A stretch of DNA of 63,998 nucleotides, filler included, from Ministeria vibrans ATCC 50519 (GCA_943704425.1; 7 parts of 7 records of this genome joined end to end with filler, not necessarily neighbours in it), one strand, 5' to 3'; counted from the first letter of the whole stretch, positions 1 to 63,998 are shown. Notes: generated from the sequence alone by a model not told the origin. Numbers and translations: made by a program.

Positions 1-2
1 CT

Positions 3-107
3 ACTGCCGTCCGGCATGCTCACTTCAGCGACACCCTCCATCTCAATTCAAATCATGATGCGTCTGCGTCAGTGCCTGAGGGCTCCTTCACGTCCATCGA
101 CTTGTAA
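3..107 (+). CDS. 3' end of an unidentified gene (partial, ...VPEGSFTSIDL*)
   Basis: GC-rich open frame ending TAA at 105-107, followed by AT-rich UTR-like sequence. Confidence 0.4.
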   Translation, partial: TAVRHAHFSDTLHLNSNHDASASVPEGSFTSIDL

Positions 108-130
108 TATAATCTTATAGTCCAATACAG

Positions 131-313
131 CATTATTATTATTCTTTTAAATATGAACTCTCTTTCTGTCCTCGTACTAACGAATTGGTATTGAATGATC
201 CAATCAAAATTGGATCAAGCTCAACATTATTGTTATTGTTTTAAACATGACCTCTTTCTGTCCTCGTAATAACGAATTGACATCGAATGATCCAATCAAA
301 ATTGGATCAAGCT
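131..313. repeat. ~90 bp imperfect tandem duplication, each copy containing the hairpin TGATCCAAT-caaa-ATTGGATCA
   Basis: Two near-identical copies of ...ctctttctgtcctcgta.taacgaattg...gaatgatccaatcaaaattggatcaagctc. Confidence 0.85.
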
Positions 314-382
314 CGAATCAAAATTACAATGTATTTTATTTCTTTCTCTCACTTTTTTTTCGTACTTTTCCTCGTAAAAATT

Positions 383-1378
383 ATGCCCACTTTGAAAACC
401 CATACCGCCGGTCAACACGTGACTGTTGAGCAAATCAAAGACAGCAGTGAGCTGTATTCGGTGCGTCGGGATGCGACTGGTAGAGTTAAGGTCAGTGCAG
501 AAAAGAGGCGCGCTAACAACCAAACACACCAAACGTGCGCTTTTTCTGGTGAAATTAGTCAAGATACTGTCGCCAAATAGAACGTTTAGTTGTATTCATT
601 CAGACCACCGGCACAGGCGGTGGTTTTGTTGACATTTTTTTGCTTGTCGCGTTTTCGACAGACTTTCGTTCGCAACTCGTTCGTGTCGTCTTTGAAACGG
701 AAACGGCAATAATAATTCATTTCCAACCTTCAATTTACATTGAAACAGCTGACTTCAATTCACATAGATGTGTTAGGCTCAAGACTAATGTGATTTTAAT
801 CGCCAAAATTCTACTGTGTCGTTTTGCGCATTTGTGCTCATTTTAATGTTTTTTTACTCTGTATTCTCTAATACGCCAGCTTGTGTGGAACAAGAGCCTT
901 GCTTCGTCAAAAATGGAGGCGGAGCGTCGTCGTCGTCGCAACAGTATGAATATCAAGAAGAACACACCCAAGTCCAGCAAGCTGCGCCGTCTGGCGGGCG
1001 GCATGAAAAAGGCCAAAGTACACACTATTATTAAAAAGTGAATATTCAACGCCATAACTTAACCTTTGCTAATCTATTCTCCCTAGACTGCTTTCCAGAT
1101 GTTTGTCAAGCAGTATGGCAAGCGACTTCGTGAAACACGTCGTCTCACACAGCCAGAGGTGCTCCAGATTTTGGCCATTCGGTAAGTGAAGCAAAAAAAC
1201 ACAATCTACAGATTATATATAAAAATTAATCATTTTTTATTCTTTTAGTTGGAGCAACTTGTCTGGTGACACCAAAAAGGTAACATTCGCTCTCATCTCC
1301 CTCCGTGTCAACTAACAAGAATCCATACAATAGACCTTTGCAGACAAGGCGGCGAATGACGACATTGAAAACGAATGA
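383..1378 (+). CDS. HMG-box protein (5 exons; alternative start at ATG 913)
   Basis: Spliced product ...MKKAK|TAFQMFVKQYGKRLRETRRLTQPEVLQILAIR|WSNLSGDTKK|TFADKAANDDIENE* matches the HMG-box pattern (xAFxxF...W.xL). GT-AG junctions are phase-compatible. Confidence 0.7.
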
Positions 1379-1401
1379 AAAGAGCTTTAATTATTTATTT
1401 A

Positions 1402-2935
1402 TTAATGTCTTCTACTGTCACGGTCTCTGTCACGATCCCTGTCACGGTCACGATCGCGGTCGCGTCCACGGTCACGGTCACGGTCACGGTCATAGTCACG
1501 ATGGCGTTCGCGATAGTCGCGGTCACGATCCCGCCCGCCGCGATCCCGGTCACGGTCACGGTCGCGGTCACGATCGTGGTCACGATCACGCGATCTCGAT
1601 TTCTTTCGGTCGTCGCCATTGTTACCACTGCCTTCGCTGGTAGCCGGGGCTGCTGAGGTGGAAGAAGACAACTCGGCGCCCGGCGTGGCCAGCAAGGATC
1701 CTTCACCACTGGGCGCCAACTGAGGTCGTGGAGGCATGCCGGGCATACCGGGACGCATTCCGTACGGTGGTTGGAAAAAAGGGGGTCGGAACATGTGTGG
1801 AGGCATCATGCCCATCATGTTGAAAGGAGGACGCATGCCGGGACGAGGAAAGAAGCCACCAGGTGCACCACCGGGAGGTCCTGCACCGCCTCCCGCCACG
1901 GCTGCTGCTGCTGCCGCTGCTGCTGCTGCTGTTGGTCCTCCTCCACGAGGCCCACTGGCTCGTTGGTGCATAGGCTGGTTCAAGGGGGCCTCTTCAATGG
2001 TCACAGTCGAGTCTAGCACGCCTGATCAACAGAGAAACAAACAAACAAAAACAAAAACAAAAAAAAGAGTCGTGCGTTCGCTTAGTACAGTATTTTATGA
2101 GAGCCGGTGTCTTCCTAGTACCAAATCGTGGAAGTTTCAAAAGGGCCATTTTGCAGTCCTCTGCATCGGAAAATTCCACACGCATAAACCCTTTTGACTT
2201 GCCCGTCTGTCTCTCCTACAACGCACGCATTAGCCGGGCGTCCTCCATTTCTCTCATTAGATTCGTTGCACAGGTTTACTTCAAAGGTTTTGACGACAAA
2301 CGGTCGGGTAATGCCCACTTTGCGAATTGCCTCGGCGATCTCCTCGTCGGTGTTCCACCAGCGCAGTTGGCCGATGATGAGTGCGCCTTGCGTCGCGACG
2401 TTTGTAATGTAGTTTGGATTGGCCACAATGCCACCACTCTCGTCCATCATGGCAACGCGTGTGCTCGCGGGCGTCTAAGCAGCGAGTAAGAGAGTGAGTG
2501 AGTGAGAGCGACGAACGTCGTGATGGCATAACGCTCTTTTGGTGGATCGTACCGGTGCGCTTACGGCGGGAGCCGGTGCGTTTTGTCTGATCTGGGTGTT
2601 TGCAGGAGCGCTGGGCGCTACCGGAGCGGGTGTCTATGCGTAGAAGTGAACGTTTGTCAGACGCGATTTCGAAGGAAAAAAAAAAAAAGAACACACACTT
2701 TACCTGTTCCGTCGTGGGTGTTTCTGTGTCTGCTGGATCGTCGTCATTGTGGCGTGACTTGAGGATATCCGAATACAAGTCGTCTGTGAATTGCTGAAAG
2801 ACGTGGGAGCGAAGAGACGATAGAGAGAGAGACAGAGACAGACGAGTAAATTAGATCACATCAGATGAGAGAATAAAAGAATACGTTGTCATCATTGGAC
2901 GGCAGACCATAGAGGTCTGGTAGATCGTCACCCAT
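1402..2935 (-). CDS. CPSF6: Cleavage factor Im large subunit (CPSF6/CPSF7-like): RRM, Pro-rich region, RD/RS tail
   Basis: RRM with IIGQLRWWNTDEEI and GKSKGFMRVEF (cf. YIGNLTWWTTDEDL...GQSKGFA). Pro/Gly/Met-rich middle and (RD)n C-terminus. Confidence 0.85.
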
Positions 2936-3117
2936 GAGACTCACTGAGTGATGGGAGGGATATATAAGTGAGTTTCGAAACGTGATCGACTGATTGTCTT
3001 GTGGATCGTCTTGTTCGGAAAGACGGAGATGTCACAGTTGACTCACTCACAGACTCATCACTCACTTGACACTTCACTCTTTGTACCATTTTTATCCCCC
3101 TCCCCCGCCTCCTCAGA

Positions 3118-4280
3118 ATGCGAACAGCACTACTGATTGTAGCGGCAGCGCTCGGTGCGTTCGCCCTATCGTCCGACATGGACTTGGTTGACTCGCCAAC
3201 GAGCCTGTTCGCCGCCTGGAGTGGCCTGGGCGCCTTCAGCGGTCAACACACGGCTGTGTCGGCCAAGGACTGTGCCGATGTGAGCAGCAACGACGTCCAA
3301 CAGTGGTCCAAGGGCCTGTTCGGCGCTGGCGACAGCGACGATGACACCCAGAAAAAATCCTCTTCCTTGGCCAACTTCGCCAACGTCGACTACCGCCCCA
3401 AGATGATGATCGTCTTTGTCGTGTCCGACCTCGACGCGCCCCTCCTCGCCTCGTACGGCGGCGTGGCTGCAGCTGAGTCTCTTCCTGCCGTCTCCTCTGC
3501 CCTCTCCTCCGCCCCGTCTTCGCTCGTTCTCTCGCGAACACACGTCTTCTCAGACGACGTCGTTGCCGGTCACACCCATCACACCCTTTCCTCTTCCGGT
3601 ATTCATTGTTGTTCATTTTTTTTCTTTACTTTTTTCTTTTCCTTTTTTTTTTTTNNNNNNNNNNTTTTTTTGAATTGGACTCTCACTTGTCAATCATTCA
3701 CCATTGCCCCGCCCCTTCTTGCATATCGTTTTGATCGGCGGTGTCTCCCACTCTGCATTTGAGCGTGTCGCTCACTTTGTCTTTTGTACTTCTCTGACTG
3801 ACACACAAAACGCGTTTTGTCACTGTACGTTTAGACATTGCTAACCCATCGTCGGTCGTCATGAACCCCGGCACCCACAACGTTGTGGTTGTTCCTCTGG
3901 ACATGTCGCGCAAGAGGCGCTCGGCAACGACCGCTGCGTCCGTGGACAGTGTCATCGAGACACTGACGGCCAAAGTGGCACAAGCCACCGACAACAACTA
4001 CGTTGCCGTGCTCACTACCGCAAGCAGCCACTCTGCCGCGAAGCAGCAGCAGCAGCAGCAGCAGCGCCAGCGTGTGCGTCGCTCCACCAGCAGCCCGTCA
4101 GGCGGCAACATTGCGCCGACGCCCGCCAGCCAGTTCTACATTGTGTTCACCTACCCCGTCTGGATGGGCATCCTCATTGTCCTGCCCCTCATCCTTTTCC
4201 TCCTCTTCGCCATCTGCTGCCTCATGAGCACCCAGACCCCAACCCGCTTCGACGATCCCAAGGGAAAGCCTTTCATGTGA
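3118..4280 (+). CDS. ATP6AP1: V-ATPase accessory subunit S1/Ac45 (2 exons)
   Basis: Signal peptide, and C-terminal TM with VWMGILIV...MSTQTPTRFDDPKGK matching the Ac45/Voa1 tail. Confidence 0.8.
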
Positions 4281-4353
4281 GTGTGAGTCTCTTTTTTTTG
4301 TTTTTGTTTCATCGCCATTAAAAACCAGTAAAAAAAAAAAAAGACAATGCATT

Positions 4354-5905
4354 CTACACGCCACTACTACTGTTACTGTGCAAGAGAGCATTGACATCGA
4401 CTGTGGTGCTTGGAACAGTCCGATTGGCACGAGCGAGTAATACTTGCGCGTCACTCTCGTCAGCCTCTCCTTCTCTCTGTGTTGTCCTCACGCCCTCTCG
4501 ACTGGTTGTGCCCTCTTCGCGTACTGCGCGACTCGGCAACCCATCCATCATTCCACTGACGCTGTTCCGTCGCATAGAAGTAACAGTACAAGCAGCAGTG
4601 GTGGTGGCAGTTGTCGTCCGAGTGGGCTTCGCCTTGCACAGAGGACAAAGAAGGGTGCGCATAAGCCACGGGTCAATGCACTCCGTGTGGTACTCGTGCG
4701 AACAAGGCAGAGTTCGCAGTCCATCGCCCGTCACAAAGTCAGACAGGCAGATTGCGCACGTGTGACGCGACGAGGCTGAGACAGCCGTGCGCTTCATATG
4801 ATGATTGGCCTGAGCTGCACTGATTACGCGCTGGGTCGTTGCGGGTCGCTTCGTGAGCAGACTCGCTCGTTCCTCCTCCTTCGACTCCTCTGCAGTTTCC
4901 TGGTCGTCAGCAGAGTCACACGATCGTACCATTGATCGATCGCTGTCAAGCTCTCCAAATTTTCGCGTGGGCAACGATCGAATGATCTCAATGGCTGCAA
5001 GCGTGAGATCTTCCGCGCTCGCTCGACGTGGCAGGCGCGAGAGCCGTCGCGTCGCCAAATGGACCATTGCAATATCAGCAGCCTCACTGTTGCTGCTGCG
5101 CGCGTAAGCCTCCTCAGCCGGCGTGGACGGTCCAACCGCAATGGACCGTTGACGGAAGCAGTAAAGCTGGACGAAACTTTTTCGTACGACAAACACAAAA
5201 AATACGCCACAAAGTGACACAGCCACGAACACCATAAAATAGCCACTCACAACAGTGCCCCCCGAGGGGTCCGCCGGTATCCGCCCAGAGTTGTCTCGCA
5301 GTGCAGCCGTCAGTTGCGACCCGGACGAGAGAGCCCTCTCGAGCGTCACCGACAACGCTGAGAAATCCCCCAAAGTGATTAAAACAGTCGGCACATACGC
5401 GACAGGCAGACCGCTGTAGTCGGACGCTTCGCTCATGATGAACAGGGAGTCGTCCACATTGCCCACAACCAACGCCGCTGCGCCCAATTCCGCGGCATTG
5501 ATTGACTATCAGCCAAAAGAGAAAAAGAAAAAGGACGAAAACCATTTTTTTTTTAAAAAAAAAAAGCACGCTTAACAATCTTGGAGGGTCGCCTTCGACT
5601 ACCTTATTGCTGAAACTACAGTTACCACGTTGCACGACCAGTACGAGTGGAAAGGTCGCGTTGCCGGGGAGACGAAAGGGAGAACATCCATATTTATTGT
5701 CGTGGTCGGCCGCCACAATGCTTCCTGTGAGCAAGGTCCTGCCCAAGCGTGGCCCAAATGCCGCCTGCACCGCAAAGATTTCAAGGTTCGTTGTACTGTC
5801 AGAGCCAATTAAGAGCTTCGCCGCCTGTGCCTCTGCGACGCCCATCTGCGTCGTTGTCAGCACCGCAACGAACCCCAGCAACGCCAGTCGTCGATTCATA
5901 GCCAT
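4354..5905 (-). CDS. PA-TM-RING E3 ubiquitin ligase (RNF13/RNF167/Goliath family)
   Basis: Signal peptide; PA domain (AAFGP...VQRGNCSFSNKV...GAAALVVGN); TM; RING-H2 CAICLSDF...LPCSHEYHTECIDPWL...CPLCK. Confidence 0.9.
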
Positions 5906-6060
5906 GTAGGGTAGACGACGAGCGAAGCCCGGCAATTCTAAACGTGTACGGGAGAAAAAATAAAGTATTTCGATTTTCATTTTTCATTTTTCGCTCAATT
6001 ATTCTCTCACATTCACAACACTCACGATCAGCTGACTGCACATGCGTCACGGCTCAGCCA

Positions 6061-6288
6061 GTTAGCCGTTCCAAGAAACACAGAAAATCACACGCAAAAG
6101 TCAAAACTTGAAAAAAAAAAACAAACCAACCGACTCAAAACTCACTCTGGGGCTACTTAGCTGTAGCTAGGAGATAACATGGGAAAACAAAGGCAGTTCA
6201 GAGTGGCGAGTGCTGTGTCGTCGCTATGCAGTGAGGCAATCGCAAAGGTACGCCATACCCCCCGTGGGGGCTTAGGGCTCTGACACCA
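6061..6288 (-). repeat. Dispersed non-coding element, copy A
   Basis: Reverse complement matches 44354-44535: 56/60 nt identical at the start, plus an identical 18-mer ATAGCGACGACACAGCAC. Confidence 0.85.
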
Positions 6289-6363
6289 TGGTCCATGGGT
6301 AGGTGTTACCTTAATTGAAGCAATGCGCTCCCGAATTTTTGACCTATGTACATTAATTTTATT

Positions 6364-8717
6364 TTATAACAAAAGAAAGGGGATAGTAGTGGCAGCAGCA
6401 GCAACAGTGCAAAGGCCGCGTATGGGCATAGTAGCAACAGTGCAGAGGCCACGCACGGGCACAGCAATGGGTGCAGCACCACGAGTCCTACAGAGCGTAA
6501 CACACAGCAAGAGTCAAGGTTGTGCATATTAATATAATAATAACAATAATGATAAATTAATGCCATATAGAGTGATTCGTTGTGCAACTGCATTGGTGAT
6601 AAGCGTTTGTGACTGTACCTGGCACCGTAGAAGAAGGCCATCATGGGAGAGATACGATCGACGGATTTGACGACGACGACGCTGTCGGCGCGGAGAGACT
6701 TGATGGGAAGGGCGGACGGTGTGCGAGCCAGACGGGGCAGGTGGATCTCCTTGTGACGAATGGGGACGGGAGCGGGCAGGGCAGGGACCTGGGCGTGACG
6801 CATGGCGCGGAGTTTGCGGACAATGATCTCTTCGGGGTTGTCGAGGGCGTCGGCCGAGACGGACTTGACAACATTGCCAAACAGGAAGACGCCAAATGGA
6901 CGCAAATAGAGCCAGGAGAGAGACGGGGAGTCGATGCCCGCGCACGAGCGCGCGTTAAATTGGTGAAGGAGGACTTTGCGCAGACGCGTACGGCCAGAGA
7001 AGCGGACGTCGATCTGAGGAAAGGGCGGGAGGACGACCTGTTGGGCGAGAGGCAGACGGGCGTGCGGGGCGGAGGGAATGAGGGCAGCGAGGGACACTGA
7101 GCCGTCGGGAAAGGCACTGGGGCGTGTGGGGTTGGGACTGGCAAACTGCGAGAGGGCTTGGTAGCGCCAGAGGAAAGACGCAAGTTGAATCTGCGGGAAG
7201 AGCTGGCTGACGTTAAGAAGAGGGTGGGTGAGCCAGCGGGGGAGCAGACGACGCGAGGAAGGCGACACAAGGAGGAGAAAGGGAAGAGGGACAACAATGG
7301 TGCACAGCGGCTGAGCCCATTGAAGCAGCGTACTGCGTTTCTGATCAAGTGCTTCCGGCGACAGAGCAAGCTCCAGTGCGGGTTGTTCACCGCGTGCCTG
7401 TGGGGAGGTGAGCGTGTGTTTCTTGGCTGGGGGTTGCAAGGCTCTAGCGTGAGCATTGGGGTTTTGTGCCAGACACAGTTCAACGAGTCCTTCTTTCTCC
7501 ATCGACGCTAGTGTTGCGCTGTGGCCCAATGGCTCGTTCAGGGGAACCTAAGCGAGGCAATAAAAGAAGAAGAAGAAAAAAAAAGACACACACGCACACA
7601 TCGGTCAGTATACATAAATGAAAAAAAGAAATGAAGTAAGATGAGAGAGGAGTACGGGAGTGGAAGAGAGAGACAGAAGAGCGAGTTTGGTCCAGGCAGG
7701 CTTGGACAGGCGCGTTCTGGGAATGACGGTGGTGCAGAAGTCGCGAAGACGCGGCTCAAAGAGAGTGGCGATAGAGATGACGTCGAGGGGTTCGTCGGAA
7801 GGGGAGAGGTCGTCGCAGGCAGCGACGGAGCCTGCGAGGAGGTTGACGGCGACGGGCCAGCCGCCCGTGAGATGCTGGAGCCGCACCGCTGCATTGCGGA
7901 GTTTTGGCTTGATGCGACGCCCTGACTCCCCGCGGCAGTGCATTAGAGACCATTGGACTGCGCGTGCGTCCCAGATCATTGGGAGTTTGACGGGAAACGG
8001 AACGACGTTTGAGACGGCCGGTAGTGCGTCCAGGGTTGGCAGGATGAGGAGGGGAAAGATTTGGGCGGGCAGTGTCGAGTCACGCTTAGCGTGGTTGCCC
8101 TCTTCAATGTTTTCTTGTATAATGGCGTGGAGGAGGCGCTTGATGAGAGAAGCGTCGCGCGCCCCGGCGTCGTCGATGGTCAGGAGGGTGGCGCGCCCGA
8201 GCAAATGGTCAAAATCGCGTCCTTTCTGGCGCACTGGCCCCGTGTCAACGCTAATGTGGTCCATTGTTTGCCGGAGTGCCTCGCGATCAGTGATCTTCTC
8301 GTTGGCGAGGGCCGTTCGAATGAGCGGATCGGCGAGCGACACAGTCCCGTGCGTAACCTTCACCCGTGGCAGGTGAATGCGTAGCTTACGAGCAATTTCG
8401 TTGGCTGTACGTGACTTGCCCGACCCCACCGCACCCATGACCACCGGCAGGGACGTCATCCTGCTCTGTGTGAGGTATTCAAAAGGTCTTTTCGAAAAGC
8501 GTGACTGTATGTCCTTCTTGACGAACTTCCACAGACTCTCATATGCCTCTCCCTTCACAAACGGAAGCTCACACTCGATCGGAGGCTAAGCACACCCCAT
8601 CCCCCCAAGAAGGCAGTCACAGAGTCGTGAGAAGAGCGAAGAGGGAATCAGTGCGAAGCGAATGACTTTCGATTCTGTACCGGCAGTGCAGTGATTTTGG
8701 TCGCGACGATTGCCATC
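6364..8717 (-). CDS. P-loop NTPase + restriction-endonuclease-fold protein, Crinkler/RHS (CR)-like; 5' end uncertain
   Basis: LPFVKGE...PVVMGAVGSGKSR (Walker A) and LLTIDDA (Walker B). An intron at ~7550-7655 with a TACTGAC branch site joins ORFs 7605-8558 and 6306-7529 in frame. C-terminal FPQIDV...LLHQFN resembles PD-(D/E/Q)xK. Confidence 0.55.
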
Positions 8718-9106
8718 GCGAAACGCCCACGCAAGTTTGCAAACGAAGTATAGTCTGATGGTGGGGTGAAATTGGAAATTGAATAATTAATGTATCGATT
8801 TCATATGTTGATTAGAGTGAGTGCAGAGTGGCACGCGTGTGTCTGTGAAGGCTGGCCAAGACTGGTACTACTGGACATATGTCTTGGCTCTATTAGGACT
8901 TTGGTTGCTAATTGCTAGCTAAGGCCTAAGACTGAGTGGTACGTGATCTAACTTGTGAACTGTAAGCGAGTAGTGAGTACTCCGTAATCCTTGGCGACGA
9001 ATAGACCAAAAAAGACCAGTCCGATCACATCTCGTGTGCATCACACAGGCCAATGCGCGCGCTTGGTCCGCAATGGGTTGTACTCTCTTTCATTCTCGTT
9101 TATTAC

Positions 9107-9544
9107 TTACACGGGCTCATACAAGCCCACCATATGGCCGTCGGGAGTGCGCAGACTCGCAGCCTGCAAACACCGAATAAGATCAACAGTCGGTGGGTCT
9201 CTTTGAAAATGGCTGTCTACCTTGCCATTGACTGTGTGCTTCACTGGGCCGTCGAGATGGGCGCCCAATTGGACACAGCGGATGACGGCGTCGTCTAAGT
9301 CGTCGAGAGTGAAGCTCAGTAGAGTTGAGTAGCCCGGAGTGAGTTCCGCCTCGACGTCACTGAAGCGCAGCGACAGGCCAGGCGGGGTCGACGGAGACAG
9401 ATCGGAGTCTGTGTGGTACGTGAGCAGCGCATTGCGTTCGTCCTGAGACAGTCGCGCGAGATTGAGTCCGAGACCTTGAGTGAAGAACTTGGCGGAAGTG
9501 GGGACATCACGCACAAGCAGAATCACTCGAGAGAGCATCGCCAT
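9107..9544 (-). CDS. Glyoxalase/VOC-fold protein
   Basis: VILLVRDVPTSAKFFTQGLGL...LDDAVIRCVQLGA...LRTPDGHMVGLYE; one in-frame intron. Confidence 0.85.
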   Translation of the reverse strand: MAMLSRVILLVRDVPTSAKFFTQGLGLNLARLSQDERNALLTYHTDSDLSPSTPPGLSLRFSDVEAELTPGYSTLLSFTLDDLDDAVIRCVQLGAHLDGPVKHTVNGKVDSHFQRDPPTVDLIRCLQAASLRTPDGHMVGLYEPV

Positions 9545-10019
9545 GCTTGACCTGACGTGCACGGTACGGGTGATTCACTATAGAGAAAAATGAATGACTC
9601 AGACTACAACAAGCGATCAAACTAAGTTTCGATTGATTCTGCATTTCATTCACTGATTCACAAGTCNNNNNNNNNNNNNNNNNNNNNNNNNNNNNNNNNN
9701 NNNNNNNNNNNNNNNNNNNNNNNNNNNNNNNNNNNNNNNNNNNNNNNNNNNNNNNNNNNNNNNNNNNNNNNNNNNNNNNNNNNNNNNNNNNNNNNNNNNN
9801 NNNNNNNNNNNNNNNNNNNNNNNNNNNNNNNNNNNNNNNNNNNNNNNNNNNNNNNNNNNNNNNNNNNNNNNNNNNNNNNNNNNNNNNNNNNNNNNNNNNN
9901 NNNNNNNNNNNNNNNNNNNNNNNNNNNNNNNNNNNNNNNNNNNNNNNNNNNNNNNNNNNNNNNNNNNNNNNNNNNNGCCTTATTCACAACGTTTAGACAA
10001 AGTTGCTGTTGGCCTCGGC

Positions 10020-10417
10020 ATGTTTCAGGGGCGCATCGGGGCCTTTGTGAGCATTTTCTGCTCCGGCCTGTGCTTGCGACATTTTGTGTTTCAGGTTCAT
10101 TTGTGTTCGGGCAAGTCCATGTCACCCACCATCGACGACACAGGCGATGTTGTCGTCGTCTCGAGAGTGGAACACTTCCTTGGGTAGGTCCCACCGCCCC
10201 TTCGAGCCACGCCCTGACTTGCCCTTGCTGTGGATTGATAGGAAATTCAAGAAAGGTGATGTGGTTGTTGCTCGCTCACCTCACGCGCCCGACAAGCTTA
10301 TCTGCAAGCGCATCATTGGCATGGTACCCTTTTGTTGAGTCCCATTGGCATTCATCTGATCCCGGTTTTGTATTCTGACGTTTGATTTGGTGTATGTGTG
10401 TGTGTATGTATGTGTGT

Positions 10418-10511
<94 letters not shown>

Positions 10512-10840
10512 CTTTGTGGTGTGTGTGTATGTCTTTGTGGTGTGTGTGTATGTCTTTGTGGTGTGTGTGTATGTCTTTGTGGTGTGTGTGTGTGTTGCAG
10601 GGTGGTGACTTGGTTCCGCTCGTCAACATGTCAGCAGTTGCAGACGAGAGTCCTGAAGAGTCGGACGAGTCCGATGACCTACTCAGCCGCTCAGTGTACG
10701 TCCCCATTGGTCGCGTGTGGCTTGAGGGTGACAACGCGTCTCAGTCGTTTGATTCACGCAACTACGGCCCCATTCCCCAGGCACTCCTGGTCGGTCGTGT
10801 CACCTACAAAGTGTGGCCGTCCTTTCAACGCATTGAGTGA
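10020..10840 (+). CDS. IMMP1L: Mitochondrial inner membrane protease subunit 1
   Basis: S26 motifs GKSMSPT, KGDVVVARSP, ICKRIIG, VWLEGDN...SFDSRNYGPIP across 3 exons. Confidence 0.88.
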
Positions 10841-10957
10841 TCCCACGCAATAACCCCCCTCCCCCAAGCAAGCACGATTTGTATCTACCTCCCCGTGTCA
10901 ATTGTTCCTGTAAACTATCTCCACCTCATGAGCGAAAAAGAATGTATTTTGTTTTTG

Positions 10958-13549
10958 TTACACTTCAGTATCCTCTCCCTCACACTCATTCAAAAGCGGC
11001 GTCATCGGAATATCGGTTAAGGTAGCGGGAGTCGGGTCTCTGAAGTTAAGGAGCTGGCGCAGACGCCCGCCCTTGGGGGTGATGGCGGTCGTGCCATCGA
11101 TAAAGTCTGCCTCCTCTTCAGACTCACTCAAATCTACCACGACTGCTCCTCCGGCAGGATGCATCGGTACGTCTGTGGTGCACTGTGCTTCAGATTCAGA
11201 CGCCATGTCCGAGGCGGGGCGACGACGACGCGTGTCGGGCGACAGGGCCACCCGCACTGCCTCGGTCGCAGCAACATAGTGTGTTCGCTTCACCTGCAAC
11301 ACTAGTGCCTTGGTTGTGACCACCACATCGTAGTCGGGCACGTACTCCTTCGTCAACAACGCCGCTTCGCCCAACGTCGAAAAAGGTCCATACTCAAACA
11401 CGAAGTGATCGCGTCCCGCCACCACCTTACAATGGCCTTCGATCACAAGCGTAAAGACCGACGAGGCGCGTCCCGCAACGTACAACTGCAGATTCGATTC
11501 ACTGTCCGTCAGAGGGTCGAGCGACAGCACTTCAGACTGTTCCACCAGCTTGCGCAGAATAGCCTTGCTCAGCAACTTCTCATTGAAGGCTCCAACTTCT
11601 GCACATCCCATAAAACATAATAATATACAAAAGATGCACAAGAATGAGACAAGACCAACAAGGTCTTCGTTTTTGGGGTGAAGCGAACCGTTGGAGAGAA
11701 AGGAGAAGACGGCCACGCTGAGATGGTGCGACAGACGGGGCTTCTCGTCCACTTCGTGTGCATAGCGCGCCAGTGACGTCCCACCTGCACCCATTTCACC
11801 ACGTATCCTTGTCCCATCCACTCCATCTACACAAAACAATACAGTACAGTGTGAGTGCGTCCTCTTTTGCTTTGTCTCCTTCTTCTTTCGTTGTAGACCT
11901 GCGTGACGAATGTCCGTTTCGTCGAGAATCTCATCCTGAATGAGATCCTCAATAACATCCTCCATGGACACGACGCCAACCGTCTCGTAGAAGGGATCAC
12001 CGGGACCGTCCGTGTTGACACGGTGGACCACGGCAAGATGTGTGCGGCCCTTTTTGAACTCGGTGAGGATCTCGTTGAGGTGCATGTCGTCAAAGACGGT
12101 CATGACGGGGTGCTTGTAGTAGTTGATGACGGCCGAGATGGGCGTGCAGTGCTCGGGGTCGAGGAATGTCAGGTTGCGCGTGAGCAGGAGACCGACAATG
12201 TTGTTGCGGGTCGTCTCGAAGACGGGGATGCGCGAGTGACCACTGTCGACAATGCGTCGCATCGTTGGCAGGTCGAGACAGTCGTCGATGGGCACCATGA
12301 AGACTGCTTCGAGCGGCGTCATCACCTGCGCGACCGTCTTGGAGCTAAAGTCGAGTGCGCCTTCGACCAGGTTTACGTCGGCGTCGGCCAAGTCGTGCTG
12401 GCCGCGCGTCTCCTTGAGCAGCAGTTTGATCTCGTCACGATTGTACACGGTACCAATCTCTTTGCCGAGCACCCAGTCGAGCGTCTTGCTGATGGGCCAG
12501 CTGGCGGGCGCTGTGAGCACCATAAAGAACTTGGTGATCCAAATGGTGTGTGCGCCAATCCACAGACCGTGGCGTGAACACACGCTCTGGGGCACAATCT
12601 CACCGAAGACGACAATAGCGGCGGTGGAGCCAATAACGGCCGCAACGCCCGATGTGAGACCTCCCAGGATGGTTGTCAAGGTATTGTTCACCAGCACGTT
12701 GCCCAACAGAATGGTACACAACAGGTAGTTACCGCGTATGCGCACCGGATAGATCGTCTTGGCGTTGCGCTGTTGTGACGGCGTACCCGATTTCATAACA
12801 ATTTTGAGACCGGTCGTGTCGAGCGCCATGAGACCGAGATTGAGGCCGCTGAACATACCAGACATGACAAGGAGAAAAAGAAGCAGGATGATTTGCGCCC
12901 ATAGAGGAACCAGCGGGCCCGACACGGTCGTCGTCTGGACCACAAGCCAAGTGGCGTTGGAGGAGGGCGACATGCCATCAAGACAGAAATGGTACACTTG
13001 ATGCGGCGGCAACGAGATGTCGGCAAGCGCCGAGGAGCCATCGCCAGTCGCATCGTAGAGGGTTGTCGTCGAAAACAAGTCGACAAGGGTGCACTGGTCG
13101 GGCGAAAGGGAGAAGCTGAGCACGGTGGCGTCGGTAAGTTGGTCGCCGTAAAGACGAATGGTCTGCTGCGTGTCACCGGGCAAAGACCACACGCCCGCGG
13201 TGCTGAGTGCCACCGAGTCGAGGGTGATGGGCACCCAGCTGCCCAGGTCGGGCGACTGCGCCAGAGCTGTCGGCGAGAGCGACACAATCGACGTGATCGC
13301 GACAAGAACACTGAAAGTAAAACGAAAGAAAAAGAAAGAAAAAAAGAAAAAAAGGAAAAAAAAAAGGAGGGGAGAGAAGATGAGAGGATAGTGCGTCGGG
13401 GGAAGGGTGAGAGATGCAAGGGGCAGTTGGAGGCGGGCAAGGCGGGTGGAATTTCGGGCGGGATGGGAGCGAGTCATTCGGATTTGTCGTTGTTGAGCGC
13501 ACCTGAAAGCGCGACAGTGGCTGCGGCGTTGACCGCATATACTGAACAT
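10958..13549 (-). CDS. CNNM: CNNM/cyclin M metal (Mg2+) transporter (DUF21 + CBS pair + CNBH)
   Basis: SGMFSGLNLGLMALD, LLCTILLGNVLVN, FGEIVPQ, SGHSRIPVF, GPGDPFYE, EDVIEDLIQDEILDETD. Several introns are read through in frame. Confidence 0.93.
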   Translation of the reverse strand: MFSICGQRRSHCRAFRCAQQRQIRMTRSHPARNSTRLARLQLPLASLTLPPTHYPLIFSPLLFFFLFFFFSFFFFRFTFSVLVAITSIVSLSPTALAQSPDLGSWVPITLDSVALSTAGVWSLPGDTQQTIRLYGDQLTDATVLSFSLSPDQCTLVDLFSTTTLYDATGDGSSALADISLPPHQVYHFCLDGMSPSSNATWLVVQTTTVSGPLVPLWAQIILLLFLLVMSGMFSGLNLGLMALDTTGLKIVMKSGTPSQQRNAKTIYPVRIRGNYLLCTILLGNVLVNNTLTTILGGLTSGVAAVIGSTAAIVVFGEIVPQSVCSRHGLWIGAHTIWITKFFMVLTAPASWPISKTLDWVLGKEIGTVYNRDEIKLLLKETRGQHDLADADVNLVEGALDFSSKTVAQVMTPLEAVFMVPIDDCLDLPTMRRIVDSGHSRIPVFETTRNNIVGLLLTRNLTFLDPEHCTPISAVINYYKHPVMTVFDDMHLNEILTEFKKGRTHLAVVHRVNTDGPGDPFYETVGVVSMEDVIEDLIQDEILDETDIRHAGLQRKKKETKQKRTHSHCTVLFCVDGVDGTRIRGEMGAGGTSLARYAHEVDEKPRLSHHLSVAVFSFLSNGSLHPKNEDLVGLVSFLCIFCILLCFMGCAEVGAFNEKLLSKAILRKLVEQSEVLSLDPLTDSESNLQLYVAGRASSVFTLVIEGHCKVVAGRDHFVFEYGPFSTLGEAALLTKEYVPDYDVVVTTKALVLQVKRTHYVAATEAVRVALSPDTRRRRPASDMASESEAQCTTDVPMHPAGGAVVVDLSESEEEADFIDGTTAITPKGGRLRQLLNFRDPTPATLTDIPMTPLLNECEGEDTEV

Positions 13550-13796
13550 GCTCGTGTAGTGTTAGGGGGGGTGACAGTGAGAGAAGCCGAAAATTACTGA
13601 GGTGACTCAGGTCTGGTGAGTGATCTGTCATAGTAACTTAGTTTTGACTGACTAGCTTTCAATCTGAATCTGTGGAAGATTAGAAAAAAAAAATACGGAC
13701 CCAGACCAAGGATGAAGGGAGAGTCAACTCTGGACTGAGTGAACTCAGTGTCTCAGACTCTTAGTCACATGAGAACAAAGTAATTATTCGAGAGCT

Positions 13797-13857
<61 letters not shown>

Positions 13858-13939
13858 GTTGTACTAAGTAGGAAAGAAAAAAAAACGCACACACTTTCAA
13901 AGAACTGCGAACAGGACAGACAGAGAGAAAAAGAACGCT

Positions 13940-16052
13940 CTACTTTGCCTGAGGAAGTGAATTGCCAAGGTACTCCCAATTGTGGACCATGAGCTTCTGG
14001 ACGGCCACAAGAGCCTCGTAGCGCACTGTGCTGTCCTTGTGTGTCATATGGCGCATAATCGCCTGTTTCCCGTCGAACCGCTCAATCGCACTAGACCGAT
14101 ACAGAAAGAGAGATTGATTGATTGATTAATAAATCTCAAACAGACGCTCTGCTTTTGCTCTGGTGATTTGCACGAACTCACTCACAGTTCTCGACAACAG
14201 ATGATATTGACTCATTTTCTTACCGTTTTCCGTGTGTGTTGTGGCGGACACACTCACCAAGATCGTGACAGGCGACTGCGACGACAGTGGGATCCTCCGA
14301 CGACGCACACAACTCCACCAGAATCCTAAGTCACAAATGCTCAAAGTCAGGAGATGTATAAAAAGTGGTGTGTGGTTACTTGATAAGTTCAAAGTTGGAT
14401 TCGCCCAATCGCGGGCCATTCTCTGTCCAGAACTTGTCTGAGCGATGAACGGGCGTCCACTTGAGCTTGCCGCTGCGCACCTCAGTCGCATACTTGTCGA
14501 ACGAACTGCAACAATGCAAAGAATCGATATTTGAGTGTCGTGTACAAAAGGGAGGAAATGATACAAATTGAGTACAGATCAAACAGAGTTAACTATAGTT
14601 AACTATTGAGTCAGCGAGATTGAGACACAACTCATCTCCCCTCTCTATCACTTTGTTTCTTTCTCCTCTCTATCTATCTATCACTTGGTTTTTTCTCCTT
14701 TCTCACCTGAGTTCGTGCATCGCCTTCATCAGCTTGTCCTGCAGGAATGCAATGTCTTCGGCAATGTCCTCATCGGCCCACTGCTTTGCCGCAGCCAGTT
14801 TGATGATGGTCGGCACATTGAATGTGACCATAGCGGCCGCATTGTTACTCGCCTGAGTCACACACGTCAATTTCGACTCAATCTATCTCAACTTTGTTTC
14901 TTTTTGTACCTTTGTTGTGTTGAGCTTGTCCTCTTGCTCTGTCTCAAACTCCTTCTCGAGCATATTACGGAAAAGCGAGAAGACAATGCGCGTCACCTTC
15001 TCCTTGTTGGTGGACTTGAGAACATCGACCAGAGTGGGCACAATGCTGTGGCGCGCAATGTGTGCAGAGCAGTGGCGGTTGAACAGGAGCAGCCAGAAAC
15101 AGAAGATAATCTGGTACTGCGCTTGGAAGAGAGGTCCCGCGGTGCTTCGCGATGTCAGAAGTGAAATCAGTCTGAAGAGAAGGAAAAATACAATGTTCAG
15201 TCCGAATCTCTCTACCACTTTGTTTCTCTCTCTCTATCACTTTGTTTCTCTCTCTCTATCACTTTGTTTCTCTCTCTCTCTNNNNNNTCTCTCTCTCTAT
15301 CACTTTGTTTCTTTCTCCTCTCTATCACTTTGTTTTTTTCTCCTCTCTATCACTTTGTTTTCTTCTCCTCTCTATCACTTTTTGTTTTTTTCTCCTCTCT
15401 CTCTCTGTTTTGGTTTACCCTTGGACTGTGTGAGGCTGCTCGAAGAACGGAATTCGATAGGCGTCGTTGCGCAGCAGCAACATGAGACCCGCGACCAGCT
15501 CAAAGACGTAAACGTCCGTTGTGGCGTTCTCCAGGCGTTTGTTGATCCACATCATAAACTGATGGATCTTCGACGCCTGTGCAGTTGCAAAAGAAAAAAA
15601 GCAGATTGGATCAACAACAGCGAGAAAGAGAAAAAGAAAGAAAAACACAAAAAGAAAAGAAAAAAAAAGCGTACCGACATGGTGTAGCGAGAGGCGGAGA
15701 GACGGCAGAGAATCATGTAGCTCTTGAAGACGACAAATTCATCGTTGTTGTGCAGCAGACCCAGAAAGGGTTCCCAGGGACTGTCGGGGCCCGCACCGTC
15801 GGCAGCCTGCAGCGTGGCCGCCGTGCAGACGCCGTCGACCATGAGCTCGTCGACCATGTTGAGGACATTCTGCAGCACGTCCGTCTTCTTCGTTTTGGAC
15901 AGCAGTGAAAGGAAAAGGCCCGCAAAGACTGGTCCTTCCGTCTCCATCAGCTTGCGCTACACAACGCCAAATCGCATTCGCGAGACCCGTTAGACCACTT
16001 CAACGAGTACATGCGGCAGCCACAGTAGTCGCCAGTGTCATCGTGCACTAAT

Positions 16053-16083
<31 letters not shown>

Positions 16084-16579
16084 CTCGTTTCTCTCTTCTT
16101 CTCTCGAGCACAAACGAACCTGTGTTGCGTAGCCCTTGCCATCAAAGCGCGTAATGAGGTCGTGCTCGTGGCCCGAGATGATGTTAGCCCTAGGGGGAGG
16201 CGGCGGGGGGATGAGAAGACGCGGGGGAGAGCGAGAGAGAGAGAGAGAGAGAGAGTGAGAGTGAGGAGAGAGGGGATGGGAAAGTGAGAGTTTCGAGAGT
16301 GCTGTCGTTTGATGACAAGCAGTAAGATAGAACGAAAAAAAAAGATAGAGAGAGAGAGGCGGAGGATAGGGGACGGGGCAGGCACCTGGCATAGCCATCC
16401 CAGGCAACTGTACGCTGGCGGGCCTTCTTGGCGGTGTCGGCAAGCAGAGCAGAGCCGTTGAGTGTGCCGGTCGCCGTCGATGTCGAGGGCGCCGAGTACG
16501 TCTCGGCCGAATCGATGGCACCCTCGGCACCCGAGCCGTACAGGTCGTCGTCGTCGCTGACAGCGCGGTAACCAGACAT
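13940..16579 (-). CDS. ATP6V1H: V-ATPase V1 subunit H (multi-exon)
   Basis: [81 protein letters not shown]. Confidence 0.93.
15205..15405. repeat. Intronic minisatellite (CTCTATCACTTTGTTT-type)
   Basis: Repeated ctctatcactttgttt units. The same unit occurs at ~14641, 20909, 32063, 47735 and 63896. Confidence 0.85.
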
Positions 16580-16769
16580 ACTAATAGAATAAAAGTAACA
16601 AAAAATAAAAATCAATCAAATAAGTGATCAAGTATCAATCGTCACTCACAAGTCCCAAGCCTACTGACTGTAGCCCACTAATCACTCTTGTTTATATAGA
16701 TATATATATATATATATATATTATCAGAGGACAGCTCGTCTTGAACCTTGAGACGTGTCGCGTGCCAGC

Positions 16770-17921
16770 ATGTTATTGATTGCGCGTCTGTGGAATGCGT
16801 CACGCTGCAGTCTGACAGCGAAGAGTATGAGCTGTGCACTGCGCGCACCGCCGCCTTCCTCCTTACCAGTGTCCGCGTCGACCCCCGCAATGCGACCGGT
16901 GCGCCGCCGCTTCGCCAGCGATGCAGCACCGTCCAGTAAAGTGCACAAAGCCGATGGGATCGCAACGAAATCGAGTCAGCCCAGTGCGTTGTCGACTGCG
17001 CGAAAAGTTGTCGTGCAAGGCACCAAAGACGTGGTACGTATCGCTTGGGTGTGCTCTCCTTGACCTTGTCCCTGCCCGTCGAGTATGCGGTCGACCAGCG
17101 CGCGATGCTCTCACTGCTTTTTTTCTTTTTTGACACACGAGCTGAGTTTTGCCGTTTTTTTCTTTTAACCTTTCCAGAGCTATCTCGGTTTGTTTGTGGG
17201 CGGTCTGGCGCTTGCTGGCTTCCTTCTGTACTCGGTTGCATCTGAGCTTGTGTCGAGCGACACGCCGACGTCAATTTACACAAACTCACTCAAACGTGTT
17301 GAAGAAGATGAGACGGTAACACACAAACATACAATCATTGTGTGTGAATCATTATGATTGTGTATGTATATTGTCAATCAGTGTGTCTGAATCATTATGA
17401 TTGCGTGTGTATTGTAGGTGAAAGAACTGGTCGGAGAGCCCATTAAAGCTTTTGGGGAGCGGACACGAAGAGGCCGCCGAAGACACGTGCAGTCGACAGA
17501 GTATGTGGTGGGCGAGCGCGAATACATCCGCCTCAAGTACTACATCAAGGGCCCGCGCGACTCAGGCACAGTTCACGTTGAAATGCGAAGGGTAACCATA
17601 TACCTCTTTATAGAACTAAATATCAAGAGAGAGTCTCTTTATCGAACTAAATATCAAAAGAGAGAGAGACGAGGCGAGAGTCTCTTTATAGACCTAAATA
17701 TCAAGAGAGACAGGGCGAGAGAGAAAGACATAAAATAGGACTAGGTGTTCTATTTCTGATAACGAGAGAGAGACATAAAATAGGACCAGTTGTACTAATT
17801 TTTATCAATCTATCATATTTTATAGTTTCCTGGTGAAGCGTATGAGTATCGCTATTTGTTTGTCGAGGTTCCAGGCGATGGTCTTCCCTCGCGCAATGTT
17901 ACAATTATCAATGAAGGTTAA
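16770..17921 (+). CDS. TIMM21: Mitochondrial import protein Tim21 (4 exons)
   Basis: Presequence-like N-terminus, one TM, GEPIKAFGERTRRGRRRHV...LKYYIKGP...GTVHVEM...YEYRYLFVEV. Confidence 0.88.
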
Positions 17922-17999
17922 AGAAAAAAAAGTTAAAAGTGAAGTGAGAAGCGTGTATTGTGTGATAATGGACATTAGTATAATAATTATTATGATTAA

Positions 18000-20263
18000 T
18001 TATGTGTGTCTGTTGAGTTCTTCGGTGAGCACCTGTGCGGTTCCGCCGGGCATGTGCGGTTCTTTGGACATCTTGAGGATTTGTGATTCTAGATGATATT
18101 AGTAGAGTGTGAGGTGGGTGAGTGTGAAGCAATTGTGAGAGTATATTAATTTCTTTCGAATTACCCAAATCAACAGTCCAATAATTGACCTAATAAAGTT
18201 CAAAAGTAATCTCAGTATATGTACATACGTATGATGTTGATTACCATCAGACATTTCTCAATGTTGACAATCTGGTGAGCCCAACCGGTTGGAAGAAAGA
18301 GCATTTCACCCGGATTCAGCACAACATCAAGGCGACTGAGAAAGAGAAAGAGAGAGAGATTAATAAACATTCAGAGTCAGTGTCAGCTTGAAAACTTAAA
18401 GAAGAGAAAGTTGAAAGACTACTTATAATTAGAACGTAAAAATATAAACAGAGAAGGAGTCACACACTCACGCTAAGATTATGCGTCGTACTGAGCATTC
18501 TTAAAGAGGGGAAACTTCTTATAATCAACATCGGGCTGAGTGGCATCAATGGGAGCCCACTGGAGTCGACTACCGCCCGTGTACAGATAGGGCCGGTCGG
18601 TGTGTGCGTACAGGATAAAGTGCTTGCGTCCCAGTAGTTGGAAGATGAAGTTGTCCTGAAAAAACGACATTTTAGTTTGAGACAGTTATATAGGTAAGCG
18701 ACAGTGAGTGGTGTGTGAGAATTGCAAGTGATGTGTGCGACTTTCGGCGATTAAGAAACAGTGAGAGGCTATTTTATACGTGCGTGTAAGAGAATGAATG
18801 ATCATGAGTGGGTGAGTGCATTTGTGTACGACTTGTATGAGAAAGATTGGATGTTTCGGATATACTATGATTAAATTATTTTGATTATTTCACAATGACT
18901 GTGTCTTACTCGTCCATCCATATGAAGAGGTGTTGCTGATCCAGCTGCGCCCAACCTAACAACACACAGTACGTGTGCACACACATTAGAACAAAAAAAA
19001 AGTTCAATCAATCAACGACAAAGATTTCTCTCTAGATCTCTCCTATTATGTAATCCCTGACTTTGTTTCTTACTTCTCTCTTCTCTTTCTTCTTAAATAT
19101 ATTCTCCCTCTCTGTTTCCCTCTTTTCTTCCTATATAGGCCTCTCTCCATTTCTTCTCTTCCTCTCACTCTCGCAGTCGACGTCGTACCACATTGTTGGC
19201 TTCAAGAACGTCTTCCGAGGATACTCCATAGGCAGACGAAGCCCTAACCGATCCGTAAACGTATCAGACAGTGGGATTTTCCCCATGTACGCGGAGCCTT
19301 TGTCGCCGGTGCTTGGTTTCCAGTCGAGCACTTGCGAGATGTTCATTGTCATGGTGGGCGGTCGCTTTGGGACCAACTGCGATGGGTTTTTAATCTCGTC
19401 TGGTCGACTGTACGTCGAGTCGGGTCGTGTTGGAAAGGTCTCGCTAATACAATAAGAGAGCAATCAGACCTTTTTTTGCACAGCCAATCATTTTCATTGT
19501 GTTTTACCCTCCAAACTTGGCACGAAACCCAGTCCACGTTAAAGATTTTGCTGGAGAGCCATCCAGTGCACTTGTAATGACAAATGGAAGGCCCAGACGT
19601 CCGTAAAAGTTCTCAAAATCGTCTGGAGTCATGCGAGGAATGCGAAGGACCTGCCAAAATACGGGAGACGTATAAGACAAGCAGTAAAAACACAATGTCT
19701 TATACTCGCACCTTATTCAACTTGATTGGAGTGCGATAGGCAATAAAAAGCTCGTTGAAAAAGTCGTGGTTCTCCTTGTGCGTCATCTCGTTCAAGCGCG
19801 AGAAGTGGCGATCAACGTCATTCACTGTCAAGAAAAAGTCGCACAGTTTAATAAAAAAGGGTTTCAACGATATGACGCGCTACTCAAACAGACTCGTCTT
19901 ACGTGCAATGACTCTGTCGTGGCTATTGCCGTTGTTGTCGGCACGGCGTTCGGCGGCCTCGTTGCGCTCGGCGGCCTCCCGCGGGCTCTCGTCGGGCGCA
20001 ACTGAGTCGTCGAGCCGTTCCGCCTTCCTCTGCTCAAGCTGCTCCTCGAGGTCGGCAATCTCTTTCTGCAGACGACTCAAGGCGGCATTGTGTACGTCGA
20101 GCGACACAGAGCGCGCTTCGGCGGTCGTTGTTAGGCTGGAACTCGGAGGGAGAGACGGGCTGTCCTGTCTCGACGCCTGTTGAGCATAGAACAGGCCAAG
20201 AAGGGAGCACACCACCACCAACGCCACCACAGGGGTTACGGCTTTCTTATTCCAACTTAGCAT
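18000..20263 (-). CDS. JmjC/cupin-8 hydroxylase with N-terminal membrane anchor and coiled coil
   Basis: MWLGAAGSATPLHMDGR (HxD), DNFIFQLLGRKHF, LNPGEMLFLPTGWAHQI (distal His); N-terminal hydrophobic segment. Confidence 0.8.
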
Positions 20264-20537
20264 AATTGAAAACAGAAAAAGTGATGGTGAAATAATTATT
20301 ACAACAGTGAACGAGTCAATTTGACAATAATTATTCACGTTCAAGTTTGTATCAATTCAAATGAAGAAGAACAGTCACCACCGATACTCACTGTCCGATA
20401 GGTCTATTCACCCAAACTCCAAAGACACATCGGTCAGCAAAACATCAATCACATCATTGTCTGTCTACTCTATTTGGAGATGAGTGCGGTTTGGATTTCA
20501 ATTTTCATTTAATGAATCATTATTTTAGTCTTTCATT

Positions 20538-21742
<1,205 letters not shown>

Positions 21743-21859
21743 ATAGTGCAAAACATGACCATTTTGTGTGTGCACCTCACTGTGTGAGAGAAGAAAAGTC
21801 GAGGTGTGTGTGTGTGTGTGACACACATACAGTTTAAGAGAGATTGCACCTTCTCATTG

Positions 21860-23083
21860 TCAGTCCGGAGTAGACAATCTGAGAATAAGCTCGTAGGACG
21901 CAAAGGCAATTGCACTTGCAGTGGCCGTCTTGAGCACTGCAGGTGTCGCACCGCGGTAGAGCGCACGGACGCCACCTTCATGGCGGATGATGTGGCGGGC
22001 TGTCTGGAGAAGAGACATGGATTGACGGGTGGTGTGCTGTCCCATTGGCTGTAGCTGTGTGACCTGGTGGCGTCGCTTGATGAGGTCTAAGGGGAGCACT
22101 GTTGTTTTTGAGATGACTCCCGCTGTCCATCCTGCATTGAATGTGTCACTTGCTTGTTCATCGCGCTCATTCTCTTTCTCTCTGCGTACCTGAGAGGACT
22201 GCGAGTGCAATGTGCGGCTCGTCTGTGCCTGTGCAGGTAAGACGACGTGCTGTGCTCATGAGGTGCTCGTACACCATGAAGCTGATGCCAATGGTGGGTC
22301 CTACGATGTGGATGAGAATTAATTCGAAACTTCTCTTGTTTGTTGTGGGGGGTAAGGGGTACCGACGAGTAAGAGGGAAGGAGTGAGACCGCGATAGAAA
22401 CCGGCGAGCCCCTCATGGCGTAGAATAGCTTTGGCTGTCGTGACAAACTGGAGGGAACCAAGTCCCGGTCGACTTTGGTCGTTTGCGGCGAGTTTGGTGC
22501 GGAGCAGATCAAGAGGATAGGTGGTGGCAGTGGCAATGGTGCCGCCTAGAAAGCCAATGCAGAATGACTGATGCGCCATCATGTGTTTACTCTCCGTCAA
22601 CTCCTTCCAAAAGGCAAAAGCAATGTTAAAGTAGCGTTAAGAGCGTCATGATAACAATGAGGGCCCTTTCTGAGTGTGGCACCTTGAGTTTCTTGAAGGT
22701 GGAGAACTGCACGGCGCCGTATGAGGCGTACAAAAGAAGACCGGCAAAGTTGCCCTTCCACAGTGCCAGGAGACCGCCTTCCGACTGCGCAATGGTGCGC
22801 AGCGCCTGCCGAATGCCTGTGTAGCGCGGTGCCTCTCCGTCGGAGGGTGCTTTGACGGCTGTCCGTTGCAGTTGGAAGCGGATCTACTCCACACGCGAGA
22901 AAATGACAGAAGAGTCACACGAAGATCACACTTGAATGAAAAAAAACCTCTTCTCCTTTGCATATCGCTCCCTGGGCATACCTTGAGCACATCCAACGGC
23001 GCAACCACCATACGACTGGCGATCCCCGAGAGGAACCCAGCCACAGCCGGCACTGACCAGTGGTGCTTCGTCTCTTCGCCCAT
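21860..23083 (-). CDS. SLC25A19: Mitochondrial carrier, thiamine pyrophosphate carrier-like
   Basis: Three PxDxxK/R signatures (VAPLDVLKIRFQLQ, TYPLDLLRT, VLPLDLIKRR). ALWKGN...YGAVQF is typical of SLC25A19/TPC1. Confidence 0.8.
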
Positions 23084-23268
23084 GAATCCGCTTCCAAGGG
23101 GAACCCCAACAGTCCAGAGCCGCTCAATACGGTGGTAGAAGCCGCAAATTGTATAATATATGCGGGGTCAGTGAGAGAAGAAACGAATGATTGAATGTCA
23201 AAATTGTGTGTGTGAAAGATAAATATTCGATTTCTTTTTCATTTGTTTTTTGCGCAACGGCATTGAAA

Positions 23269-24531
23269 ATGATTGGAAGATTACAGCTTCTGGGGACCAG
23301 TTCACGACTGTTGAGCACTGTGGCGGCACAGACGCCTCTCGGGTAAGTGGATTTGACTTGCAAACGTTTTCGTCCCAACTTCCCAACAAACGAGATGGCG
23401 GCCACCACAAGAGGCCCTATTGCGTCCATTACATCACATACATGCGTAGAAGACCGTTGAACGCATGCGCGGTCCTTGAGAGAGTCTATTTCTTTTGCAT
23501 CAAATGCAGAAACTAATCATAACGTCTCTTGTCGTTTTGTGCAGCTCCTCACTGACCAAACCCGTCTGTGTGGTCATCAGCTGGATGGGTGCAAAACAAA
23601 AGTACATCAAGAAGTACAAGGAGCACTACGATGCAAAGGTGAGAGTTGGGAGTTGGTATATATATGATCTATATAGAGTCTACAACCCATTAATTATTAA
23701 TGATCTATAGCAAAAGGAATAGAATTTTTAATATATTTTGCATTTTAGGGTTTTGAGACCATTCAATTTTCCCCGGTAGCTCGCGATGTCTTGAGTCCCT
23801 CGTATGGTCGTGCTCGATCATTGGCGCTTGTTGAGAAACTGTCTTCGCCCGCATTTGAGGGTCGTCCTATTGTATTTCACTGTTTCTCCACTGGCGGATA
23901 CATTATGGGCTCGATTCTGGACAACATTGAGCGCAGTGGCAAAGACGAACACCAAAGAGTAACCAAAAACACAAACGAAAGAAACATTCTGTCGTGGACA
24001 CTAATTGAAGAAATATTATTAAATTTGTAGTTGGTCTTTGAACAGACAAAAGCACAAGTGTACGACAGTGTCGTCGACTGGCACGGTGTGACGTACGGAC
24101 TGCCCCGCGCCGTCTTCCCTGGGCGACCCACTCTCCAGCGCAGTGCCACAGCCCTCCTTGACGCCATGGTCAGCGTTGCACGTCCCCTCAAAGACCATTG
24201 GGTCCATTGCTGTGAGTAGATTTTTCATAGTGACACTCTCTTTCTTTTTTTTCATATTATTTACTCACTCTTTCTTTGTGGTTATCTCCTAGCGAATCAC
24301 TTTCATAACAACATCATCACGTCACCTTCGCTCTTCTTCTACTCGCGCAACGATCCCATCGCAACGCCACACAACATTGAGACGGTCATCGACAAGTGGC
24401 GCAAACAAGGCCATAACAGTGTCCTTCAGGTCGCATGGGAGGACTCTCCACACGTCGCTCATGCTCAAAAGTACCCTCAGGAGTACTGGGGTACTCTTGA
24501 TTCCTTTTTGGAGGAGAATTTACAAAAGTGA
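23269..24531 (+). CDS. TMEM53: TMEM53/DUF829 alpha/beta-hydrolase-fold protein
   Basis: VISWMGAKQKYIKKY, IVFHCFSTGG, VYDS, LFFYSRND, SPHVAHAQKYPQEY. Confidence 0.82.
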
Positions 24532-24669
24532 ATGAATAAAATACTGATCTCAAATGTGTGTAACCGAAAACGAATCAAAGGAGTCTTTGTCGTCATCGTC
24601 GTGATTGCTGTTTATCATGATACATTTGCATTTTGTACAGTACAGATGAATGAGAAGAGAGGGAATGCG

Positions 24670-24986
24670 TCATTGGCTAAAGACTTCAATCTGCAAAAGG
24701 AAAAGACGAACTTTGAGCGATTTCCGTCACACACACACACACTCTCTCTCTCTCGCTCTCTTGTCTGCAATACCACTTCCTCGTCCTGCGAACTCGCCTC
24801 GCTCTGCTGGCTGGCACTGGCGTCGGCGTGGTCGGGCGCAGTGAGTGCGTCTTGGACGTGTTGCGGCACGCGCAGACGCACGCCGCCACTCTCGCGGTAC
24901 GCCTTCTCAACCCCGTCCCTCGAACCCGTCTGCAGATACCCCAGTGCCTTGGCGACGTCCACGTCCGCCGCCGTATGCGATGCCAT
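24670..24986 (-). CDS. Small hypothetical protein (~77 aa, 2 exons)
   Basis: GC-rich exon MASHTAAD...QDEEV plus a short terminal exon IEVFSQ*. No recognisable motif. Confidence 0.5.
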
Positions 24987-25204
24987 TGACTCAAACTGAA
25001 AATGTTTGAGTTTTTGATCTTGAATAATGAATTCCCTTTGAATAGCGATCAGTCAGTGTGTGGCAGCCACTGGCAATGATCCACTCGCCAGCCTACAGGG
25101 AGCAGCGCCAACTGTGACCTGAGTCAGTGGTCACTGGACAGTGAGTCTATTCTGTCTACTCCATCGTCAGTTTTTTGATTGAATGAATGACATAAAAAAA
25201 GAAA

Positions 25205-25237
<33 letters not shown>

Positions 25238-25795
25238 TACCTGATTGCCTCACTCTCTGTAGAAAACCCGTGAGCGCCCCTTTTGCGTTCCCGCTTCCCC
25301 CGCCAGTGCAGACAGTCTTGTTTGTATACCCACCCCAGCCCAGCTCCCCGCCTTGCAGTCGCTTGCCTTCCGCTTCTTTTGCGCTTTTTCACCGTTTCGC
25401 TGAGAAAGAATCGCCCTTTGTCCTCTGAAAGTCGCTTGTTTCGTCGCTGCGCCTTCTCACCCCGCTCCCCCTTTCGCAACCATCGCTTGCCCCCTCAGTT
25501 TTATGTTTATTTCTGGCAAAGGAAAGCTGTCAAAGCACCAGTCGCTGAGTAAATTGCCCGAAGAAGCAGAAGTCGACCACTTTTGCTGCAATCCCCATCC
25601 CAATCCCAAACCGTGGTGTTGAAGAAGCCGCACCTCTCCAGCCCCAAACACACGCATACACACACACACACACCCACACGGCCGCTTTACCCTCAGTTGA
25701 CTGGTGCTTTGCCTCTCCTCTTCGCACACAACAAACACCAACAGCGCGCGACCTGAGTCAGTGTTTCTCGCCGTCGACCGCCACATTGCATCATC

Positions 25796-27082
25796 ATGTA
25801 TCCAAGGTTGCATAAGTCACTCAAGACAAACTACACTGCTGTTGCTGCTGCTGCCACCTCGACTGCAGCCGCACACTCCTCCTCTCCCACCGCAGCCGCA
25901 GTCGTCAACGCCACCGCTGCGTCGCCCACTACGGGTGTTGTCGGAGCAGTCCGTCAAAGCTCACTTGCCACTCGCGCTCTCTTTGCCGCCCAACTCGCTT
26001 CGTCGTCGCCTCGTCGTCGTCGCCTCAACCCAACAGCGGCCGCCAAGAACGATCTCCGAGCAGCGCTCCGTCGCGCCACCACTATTGTTGGCATGTACGC
26101 CGTTGTCATTCAACCTCATCGTGACACACGATCTCAGGCATCTGCCCAACTTCCTGTCGCCTCCATGCCCGTCGCGGTGACCCCGCGTCGTCGTCAGTCC
26201 GACAGCCTTACCATGACGGCAGTGTCCAACGTCAACTCAGCTGTGGCCGAAGACTCTTCCAGACCCGTCTGGCGCGGTCATCTGATTGCGAAACACGACC
26301 TGGCTGCAAGCCCGTCGCGCGCTATGCGCCTGCGCGATCACCTCGTGGCCCTGTCGCGTCTGCGAGGTCTTCAGTTGCCCTCATCGCTCGCTCTGCCACA
26401 GGTCATGGACGTTGTCAAGACAGAATCGCATGTTCTCGTGGTGACAACCATCACCGACGACGACGAACACAAAAGCTCCACGACGCGATCGCTTCAGGGC
26501 GCGCTCGAATCATCCAGCGGTAGCAGCAGTGACGAGGCAATGGGCGAGCACAACGCCCAGCACATTGTACGGTCACTGGGTACTCTGATTGCAGCCTGCC
26601 ACGCCCGAAAGGTGGTCTTGGGCGACGCGCTCACCCTTTCCAATGTGACTGTCGAGCCTCGCTCGGGCGCAGTGGGTCTCCTCTCACACGCATCTCTCAC
26701 TACGGCAGAGTCCTCCTCCTTTGACCCCAATGCGTCTTCTCCCTCGGCATACACTGCCCCTGAGGCATGCACCAGCACATGCAATGCGCAGCATGACCAG
26801 TGCGCTCGGGATATGTGGGCTCTGGGGGTCATCCTCTACACCCTCTGCCACCGCCACTTTCCCTACATCGCCTCATCCCCCGCTGCTCTCCGCTCTCTCC
26901 TTCTCACCACCGCCTCTACCCAAACCAGTTGTCTCCCACTGTCCCCTTCTCTCTCCCCCGCTCTTCATTCTCTCCTCTCCGCTCTCCTCCACCCTAACCC
27001 CTCTCTCCGGCTCACTGCACCTCAGCTGCTCGCCCATCCTTTTTTCACCGCCTCGGATTCTCAGCGTGTTCCTCACTTGTAA
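25796..27082 (+). CDS. Tribbles-like CAMK-type pseudokinase (intronless)
   Basis: CHARKVVLGD in place of HRD, no DFG, SAYTAPE, DMWALGVILYTL, RLTAPQLLAHPFF, C-terminal DSQRVP. Confidence 0.7.
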   Translation: MYPRLHKSLKTNYTAVAAAATSTAAAHSSSPTAAAVVNATAASPTTGVVGAVRQSSLATRALFAAQLASSSPRRRRLNPTAAAKNDLRAALRRATTIVGMYAVVIQPHRDTRSQASAQLPVASMPVAVTPRRRQSDSLTMTAVSNVNSAVAEDSSRPVWRGHLIAKHDLAASPSRAMRLRDHLVALSRLRGLQLPSSLALPQVMDVVKTESHVLVVTTITDDDEHKSSTTRSLQGALESSSGSSSDEAMGEHNAQHIVRSLGTLIAACHARKVVLGDALTLSNVTVEPRSGAVGLLSHASLTTAESSSFDPNASSPSAYTAPEACTSTCNAQHDQCARDMWALGVILYTLCHRHFPYIASSPAALRSLLLTTASTQTSCLPLSPSLSPALHSLLSALLHPNPSLRLTAPQLLAHPFFTASDSQRVPHL

Positions 27083-27123
27083 CCCCGCTTATTACAATGA
27101 TAATAATTTTTATTTTTTTTACG

Positions 27124-28083
27124 TTACTTTTTGAGAAAGTCCGAGACAAGATTGACAAATTTTGCACCTGCTTCAACATGCACCCAATGGCCCGTATCAA
27201 ACGCATGAAAGTGCGCCTGTGGAAAGAGCCGTTGAATGGTCTCGGTGTCGCGTGAGGGAACGAGATGGTGAGAGCGAGTGCCGTACACAAACAGCGCGGG
27301 CTTGTCAAATACACTGCCGTCGTGTGATGGGAAGGATGCTACGGAAGGCAAACTGGCGCGAAGCACGTCTAAGGGGATGCCCCAGTGTAGATGGTGACTC
27401 GTGCGTAGGTTGGTCAGCAGAAATTGGCGCACACCGAAATCCTGTTGAGACAACCGTAAAATTGAGCGTCTGATTTGATCGTGCTGCTTCTTACTGGAAT
27501 GAGCTTTTCTAAGGCAACATCGACTTCTTTACGCGTTCTAAAGGCACTGAGGTCTTGAAGGGTCTTGAGAGAGTTGAAGATGTAAGGAATGGAGTCCTTG
27601 CTGGCGTCGGTGAAGTCCGTGTTGTGGTCCAGACGGTCCTTCCATGAGTACGTCGTTGGTGCAATGTCAACCACGACAAGACGTGATACCAAGGATGGCT
27701 GGGTTAAGGCCAGGTGCATTGCCGTCTTGCCGCCCTACCGATCGGAAAACAAGAGAGAGTCAGAGAGGTAAGAAAGAAGAGATCAGAGTCGTGTGGATTA
27801 CCATCGAATGACCGACCAGCGAAAATGGGGCTGTGTGGCCCATTTCGGACGACATGGTAGCGGCCGCGTCGGTCGCCATCTCTTCATACGCCATGCTAGG
27901 CCGGTGGGGGCTTTCGCCGTGGTTGCGTGCGTCCATGGCAACACAGGTGAGCTGTGGATCAAGTTGTCTTGTGATGGTGCGCCAGTTCTGCTTGGAGCCC
28001 AGCAGGCCGTGTAGGATCCCAACAAAGCCCTTTGACGAGGATGTTGGGGCGCCAGAGCGAGCAGCAGCAAGAACACAAGACAT
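27124..28083 (-). CDS. ABHD11: Alpha/beta hydrolase ABHD11/YbfF-like esterase
   Basis: LHGLLGSKQNW, DARNHGESPH, GHSM|GGK nucleophile elbow, VVVDIAP, GHWVHVE. Confidence 0.9.
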
Positions 28084-28280
28084 ATGAATAAAATTGTGTA
28101 AAATAATAATAAGATAATCAGGATTGAAAGCGTTGGGTATTAACTATGAAGCTGTTGAGTGTTGAGTGTTGAGTGTTTAGACAGTTTGGACTTTAGAGTT
28201 GAACTGTTGATCAATGATCGTTGATGAACCAATTTTCGATTTCGCGCAATCGAAATGACTCAAAAGCTTTCAATTAGAGG

Positions 28281-28380
28281 NNNNNNNNNNNNNNNNNNNN
28301 NNNNNNNNNNNNNNNNNNNNNNNNTTAATTAATTAANNNNNNNNNNNNNNNNNNNNNNNNNNNNNNNNNNNNNNNNNNNN
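28281..28380. other. Artificial scaffold linker (N44-TTAATTAATTAA-N44); identical linkers at 44846-44945, 52358-52457, 53661-53760, 58978-59077, 62192-62291
   Basis: Fixed 100-nt spacer carrying stop codons in all six frames. Confidence 0.97.
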
Positions 28381-28459
28381 CGCTACGGCGATGTCATCGA
28401 GAGCCATTCCATCCGCATCCACCTACCACACACACACACACACGCACACACACACACAT

Positions 28460-28503
<44 letters not shown>

Positions 28504-30056
28504 TCAGTGAGACACACTCTCGATTGAGGAAGAAATATTTACTGGTTGCGTCGGAGGTGCTCTGCGAGAGGGACAGGGAGGCATCGCGTGTGCCGTGAGA
28601 GAGGAGAAAGGAGCACGACGACGATGACTGGTGGGTAGTAAAGAGGGAGAGAAGCGAGTGGAGCAGATGAAAGATGTGCGGGGGACGGAAGGGCATAGGA
28701 GTCGGAGTGGGAGGAGCCGGGTGGACGCGTAAAAGCTTGCCGTTGACGGGATTAACGCGCGCCACAAGCACAGACGACAAAGATGCTGGCGTGGCGTGAG
28801 AGAGGAGAAGACGGTGAAGCCAAATAAGAACCGTCTCGCGTGCAGTAAAGGATTCACTGCCCATCTCTGGGTGGTACTCCATTTTGGTCAGGAGCACCGT
28901 CTCCGTTGCCGGCTGCTCATCTTCGTCACTCACACCGTCCACTCGACTGCGCACAAGCACACGAAGACCATCGGAGAAGGCCCACACATTGTAAACATGA
29001 GTGGGCGCTGTGCAACAGTCTCTGTCTACAGCAACCTCGCGTGCGCGATGGTCGTAGTGCTCGTGCGCCCACTCGCGCGCACTCAGTTCAGCCCGCACCA
29101 CGGGCGCGTCCACACACACCAGACGACGACGAGACCGGCTCGCTTCCTCTGACTGCGGTCCAGTGGGATCTGCGTCGTCGTCGTGGATCACCACTGGTAC
29201 GTCCCATCGTTCGTCAAACAGCCGTGCGCCGGTCAGCGCCAGCACCTCCAACACCTCGTCGCAAACGACTGCCGCACATCCGTGTGCCTTGGCCAGCTCG
29301 TGTGCTTTTGCGTCCTTGCTTATTGCAGCCAGCTGCTGTGGCAAGGCACTGGTGTCCTTCGCCAAGGTCTGCTCGTCGCAGAGTAACTTGGATCCAATGG
29401 GAAATGTCTCGCAAAAAGGTCCAGGCAGCACACCAGAGTGTCCCACCGTCCCACGCCATGCAAACGTATCGGCGGCACTTCCCACGTCTGCAAAGGCGCT
29501 GTGAGTCGACAAAAACTGGTAGAAGCGAGGCAGCGAGGTGGTGACGCTCTCTTTGGCGCGCGCAATGCGCCGTTGAATGCACGTTCGAACGGACGACGGC
29601 AATTTGAAGTAGCGCTCGCGATTGGCCACGGCCGCACGACGTTGATCGCCACAGTACAGCTCCTGTTCCGCCTCCACACGCCCCTTCAACGCTTGATAAA
29701 CCTTTTCCTCGTCGGTCGTCAGCGACAACGCACTGCGCAGCGACAGGAACGACGCGTGTTCATCGGCCGACAATTGTGAAAAGCGACGCGACAAATGAAT
29801 CTGCTGCTGTTTGCGCGTCGACGACGCGCTATCCTCGGCGGCCGTCGTCAATTCAACTGCGGCAGCGTCCGCCTTGGCATGCGCGGCCCATTGCATGCGA
29901 AGGAGCGGCACATCCGGCACATCGTCAACATCGATGGGTTCATCCGACGCACTCTCATCCGTCGGCCTAACAAACAAAAGCCGCATCAATCAACGCACCC
30001 TACACTTCCCACTACTACTTTGGCTACCATTCGAGAACATCAACTTCATCAGACAT
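28381..30056 (-). CDS. ICE2: Little elongation complex subunit 2 (ICE2/NARG2)-like, 3' truncated at scaffold end
   Basis: YNVWAFSDGLRVLVRS...LLTKMEYHPEMGSESFTARETVLIW...VARVNP resembles the NARG2_C domain. N-terminal SRRFSQLSADEH. Confidence 0.65.
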
Positions 30057-30325
30057 GATAAAAAAATAAAAATTAAGATGAGAAGATCATTTAGATCACA
30101 ACAACACAGCAGACACTTCAGAACCACTTCACACTTTCTAAGCTAAGAAGAAGCATCGAGAGAAAGCAGAGACAAAACAGACAGTCAAACAAGTTGGCGC
30201 CAAGTGACGCAATAGGTACCAGGCACTAATGATGAACTGTTTTTGGTGACTGATGAATGAGTATGTCATATCATAATTAGTGTCAATCACAAAGTGTAAT
30301 GGTACTCTTGGAAAAAGATGAGATT

Positions 30326-31259
30326 CTAGAGGTTCTCGGCCCACTCAAAATGACGATGAAGCCAGTCGGCGTACCAGTTACGCGTGTTGTGGGGAGACTG
30401 ACGCTGTACGCTCTGAGGAGCGACTTGGTAAAGGGCACGGAGGGGCGCCAGAGAGAGATGGGCCAGGTGGTGACGCACTGTGTTGGCATAGCACGACGCG
30501 ACGACACCATCCACCACAATGGTTCCTTCCATTGTTGCCGGTGCAAAGGCATCGGTGTCAACGGTGCGCGACACGCTAGTGATGTGGACAGAACGCGAAG
30601 TGGCCTCCGTCGCATTGGGGGTAAACAGGAGCGCGTCGCCCTCGGTCACTTGGTGCGCCAGCATGGGTACAAAGTGCGAGTGACCGTTGCGTCGAACAAA
30701 GAGAGTGTGAAGCGGTGTGACACGGAGCACGCCGTTGCCCGAGTGCGCCAAGTCCAAGTAAGAGATCTTGCTGTCCTTTTTTGCGTCCAGAAACGCATAC
30801 ACCTCGCTAAATCGTGCCTTCTCTCCCTCTGACGGAGTGCTCACTTGAACACGGTCGCCCACGCGCAGGTCGCGAATCGGCACGGTCAAGCCGGACTGAG
30901 AGAGGGGAAAGAGAAAAGAGGAAGTTCAGCGATGGAAAAAGAAAGAGAGAGAGAGAGAGAAATAGAGAGAGAGAGAGAACCTCCAGGAGAACGGACGAGG
31001 AGCCTGGGAAACAGCTGGGGTCACTGTACACCTGATCAGGCCATCGGGGAGAAAAGAAGACGAAACAAAGAAAACGAGTGAGTCAGCGCTTTTCTTTTTT
31101 TTAACGAGTCGTTTGTTTTTGCATTACCTCACAGCCCCACTTGTTGCAAAAGCCAGTGCCAACATCCGTGCAAGAGCAGGAAGTCGTGTAGATTCGGTAC
31201 GCAGCGAGCGACGGCGCGACAACGGCGAGGAGAAGCGTAAGAAGCAAAACTGTTCGCAT
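30326..31259 (-). CDS. Secreted hedgehog-related Hog (Hint + sterol-recognition region) protein with a tiny Cys-rich N-domain; exons 31259-31128, 31031-30981, 30895-30326
   Basis: Signal peptide; S|CFPG, DLRVGDRV, FSEVYAFLD, VTPLHTLF, FAPATMEGTIVVDGVVASCYA, HHLAHLSLAPLR, WYADWL. All junctions are phase-0 GT-AG. Confidence 0.92.
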
Positions 31260-31527
31260 ACTACATAGCAAAGAGAGAGAGAGAGAGCGGACGAAAATTA
31301 TTTTGCGCCCTTCTTTATTGCGTCTCAAGCGAGAGACCCATCGCAAGGCCCATCTCTAATCTTCTCTCTCTCTACCTTGTAAAAAAGGTTCTTTAACGAT
31401 AAAAAAAAATGAACTTTTTAAATCTTATGAGTTATTCTTATCGCTCTTCAATCATGATGACCAAACATTTTTGGTCAATGATCAATTGCTCTTCGTTTCC
31501 CAGTCATTTCCCCCCACCTCAACACAC

Positions 31528-32108
31528 ATGCTGATCAAAGCTCTCGCCAAAGCGTTCCGCGTCCACGCCGAGACACAGGAGTCGGCGTCGCTCGACAATG
31601 GCTATGTGGACTCGCAGTACAGTCGGACGGCCGTCAAAGCGATTGAGACGACATACTCTGCCGCACAGGGACATATCGATACGGATGTATGCGTCATTGG
31701 CGGGGGCTTTGCGGGTCTTGGGACTGCGCTGAGTTTGGCCGAGAAGAGTGCCACTGTGGTGTTGGTGAGAAGAGAAAGAGAGAGAGAAACGATGGAAGAG
31801 TGATTCTCACGGAGTGTGTTCAGCTGGAAAGAGATCGCATTGCGAGTCAGGCGAGTGGGCGCAACGGCGGCTTTGTACTGGAAGGCTTTCAGGTGGAGCC
31901 CGAGGACCTGCTGGACGAGGTGAAGCCTTCTGTCGCGCGTGAGCTCTACGCTCTTTCGGTGATGGGCCACCGTCTGCTGCGCGATCGCATTCGTCAGTAC
32001 AGTATTGAGTGCGACGTTGAGGTATGCTGCAACGTCTCGGGCGTGTGCAATCTCTCTCTCTCTCTATCACTTTGTTTCTCTTTCTCTATCACTTTGTTTC
32101 TTTCTCCC

Positions 32109-32207
<99 letters not shown>

Positions 32208-33317
32208 TCTCTATCTTCTTCTTTCTCAACTGGGGCATCTTTTCTGTAGGACTCGGGCGCACTGACTGTGTCGGTCTTCAAGAATGGCTATGACGACGCA
32301 AAGGAATGTGTAGAGCTGGTGAACGAGACGTACGGGACAGCCTTGGAAGTGTGGCCTGCGTCCAAAGTGCGCGAGCTGTATGCGTCAGACACGTACCATC
32401 ACGGTGTATTTGATCCCTCAGGTGAGAACACATTTTAGATATTATTAGTATATTCGGCTCAATGCATGCGCTGTTCAGGATACACAGTGCACCCGTTGAA
32501 TTTGGGGTTGGGTCTGGCACGCGTGTGCAGTACGCTTGGCGTGCGAATCCACGAACACAGCGAAGCAGTCTCCGTCTCCCCCAACGACGCTAGCCAGAAC
32601 ACCACGGGTGGTCGTTCTCGACGGTGGGTGGTGACGACGGGGAGTGGAGCGCAGGTTCACGCAGACAGTGTAGTGCTGGCTGGAAGCATTGGGATGACCG
32701 AGGCTTTGGCGGGCCCTGTGCAGCGCGCCTGTGTCCCCGTCTACACCTACATCATGGTCACCGAGCCCCTTCCCTCTGCTGTCCTCCGCTCTGCCATCAA
32801 TGCTCCTTACTCCGTCTGCGACGATCGCTATGCCCTCAATTACTTCCGCCCATTGGCCGACGGGCGCATTCTGTGGGGTGGCTTTGCGACGCCCGAGCCC
32901 ATCACGGACGAGGAACAGCTGCGCGCACAGCTGGAAGCAGATCTGCTCAAGGTGTTTCCACAGCTGACGGGCCATGTACGCTGCGGAACGGCATGGGGCG
33001 GCGCACTGGCCATGGGCCTGCGCCAAATGCCGCTCGTGGGGTGCCTAGACGCACAAGGGGACAAGGACTCCCAGCAGGGCTCCCTGTGGTATCTGACGGG
33101 ATTTGGCGGGCATGGCGTGGCTGCGACACACACGGCGGGCCACCTGGTCGCTTGTGCCATCACCGACCCCTCTGACGCCCGTTGGCGTCTTTTTGCGTCG
33201 CACTTCCCGCTTGAGCCCGCTGCAGTGTTTGGCGCGACGGGCGTGCGCATTGCGTCGTGGTACTACCACACACGCGACGCACTTGCGCTCTGGTGGGACC
33301 GTACCCAAGGCAAATAA
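31528..33317 (+). CDS. FAD-dependent oxidoreductase, DAO family, PuuB/OrdL-like
   Basis: DVCVIGGGFAGL, ASGRNGGF, VHPLNLGLGLA, YIMVTEPL, NYFRPLADGRILWGG, GFGGHGV; 4 exons. Confidence 0.88.
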
Positions 33318-33505
33318 GAACGAGTGAGCACTCCATCGTGACACTCTTCATTCGTACACTATCGTAACATAATTATATATATAATTATAATTGTATATAT
33401 ATCATACAAGTCAAATAAGAACGAGCGTGCTCTCCACACTCCCAATTCGTACACTATAGAAACATATATATCATACAAGTCAAATAAGAACGAGCGCGCT
33501 CTCCC
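33311..33505. repeat. Three imperfect tandem copies starting CAAATAAGAACGAG that duplicate the stop-codon/3'UTR junction
   Basis: caaataagaacgag at 33311, ~33412 and 33481, with shared ttcgtacactat and atatatatcatacaagt. Confidence 0.8.
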
Positions 33506-33572
33506 TAGAAGAAGCAGAAAAAGAGACAGGAGGGAGGAAAGAAAAAACACAGCACAAAAGAACCCGTTAGTG

Positions 33573-33679
33573 TCAGTCAATCGCATTGACATAAACCACA
33601 TTATCTCCACGGAGGAACAGCTACAAAAACAAATTAATAATCGTTATAAAAGTCACTCGGAGTAAAAAAAAAACACATC

Positions 33680-33720
<41 letters not shown>

Positions 33721-34451
33721 GATATACCTGATTGATGTGACGTGTCTTAGGAGCCAACGAGGGATCTGCTCCAAGATCGCGGTAGTGTTCGTCGACGTCA
33801 AGCAGCACCAGGTTGAGATGCTTGTCAAAGGCAACGAGATAGCCCTCGAGAACGCCACGAATGCCGCGCGCACGCCGAATGCACACACGCGTGCGACACC
33901 GCGTTTTGAAACATCTATATATTACTGACAGCGGTCCCTTGTCGTGCTCGCACTCCTCCATGCGCATCAGTACGTCCCGTTTTCGTTTTCGACCCCCACC
34001 CGTCGCTCTCCCTTCTTCTCTTTGCTGCTCAGTGCTCTCCTTTGCCTTCTGTGCCTCTCGCGCCAACTTCTCCTCCGCCGCTATCCTCCGTGCCTCCGCC
34101 TCCAATGCACGCTCTTCGTCGGCACGCACCCGTTTCTCTGTCAGACGCAGATCAGACTTATAGTGTGTTTCTTCAGTGACCAACTGAGCGTACCCGCTCG
34201 TTCTTGCTGCGCCCGTCGCTTCTCCAAAGCCTCTTCGCCATCCGTCATCAACAGCCCACTTGCCGCGTACTGTGCCAGGTTGTCAAAGGGCTTCATCTTG
34301 GGAAATGGGAGCACCACAGCACTGCAAAACACACACACACACATGAGAAACCATCTGAGGAACGCATCTCCAGTTCCTACTTGGAATAGAGCGCTCGAAG
34401 CGGATCAAATCGCTCGTCGGTTACGTCCAACGAGGGGCTCTGTGACGACAT
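33573..34451 (-). CDS. LSM11: U7 snRNP-specific Sm-like protein Lsm11
   Basis: N-terminal FDPLRALY and PFDNLAQY motifs; GPLSVI...GYLVAFDKHLNLVLLDVDE (Sm1); RHINQLFLRGDNVV (Sm2). Confidence 0.85.
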
Positions 34452-34609
34452 GCGCTACAAAGGGAAAAGGAGTCAAAAGAGAGTGAACGGCTGAACAGTT
34501 GAACTCTCAAGTTTATTCAACATTCAACGAAGATGAAAGAAGATGGAATGAAGACACTAAAAATCAAACAATAAAATATTTATTCATCCTTCCTTTATTT
34601 GATTTTAAA

Positions 34610-37074
34610 ATGGCAAGCGCACCAGGTGACGCAGCCAGCGTGATTGCGGTATGAATAGAAACCGTTTCGGGATATTTCGGTGTCGCCTTGACAACGCTGC
34701 TCGCTCCTCTGGAATTCGCCGCATCCTGATCGCTTCTCCCTCTTGACAGGCTCTCCAGCGCGAATTGAATGCTCTTGCTGACGACAATCGTTCGACACGA
34801 AAGCGAAGTCTTCTCAAAATCCGTCAGTTGACAGTCGACCAACTTTCCAACGACGAGATTCTTCACACCGTCTTCAGCGACCCTTCCGTTGCCCGTCCCA
34901 TCATCAAGTGTTTTGAAGATCCTCTTGAGAAATGCCGTGAGCTCTCTGCGATCATGATTGGCGAGTAATGCTGTTGAAAATCAATCACGTTTCGGCAATG
35001 TGCTGACGCGAATGCCTTGGATCAATTTAGAGTTCTTGTCCGATCTCCGCCCACTCTTCACGATCAAGCTCCCTTACTTCTTGGTATGCTTGCTAGGCGT
35101 CTTGCAGAGAAGGATATCGTCGAGCCGTCGGAAGAGGTGCGGCTCGAACTTGTACAGGTGCTGTCGCGTCTTCTCGACTCGTGCGACGCATCGGCTCCCT
35201 CCGTCACCCTCAAAGTCCACGTTGAAGATATGCTTCGAATCCTTGCACGCACCCTCACCGACCCCTACCCAGACATTAAGAAGGTACACCAGACACAAAT
35301 GACGGACGGGACGATCATTCATCTGAGTGTTACGGCAGATGAGCTGTCAGTGCGTTGTGTTGCTCAGTCAGCGGTTTCCCGAGCAGTTTCTGCAACAGGC
35401 AGAGCACCTCTCGATGCCACTCCTCACACTTCTTTCTCACCAACACTCGCGTGTGCGACTCGCTGCAGTACTCGTACGAACACACAAGCACACATACAAT
35501 TCACACACGCACACACCACAAAGACACACGCACACCACAAAGACACACGCACACCACAAAGACACACGCACACCACAAGACACACGCACACCACAAAGAC
35601 ACACACACTCCATAAAGACACACGCGCACCACAAAGACACACACACGCCACAAAGACACTCACACACCACAAAGACACACGCATACCACAAGACACACGC
35701 ACACCACAAAGACACACGCGCACCACAAAGACACACACACGCCACAAAAACACTCACACACCATAAAGACACCCCACAAAGACACACACACATACACAAA
35801 GAGAATATTATTTGTGTACATCGTTAATCAGTGACAACAGGGATTAGGGGCATTTTTGGAGCAAGGGACAACGAACCACGAGACGATACGCACGACACTG
35901 GAACAGATGGGACGCGCCACGATGGACGCACATTCGAGTGTGCGCAATGCACTGACGAGTGTCACTGAGCGACTGCTGACGGTCCAGCGCGATCGGTATT
36001 CGCACTTTGCACCTCTGTTACTTGTGCTGTTGCCGCAGCTCAGCGACGAGTACGCCTCGAATGTGACGCACGCCGCTGCAGCACTTGCGCACGCAGGCAG
36101 AGTGTACGCAGAGGAGAACCGCACGCACCTCAAAGACGCATGTGACTGGGAGCAGTCGGACCCGAGCGCACCCGAGTGGGCTCAGGTAGGCGCGGGGGCC
36201 ACGGCGCTGGTGCACGCTCACTCCAAGGCACTCCTCGACTCTCTTTTGCCTCTACTCACCGACTGGGCACTTCCCGTCCGCACCCACACTCTCCGCATAC
36301 TCTCCACTGTGCTCCATCTCTTACGCTCCCACGCCACTCCCCACCTGGACCGCCTTTTCATGGCCCTCCGTGCTCCCCTTGCCGACTCCCTTGCGCCTCT
36401 TGCCCTCGACTGCATCGCCGTGCTGGGCCGCCACATTCCCCTTGCCACAACCGTCCCTCTCCTCCTCCCTCGCCTCATCCGTCCCCCGTCCGACTCCCCC
36501 TCCCACCCCACTGCTACCCTTCGCTTCCTTCGTGCCCTCCTCGACGCCACCACCTCCTCTTCCTCCCTGCCCATCTCCACTGCCCCTCTCGAGACACTTT
36601 TGACTACCCTCACCACCGACACCGCACTCACCGCTAGCGACCACACTCCGCTTCTTGAGGCCCTTGCACTGCTCCTGCGCTCCCTCGCCCCACACACCCC
36701 TCCACATCTCCACCATCATCTCTTCTTTATTGCTATTGCCCTCCTCGCCACTCACACCCCGCACCTTGTTGACTCTGCACACGCCTCTCTTCGCATCCTC
36801 AGTGACCCTCCAGCACCCCTCTTTGCCCGCCATTTCCTCCCCACCCTCTCCCTTATCCTCTCCGACTGCCCCGTTCGCCATCTATCGCCCCCCTCCGCCT
36901 GGCACTCCTCCTCCCACTCCCTCCGTCTCACTCTTGCCCTGCTTGCTTCCCCTGATGCCCCCCTTGCAGACCACCTGGAGCCCGTTCTCAACCTCTTCTC
37001 GCTTACTCTCGACACTTCACGCTCGCCCGAACTCCGTCTCAAGTACAAAGCGAGAGAGAAAGAGAGAGAGAGAA

Positions 37075-37105
<31 letters not shown>

Positions 37106-38221
37106 ACGATGAAGAGAGAATGAGGGAGAGAGCGAGGACGATGAAGAAAGAACCAACAAAGTGCGAGAGACTCGGTTCTGACACCCAACCTTCACAATGT
37201 ATGATGTAGAATGTTCTCACTGCTGTCGCACCTCCTCGAGCACGCGGAGACAACCCTTGACGCACACGGCGGTCTTGTAGCTCACACTTCAACTCTCATC
37301 GAGTCTATCCTCCTTCCCAACTGCACCTGGCACAGTGGCCAGACAGCCTGTGCCATTCGCACTGCCGCCCTGTCTTCCCTCTGGTCCCTCCTACGACCCC
37401 TCCCTCCCTCCTCCACGTCGTCTCCCGCCCTACAACCCCTTCTTCCCCGCCTCCTCTCCACCCTCCTTGGCTGCATTGATGACCGTAGCTCACTCACCCG
37501 CTCCGTGGTCCTTCTCGTCCTTCAACGTCTCCTCCAAAGCACCTCTCTGACTCGTACGCTACGCTTCATGAGACTTTTTTCTCCATTCACATTTTTTTTG
37601 TTTGTTTCACGTTTTTTTTTTTTTTTCGTGGCCACAGCGGATCAACTGCACTCGCTCTACCCCGACCTCATCAAGCGCCTCGACGACCACGACGACCAGG
37701 TGCGCGTCGAGGCCATCCGGTCGTGCCGCCACTTCGTCTGCGCTCTTCCCTCCGACTACGACTCCTGCCTCTACGCCGCGCACCTGGACGCCCTCTTCTC
37801 TGCTCTCTTTGTTCATCTTGACGATCCAGACGAGTCAGTGCAGGTACGCATTGATGTTTGTGTTGGCGGTTAAGAGAAAAAAAAAGTTTGTTTTTGTGGT
37901 GGTGTTTCACTCTCTCTGAGTGTGTGGAAGTTGTGGGCGTAAACCGTGCGATGCGCAGCGACCACTGGTGTTGTATACGAGTGTTGTGTGTGGTGGACGG
38001 GCAAGGAAGGGCCTGTTGCGGTGTTTTGCGGTGCACCACGGAGGGGGCATATGGTGTCGTCTTCTCATCGTCGTTTTTCCCTCCAGGCGGGCGTGCTGGA
38101 GGCGCTGAAGGCTGCTGCGCCGCGGCATGCACAGGATATGGTGGAGCATGTTGCACAGGCGCGCACTCGCCATCGTACCATGGCGTATTTGGATGCACTG
38201 GAGGAGACAATGAAATCTTGA
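34610..38221 (+). CDS. DNAAF5: Dynein axonemal assembly factor 5 (HEATR2)
   Basis: DDNRSTRKRSL, DPLEKCRELS, EPSEEVRLELV, DPYPDIKK, WHSGQTACAIRTAA, YPDLIKRLDDHDDQVR, FVHLDDPD. Confidence 0.85.
35505..35795. repeat. Intronic CACACCACAAAGACACAC minisatellite; same family in reverse orientation at ~10500-10595
   Basis: Directly visible ~19-nt repeat units. Confidence 0.85.
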
Positions 38222-39816
38222 CAACTTTAAACATGTGAAAACCACCGAATCCACAGACGACATTCAATCGGTGACTGCTGAAGTGCCGATTGCTGAGTGA
38301 TGACGTGAGTGGTCGACAGACACGTGGTTCGGAGAGCGGGTGGAGACGCGACAGAGTCACGTTTGTTGCAAGTGCAGTTGTTGCATGTCCGCCTGTTGCT
38401 TCATCCTCTCCACGTGTAGCCGTTGCAGTCCTGTGTTCCCTTGGCAGAGTGACCAGACTGGGCAACTTCAGCGCTTCTTTCGAGCCATTCTGAGGACGAG
38501 TGATCTTTCACTAAAAATACAACGTCGGGCGTCATACAGTCGGCCTAAAGTCCAAATCAAGTACGATGATTAATATTATATCACTTTTTGGCGCAAAACA
38601 TCCGTTAGGCGCTCGATCACCCTATTTTACAATCCCAAAAGCCCTCCTGAACACTTTTGCGGGCCAAACACGCGAAGAAGTCGAGGGGAGACTGCCGAGA
38701 AAATAAACGAGCGAAGCTGACCGCTTTCGTCCAAGATCCCTCAGTAAGCACGCCCAAGCCCCGAAATTCTCACGGTGCCCTTGATGGCGGCACAAGCGCT
38801 GGTCTCGCAAGCGAAGAGGCCTGTATTAGTCGCATGCACGTTGTTTCGGGATATACATCGCACCACGCCAAAATGGCATTATCATCACAACTACGTCGTT
38901 TCGCCCGCCTTTCCGCCTGTCTTGCCTCCACCCGCCTGAATCATCCACACGCATAGTATTTCCTAAGAGAAGCGCGACCGCGAGCTATTTTTCTTGTCGT
39001 CTGTCGACGATAATTGTCTTTTTTTGGCGACCTGTGCTAATCAAGTGTGCTCAAAGCGACGCGCTCGCTCAGCCGCTGCTCCTGCCGCTGATCAAATCCC
39101 CCCTCCCACTCATTCTCCTCCCGAAATCACCTCCTGCGCAACCTCTGCGCACGTCGGGTGATAACCAAAGTGACTCTGTCGTCATAAAGAAAAAAAAAAT
39201 TCTATCGTTATCGTCTTTTTTTTTTGACATCTTCCCGCGCAACCCGCAATGGGTCCCTGGGATGCATTCTCGCGTGCGTGGATGGCAGCAGCGGGCCTGC
39301 GTGGGATCGTCGAGGCACACGCAGCGCAGTGCGGCGGCCTGTAAGCTCCCGTTGACGAAGGCTTCGTCATGGGTGTGGACCGCGAGCGCTCTTCAATCTC
39401 ATCGCGCCGTGTCTTTGGGTCTTGCCCCCCCCCTTATGGCGAGCGGGAGAACTTTCAACTCTAACAAGTCCTTACGCTGCCGTTGGCACGGTTTATGACA
39501 TTTTGGTTTTACTTTCGTTGTTAGTCGTTTTTTGTTGTTTTTTTTTGCTCTTTGTTTGCAACTTTTGAGTGCATGAGAGTGTTCTCGAGTCGTCCTTGAC
39601 ACATGTCAACGGATATACATGTATTTGCTTACGTTTGATCACAGAAAAGAAGAGAAAATCGGCACACAAAACAAACCCTTCCTTTGGAAGATCTAAAAAG
39701 GGTCTTTTCACCAGATCTATTGTTTGTCTGTTTCCGCTCTTGAATGGTTCAAAAGCAATGGAGAAGATGTCTAAAACACCAATAATTATATCGCATCGCT
39801 AACTTTCATTCTCTCT

Positions 39817-39860
<44 letters not shown>

Positions 39861-39865
39861 CGTTT

Positions 39866-40753
39866 GTGTGTGCGGTCAAAGTGCCACCGACATCACAGGC
39901 AAAGCCGTTTGTGTGCAGTGAATGCCCCGCACGCTTTTGCGCGCGCTGGCGATTGAAGCGTCACGTACGCACTCATGGCATTGAGCTGGAGGTGACGCCG
40001 GGACGTGAGCTGCGCCCTTGCTCTATGTGTCACAAAATGTACCGCTCGTACAAAACACTGCGTCAGCACATGTTTAGCGTGCACAATGTGGCGTTGGAGA
40101 GCGCAGGACGCACAAGTGGCAGTAGTCCAGGGGGAAGCAGCGGGGATGCGGCGCAGGACGACGACAACGACGAGGAGGTGGAAGAAGAAGAGGACGAGGA
40201 CGAGTCGCGGGAAGAGGAAGAGGAGGGCAACACTGAAACAGACACACGCTATGCAACCCCCTCCACCTCCTTCCAAACCCTCCCTCGAACCCAATCGGAG
40301 TCTCAAACAATGAAAGCTATCGGGCAGGTTCCCGATCGTCACCACCAGCTTCAGCGTCAGCAGCATGAGCGAAATATGCACCTCAAAAACGAACAACAAC
40401 AGCAGCAGCAACAGCAGCAGCAGCAGCAGCAGCAACAACAACAACAACAACAACATGACTTTTACCAGATGATTGGATTGCTTTCTTCCCGCATCGACGA
40501 GCTGCATCGTGAAATGCACTTCCTCAAACAACAACTCGCCAGCGCCCTGCAGCCCCAACTCCAATCGCACTACCCGCCTCCCTACAGCCATGTGATCTCC
40601 CACGCACCGTCCAGGAGTGCTGCTCCCTCCGTCCCTCCTCCTCCTCCTTCCATTCACACTTCACCGCCCCTTCCCCCTCCCCTTTCAGCCTACCCTCACT
40701 CCTCTCTTCCCCTCTCGACTCGCTGGACCCCCACTTCCTATATTTCCCAATGA
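39866..40753 (+). CDS. C2H2 zinc-finger transcription factor (2 fingers, acidic tract, polyQ, coiled coil, Pro-rich tail); 5' exon unresolved
   Basis: KPFVCSECPARF...LKRHVRTH and CSMCHKMY...LRQHMFSVH. Confidence 0.8.
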   Translation: MCAVKVPPTSQAKPFVCSECPARFCARWRLKRHVRTHGIELEVTPGRELRPCSMCHKMYRSYKTLRQHMFSVHNVALESAGRTSGSSPGGSSGDAAQDDDNDEEVEEEEDEDESREEEEEGNTETDTRYATPSTSFQTLPRTQSESQTMKAIGQVPDRHHQLQRQQHERNMHLKNEQQQQQQQQQQQQQQQQQQQQHDFYQMIGLLSSRIDELHREMHFLKQQLASALQPQLQSHYPPPYSHVISHAPSRSAAPSVPPPPPSIHTSPPLPPPLSAYPHSSLPLSTRWTPTSYISQ

Positions 40754-40996
40754 GTATCGCTTCTTTTCACTTTCTCCTCAATGTAACTCAAAACTGTACC
40801 ATTAGTCAATGATTGGCTTTTTTTCTACGCTTCCCTATCTCGATCAATTTATATCTGGCAGTTTTCAATAATTCTTATCAGTGACAATATTAATTTGATT
40901 CTTTTTCATTCTCAATACTAATCACAACACACACACACACACATTATTCTCACATTCAATCACGAACGCAAATAAAAAAGACAACAAAAAGAAGGT

Positions 40997-44009
<3,013 letters not shown>

Positions 44010-44353
44010 TCTTTTATATTTTGAGAGGGTTGAAAAAGAATAAAAAATAAAAAATATTCGGATTTCGGAAATAATAATAGAGTACTGGACCTCCATTGAA
44101 AGTTCCCTCGAAAGCCCATCCCGTTTCTCCCCATATTTTTATCCTCATAATCTAACACACAGTCACGACTCACGAGTCACGGACTCACGGCAACAAATAC
44201 AGTATTAGTACACCTGCCGCCCCAGCAGCCGACCCCGTCGCGCCTGAGTACAAAGGGAGAGCACAGCATGCGACCGCCCCGATTGCTTCTTCATTGCTTC
44301 AACCTTCCTTCAACCACGACTTCGACTTTACCCTCCTTGCCGACAGACTCCTT

Positions 44354-44535
44354 TGGTGTCAGAGTCCTAAGCCCCCACTGGAGGTATGGCGTACCATTGC
44401 GATTGCCTCACTGGGATAGCGGAAGGATAGCGACGACACAGCACACTGACCTGCCACTGTTCTCATGGGTGTTTCCTCTAAGTAGCTCCCTACTTAGCCT
44501 AGGGAGTTTCGGTTGAGTTTGCAAGGCGGGCTAAC
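44354..44535 (+). repeat. Dispersed non-coding element, copy B
   Basis: Homologous to the reverse complement of 6061-6288. Confidence 0.85.
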
Positions 44536-44702
44536 TGTGTTTTTGCGTGGTGACTGTATCATAAACTATCATTATGTATCCCTAACTAAGTAGGTACTTA
44601 GTCAGGATTCAGGAAGTCACTATTAATATTATTATTTTTGAATCATTCACCTTCTTTCATCTCTGCCCCTTTATCTCTTTCTCTTTCTCGCTCTCTTCGA
44701 TC

Positions 44703-44733
<31 letters not shown>

Positions 44734-44734
44734 G

Positions 44735-44845
<111 letters not shown>

Positions 44846-44953
44846 NNNNNNNNNNNNNNNNNNNNNNNNNNNNNNNNNNNNNNNNNNNNTTAATTAATTA
44901 ANNNNNNNNNNNNNNNNNNNNNNNNNNNNNNNNNNNNNNNNNNNNCTCTCTCT

Positions 44954-45033
<80 letters not shown>

Positions 45034-45043
45034 GGGTTCTTAC

Positions 45044-45494
45044 GGTCATCCGCGTGCACTACTTGGAAGTTTTTCACCGACGCAATTGTGACGCGCCCGT
45101 TGAAATTGAGCACGTATGATTCGGACGCTGCGAAGAGTAGAAATGCTTCAGATGGAGAGCAGACAGAATAGCATGATAGAGAGTGTAACCTTCGTTCCAA
45201 GATGGGCTCTTGTTCTGAAGGACAATGAGGTTGAGCATGTCGGTGGGTGTGCCGCGCTTGTGCCTCTCAATAATGGTCTGGCGGTCTGAGCGGGGCTGGA
45301 CAGGAACACGCTGGGCTGCATCGGCCGCCATGCCTGGAATGACCACGGTCATGGTGCGCGGGCCTCGGAACCCCAGCACGTTGGTCCCGTACACTACTGC
45401 ACCCAGCTCCTCCCGGATGTTGGATCCGTCGGGGAGCACAGTGTCTGATAACAAACAGACAGACAGACAGAAAGAACGACAAAAAAAGAAACAA

Positions 45495-45556
<62 letters not shown>

Positions 45557-46815
45557 AGGAAGAGATGATGATGTCTCGCGTGTGCTGACCTTTTGAGGGA
45601 TTTTCTCCATTGTCAAAGATAGTAAAGGCCGTTCCGACAAAATTTGCGCGCACTTTCCCAACGAAACTGTCGTCGGAACGTGAGAGCTCGTCGCGACTGA
45701 GTGACATAATATAGTTGCTGGTGGTCGACTTTTTGCGCTTGCGGGCGGCAAGCAAGTGCGTCAGCTCCTCTCCCTGCGCGCAAGAGTGCCATTGCAGCAC
45801 AGAAAAGTTAAAAAAAAGGGTGCGAGTTAATTGGACGTACCTCTTCGAGATAAAGAGTGTACACGGGGTAGCGCCCCTGTTTGTCACGCACGATGCGACA
45901 GTGTACGACGCGCCCCTTTTGCGCGGGGTTCTTGACAAACTCGGTGACCCTGTCGGGTGTTACCACCAACGGTGCAAGCTTTTTTGCTGTCTTCGACCTG
46001 AGACTTGCGGCGCTGCTGCTCATACTAACCGTCTCAGGAGCAATCAATGCCTCCAGATCGCCCGGTTTCAACTCTGAGTCGTCCCATGTCTCACTCAGCG
46101 CTCGGCTTGTCTGTTTGCTTGCTATCCGGCTTCCCCCTTGCAGTGTCCCTCGCCCACCCTGCACCGACGATGCCATCGTACTGGCTCCGTCCGAGTCACT
46201 GTCAGGGTCGTAAGCGGGCGCAATTCCCCGCTCTTGCAGGTGCCGCACCGACTTCTTCGGCATCGACTCATCTACGAAATCGTCGTCGCTTGCATCGTGC
46301 CCATGCTCACCACCGCCTGCGCCTTCCTGCAGTGTATTCGGATTAGGCGCCGAGACTGTCCTCGATGCCTCTGCGCGCGTCGACGACGGGCCGTTCGCGA
46401 GCAGTTGGCGTCGTCGCTTAGCACTGGCAGAAACGGGCCTTGCGCCTGCGCGCGAGCCTCCCTTCGACATGCTACTGGTCAGTGCACCGCCTCCTTGCTG
46501 TCGCTGTCGCCGCTTCTCCTTTTCAATCTGTCGTTGCTTTTCGAGCTTGTCCTGGCGCAGCCGATCGCTGCGGCTTTTCCTGTTACATTATTATTGTTAT
46601 TATTCTTATTTTTCAAAAAAACCAAAACACACAGATTTCAGGATGGGCAATGGTTTGTCAGACGCGCACGCAAAAGACGGGAGGCGACGATAAAGAGAAG
46701 GCAAAGCGCGGAGTGTGGGGTGCGGAGGAGAGACCGATGCCGGCAGTGAATGTCAGTGGCGTGTGACGTAAAGTGATGCGTACAGTTCCTCATCGGAGTG
46801 GCCGCTTGAAGACAT
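45044..46815 (-). CDS. TULP: Tubby/TULP protein, 3' truncated at scaffold end
   Basis: [12 protein letters not shown]-terminal helix; [55 protein letters not shown]. Confidence 0.92.
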
Positions 46816-47193
46816 TGGTTCAGCGTTGGAGCAGCAAAGATCAGAGCAATACTAATTACTATACGGCTACAGAGCACAGGCAGATTAAGATGGAGGCTTC
46901 AGGAAATTGTGAAATCAATAATAATTTAGTCGATCTAATAATTTATTCTCACGTCGTTCATTGCAACATAAATTGAGAGTGTGATTGAGAGAGAATTAAG
47001 CATTTTGTATGAGCATGAGAAAATACCCGCCTTGTTTTTTAAAAGGTGGGAAAGGTGGCAGCGCAATGAAATAAAGACGTGTCGTACTATTCATAATCAT
47101 CACAATAAGCATCATTATTATTTGTACACAAGAAGACACACACAGTCAAGAAAGAAAGAAAGAAAAAGAAGGCAAAGAGAAACGGAGTGACGC

Positions 47194-48862
47194 TCAAAAT
47201 GAAGGTTTAGGGAAAGTGCGGTCCTTGGCGAGGACAAGAGTAGGACCGGCATGGTGGATGTAGCCGCGGACGAGCTTCTGGTGGATAAGGGTCGCCACGA
47301 CGCACTCAATCTCGTCCATTGCCATGTCGGATCCTGCAATGCGCAGCGCCACGGCAAATTGCTCTAGCGCTAGTTTGGTGCTGTTGGCCGCGTTGAGTTG
47401 GCCGTTAATCGTGTGTCTGTGCAGAAAAGTGTGTTGGTCGCGTCTCATTTGTGTGTTGTGTCTTACACTCGTTTAAGGAGGTTTCGATAGGCAAAAATGC
47501 GGAGTTTCTCAAGGATTAAGTAGATACCGGATCGCACAAAAGTGACTTGGTGGGCGGCAAGGGCGTCGTTGAGCTGAGTGAGGTTGCCGGAGCGCACTGC
47601 GGCGACAATGGGGATGAACTCGGTGCGGCCATGTCGCGTGAGCAACTCCGTCGATGGAAACGACCCCAGTGACAACCGTGCCGCAAGAAGGTACAACAGA
47701 ATCGTACCTGAAGAAAATGAGAGTAAGCATGCATCTCTCTATCACTGTGTTTCTTTCTCCCCTCTATTACTTTGTTTCTTTCGCCCCTCTCTCTACTTGT
47801 TTCTTTCTCCCCTCTATCACTTTGTTTCTTTCGCCCCTCTCTCTACTTGTTTCTTTCTCCCTCTATATCACTTTGGTTCTTTCACCCCCCTCTCTATTTG
47901 GTTCTTTCTCTCAATGTGCGTGCATACTCTTGTTGTGGGATGCGGTGCGGTGGCAGCGACGGAAGGCAGCGCCCAGTCGCTGCACTGCCTTGCTGTAGTT
48001 GCCGTCGTAGAGCGCCAGACGTCCGGTAAAGTAGTTGTATGTCACTTGTTCGCTTGCTGGAAATTGCGCCAGAGGCAGAAAAGACGGTCCATCAATTGCC
48101 TAAAAAGACATCCCCCCCAAAATAAAATAAAATATAACAAACTCAAAACAGCGGTAGATTCGTCGAGATCGTACTCTAGTGAGTTGTGTGACAAGAGTAA
48201 GATTGTTGGTGCGAAAAAAGAGATGGAAGAGGTGGTTGGCCACGGCCACGGCACCCCATTTCTTGGAGGTTTCGTTGGACGAGCGGTCGTTGAAGGACTT
48301 GGTGAAGGCACTGCGCAGCTGGCCAACGACGTCCGTGATGCGGTTGAGCGTCTTCCCGCCTGCCGTGTGCGTCAGCTTGTTCTGGTCCAGTTGTCGCTGG
48401 GCACGCACCGCAACGTGCCTCAGGGACGCCAGCGATCGTTTGAGAAGCGGCAACAGCCAAAAGGTGTCGTCGTCTTCGTACAGTCTCAAAAGAGCCAAAA
48501 CACCTTTGTCGAGCTGCACAAAGGCCGCGTCGTCATCGTCACCCTGCCGGAGAAAGACACAGCACGCAATGTGTCCGAGGCACACCTCGTCAAAGGGCGC
48601 CGTCAGGCCGCGTGTGTGTCCAATGGCAGCGGCCACCACATCGCCGATGATGGTTTCGTCGCCACGGATTGTCTGAGCCACCTTCTCCGCCGCCGACCCC
48701 ATGGCCGCCCCGTCCAGTCGCAGAAGCGACACTATCGCTGCAGAATCACGTCGATTGAACGCAACGGCGCACTGCAATGCACAAGAGAACGTTTGCTTGA
48801 GACTCTCTCACAGTAAAGCGCATCAGACGAACTTGTTGCAGGTATGCCGAGAGTGACGACAT
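47194..48862 (-). CDS. PCID2: PCI domain-containing protein 2 (PCID2/Thp1/Csn12)
   Basis: SKKWGAVAVANHLFHLFF, VTYNYFTGR, GIYLILEKLR...YRNLLKR, DEIECVVATLIHQKLVRGYIHH. Confidence 0.9.
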
Positions 48863-49220
48863 GCACACGATGAAAGAGTCCACGCAGCTACCGACTGACA
48901 CCGAAACAATGAAAGTGAGTAAATGATTATAATAATTTGTTAGTTGTTTGTTGTTGGTACAGGTCATTTGTCGCATCTGTCCTCTTGTCGTCGCCAGCTT
49001 TGTTGAATGTCGACTGCTGCTTTGCACTATTTGCAGTATTTTGTTGATCATTGGTAGTGTGGGATAGTGTCATTTAACAGCAATTTCCTTATTCATCATT
49101 CGTGAATAAGTTTGCTTTCTCTCTTAATCTCGTTTGTGATCCGTGAGTGAAAGTTTAAAAGTTTTTCAGATTTTTATACGTCATCGAGTTTTGATCGCAA
49201 AAACTCAGAGTCCACACGGA

Positions 49221-52200
49221 ATGGCGGACGAGTGTAGCGGGGACGGAAACGATGCACCGCCTACACCTCGCTCGCCCGCAGCGCGACCGCAGCCGGGATT
49301 AGGTAGGGAAAGGGCAAGTTCGCATTGACCTTAGCTGAGCCCAGTCGCCTGCACTTGCTTGGAATCCCTCTCGTGTCGCCTGCAGACATCCTCCTGCGCC
49401 ATTTCCAGCCCTCTGCTCACTACCCATGTCTCCTGCGATCTCCCCTCCCCCGAGAACAGTCTCATTTCTCCCTCTACTTTCCTTTCTTTCCCTTTCTTTT
49501 TTTTTCCTCTTTCTGTCTTTTTTTTCGGCGAGTGCCTTGGTCACAGTGGCGCGTGAGGGGATCTTGCGAATGGTGNNNNNNNNNNGAGTTTCAAGCCAAC
49601 CCGGCCGGACGTTTGCGATCTATCGCCGTTTGTTTACGGACCGTTGAAAAACCCGAACTCACATCACAACTTCGCCTTGTTCGTAGCTGTCTCGTCCCCG
49701 TCTAATACGCAGATGGACGATCCTCGCAAACGGTCGTATGCCTATGCCATTTCCGGGGCGATCTTCGGCGCAGACGCGTCAGCAGCAACGGCGTTGCGAC
49801 GCAGGCCGATGAGCGCCGTCGAGCCCCTTCGCGCGCCACCCACGCCGACGCCTCCGCCCCCTGCCCACCCCACTCCCATTCTGCTAACCACCGAATCCCT
49901 CCCGTCGTCGCCCACGCCCGACAGCTCTATTCGCTCGCCGCCCAGTCGTTCGCCGTCGACTTCGCGCCGTCGCGTTCTCGGATTGCCATCGTTCCGAAAA
50001 CGACGCGATTCAGAGGCAAGCGCACGCTCTTCTGACACTGCTCCTGCGTCGCCCGCAACGCAAAATAAGCCCTGTCAACTTGCCGACGTCAAGTCGATGC
50101 TCAACACGGGCATCAGCGTGACAAGCATGTCTTCAGACGAAGCCGACAACGTCAACAACGATAGCGACACCAATGCGAACGCTGACTTGTCTTTGCCCAA
50201 ATTCCACAACGCTGACGACGACGACCCTGACAATAACAACAATGCCTTCAGTGACGCGGCTGCCGAGGCTGCCGCTACCACCACCACGGCCATTACAGAT
50301 GTGGTAGCACCAGAAGTCGCTTCATTTCTCGCCACTGGGGCCGCCGTGTCAAGCGACGAAACAGACGCAACCTCTCCCCTTGTCACCCTCAAGGGTGCGA
50401 GCAACGAAGCCCTTGCCATCCCAATCAACAATTTACCGCCCGGTGAACACACCATGTCCATTCAGTCTTACTCCAAAGAACCCTATGCGGCGCGGCGTGC
50501 TTCGCTCGTCTCGCGCACCATCAGTCCACCCCAGCATCGCAGCAGCTTTGACGGTCTTCTCTTGCCCGAGGAAGCCATTCCACAGTCGCCGCAAAGTGAC
50601 CCCACGCCTCGCCGTCGCCCGCGACCTCTTGAGGAGTCGTCTGGCAGCGACTTTGCCCACTCCATTTATGATTCGTTTGACCAGGCCAAGACGGGCTTCT
50701 CCAGTCGTAGCAGCGGCAGCAACACCAGCAGTCTGAGTGGTGCAGCGGTGATCAGCACAGTTAAAGCAACCGTACCACACAGCAGCAACAGCAGTGGTGG
50801 TGGCAGCGGCGGCAGCGGTAGCAGCAAGGACGGGGTGGTGCTGGTGAGTTCGGCCAAGGTACGGCGTGTGAGCCTGTGCACGACATCGACCCTGCCCTCG
50901 TCGTTCATGGCAGCGTCGGCGTCATCGTCGCCTGACATTTCTGCGGGCGATTCACGCACACACATGTCCAGCAAATCTCTCAAAGCTGGCTCTTCGTCGT
51001 CAAGTGACATGCCTCCCGTCCGCAGGACTGATTCTGCGACCCTTCCAAGCGGTGGTGGTAGCACCGTCAGCATTGGTGGCAGCGCCACAACTGTGGTGCG
51101 TCAGCCCATTGCCATTGATCCAAGATTAAGAAAAAGTTCTACTCCGCACTCAATGGCGTCGTCATCGGGCGCCTCTAGCCCACTGCGCACTGCCGCTACT
51201 GCTGCTGCTGCGGTTGGTGGAGCTGGCGGTCTTCAGAAGGCGGTTACTCGGCGTTCGGCGGCACCTCGCTCGGCGACGTTTGTACAGGCGGCCAAACCCG
51301 AACGTGCCATGGGATTCGAGTCACTGGAAGACCCCACTCCTGAGGTCATTGAGGCGGTGGTGGCGCTGCAAGATACCAACGTGGAACCCTTTATGGAGGA
51401 AGCAGAGGCATTGCGTCGGGCGTCGGCCGAGATGGTCGTTGCCGTTGCACGGAAGCAGCCGAATTCGGCGCACGCAAGACCTCTCAGTTCGTCGTCGCCG
51501 AATCTTCGCTCGCGAGTCATCCTTTCAGACCTAAAACGCACGCAGAGTGACGAGGATGTGTTTGTGGTGGGTGCGACGGCAGGATTGGTGGACACGGATG
51601 CTGACGACGACGACTATGTGGTCGAACGGAGCAACCGCAGTCCGGGCGCCATTCGCGTGCATCACCAAGTGCTCATTAGTGCTAATGCGGCGGAACAGCT
51701 CAGACTCGCCAACAAGGCACCGAGTCTCACGTCTATCCCGGACGTGATTGATGGCGCCGGAACTATCATTTCCGAGCCGGGTCTGTCGCTGTTGGCCAGT
51801 CACCAGGCTGGCCACGACGACGACGACGGTGGCAGTGAAGTAGACGTTGGCAGTGGTGTCAATAGTAGTGGGGCGTCTAAGAAGGAGGGTAGCGTTGTCT
51901 CTCGTACGTACTCGGGTTACGACAAGATGATGCGTGCGCGCGCCAACACCGTCTCGTCCGTGGCGACGCTCGAGGCAGCCTCAGCGCTTCCCCGCCCCCC
52001 CATCTCACCCATGGCACGCGGCAACGCACACATGTCACAGCCGCACTTGTACACCTCGCACTCGTCCTCGTCTGTTCCCGTCACTCCACCTCCCGCCACC
52101 TCTGTTGTGCTGGGCCGCGTTCCTGGTCGCTGCTCCGAGAGTAGCGCCTCATCCAGCCCGAAGAACCTCTTCAAAATTCGCTCGCGTGTCATGTCTTGGA

Positions 52201-52227
52201 GCACCACCAACCAACAATCACAAAAGG
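49221..52227 (+). CDS. Large Ser/Pro-rich low-complexity protein, N-terminal part (truncated at scaffold end)
   Basis: Exon of ~2.5 kb open frame with coding-like composition. No globular domain recognised. Confidence 0.65.
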
Positions 52228-52249
52228 TGCGAAATAGGAAAAAAGAAGA

Positions 52250-52357
<108 letters not shown>

Positions 52358-52457
52358 NNNNNNNNNNNNNNNNNNNNNNNNNNNNNNNNNNNNNNNNNNN
52401 NTTAATTAATTAANNNNNNNNNNNNNNNNNNNNNNNNNNNNNNNNNNNNNNNNNNNN

Positions 52458-53660
52458 TGTAGCCGGTGGGGCACTCGGTGGTACCAGGCAACTCAAAGAC
52501 GTCCACGCCACTGTCGACGGAGCAAACAGCGCAAGGAATGCCACGGCCGTAGAGAGGCAAGAGACTCGACGTGCCCTGCGACGACTGCCAGAAGTAGCGC
52601 GAGAAGTAGATGTAGGCGTTGCTGCTGGCAGCTGTCGTGAAATCATGGTAGGTAGGGTCACTTGTGAGACAGACAGGCTCGGCCAGGGAACCACGGTGGT
52701 TGTAGTACGATGTGGACATGTCACCGACCAGCACCACGGTTGTGTTGGGGGGACAGGTACGTGTGCCCCAACGTGTGAAAGTGGGTTCGTGCGCGGATAC
52801 CTGAGGCGGCGTGGCCAGTACGTTGATGCCAACTTCGACGGGTGCAGACCACATGCCACCCGACCTGGCCTGAACCATCACGGTGAAATTGGTGTTGCCA
52901 TCGCTCTCGGGCAGAGTGACGTCCGCCTTGACGACCAGCTGACCGGGTGTCGTTGACGAGAACTCAAAGAGATCCGACGAGTTGGCCAGACGCCACTCCT
53001 TGACGGCCGATGTCCACGTCGCCGCATTGGCCTGTCGCGAAAACGCAACTTGAGGTTCGGGAATGCTCGAGATTGAAAAGTCATCAATCTACAAAGACAA
53101 TGACAAAAAAAAAAGATTATCAGTAAAACGGATGAGGGTGTGACGTATTAGGTTTAAGGCTCACCCAAAATTCGTCTGTGAATCCCGTGGCGAGATTGCT
53201 GCTGCCCGGGTGGAACTTGATGCCCGAGATCTGATGAACACCGGTGCCGATGAGAATGTCGAGCTGGGCGTCGAGGTTCTTGCACTCGTAGTGCCAGGCA
53301 TTGTCGTCGAGGACTTCGGTCCAGAAGGCACGTCGCGAGTAGATGGAGGGTGATTCTGTCTCGGTCATGACCATGGAGTACCAGGTGCCGCTGATGAGAA
53401 GAAGCATGTTGGTTTTGGTGCCCGGCGGGATTTTGTAGGCCATGCAGATGAAGGGGAAGTCGTTGGTGTCGTAGCCAGCGGCCGTCTGGTCAGTTTCAAG
53501 GCCTTGCGAGCCGACAAAGTTGACGCCCCAGTTGCCTTCGGTCAGATGCATCGAGTAGGTGCCGCTAAAGGCAGTTGTCGAGCTAATGGTCGGTGCAGCA
53601 CCAAACTCACCGGCAAGCCACGCGTCGCTCGAGCCGGGACCGCCCTCAAAGGTGTCAAGG
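52458..53660 (-). CDS. Internal fragment of a large extracellular protein: jelly-roll/CBM-like + cadherin/Ig-like + short-chain collagen C4-like domain
   Basis: DDNAWHYEC...EFW|IDDFSIS; LFEFSSTTPGQLVV...FTVMVQARS...VGINV; FTRWGTRTCP...VCLTSDPTY...IPCAVC...LPGTTECPTGY. Confidence 0.7.
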
Positions 53661-53760
53661 NNNNNNNNNNNNNNNNNNNNNNNNNNNNNNNNNNNNNNNN
53701 NNNNTTAATTAATTAANNNNNNNNNNNNNNNNNNNNNNNNNNNNNNNNNNNNNNNNNNNN

Positions 53761-54452
53761 GGGCGGTCAGTTGAGGTCCGTTGGGGGGTGGGGCGGGAGC
53801 AGCTGGGGAGGGTGCTGCACGTGCACGTGGGGGAGCGAGAGCTCGGGCGGGAGGGGCTCGGGCGGGGGCAGGAGCACGAGGGATGGAGGCGCTGGCAGCA
53901 GGCCTCGGGGGCTGTGGTGGCATGGGCATCGGTGCCCGCGTCGTTGGGGGTGCCACGTGTTGAGGTTGGCGTGTATCCGGCCGTCGTTGGTCGCGGGGTT
54001 TCGTGCGTTGTCTTTCTCGTTGCTCAAATGTGCGGCCGCGCCGTGTGGCAGAGGCTGGCACGTCGTCCGCCGCCGCGAGTGCTCGTCCGAGAGACTTCAC
54101 TACTGACGGGTGGTGTCGCGCGAGAGTTTCGGGGAGAAGGATGGAGACGCGGCGGGACTCTGGTACGTGTGCGTGGGGCACGACTACCTTGATGGACTCT
54201 GGGCGGTACTCGGCTATAGGGTATCCTGCCTGGTGGAGTCTGCCAAGTGTGCCGGCCAGTGTCATGGTTTTGTGGAACACATGCACAGTACGCCATTCTT
54301 GCTCGTCTGCCTCTGCACGGCGTCTCGGCTTGATCATCCTCCATCCATCTGATGTGTCTCCATCGAATAGGGCCCGTGCCTCGGCCACGAGGAGTGGGTT
54401 GTGTTGTTCAAATTGGTCGGGAGTCGGTGGATGCTGATCCGCGTCGCCAGCC
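53761..54452 (-). other. Intronless GC-rich ORF fragment, possibly retroelement ORF1/gag-like
   Basis: Abrupt transition from AT-rich sequence, no clear initiator ATG, GWRMIKPRRR motif, Pro/Ala-rich tail running into the scaffold end. Confidence 0.3.
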
Positions 54453-54690
54453 GTCGTGAAAATTATTATTATTTTATTTGGAGAAATTAATAGACGAAGA
54501 AGAAGAATAATAATAGTAATTACGACGCCTAACCCTTTTCGACTTCATTTATTTCTAATAATAGTAATTAGTAAATAAATAAAATAATTATTAATAATTA
54601 TTATATTTTTTATTATTATTATAATAATAATAATTATTATTATTAATTATTTATTTATTATAATATTTTTATTATTATTATAATTATACA

Positions 54691-56846
54691 TTACATGAAC
54701 GACTCAAAGATGCGCAGAAGCATGGTAGACGCGAGTATGCGGGGAAATGACATTGCGTTGTTAGGGTACCACTCGGCAGGAAAAAAATGCATTGAGTTGT
54801 CGTAGAAACGATCCGGGCGCGCACTGGCAAGGTCGAAGAGAGTCGCTACGGACACTGTATAAGGTATGGCGTCAGAACCGTCACCGTGGCGGAGGGACGA
54901 GATTGTCGACGCTAGAACCTCTGACCAGAATAAATTAGTTCGGCGTTTTTTGGGAGTCGCCTGACCAGGTGACTGCACAATCACAAGATGACCGCGGAAA
55001 TTTTGCATAGAGAGCTTCTTAAAGAAGCTGCGAAGCATTGTTGCCCACTGACGTTTGGGGAACAGGCTGATGTTGTCGTGGAGCAGAGCAAACCCAACAA
55101 CAAGCAGCTGTGCTTGCAGAATGGGTCCTCTCACATGCCAAATCGGGTCCGAGGTGGGCGCTTCGTAAGGTGGCGTGCAGTTTCGGCTGTGCCGGAGACG
55201 CGTGATTTTATTCAGCGCTTCCATTTCGTCTGCTGCACATAGTTGATTAGGAATTTTAAGTGTTCCAAAAGTGCACAGTAGGTCCAGTGTGAACCTGAAA
55301 ACACGAAAAGAAATAGTTAAAAAACATAACAACACGTCTTGATAATAATAATAATTAACATAAAAAATATACAAAATATTATAATAATAGTAAGAATAAA
55401 AATAAGAAAAAGAATAATAATAATAATAATAGTCACTAGAGCGTACCCTGCAATTGTCGTAGGAGTGGTGTACACAGGCGCCGTAGGAGATCGCAAAGTA
55501 CCATTGCGATTCGATCCGGATGGCAGAGAGCCGTCGTGGTCGTCGTGAATGAAACTAATCATCTCCCAGAGCAAATTTCGCGTTTGTGAGTCGCCGACAA
55601 AGAGAATACGCTGTAGATCACGCTTTCGAAGATGAGAAAGCACAGTCTCGCGCGTGAAAAAGCGTTGACGACACCCAAACGGTAGGAAAGTGTACATATC
55701 TGATGTGACCCAGTGCGTGCCGGCGGCTTCCTCACAATCATCTGAATCCTGACTCCATTGTGCACAACGCTTCACATCAACAGAGGCAACCCAACGACCC
55801 GACTCAGTACCTTTGCACGCTGGTGCAGCGTCAACATGGAGTTCGCTTGTCAAACATTGGGCTCCGTCTAGTTCTTCCTGCGCACTTGGTGAGCGCACCT
55901 CATGCGACTTCAGTACCACCGGCGGAATATATTTTCCGGGTAAGAGCGCGCTATCCATTGGAAACTCGACTGAGTCGTGGTTTTCAGTTAATACTGAGGC
56001 GTTTAGCTGCCAGCGTTCAAACCAAGGTGTCTTGTAATGATCCGTGATCCTGTGCAGAGCGCACAAAGATTCCGCATCACTGATCACCATATCATCGGTG
56101 TTGTTTGCCATCGTAAACGCGGTACTCCATGGTGAACACCACAGACAAGAGGGAGGTCCCGTGGGTAGCAGAAACTGTCGCCAACTCACGCCGATACGCT
56201 CGAGGCGAAGATTCCATCGACTCTGATTGTACCGATACACGGGCACGTCACGAAAAATTACTGCGTACGCATGATGTGTCTTCGATCCACACGACTCACT
56301 GTCCAACGAGTCGTTCCATGGGGGTTCGCCAGGAAGCAAAACGCGTTGCTCCTCCACTTTGCTCTGCACCGAGTATGCAAACAGTTGATACTCGCGCTTG
56401 GAGGGAACGGCCGACAGAGCCAGTCGCGCCCGATAGTCGTCTCCTGTACATAATACGCCGCCTTTCGACCGTGAGATGACTTTGAAGGTCACACGCAAGT
56501 CATGACCAATGCTGTTGCAGCGCTTCCGCCATTGAAGACTTGTATGGGTCACACGAATCATGTTCGAGTCGACACACTCTTTGGTGTTCTCCGCACTGAA
56601 CAGCTCCGCCACTGGTGCTGACGGGAAGGGGACCACACAGTCAGGGGGAGGGAGTGACGAGAACCGTGACCACACAACGTCGCGAGAATGGTGTGTTGGT
56701 TTTTGATGCGGCAGATGCACGTTATTCATATCGCCAGGCAAAGGGGCATTATCGCGAGTACCCTCCCAGTCTACGACAAAGTAGTACCAACTGAAAAAGA
56801 CTACCAGGCTGGCCGAGACAAAGGCGAGCTGCAAACCACGGCGCAT
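54691..56846 (-). CDS. Type II membrane SGNH/PC-esterase family acyltransferase/esterase (NXPE/TBL/Cas1p-like), 2 exons
   Basis: N-terminal TM, GRWV...FLPFGC, ILFVGDSQTRN (GDS) and DNSMHF (D..H-type motif). Confidence 0.75.
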
Positions 56847-57294
56847 CACAAAAACATTGACAAATCGCTGTTTTTATCTCGCAATGATCGTTGACGCAGA
56901 TCGCGTTGTGGAACCAAGTAGATGGCGTGTGTTTTTGCTCAGAAGATTATTGATCAATGCAAAGACGGGCTTCAATATCGAGTGTGAAACGCGCGTCGCA
57001 ACCAATTTGCGTCCAGCGACACGTACAAAAACTCTCGGAGGATTACAGTGAAGAGGGACAGGTTATTATTATTATTACTTTTTTACTATTATTATTTCTC
57101 TTGTTTAGACATTGAGACACCTCTTTCTATTCTCTAGTAGTTGTTTTCTTATTTTATTATTATTATTATTAATTATTAATTATTAATTATTATTATTATA
57201 TTAGCGTACAATAATTTTAAGCATGTTTCGACAAACCTGCCGAGGCAAAAAGGGCCAGAGTGTATCAGTGCAACAGGGGTAGATGGATGGCCGA

Positions 57295-58308
57295 CTACAA
57301 GCCCAGCAAACGCAGTCGGACGGCATGTTTCTCCGACATGGATCTATCGCGCAATTTGGTGCGTTGGCGGTCCACCCACAGGGCGAGGTCAGGGTCGTCG
57401 CGTGGCGTGACGCGTGCGTGCCCCTTTTCGCGGTGAAACTGTTGCAATTGCCACAGACGCGTGTCCCACCCGACCTCGCAGGATGACCACGACGACACAC
57501 CTGAAGTTGACTGCTTTTTTGTGTTCCAGACGAATCCAATACCATCGAGCAGCGCCGACCGTTCAGAGTTGAGTTTCCCGCTTCGATGGTGGTCGCGTTG
57601 TCGGGCAACCCATCGTCCCAATTCTGGCAGCGACTGCCACTTCTGCGGCACGTTTGCGTGTCCGTATTCTTTGCGAAAGTCGTCCAGCTCGAGCAGACGT
57701 CGTTTCCATTGGGCATCTAAAATGTGAGTGAGACGGATGTGACTCCAACAAAACATGTCCCGAGACGAACCTTCGGTGTCATTCCAAGGGAACCGAGCCT
57801 GACGCAGCGCCTCGAGACGGTGTGGTGGCAAGTTGTTAGTTTCGTAAGCTCGGCGCTGTCGTCCCATCCAAGACGTGACGCTCTTCGGTGTGCTGTTGTT
57901 TGCGCGCGCATGGACAAAGGCGTCCAGTTGCATGCGCCATCTGTCGTCGGCACAGTCAAGCGTGGCCGTGGCTGTGGCGCTGAGCGTTGTATGTTGCGGG
58001 GATGATTCGCCTGGCGTCTCGTCGCTGGCATTCTGATCGCTGTCCGTGCTCGAGTCGGTATGTTTCGGGAGCCGAGCCAAACGTGGTAATTTGCGTTTTC
58101 TGAGTCGATCAGCCCGATCGTCCTCGCGCTCCTCGTCGGTTCGTTCAGGGTATCGGTCTTGTGTGACCTCGAGAACGGAGAATTGTCGTTTTCTCGGCTG
58201 TACCGGTTGGACCAGAGCGGTCGAGGTGACCGTTTGATCGCCTATTAAGTCGTCGACGCAAAATTCGTCCGGGATAGCCCCAACGTGAACAAAGGGGATA
58301 CCATTCAT
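57295..58308 (-). CDS. Protein with three helicase-associated (HA) domains and no helicase
   Basis: WKRRLLELDDFRKEYGHANVP...LGRWVARQR...LDGIGFVW plus two similar repeats. Confidence 0.85.
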   Translation of the reverse strand: MNGIPFVHVGAIPDEFCVDDLIGDQTVTSTALVQPVQPRKRQFSVLEVTQDRYPERTDEEREDDRADRLRKRKLPRLARLPKHTDSSTDSDQNASDETPGESSPQHTTLSATATATLDCADDRWRMQLDAFVHARANNSTPKSVTSWMGRQRRAYETNNLPPHRLEALRQARFPWNDTEGSSRDMFCWSHIRLTHILDAQWKRRLLELDDFRKEYGHANVPQKWQSLPELGRWVARQRDHHRSGKLNSERSALLDGIGFVWNTKKQSTSGVSSWSSCEVGWDTRLWQLQQFHREKGHARVTPRDDPDLALWVDRQRTKLRDRSMSEKHAVRLRLLGL

Positions 58309-58539
58309 GTCAATATTACTCAAAATATTAACAATAATGATTATTAAGATGAAAGAAGGGCACTGATTTTAGACAGTTTAGTTACATTGTTACAAACAAA
58401 TCGTTCAATCGAATTGAAAATTTGTTCCTTCATCTTTGTAAAAACTAAAAAGTAAGACGTAATTATTAATTTATTATTAATTTTCGTCAACTCGTTTGCA
58501 GTTGTTTCTAGCTTGTACTTTCTTGGCGGGTGGCCAAGA

Positions 58540-58906
58540 ATGAACGCGATTGAATTGCCATCCGATCCCAAACAAAGACTAAAAGTATGTGTAACTTTAC
58601 TGTCTCTCTCAAACCTCACTGACACATCTGTTTTACTTTTAATCGAACGACAAGGGGCATACATTCTCATTTGGATTCGTCTATGGCAACACTGCAACGC
58701 CTATCACAAGAATAGTACTCCTCCACAGACTGACGAAACTGCGCTAACCTCTCTCGCAGGACGCCGACGGCCATACGCATCGCTGGACAGTGTATGCGCA
58801 GGGCATCAATGGCGAAGACCTTAGTGATGTTGTCAGCAAGGTCGTATTCAAACTTCACGAGAGTTTTGCCGATCCCGTTCGCACTGTGTCAAAGCCACCA
58901 TTCGAG
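58540..58906 (+). CDS. YEATS4: YEATS domain protein (YEATS4/GAS41/Yaf9), 5' part
   Basis: FVYGNTA, GHTHRWTVY, VSKVVFKLHESFADPVRTVSKPPFE. Confidence 0.88.
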
Positions 58907-58909
58907 GTA

Positions 58910-58977
<68 letters not shown>

Positions 58978-59077
58978 NNNNNNNNNNNNNNNNNNNNNNN
59001 NNNNNNNNNNNNNNNNNNNNNTTAATTAATTAANNNNNNNNNNNNNNNNNNNNNNNNNNNNNNNNNNNNNNNNNNNN

Positions 59078-59155
<78 letters not shown>

Positions 59156-59167
59156 ACAAACTAGAAC

Positions 59168-59579
59168 GCACCGTCAAGACGAGGCACTTCTTGAAGCATC
59201 CGCTCAACATCGTGCGACGACCGGCACTTTGACGCAAAGGCACAGGGAACGCCGGTGGCGAGGCGCTGGCACAGGTTGTGCTCGCGGTCGGTCGCTATGC
59301 CCGCCTTGTTCACGCCGCGACGGTCCTTGTTCATCCCTCGGCGCTGCTCCGGAGGCACGCCGCCGCTGGCCTTCTCGACGGGCGACGACGGACCCGCCTG
59401 GGCGCTGTCTGTCTCCGCTGTGTCCTCCAGAGGGCGCTTTTCAACGCGAACCGGATCGGGCACGAGAAACCTATGAGAAAAGAGAGATTGGGTCACTGGC
59501 GACAAGAGAGAGAGTCGTTGCGCCTCGCGATTGCTTACTCTGCCTTGATTTTACACACGTATGCTGCGTCGCGAGACAT
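59168..59579 (-). CDS. DUS3L: tRNA-dihydrouridine(47) synthase Dus3, 5' part
   Basis: IKAE|FL, RRGMNKDR and CCCH finger LCQRLATGVPCAFASKCRSSHDV typical of the Dus3 N-terminus. Confidence 0.65.
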
Positions 59580-59844
59580 GCGAGAGTCAACTTTATGAAA
59601 AGAAGATAAAAAGAATAATTTTATTCAACGATGGAATGATCAATGAAACAGACAGATCGTTGCTGACAATAAGGCTTGGTCACAAATATCTTGCTCAACT
59701 AGTCACTGGAAAAAGGTTCAAGCTGGTCAGCCAGACAGCCTTTGTCAACGAACGCTCTGTTTGATTGATCATATTTTAGTTCAAAAATTGTTTGACTATA
59801 TTCAATCCAAAATGATACTATTGTTTGTAATTAATTCTTTATTG

Positions 59845-61610
59845 CTATTCAAAATCAAGTGTGAGAAAGTAAATCTGAGTTCCTTCCGGACTGATTTGGC
59901 CCTCGATCCACGACCAGTTGGGATGATTGAGCGGCGAGGTATAATTAATGATGAGATAACGCTTCGAAGAAACCTGCAAAGACAAACACAAGAGACATTA
60001 AAGACGGTCAGGAAAGAGGCATAAGACATCATTCATGATGCATACTTTGACAATGGAAGGGAAAGCGGTATCGCCACAGCCCGGGAGGTCCATCAGCCAC
60101 TCGAGGGTGCGGTCTGTGGGGACAACGCGCCAAAGAGCCGTTGTGTGTGCGCGCAAGGAGTACGAGCCCAGGAAGAGAGCACGCCGTTCCTACGCCACAG
60201 ACGAAATTAGCATGTGTGTATACAGTGCAATAGAGTTATAACCGCCACAAAACACCCAGTCAAAATGAGTCACTGAGTCACTGTTGACGCTTGACGATAG
60301 AATCAAACCATGATGGATCCCCTCAGCCACGCACAGTATAATTATGTCTGTCACTGAGAGTCTCACCTCAAACGGAAGATGATCGTATTTCCCACCCCAG
60401 TCGTACGTCCCATTGGTGTCTCTGCGTGCAACCAGATACACTGTTCCGTCGTGCGTGAAGGCCCGAGGGGACTCATAAATAGGCCGATCCGATTTCTTAA
60501 GGAGGAAACAATGCATCCGTTACGCCACTCATTTGAAAAGCTATGGTGTACCTCGTTGTAGTGCCAGTGAGAGAGGTCTGCTGCATCCGCATGAAACACG
60601 TGTGACCCAAATCCAGTCGTATCGCCATCTGATTGGATTATCAAGGACTTAAACCAATTCCTCCCTCACACTCTCCTACTCGTGCTTTTTACCTTCATTG
60701 CGCATTACTCCGAATATCCCACCATTGTCATCAAAGGACCATCCTACTTCGCTGACTCCCCCTGAATATACAACGGGACGCGCACTGTTCACTGGTTCCC
60801 AATGCACTCCCTTCAAACGGTGTGTGAGAAACCCCCCACTCAACGTATCATTAGATCATACGTCTGTTGTTTTGTTGAAAAACACTTTGACCGAGGCACG
60901 ATCAATGGAGTAGTGAGTGCCCGAGTACGACGTGGCATAAGCGGTCTCTGCGCCACTCTTGGCATCCTTGACAACGCGCAATTGCCAGGCGATTTCTCCT
61001 TCGTGTCCCTACACGCACAAGTGATGCGACCTGAGTGTCTCCATGTCATATTCCCTATTGATTACCCAAACTTCGGGTGCGGTCCATCGGCCCTGTCGCT
61101 CACGATGAATCCGAAGCAGCTGGTGCGGCTGGAACGCGTCCATTTTCGTGCCGGCTGTGAAAAAGCTGAAGATGAGTGTGCCGTTGAACTCAATGAAATA
61201 CGGCTCTCGCATGTCACGCCCAAGCTGAATGACGTGCTCAAAATCCCAGTGGGTGCGACCAAAGTCGGTACTGGACATGATGTAGATCTTGGTGCGGTTG
61301 CTGGCAAAGTGGAAAGGGGCTGAAAGGGGCGCGGAAGTTCAGTCGCAGATCATGCGAGGGGAATGTGAGTACCGCTGCGCCAACCCACAAAGAGACGTCC
61401 TTCGAACAGAATCGCACCCACGCAGTTGTTGGAGCGCTCAAGATCAACCTCGGAGGGCAGTTTGGCGAGCTTGGAGCCAGCGACCGGGGGGATGGCGAAC
61501 TCAGGTGCACTTGCAACAATCTTGGGGCTCTGGCGCACAGGAGCCGCAATCACCGCGCCCGTGGCCAGGAGTACAAGGGCAAGTGAGAGAATGACTGGAG
61601 CGGAAATCAT
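59845..61610 (-). CDS. Secreted putative beta-propeller (sialidase/BNR-like) protein, ~8 exons
   Basis: Signal peptide; SNNCV...WRS|APFHFAS, SSTDFGRTHW (Asp-box-like), DMREP, RNE, YESP, LPGCGDTAFPS. Confidence 0.65.
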
Positions 61611-61807
61611 TCGAACAATTGTAAAATGTAAACTGTTAGTCTCAGATTGGAAATGGGATGAATAACAAAGATCTCAATTTATGTTTTGACTTTTCTCGTG
61701 TGTATCAATTGACGTACTAAAACATTATCACTTGGATGGCACGGACAAGGTTTCTTTCAAACAACACAATAAAAATCATTTTGTTGCTTTAATTCCCACA
61801 CACTCCC

Positions 61808-61940
61808 TCATTCCTGTTTGAATTCTTCACTCTTGATCTCCGGCACCTCCTTTGCATTTCCCTTCCTTCTCAACGCTCGTTCAGCAACATAGTATCCCAG
61901 TCCTAGAAAGCAGAAACAAAGGTAAGCACCCACAGCGAGA
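61808..61940 (-). CDS. Last exon of a membrane protein (TM + basic tail); remainder lost at scaffold end
   Basis: [43 protein letters not shown]. Confidence 0.45.
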
Positions 61941-62108
61941 CTCACAACAGCCAGATGCACACACAGAGAGAGACGGACAGAGACAGACAGAAAAAGACAG
62001 ACAGAAAGAGACAGACGCACAGACAAAAACAGATAGACAGAGACAGACACACAGACAAAAACAGATAGACAGAGACAGACACACAGGCAGAGACAGATTG
62101 ACACACAG

Positions 62109-62191
<83 letters not shown>

Positions 62192-62291
62192 NNNNNNNNN
62201 NNNNNNNNNNNNNNNNNNNNNNNNNNNNNNNNNNNTTAATTAATTAANNNNNNNNNNNNNNNNNNNNNNNNNNNNNNNNNNNNNNNNNNNN

Positions 62292-62376
<85 letters not shown>

Positions 62377-62414
62377 ACACACACGCAAACCTATTTCATA
62401 ATGGCTCCTTTTAG

Positions 62415-62792
62415 TTTCCATCATAACATCGTTCTTGTCTCGTCTGGCGATGTGCTCTGTGCAACGACCGATCATGCAATGAACAATATGACCCTCAACG
62501 AGAACGTTTACTTCGCAACGGACCATAAGCAAATGCAGTTTCCGAACAAACTCGTAAGGAGCACACTCTCGCACACACGCACACGGAATATCGAATATCA
62601 CTCAAAATGGTGTTGTAGAGCTGGTCGCAATGGCAAGAGAAACACGACTCGCAATCGTTGATTTCCGATCCGCTCTTTGTCGATGGACCAAACCACAATT
62701 TCACTCTCTTGCCCAACTCACCGGCTCTCAAACTGGGCTTTAAACAGATTGACGTGTCGACTGTCGGTCCGCGATTCCCTTTGCCCGAATAA
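62415..62792 (+). CDS. C-terminal exons of a right-handed beta-helix glycoside hydrolase/pectin-lyase-fold protein (GH141-like)
   Basis: FHHNIV...NENVYF...SWSQWQEKHDSQSLISDPLFVD...FTLLPNSPALKLGFKQIDVSTVGPR*. Confidence 0.7.
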
Positions 62793-62977
62793 GAATGGGA
62801 GAATGCAGAAACAAACACACAATTACTGTCATTACAAGTGAAACACATAACCACATAAACACTATCACTTCATATCTATCTTCGCATCTGATGAACAGAC
62901 AGACCCGCTCGTGCACTGTACATATCCTGAGAGGCGGTTTACTTTGGATCGTCAAGACCGACGCAATACATCCTCCG

Positions 62978-63578
62978 TCACTTCTGGCTGAAGAGCAGAG
63001 CGAGTTGCGACGCTTCCTCTGCCATTTCAGCCTCTGATCGAGGTTTCCGCCCGCCTTCTCGATCGTGCTTGGCAAGAGCCTCGTAGATATCGTCGTTGTT
63101 AGCGAAATCGTGGGAGACGCGAGGCAGAATGTGTACATGAACGTGCGGGACACTCTGACCCGCTTTTTCCCCGTCCTACGCGATACAGAGGCGGTAAGCC
63201 AACGGTCGCATGCATGTATGAGATGCCGGTGGTCTCCATGCTCAACCTGCATTGCAATGTTGAACGCCTCGGCGCGGTAGTGCGGCTCAATGGCCGTGGC
63301 AACGCGCTGCACGGTCACGTAGAGATCGGTCACTTCAGCGACGCTCAGGTCGGTAAAGCGCGCCACCACGCGCGTGGGCGAGACAAGAACGTCTGCAGTG
63401 TCGAGGGGTTAGAACACAGGCGGTTCGAGAGAGCAAGGGAAACAGAGAGAGAGCGAGAGTGGCTTGACTGTTTACGTCCGGGAACAATGGGCTTGAGATT
63501 TACAAAGGCAGTCGAAAGTGCCGATCGATAGAACACTTGAGAAGCATTAAGTAGGTGAGGACCAAACTGGAATGCCAT
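62978..63578 (-). CDS. FHIT: Fragile histidine triad Ap3A hydrolase (3 exons)
   Basis: [17 protein letters not shown]|HVLV, Q|[34 protein letters not shown]. Confidence 0.95.
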
Positions 63579-63895
63579 TGTGGCAGAGCAAAGCAAAAAG
63601 TAAAAGTTTGAATAGGAATTATTATTAGAAACGAGGTTTCCACTTTACTAACAACTCAACAAGTTGGTTGAAATTAAAATATTGCGAATTTGGTTTACTG
63701 TACAATTTCTATACACACATTTTCTCTCAGGTCATCTTCTTCTTCTTTTTCCTGTAAAAATATTCCACATTAATAACTTCTTTTGTCGCTCTTCCCTATC
63801 ATACCTTCCAGCATCACTGTCTTCACTCACATTTCCACTAAAGTCCGCCAGATGATTCACCTTCACACAAAGACAAAGCGTTAGAGAGAGAAACC

Positions 63896-63998
63896 CAAAG
63901 TGATAGACAAAGTGATAGACAGAGTGATAGACAAAGTGAAAACAAAGTGATAGACAGGGTGATAGACAAAGTGATAGACAGAGTGATAGACAAAGTGA
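63896..63998. repeat. 12-bp minisatellite (ACAAAGTGATAG)n, runs off the window
   Basis: Directly visible tandem units. Confidence 0.9.

What the first reader, a model, noticed from the sequence alone, without database searches (positions are those of the whole stretch)
30326..31259. Minimal hedgehog-like precursor predicted to release a ~30-aa, 4-Cys, sterol-linked secreted peptide
Seen: three phase-0 exons give a signal peptide, then YRIYTTSCSCTDVGTGFCNKWGCEVYSDPS, then a complete Hog module starting CFPG. Every residue needed for Hedgehog autoprocessing is intact: Cys1, TxxH (TPLH), the sterol-activating Asp (YAFLD), ASCYA, and a sterol-recognition region (HHLAHLSLAPLR...WYADWL). Established: Hog modules self-cleave before Cys1 and esterify a sterol to the N-fragment. 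Protist Hog proteins are known but generally carry much larger N-domains. Inference: the product is a disulfide-bonded lipopeptide mini-ligand with no Hedge domain, a candidate sterolated peptide signal or toxin in a unicellular animal relative. The ORF track splits it into three pieces, so it is easily missed.
Basis: partly seen in the sequence, partly recalled or inferred. Interest (0 to 1): 0.8.

Follow-up and report, generated by a model that had tools for sequence, protein, structure and literature searches.

The report
Short-cargo Hedgehog-type self-cleaving precursor gene
A small, apparently unannotated three-exon gene in a probably animal-related flagellated protist encodes a secreted precursor in which a complete Hedgehog-type self-cleaving (Hog) module carries only a ~30-residue four-cysteine peptide; this short-cargo layout is already known from nematodes, so it is a new member of a known kind rather than a new kind.

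Summary
On the minus strand, three phase-0 exons with GT..AG introns (31259-31128, 31031-30981, 30895-30326) encode a signal peptide, a 30-31-residue peptide with four Cys, and a full Hint+SRR (Hog) module starting at CFPG. Exon 3 alone hits Pfam Hint at E 4.7e-35. It aligns with Drosophila Hedgehog so that the Asp base, TxxH, the SCY cysteine and both SRR helices are in place. It folds (pLDDT 92) into a Hint core plus C-terminal helices, with Hh-C as best PDB match.

A divergently transcribed gene starts 268 nt upstream of the ATG, so a larger N-domain is unlikely.

The novelty claim is overstated. Bürglin (2008) described "Short-hog" proteins with predicted 15-, 25- and 34-residue N-peptides, and protist Hogs with signal peptides and Cys-containing N-termini.

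Two things may be new:
- No orthologue closer than ~43% identity exists among 1.84 billion representative proteins, apart from a near-identical metagenome contig.
- The cargo motif CxC…[F/I]CxxWxC, placed 7-9 residues before Cys1, recurs in a euglenid (Ploeotia) transcript and in a metagenome-derived contig.

Sterol transfer is plausible (Hh-type SRR, with NWY instead of HWY) but untested. The joined spliced protein was never built or searched.

The parts
31200..31259 (-). Start codon and predicted signal peptide (first 20 codons of exon 1; the cut may be one residue earlier)
   Evidence: Met-Arg, a 13-residue hydrophobic core, then small residues (SLAA). It is the first in-frame ATG of the ORF 31101..31346. 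Judged by inspection; no predictor was available.
31128..31199 (-). Exon 1 part of the cargo peptide (24 aa), holding all four Cys: CxC, 7 residues, FCxxWxC
   Evidence: BLASTP against P0121 aligns YxTxCxC...FCxxWxC, E 0.003. The motif recurs in P0121 and P0144. Shuffle expectation is 0.0005 against 2 observed.
31032..31127 (-). Intron 1, 96 nt, gt..ag, phase 0, pyrimidine-rich 3' end
   Evidence: Read. It has an in-frame TAA after exon 1 and a TGA at 31085-31083 in exon 2's frame.
30981..31031 (-). Exon 2 (17 aa): last 6 cargo residues (VYSDPS), then Cys1 (codon 31013-31011) and the first 11 residues of the Hint module (CFPGSSSVLLE)
   Evidence: It fills Pfam Hint profile positions ~13-24, which exon 3 lacks.
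30896..30980 (-). Intron 2, 85 nt, gt..ag, CT-microsatellite-rich
   Evidence: Against the near-identical contig L001 it differs at 7 of 85 columns, versus 4 of 621 in exons 2+3.
30485..30895 (-). Exon 3, Hint core (residues 1-137). Asp base codon 30787-30785, Thr 30718-30716 and His 30709-30707 of TPLH, Cys of ASCYA 30493-30491
   Evidence: Pfam PF01079 E 4.7e-35. Drosophila Hh 6td6_B E 1.8e-17 with the residues aligned. Column counts. AF2 pLDDT 92.1. Foldseek top hits 6tyy and 1at0, TMt 0.82-0.83.
30329..30484 (-). Exon 3, SRR-like tail (52 aa): helix 1 LAHLSLAPLR..., a loop, helix 2 NWYADWL...
   Evidence: The Pfam match runs to profile position 209 of 213. Helices are predicted at residues 142-148, 150-158, 160-163 and 174-187. 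H, P and R of helix 1 are conserved in 94-98 of 100 homologues; W and Y in 75 and 88. These are the residues needed for cholesterolysis in human SHH (PMC7242414).
30326..30328 (-). Stop codon TAG
31260..31527 (.). 268-nt intergenic region shared with a divergently transcribed FAD-oxidoreductase (DAO family) gene whose ATG is at 31528 (+)
   Evidence: It leaves no room for further upstream Hog exons.

Best explanation
This is a real, compact gene of 934 bp from ATG to stop, with three exons on the minus strand. It encodes a ~250-residue secreted Hog precursor.

Shown from sequence:
- an N-terminal signal-peptide-like segment;
- a 30-31-residue cargo with four Cys (CxC-x7-FCxxWxC-x7);
- a complete Hedgehog-type autoprocessing module: a Hint fold starting at Cys1 of CFPG, with the Asp, Thr/His and SCY-Cys residues, followed by an SRR-like helix-loop-helix.

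Inferred mechanism, by analogy with Hedgehog:
1. The precursor enters the ER and the signal peptide is removed.
2. Cys1 attacks the preceding Ser carbonyl (N-to-S acyl shift).
3. The thioester is resolved by the 3-beta-hydroxyl of a membrane sterol, positioned by the SRR helices and activated by the Asp.
4. This releases the short, probably disulfide-bonded peptide with a C-terminal sterol ester, plus a free Hog fragment.

The lipopeptide would stay on, or travel between, membranes as a signal or surface tag. The cargo belongs to a small, previously unnamed motif family found in front of other protist or environmental Hog modules. Cleavage is likely. A sterol as the adduct is about an even bet.
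For: - Gene model: canonical phase-0 GT..AG junctions, stops in both introns, and Pfam profile continuity across the exon 2/3 junction.
- Intron 2 diverges about 13 times faster than the exons between the window and contig L001.
- A neighbouring divergent gene starts 268 nt upstream.
- Hint membership: PF01079 E 4.7e-35 against a cut-off of 29.7 bits; Drosophila Hh E 1.8e-17; AF2 pLDDT 92.1; best structural matches are Hh-C 6tyy and 1at0, ahead of inteins.
- Catalytic and SRR residues occupy the conserved columns. The same SRR residues are experimentally required in human SHH (PMC7242414).
- Ser at position -1 occurs naturally in many homologues.
- Cargo motif shared with P0121 (Ploeotia vitrea transcript) and P0144 (intronless 983-nt contig), with similar spacing to Cys1. 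It was 2 of 78 against 0.0005 expected.
Against: - There are no transcript data for this locus, so the exon 1-exon 2 junction rests on sequence logic and on spacing in homologues.
- No signal-peptide predictor was run.
- No non-Hedgehog Hog protein with a demonstrated sterol adduct came up in the papers read here. Bürglin uses the term ARR (adduct recognition region) for the nematode Hh-related proteins for that reason.
- The His of the SRR HWY motif, whose Ala mutant loses cellular cholesterolysis in SHH, is Asn here. Asn is a natural minority variant, 10 of 100.
- The three motif-bearing proteins do not group together in a poorly resolved Hog tree. The regex was defined after seeing the hits. 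BLASTP finds no exon 1 alignment to P0144.
- The host's sterol content is unknown because the organism is not identified.
Confidence: 0.6

Rival explanations
1. The precursor self-cleaves, but the adduct is not a sterol. The thioester is resolved by water or by another nucleophile (another lipid, a small molecule or a protein side chain), so the product is a plain or differently modified secreted Cys-peptide.
For: Bürglin introduced 'ARR' because sterol use is unproven in the nematode Hh-related proteins. The window has NWY instead of the HWY needed in SHH cells. Truncating Drosophila Hh-C after the Hint core still gives proteolysis without cholesterol attachment.
Against: Both SRR helices are present, with the H, P, R and WY residues conserved as in Hedgehog. 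The Asp that aligns with the Hh-C D46 position is kept, where 28% of homologues have His. The view that this Asp activates the sterol rests on my own knowledge of the Hedgehog literature, not on a paper read here.
Confidence: 0.25
2. The N-peptide has no function of its own. It is a short leader or spacer, and the biologically relevant product is the Hog fragment, or the locus is a decaying remnant of a larger Hog gene.
For: The cargo is tiny and has no Pfam match. There is no close orthologue to show purifying selection on it. Contig L001 does not cover exon 1.
Against: All catalytic residues and the reading frame are intact in two near-identical sources. The cargo's four-Cys motif and its spacing to Cys1 recur in two distant proteins, which argues for constraint.
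Confidence: 0.1
3. The gene model is wrong at the 5' end. The Hint module is joined to a different, larger upstream coding region, and exon 1 is a chance ORF.
For: There is no RNA evidence. Exon 1 is only 44 codons.
Against: Exon 2 has an in-frame TGA 51 nt upstream and no ATG, so it needs an upstream exon. Exon 1 offers a start codon, a signal-peptide-like segment, a GT donor in the right phase and a motif homologous to the pre-Hog segment of P0121. A divergent gene begins 268 nt beyond its ATG.
Confidence: 0.05

Closest known systems
Short-hog / Xhog3 proteins of Enoplea nematodes (Xiphinema Shog1, Shog2; Trichinella Xhog3; Bürglin 2008, PMC2362128)
   Same: Signal peptide, a very short predicted processed N-peptide (15, 25, 34 residues) and a Hog module. 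Ts Xhog3 also keeps the Hedgehog-type SRR motifs K and L, and its N-terminus is likewise bounded by an upstream gene.
   Different: They are animal genes. Their sequences were not at hand, so homology of the cargo could not be tested. The window's host is a compact-genome, probably unicellular eukaryote. Its cargo carries a CxC...FCxxWxC motif that is not mentioned for the nematode proteins.
Hedgehog proteins (Drosophila Hh, human SHH); structures 1AT0, 6TYY, 6TD6
   Same: Hint fold; Cys1 in CFPG; the Asp, TxxH and SCY residues; SRR helix-loop-helix with AHxxxAPxR and WY.
   Different: There is no Hedge signalling domain, since the cargo is 30-31 residues instead of ~170. Ser rather than Gly precedes Cys1. 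HWY is NWY. The SRR loop is short. Identity to Hh-C is about 31-32%.
Protist and other non-animal Hog proteins (Cryptosporidium, dinoflagellates, red algae, mosses, jakobids, haptophytes; Bürglin 2008) and choanoflagellate Hoglet
   Same: A secreted N-terminal region followed by a Hog module. N-termini are conserved only within small groups and often carry conserved Cys.
   Different: The full-length examples described have longer N-regions: about 100 residues in Cryptosporidium, and a CBD-like domain plus a ~200-residue Thr stretch in Hoglet. Several lack the motif-J Cys or motif K, both of which the window keeps.
P0121 (Ploeotia vitrea transcript, EukProt EP01006) and P0144 (JGI contig Ga0265460_10428992)
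   Same: Signal peptide, the CxC...[F/I]CxxWxC motif 8-9 residues before Cys1, and a Hog module. P0121 also shares the NWYAxWL variant of SRR helix 2.
   Different: Both have a 45-70-residue spacer between the signal peptide and the motif (Pro-rich in P0121), which the window lacks. Hog identity to the window is only ~30% and they do not group together in the tree.
Inteins and bacterial intein-like domains
   Same: The Hint fold; they are the second tier of structural matches.
   Different: There is no C-extein and no splicing layout, since the protein ends after the SRR. Pfam intein models score far below their cut-offs.

Membership tests
Hog (Hint + SRR/ARR) autoprocessing proteins | Hint module of the Hedgehog type (Pfam PF01079) above the curated cut-off | tested here: met
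   Exon 3 alone: 121.5 bits against a cut-off of 29.7, E 4.7e-35, profile positions 25-209 of 213.
Hog (Hint + SRR/ARR) autoprocessing proteins | Nucleophilic Cys1 at the start of the module (CF[PSA]G) | tested here: met
   Exon 2 encodes CFPG with 11 residues before exon 3, matching the missing profile positions. This depends on the inferred exon 2/3 splice.
Hog (Hint + SRR/ARR) autoprocessing proteins | TxxH block, the Asp aligned with Hh-C D46, and the Cys of the SCY block | tested here: met
   Aligned to Drosophila Hh. Column counts: T 72 / S 28, H 100, D 68 / H 28, C 88 of 100.
Hog (Hint + SRR/ARR) autoprocessing proteins | Hint fold | tested here: met
   AF2 pLDDT 92.1, pTM 0.87. Foldseek top hits are 6tyy and 1at0, E 4e-11 to 1e-10, rmsd ~2 A.
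Hog (Hint + SRR/ARR) autoprocessing proteins | Hedgehog-type sterol recognition region: helix 1 with H, P and R; helix 2 with HWY | tested here: inconclusive
   Helix 1 is fully present. Helix 2 has NWY, Asn replacing a His whose Ala mutant is defective in SHH. Helices are predicted with pLDDT 64-97.
Hog (Hint + SRR/ARR) autoprocessing proteins | Secretory signal peptide on the precursor | tested here: inconclusive
   The n/h/c regions look classic by eye. No predictor was available.
Hog (Hint + SRR/ARR) autoprocessing proteins | Self-cleavage with transfer of the N-fragment to a sterol or other adduct | not testable with these tools
   Needs biochemistry.
Hedgehog proper | N-terminal Hedge signalling domain | tested here: not met
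   Only 30-31 residues lie between the signal peptide and Cys1, and they have no Pfam match.
Inteins | C-extein after the Hint domain, with the splicing layout | tested here: not met
   The ORF stops 52 residues after SCYA, within the SRR-like tail. Intein_splicing scores 13.9 bits against a cut-off of 35.8.
CxC...[F/I]CxxWxC pre-Hog cargo motif (provisional, defined here) | Four Cys with that spacing, a Trp, 7-9 residues upstream of Cys1, behind a signal peptide | tested here: met
   Window, P0121 and P0144. There are only three members and the pattern was defined post hoc.

The most novel reading that the evidence does not exclude
The CxC...[F/I]CxxWxC peptide is an old, conserved cargo of Hog modules. 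It would be shared by a holozoan-like protist, a euglenid-derived transcript and an uncultured eukaryote, and delivered as a sterol-tailed, disulfide-bonded mini-ligand. In that case Hedgehog-style lipopeptide signalling or surface tagging with a defined peptide family would predate, and exist outside, animals. The window's gene would be its minimal form.
Probability: 0.2. Interest if true: 0.75.

Novelty: new member of a known kind. Interest (0 to 1): 0.45.

Why it matters
Hedgehog ligands are the only proteins shown to be covalently cholesterol-modified, and how that chemistry arose is open. A catalytically complete, Hedgehog-type Hint+SRR module from a probable close relative of animals would be a convenient minimal substrate, because its cargo is small enough to synthesise. 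It could be used to test whether non-animal Hog domains transfer sterols and which sterols they accept.

The recurring four-Cys motif gives a concrete peptide family to look for across protist transcriptomes. If sterol transfer is not found, the locus is simply one more unannotated member of the widespread Hog family.

Tried and rejected
- **Degenerate DNA pattern scan.** A pattern for FCxxWxC-x(7-9)-CFxG was run over metagenome contigs.
- **Organism identification.**
  - A search with a DNAAF5 exon gave nothing, probably because of the tool's length filter.
  - Rfam and tRNA scans of the piece were empty.
  - An exact look-up of the DAO exon found nothing on record.
  - A text search for the metagenome BioSample found nothing.
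  - Beta-tubulin gave only an indirect, holozoan-like signal.
- **ESM Atlas look-alikes** of the P0121 motif region scored 0.77-0.78, which is noise level.
- **Hog-domain tree** of 100 sequences. It is poorly resolved (55 of 97 branches open). The window sits on a long branch with L001's protein and the three motif-bearing proteins do not cluster. This neither supports nor excludes common descent of the whole architecture.
- **Second Hint copy or second motif copy** in the 16.5-kb piece: none.
- **Toxin reading:** nothing in the sequence or its relatives points to a toxin, so it was not pursued.
- **Not done by rule:** the three exons were never joined into one protein for any search or fold. 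All searches used single exons by reference.

Full report
**What is there**

The finding's coordinates hold a minus-strand gene.
- Exon 1 (31259-31128) starts at the first in-frame ATG and encodes 44 residues. These are a Met-Arg start, a 13-residue hydrophobic core, small residues (…PSLAA), then 24 residues containing CSC and FCNKWGC. It ends at GAG|gtaatg.
- Exon 2 (31031-30981) follows a pyrimidine-rich tract and cag|. It encodes VYSDPS followed by CFPGSSSVLLE and ends at GAG|gttctc.
- Exon 3 (30895-30326) follows ctctcag| and encodes 189 residues plus TAG.

All junctions are phase 0. Read on from exon 1, intron 1 (96 nt) hits TAA after nine codons. Exon 2's frame has TGA at 31085-31083 and no ATG. 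Intron 2 is 85 nt, so retaining it shifts the frame. An intact protein therefore needs exactly this splicing.

Every search and the fold used single exons by reference.

**Is it more than chance?**

Exon 3 alone scores 121.5 bits (E 4.7e-35) on Pfam Hint PF01079, covering profile positions 25-209 of 213. In intronless relatives Cys1 lies at about profile position 13. The 11 residues of exon 2 from Cys1 onward therefore fill the gap, which is strong support for the exon 2/3 junction.

A near-identical ENA metagenome contig (L001) begins inside intron 1. It differs from the window at 4 of 621 exon columns but 7 of 85 intron-2 columns, as expected for an intron, although part of that is microsatellite slippage.

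Upstream, a divergently oriented FAD-oxidoreductase gene has its ATG at 31528, only 268 nt from the Hog ATG. Downstream, a NARG2_C-containing ORF starts by 29989. There is no room for a larger N-terminal domain nearby.

**The Hog module**

phmmer against PDB sequences finds Drosophila Hedgehog (6td6_B, E 1.8e-17). The alignment runs through the Hint core into the first SRR helix.

In a 100-sequence alignment (A2) the window carries the conserved residue in each key column.

| Window residue | Block | Column make-up (of 100) |
|---|---|---|
| Asp | AFLD | D 68, H 28 |
| Thr / His | TPLH | T 72 / S 28; H 100 |
| Cys | ASCYA | C 88 |
| H, P, R | LAHLSLAPLR | 94, 98, 97 |
| W, Y | NWY | 75, 88 |

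The Asp aligns with the Hh-C position changed in the PDB entry titled mutant D46H (6tyy). The one deviation is Asn where 76% of homologues have the His of HWY; Asn occurs in 10%.

Purohit et al. 2020 (PMC7242414) showed that in human SHH, H374, F377 and R381 of helix 1 and each residue of HWY in helix 2 are needed for cellular cholesterolysis. They also showed that the loop between the helices is dispensable. The window has H, L, P and R in helix 1 and a short loop.

AlphaFold2 on exon 3 with A2 gives pLDDT 92.1 and pTM 0.87. The model is a beta-rich core followed by helices at 142-148, 150-158, 160-163 and 174-187. Foldseek ranks Hh-C (6tyy, 1at0; TMt 0.82-0.83, rmsd ~2 Å) first, then inteins. 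So this is a Hedgehog-type Hog domain. It is not an intein: there is no C-extein, and the intein Pfam model scores far below its cut-off.

**The cargo**

Between the signal-peptide-like segment and Cys1 lie 30 residues (cut after LAA) or 31 (cut after SLA). They have no Pfam hit.

Among the 150 best of 2,656 Hint hits in 1.84 billion representative proteins, I located Cys1 in each and read the upstream segments. Two proteins carry the same pattern just before Cys1.
- P0121: CNC, 15 residues, FCGAWNC, 8 residues, then CFSG.
- P0144: CYC, 13 residues, ICTHWQC, 9 residues, then CFAG.
- Window: CSC, 7 residues, FCNKWGC, 7 residues, then CFPG.

A regex for this pattern at that position matches 2 of 78 hits with N-segments of at least 30 residues, against 0.0005 expected from shuffled segments. 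The regex was written after seeing the hits.

BLASTP of exon 1 against P0121 aligns the motif at E 0.003. Against P0144 it finds nothing.

P0121 is a Trinity transcript assigned to the euglenid Ploeotia vitrea in EukProt. P0144 is a complete ORF on an intronless 983-nt JGI contig. Both have signal-peptide-like starts and a 45-70-residue spacer that the window lacks. P0121 also shares the NWYAxWL form of SRR helix 2.

The similar spacing from the last motif Cys to Cys1 (7, against 8 and 9) in these intronless sequences indirectly supports the window's exon 1/2 junction. A quick ML tree of the Hog domains is poorly resolved and does not group the three. Common descent of the whole architecture, convergence, and contamination of the Ploeotia transcriptome all remain possible.

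**How unusual is it?**

Only the L001 protein reaches E ≤ 1e-30. Every other hit is at most ~43% identical. No full-length annotated version of this gene appears, so the gene looks unannotated and has no sequenced close orthologue.

The layout, however, is not new.
- Bürglin 2008 (PMC2362128) describes Trichinella Xhog3, whose predicted processed N-peptide is 34 residues, bounded by an upstream gene, with Hedgehog-type SRR motifs K and L. It also describes Xiphinema Shog1 (15 residues) and Shog2 (25 residues).
- The same paper describes protist Hog proteins with signal peptides and Cys-containing N-termini, and proposes an ancestral secreted Ur-Hog that may add a sterol.
- In my hit list, animal Hog proteins with short Cys-rich N-segments also occur: Patella caerulea and Rotaria.
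- Among hits with a Met start and hydrophobic N-terminus, the shortest pre-Cys1 segments are 60-61 residues (P0061, P0116), against 50 in the window.

The window is therefore at the short end, but within a known kind.

**Host**

The 16.5-kb piece is gene-dense and eukaryotic.
- It holds NARG2_C, DAO-family, LSM, DNAAF5 (so a ciliated or flagellated organism), C2H2 zinc-finger and beta-tubulin genes.
- The beta-tubulin fragment is 95-97% identical to animal beta-tubulins. It is about 89% identical to the dinoflagellate and green-algal entries in the same list.
- From my own knowledge, that level is typical of holozoans.
- About seven genes in 16.5 kb argues for a unicellular, compact genome.

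The organism could not be named.

**Mechanism and odds**

Shown: the gene structure, the Hint fold, the catalytic and SRR residues, and the cargo motif.

Inferred from Hedgehog biochemistry: ER entry, an N-to-S acyl shift at Ser|Cys1, thioester resolution by a sterol hydroxyl, and release of a sterol-esterified, disulfide-bonded peptide.

My estimates are:
- self-cleavage likely, about 0.75;
- a sterol as the adduct about even;
- the combined statement 0.6.

Rivals are a non-sterol or hydrolytic resolution (0.25), a functionless leader or relic (0.1) and a wrong 5' model (0.05). Nothing suggests a toxin.

**Verdict**

This is a new, unannotated member of the known Hog / short-hog kind. The modest new lead is a recurring four-Cys cargo motif. 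Interest is moderate.

Noticed in passing
window 40997-44008 (-): A beta-tubulin gene is interrupted by a 988-N assembly gap (42102-43089). The same ~37 codons (…[12 protein letters not shown]…AELVD) are encoded on both sides of the gap, which looks like an assembly duplication. Its first intron follows codon 19, is about 575 nt long and appears to use a GC donor (AAG|gcaagc).
   Followed up: partly
window 35017-37873 (+): A DNAAF5-like (dynein axonemal assembly factor 5) gene lies in several ORF pieces. One junction region (about 35440-35800) is an ACAC/CACA-rich microsatellite that reads as HTHTTKTH repeats in one frame and CVCVCV on the other strand. It is probably an intron.
   Followed up: no
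window 31528-33317 (+): A DAO-family FAD-dependent oxidoreductase gene is transcribed divergently from the Hog gene, with only 268 nt between the two ATGs. This is a possible shared bidirectional promoter.
   Followed up: no
window 28394-29989 (-): A long ORF with a NARG2_C (ICE2-like) domain lies directly downstream of the Hog gene on the same strand. Its 3' part runs into (GT)n that reads as CVCVCV.
   Followed up: no
window 33716-34183 (-) and 39866-40753 (+): An LSM-domain ORF with a charged N-terminal extension, and a C2H2 zinc-finger ORF with a run of 21 Gln.
   Followed up: partly
L001 (ENA ERZ23497376, SCHR19-1_SAMN09406036 scaffold_4021): A 2.6-kb metagenome contig is 97-98% identical to window 28.4-31.04 kb, so the same or a sister strain occurs in an environmental or host-associated sample. 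It carries three non-synonymous differences in the Hog gene (Ser to Phe in exon 2; Arg to Leu and Thr to Ser in exon 3).
   Followed up: partly
P0062/P0156 (Patella caerulea), P0116 (Rotaria sp.): Annotated animal 'Hint domain-containing' proteins have a hydrophobic N-terminal start and only ~40-50 Cys-rich residues before Cys1 (some with CxC). Short-cargo Hog proteins seem to be more widespread in animals than the nematode cases in the literature. P0092 (Pycnogonum litorale) also has a short Cys-rich N-segment but no hydrophobic start.
   Followed up: no
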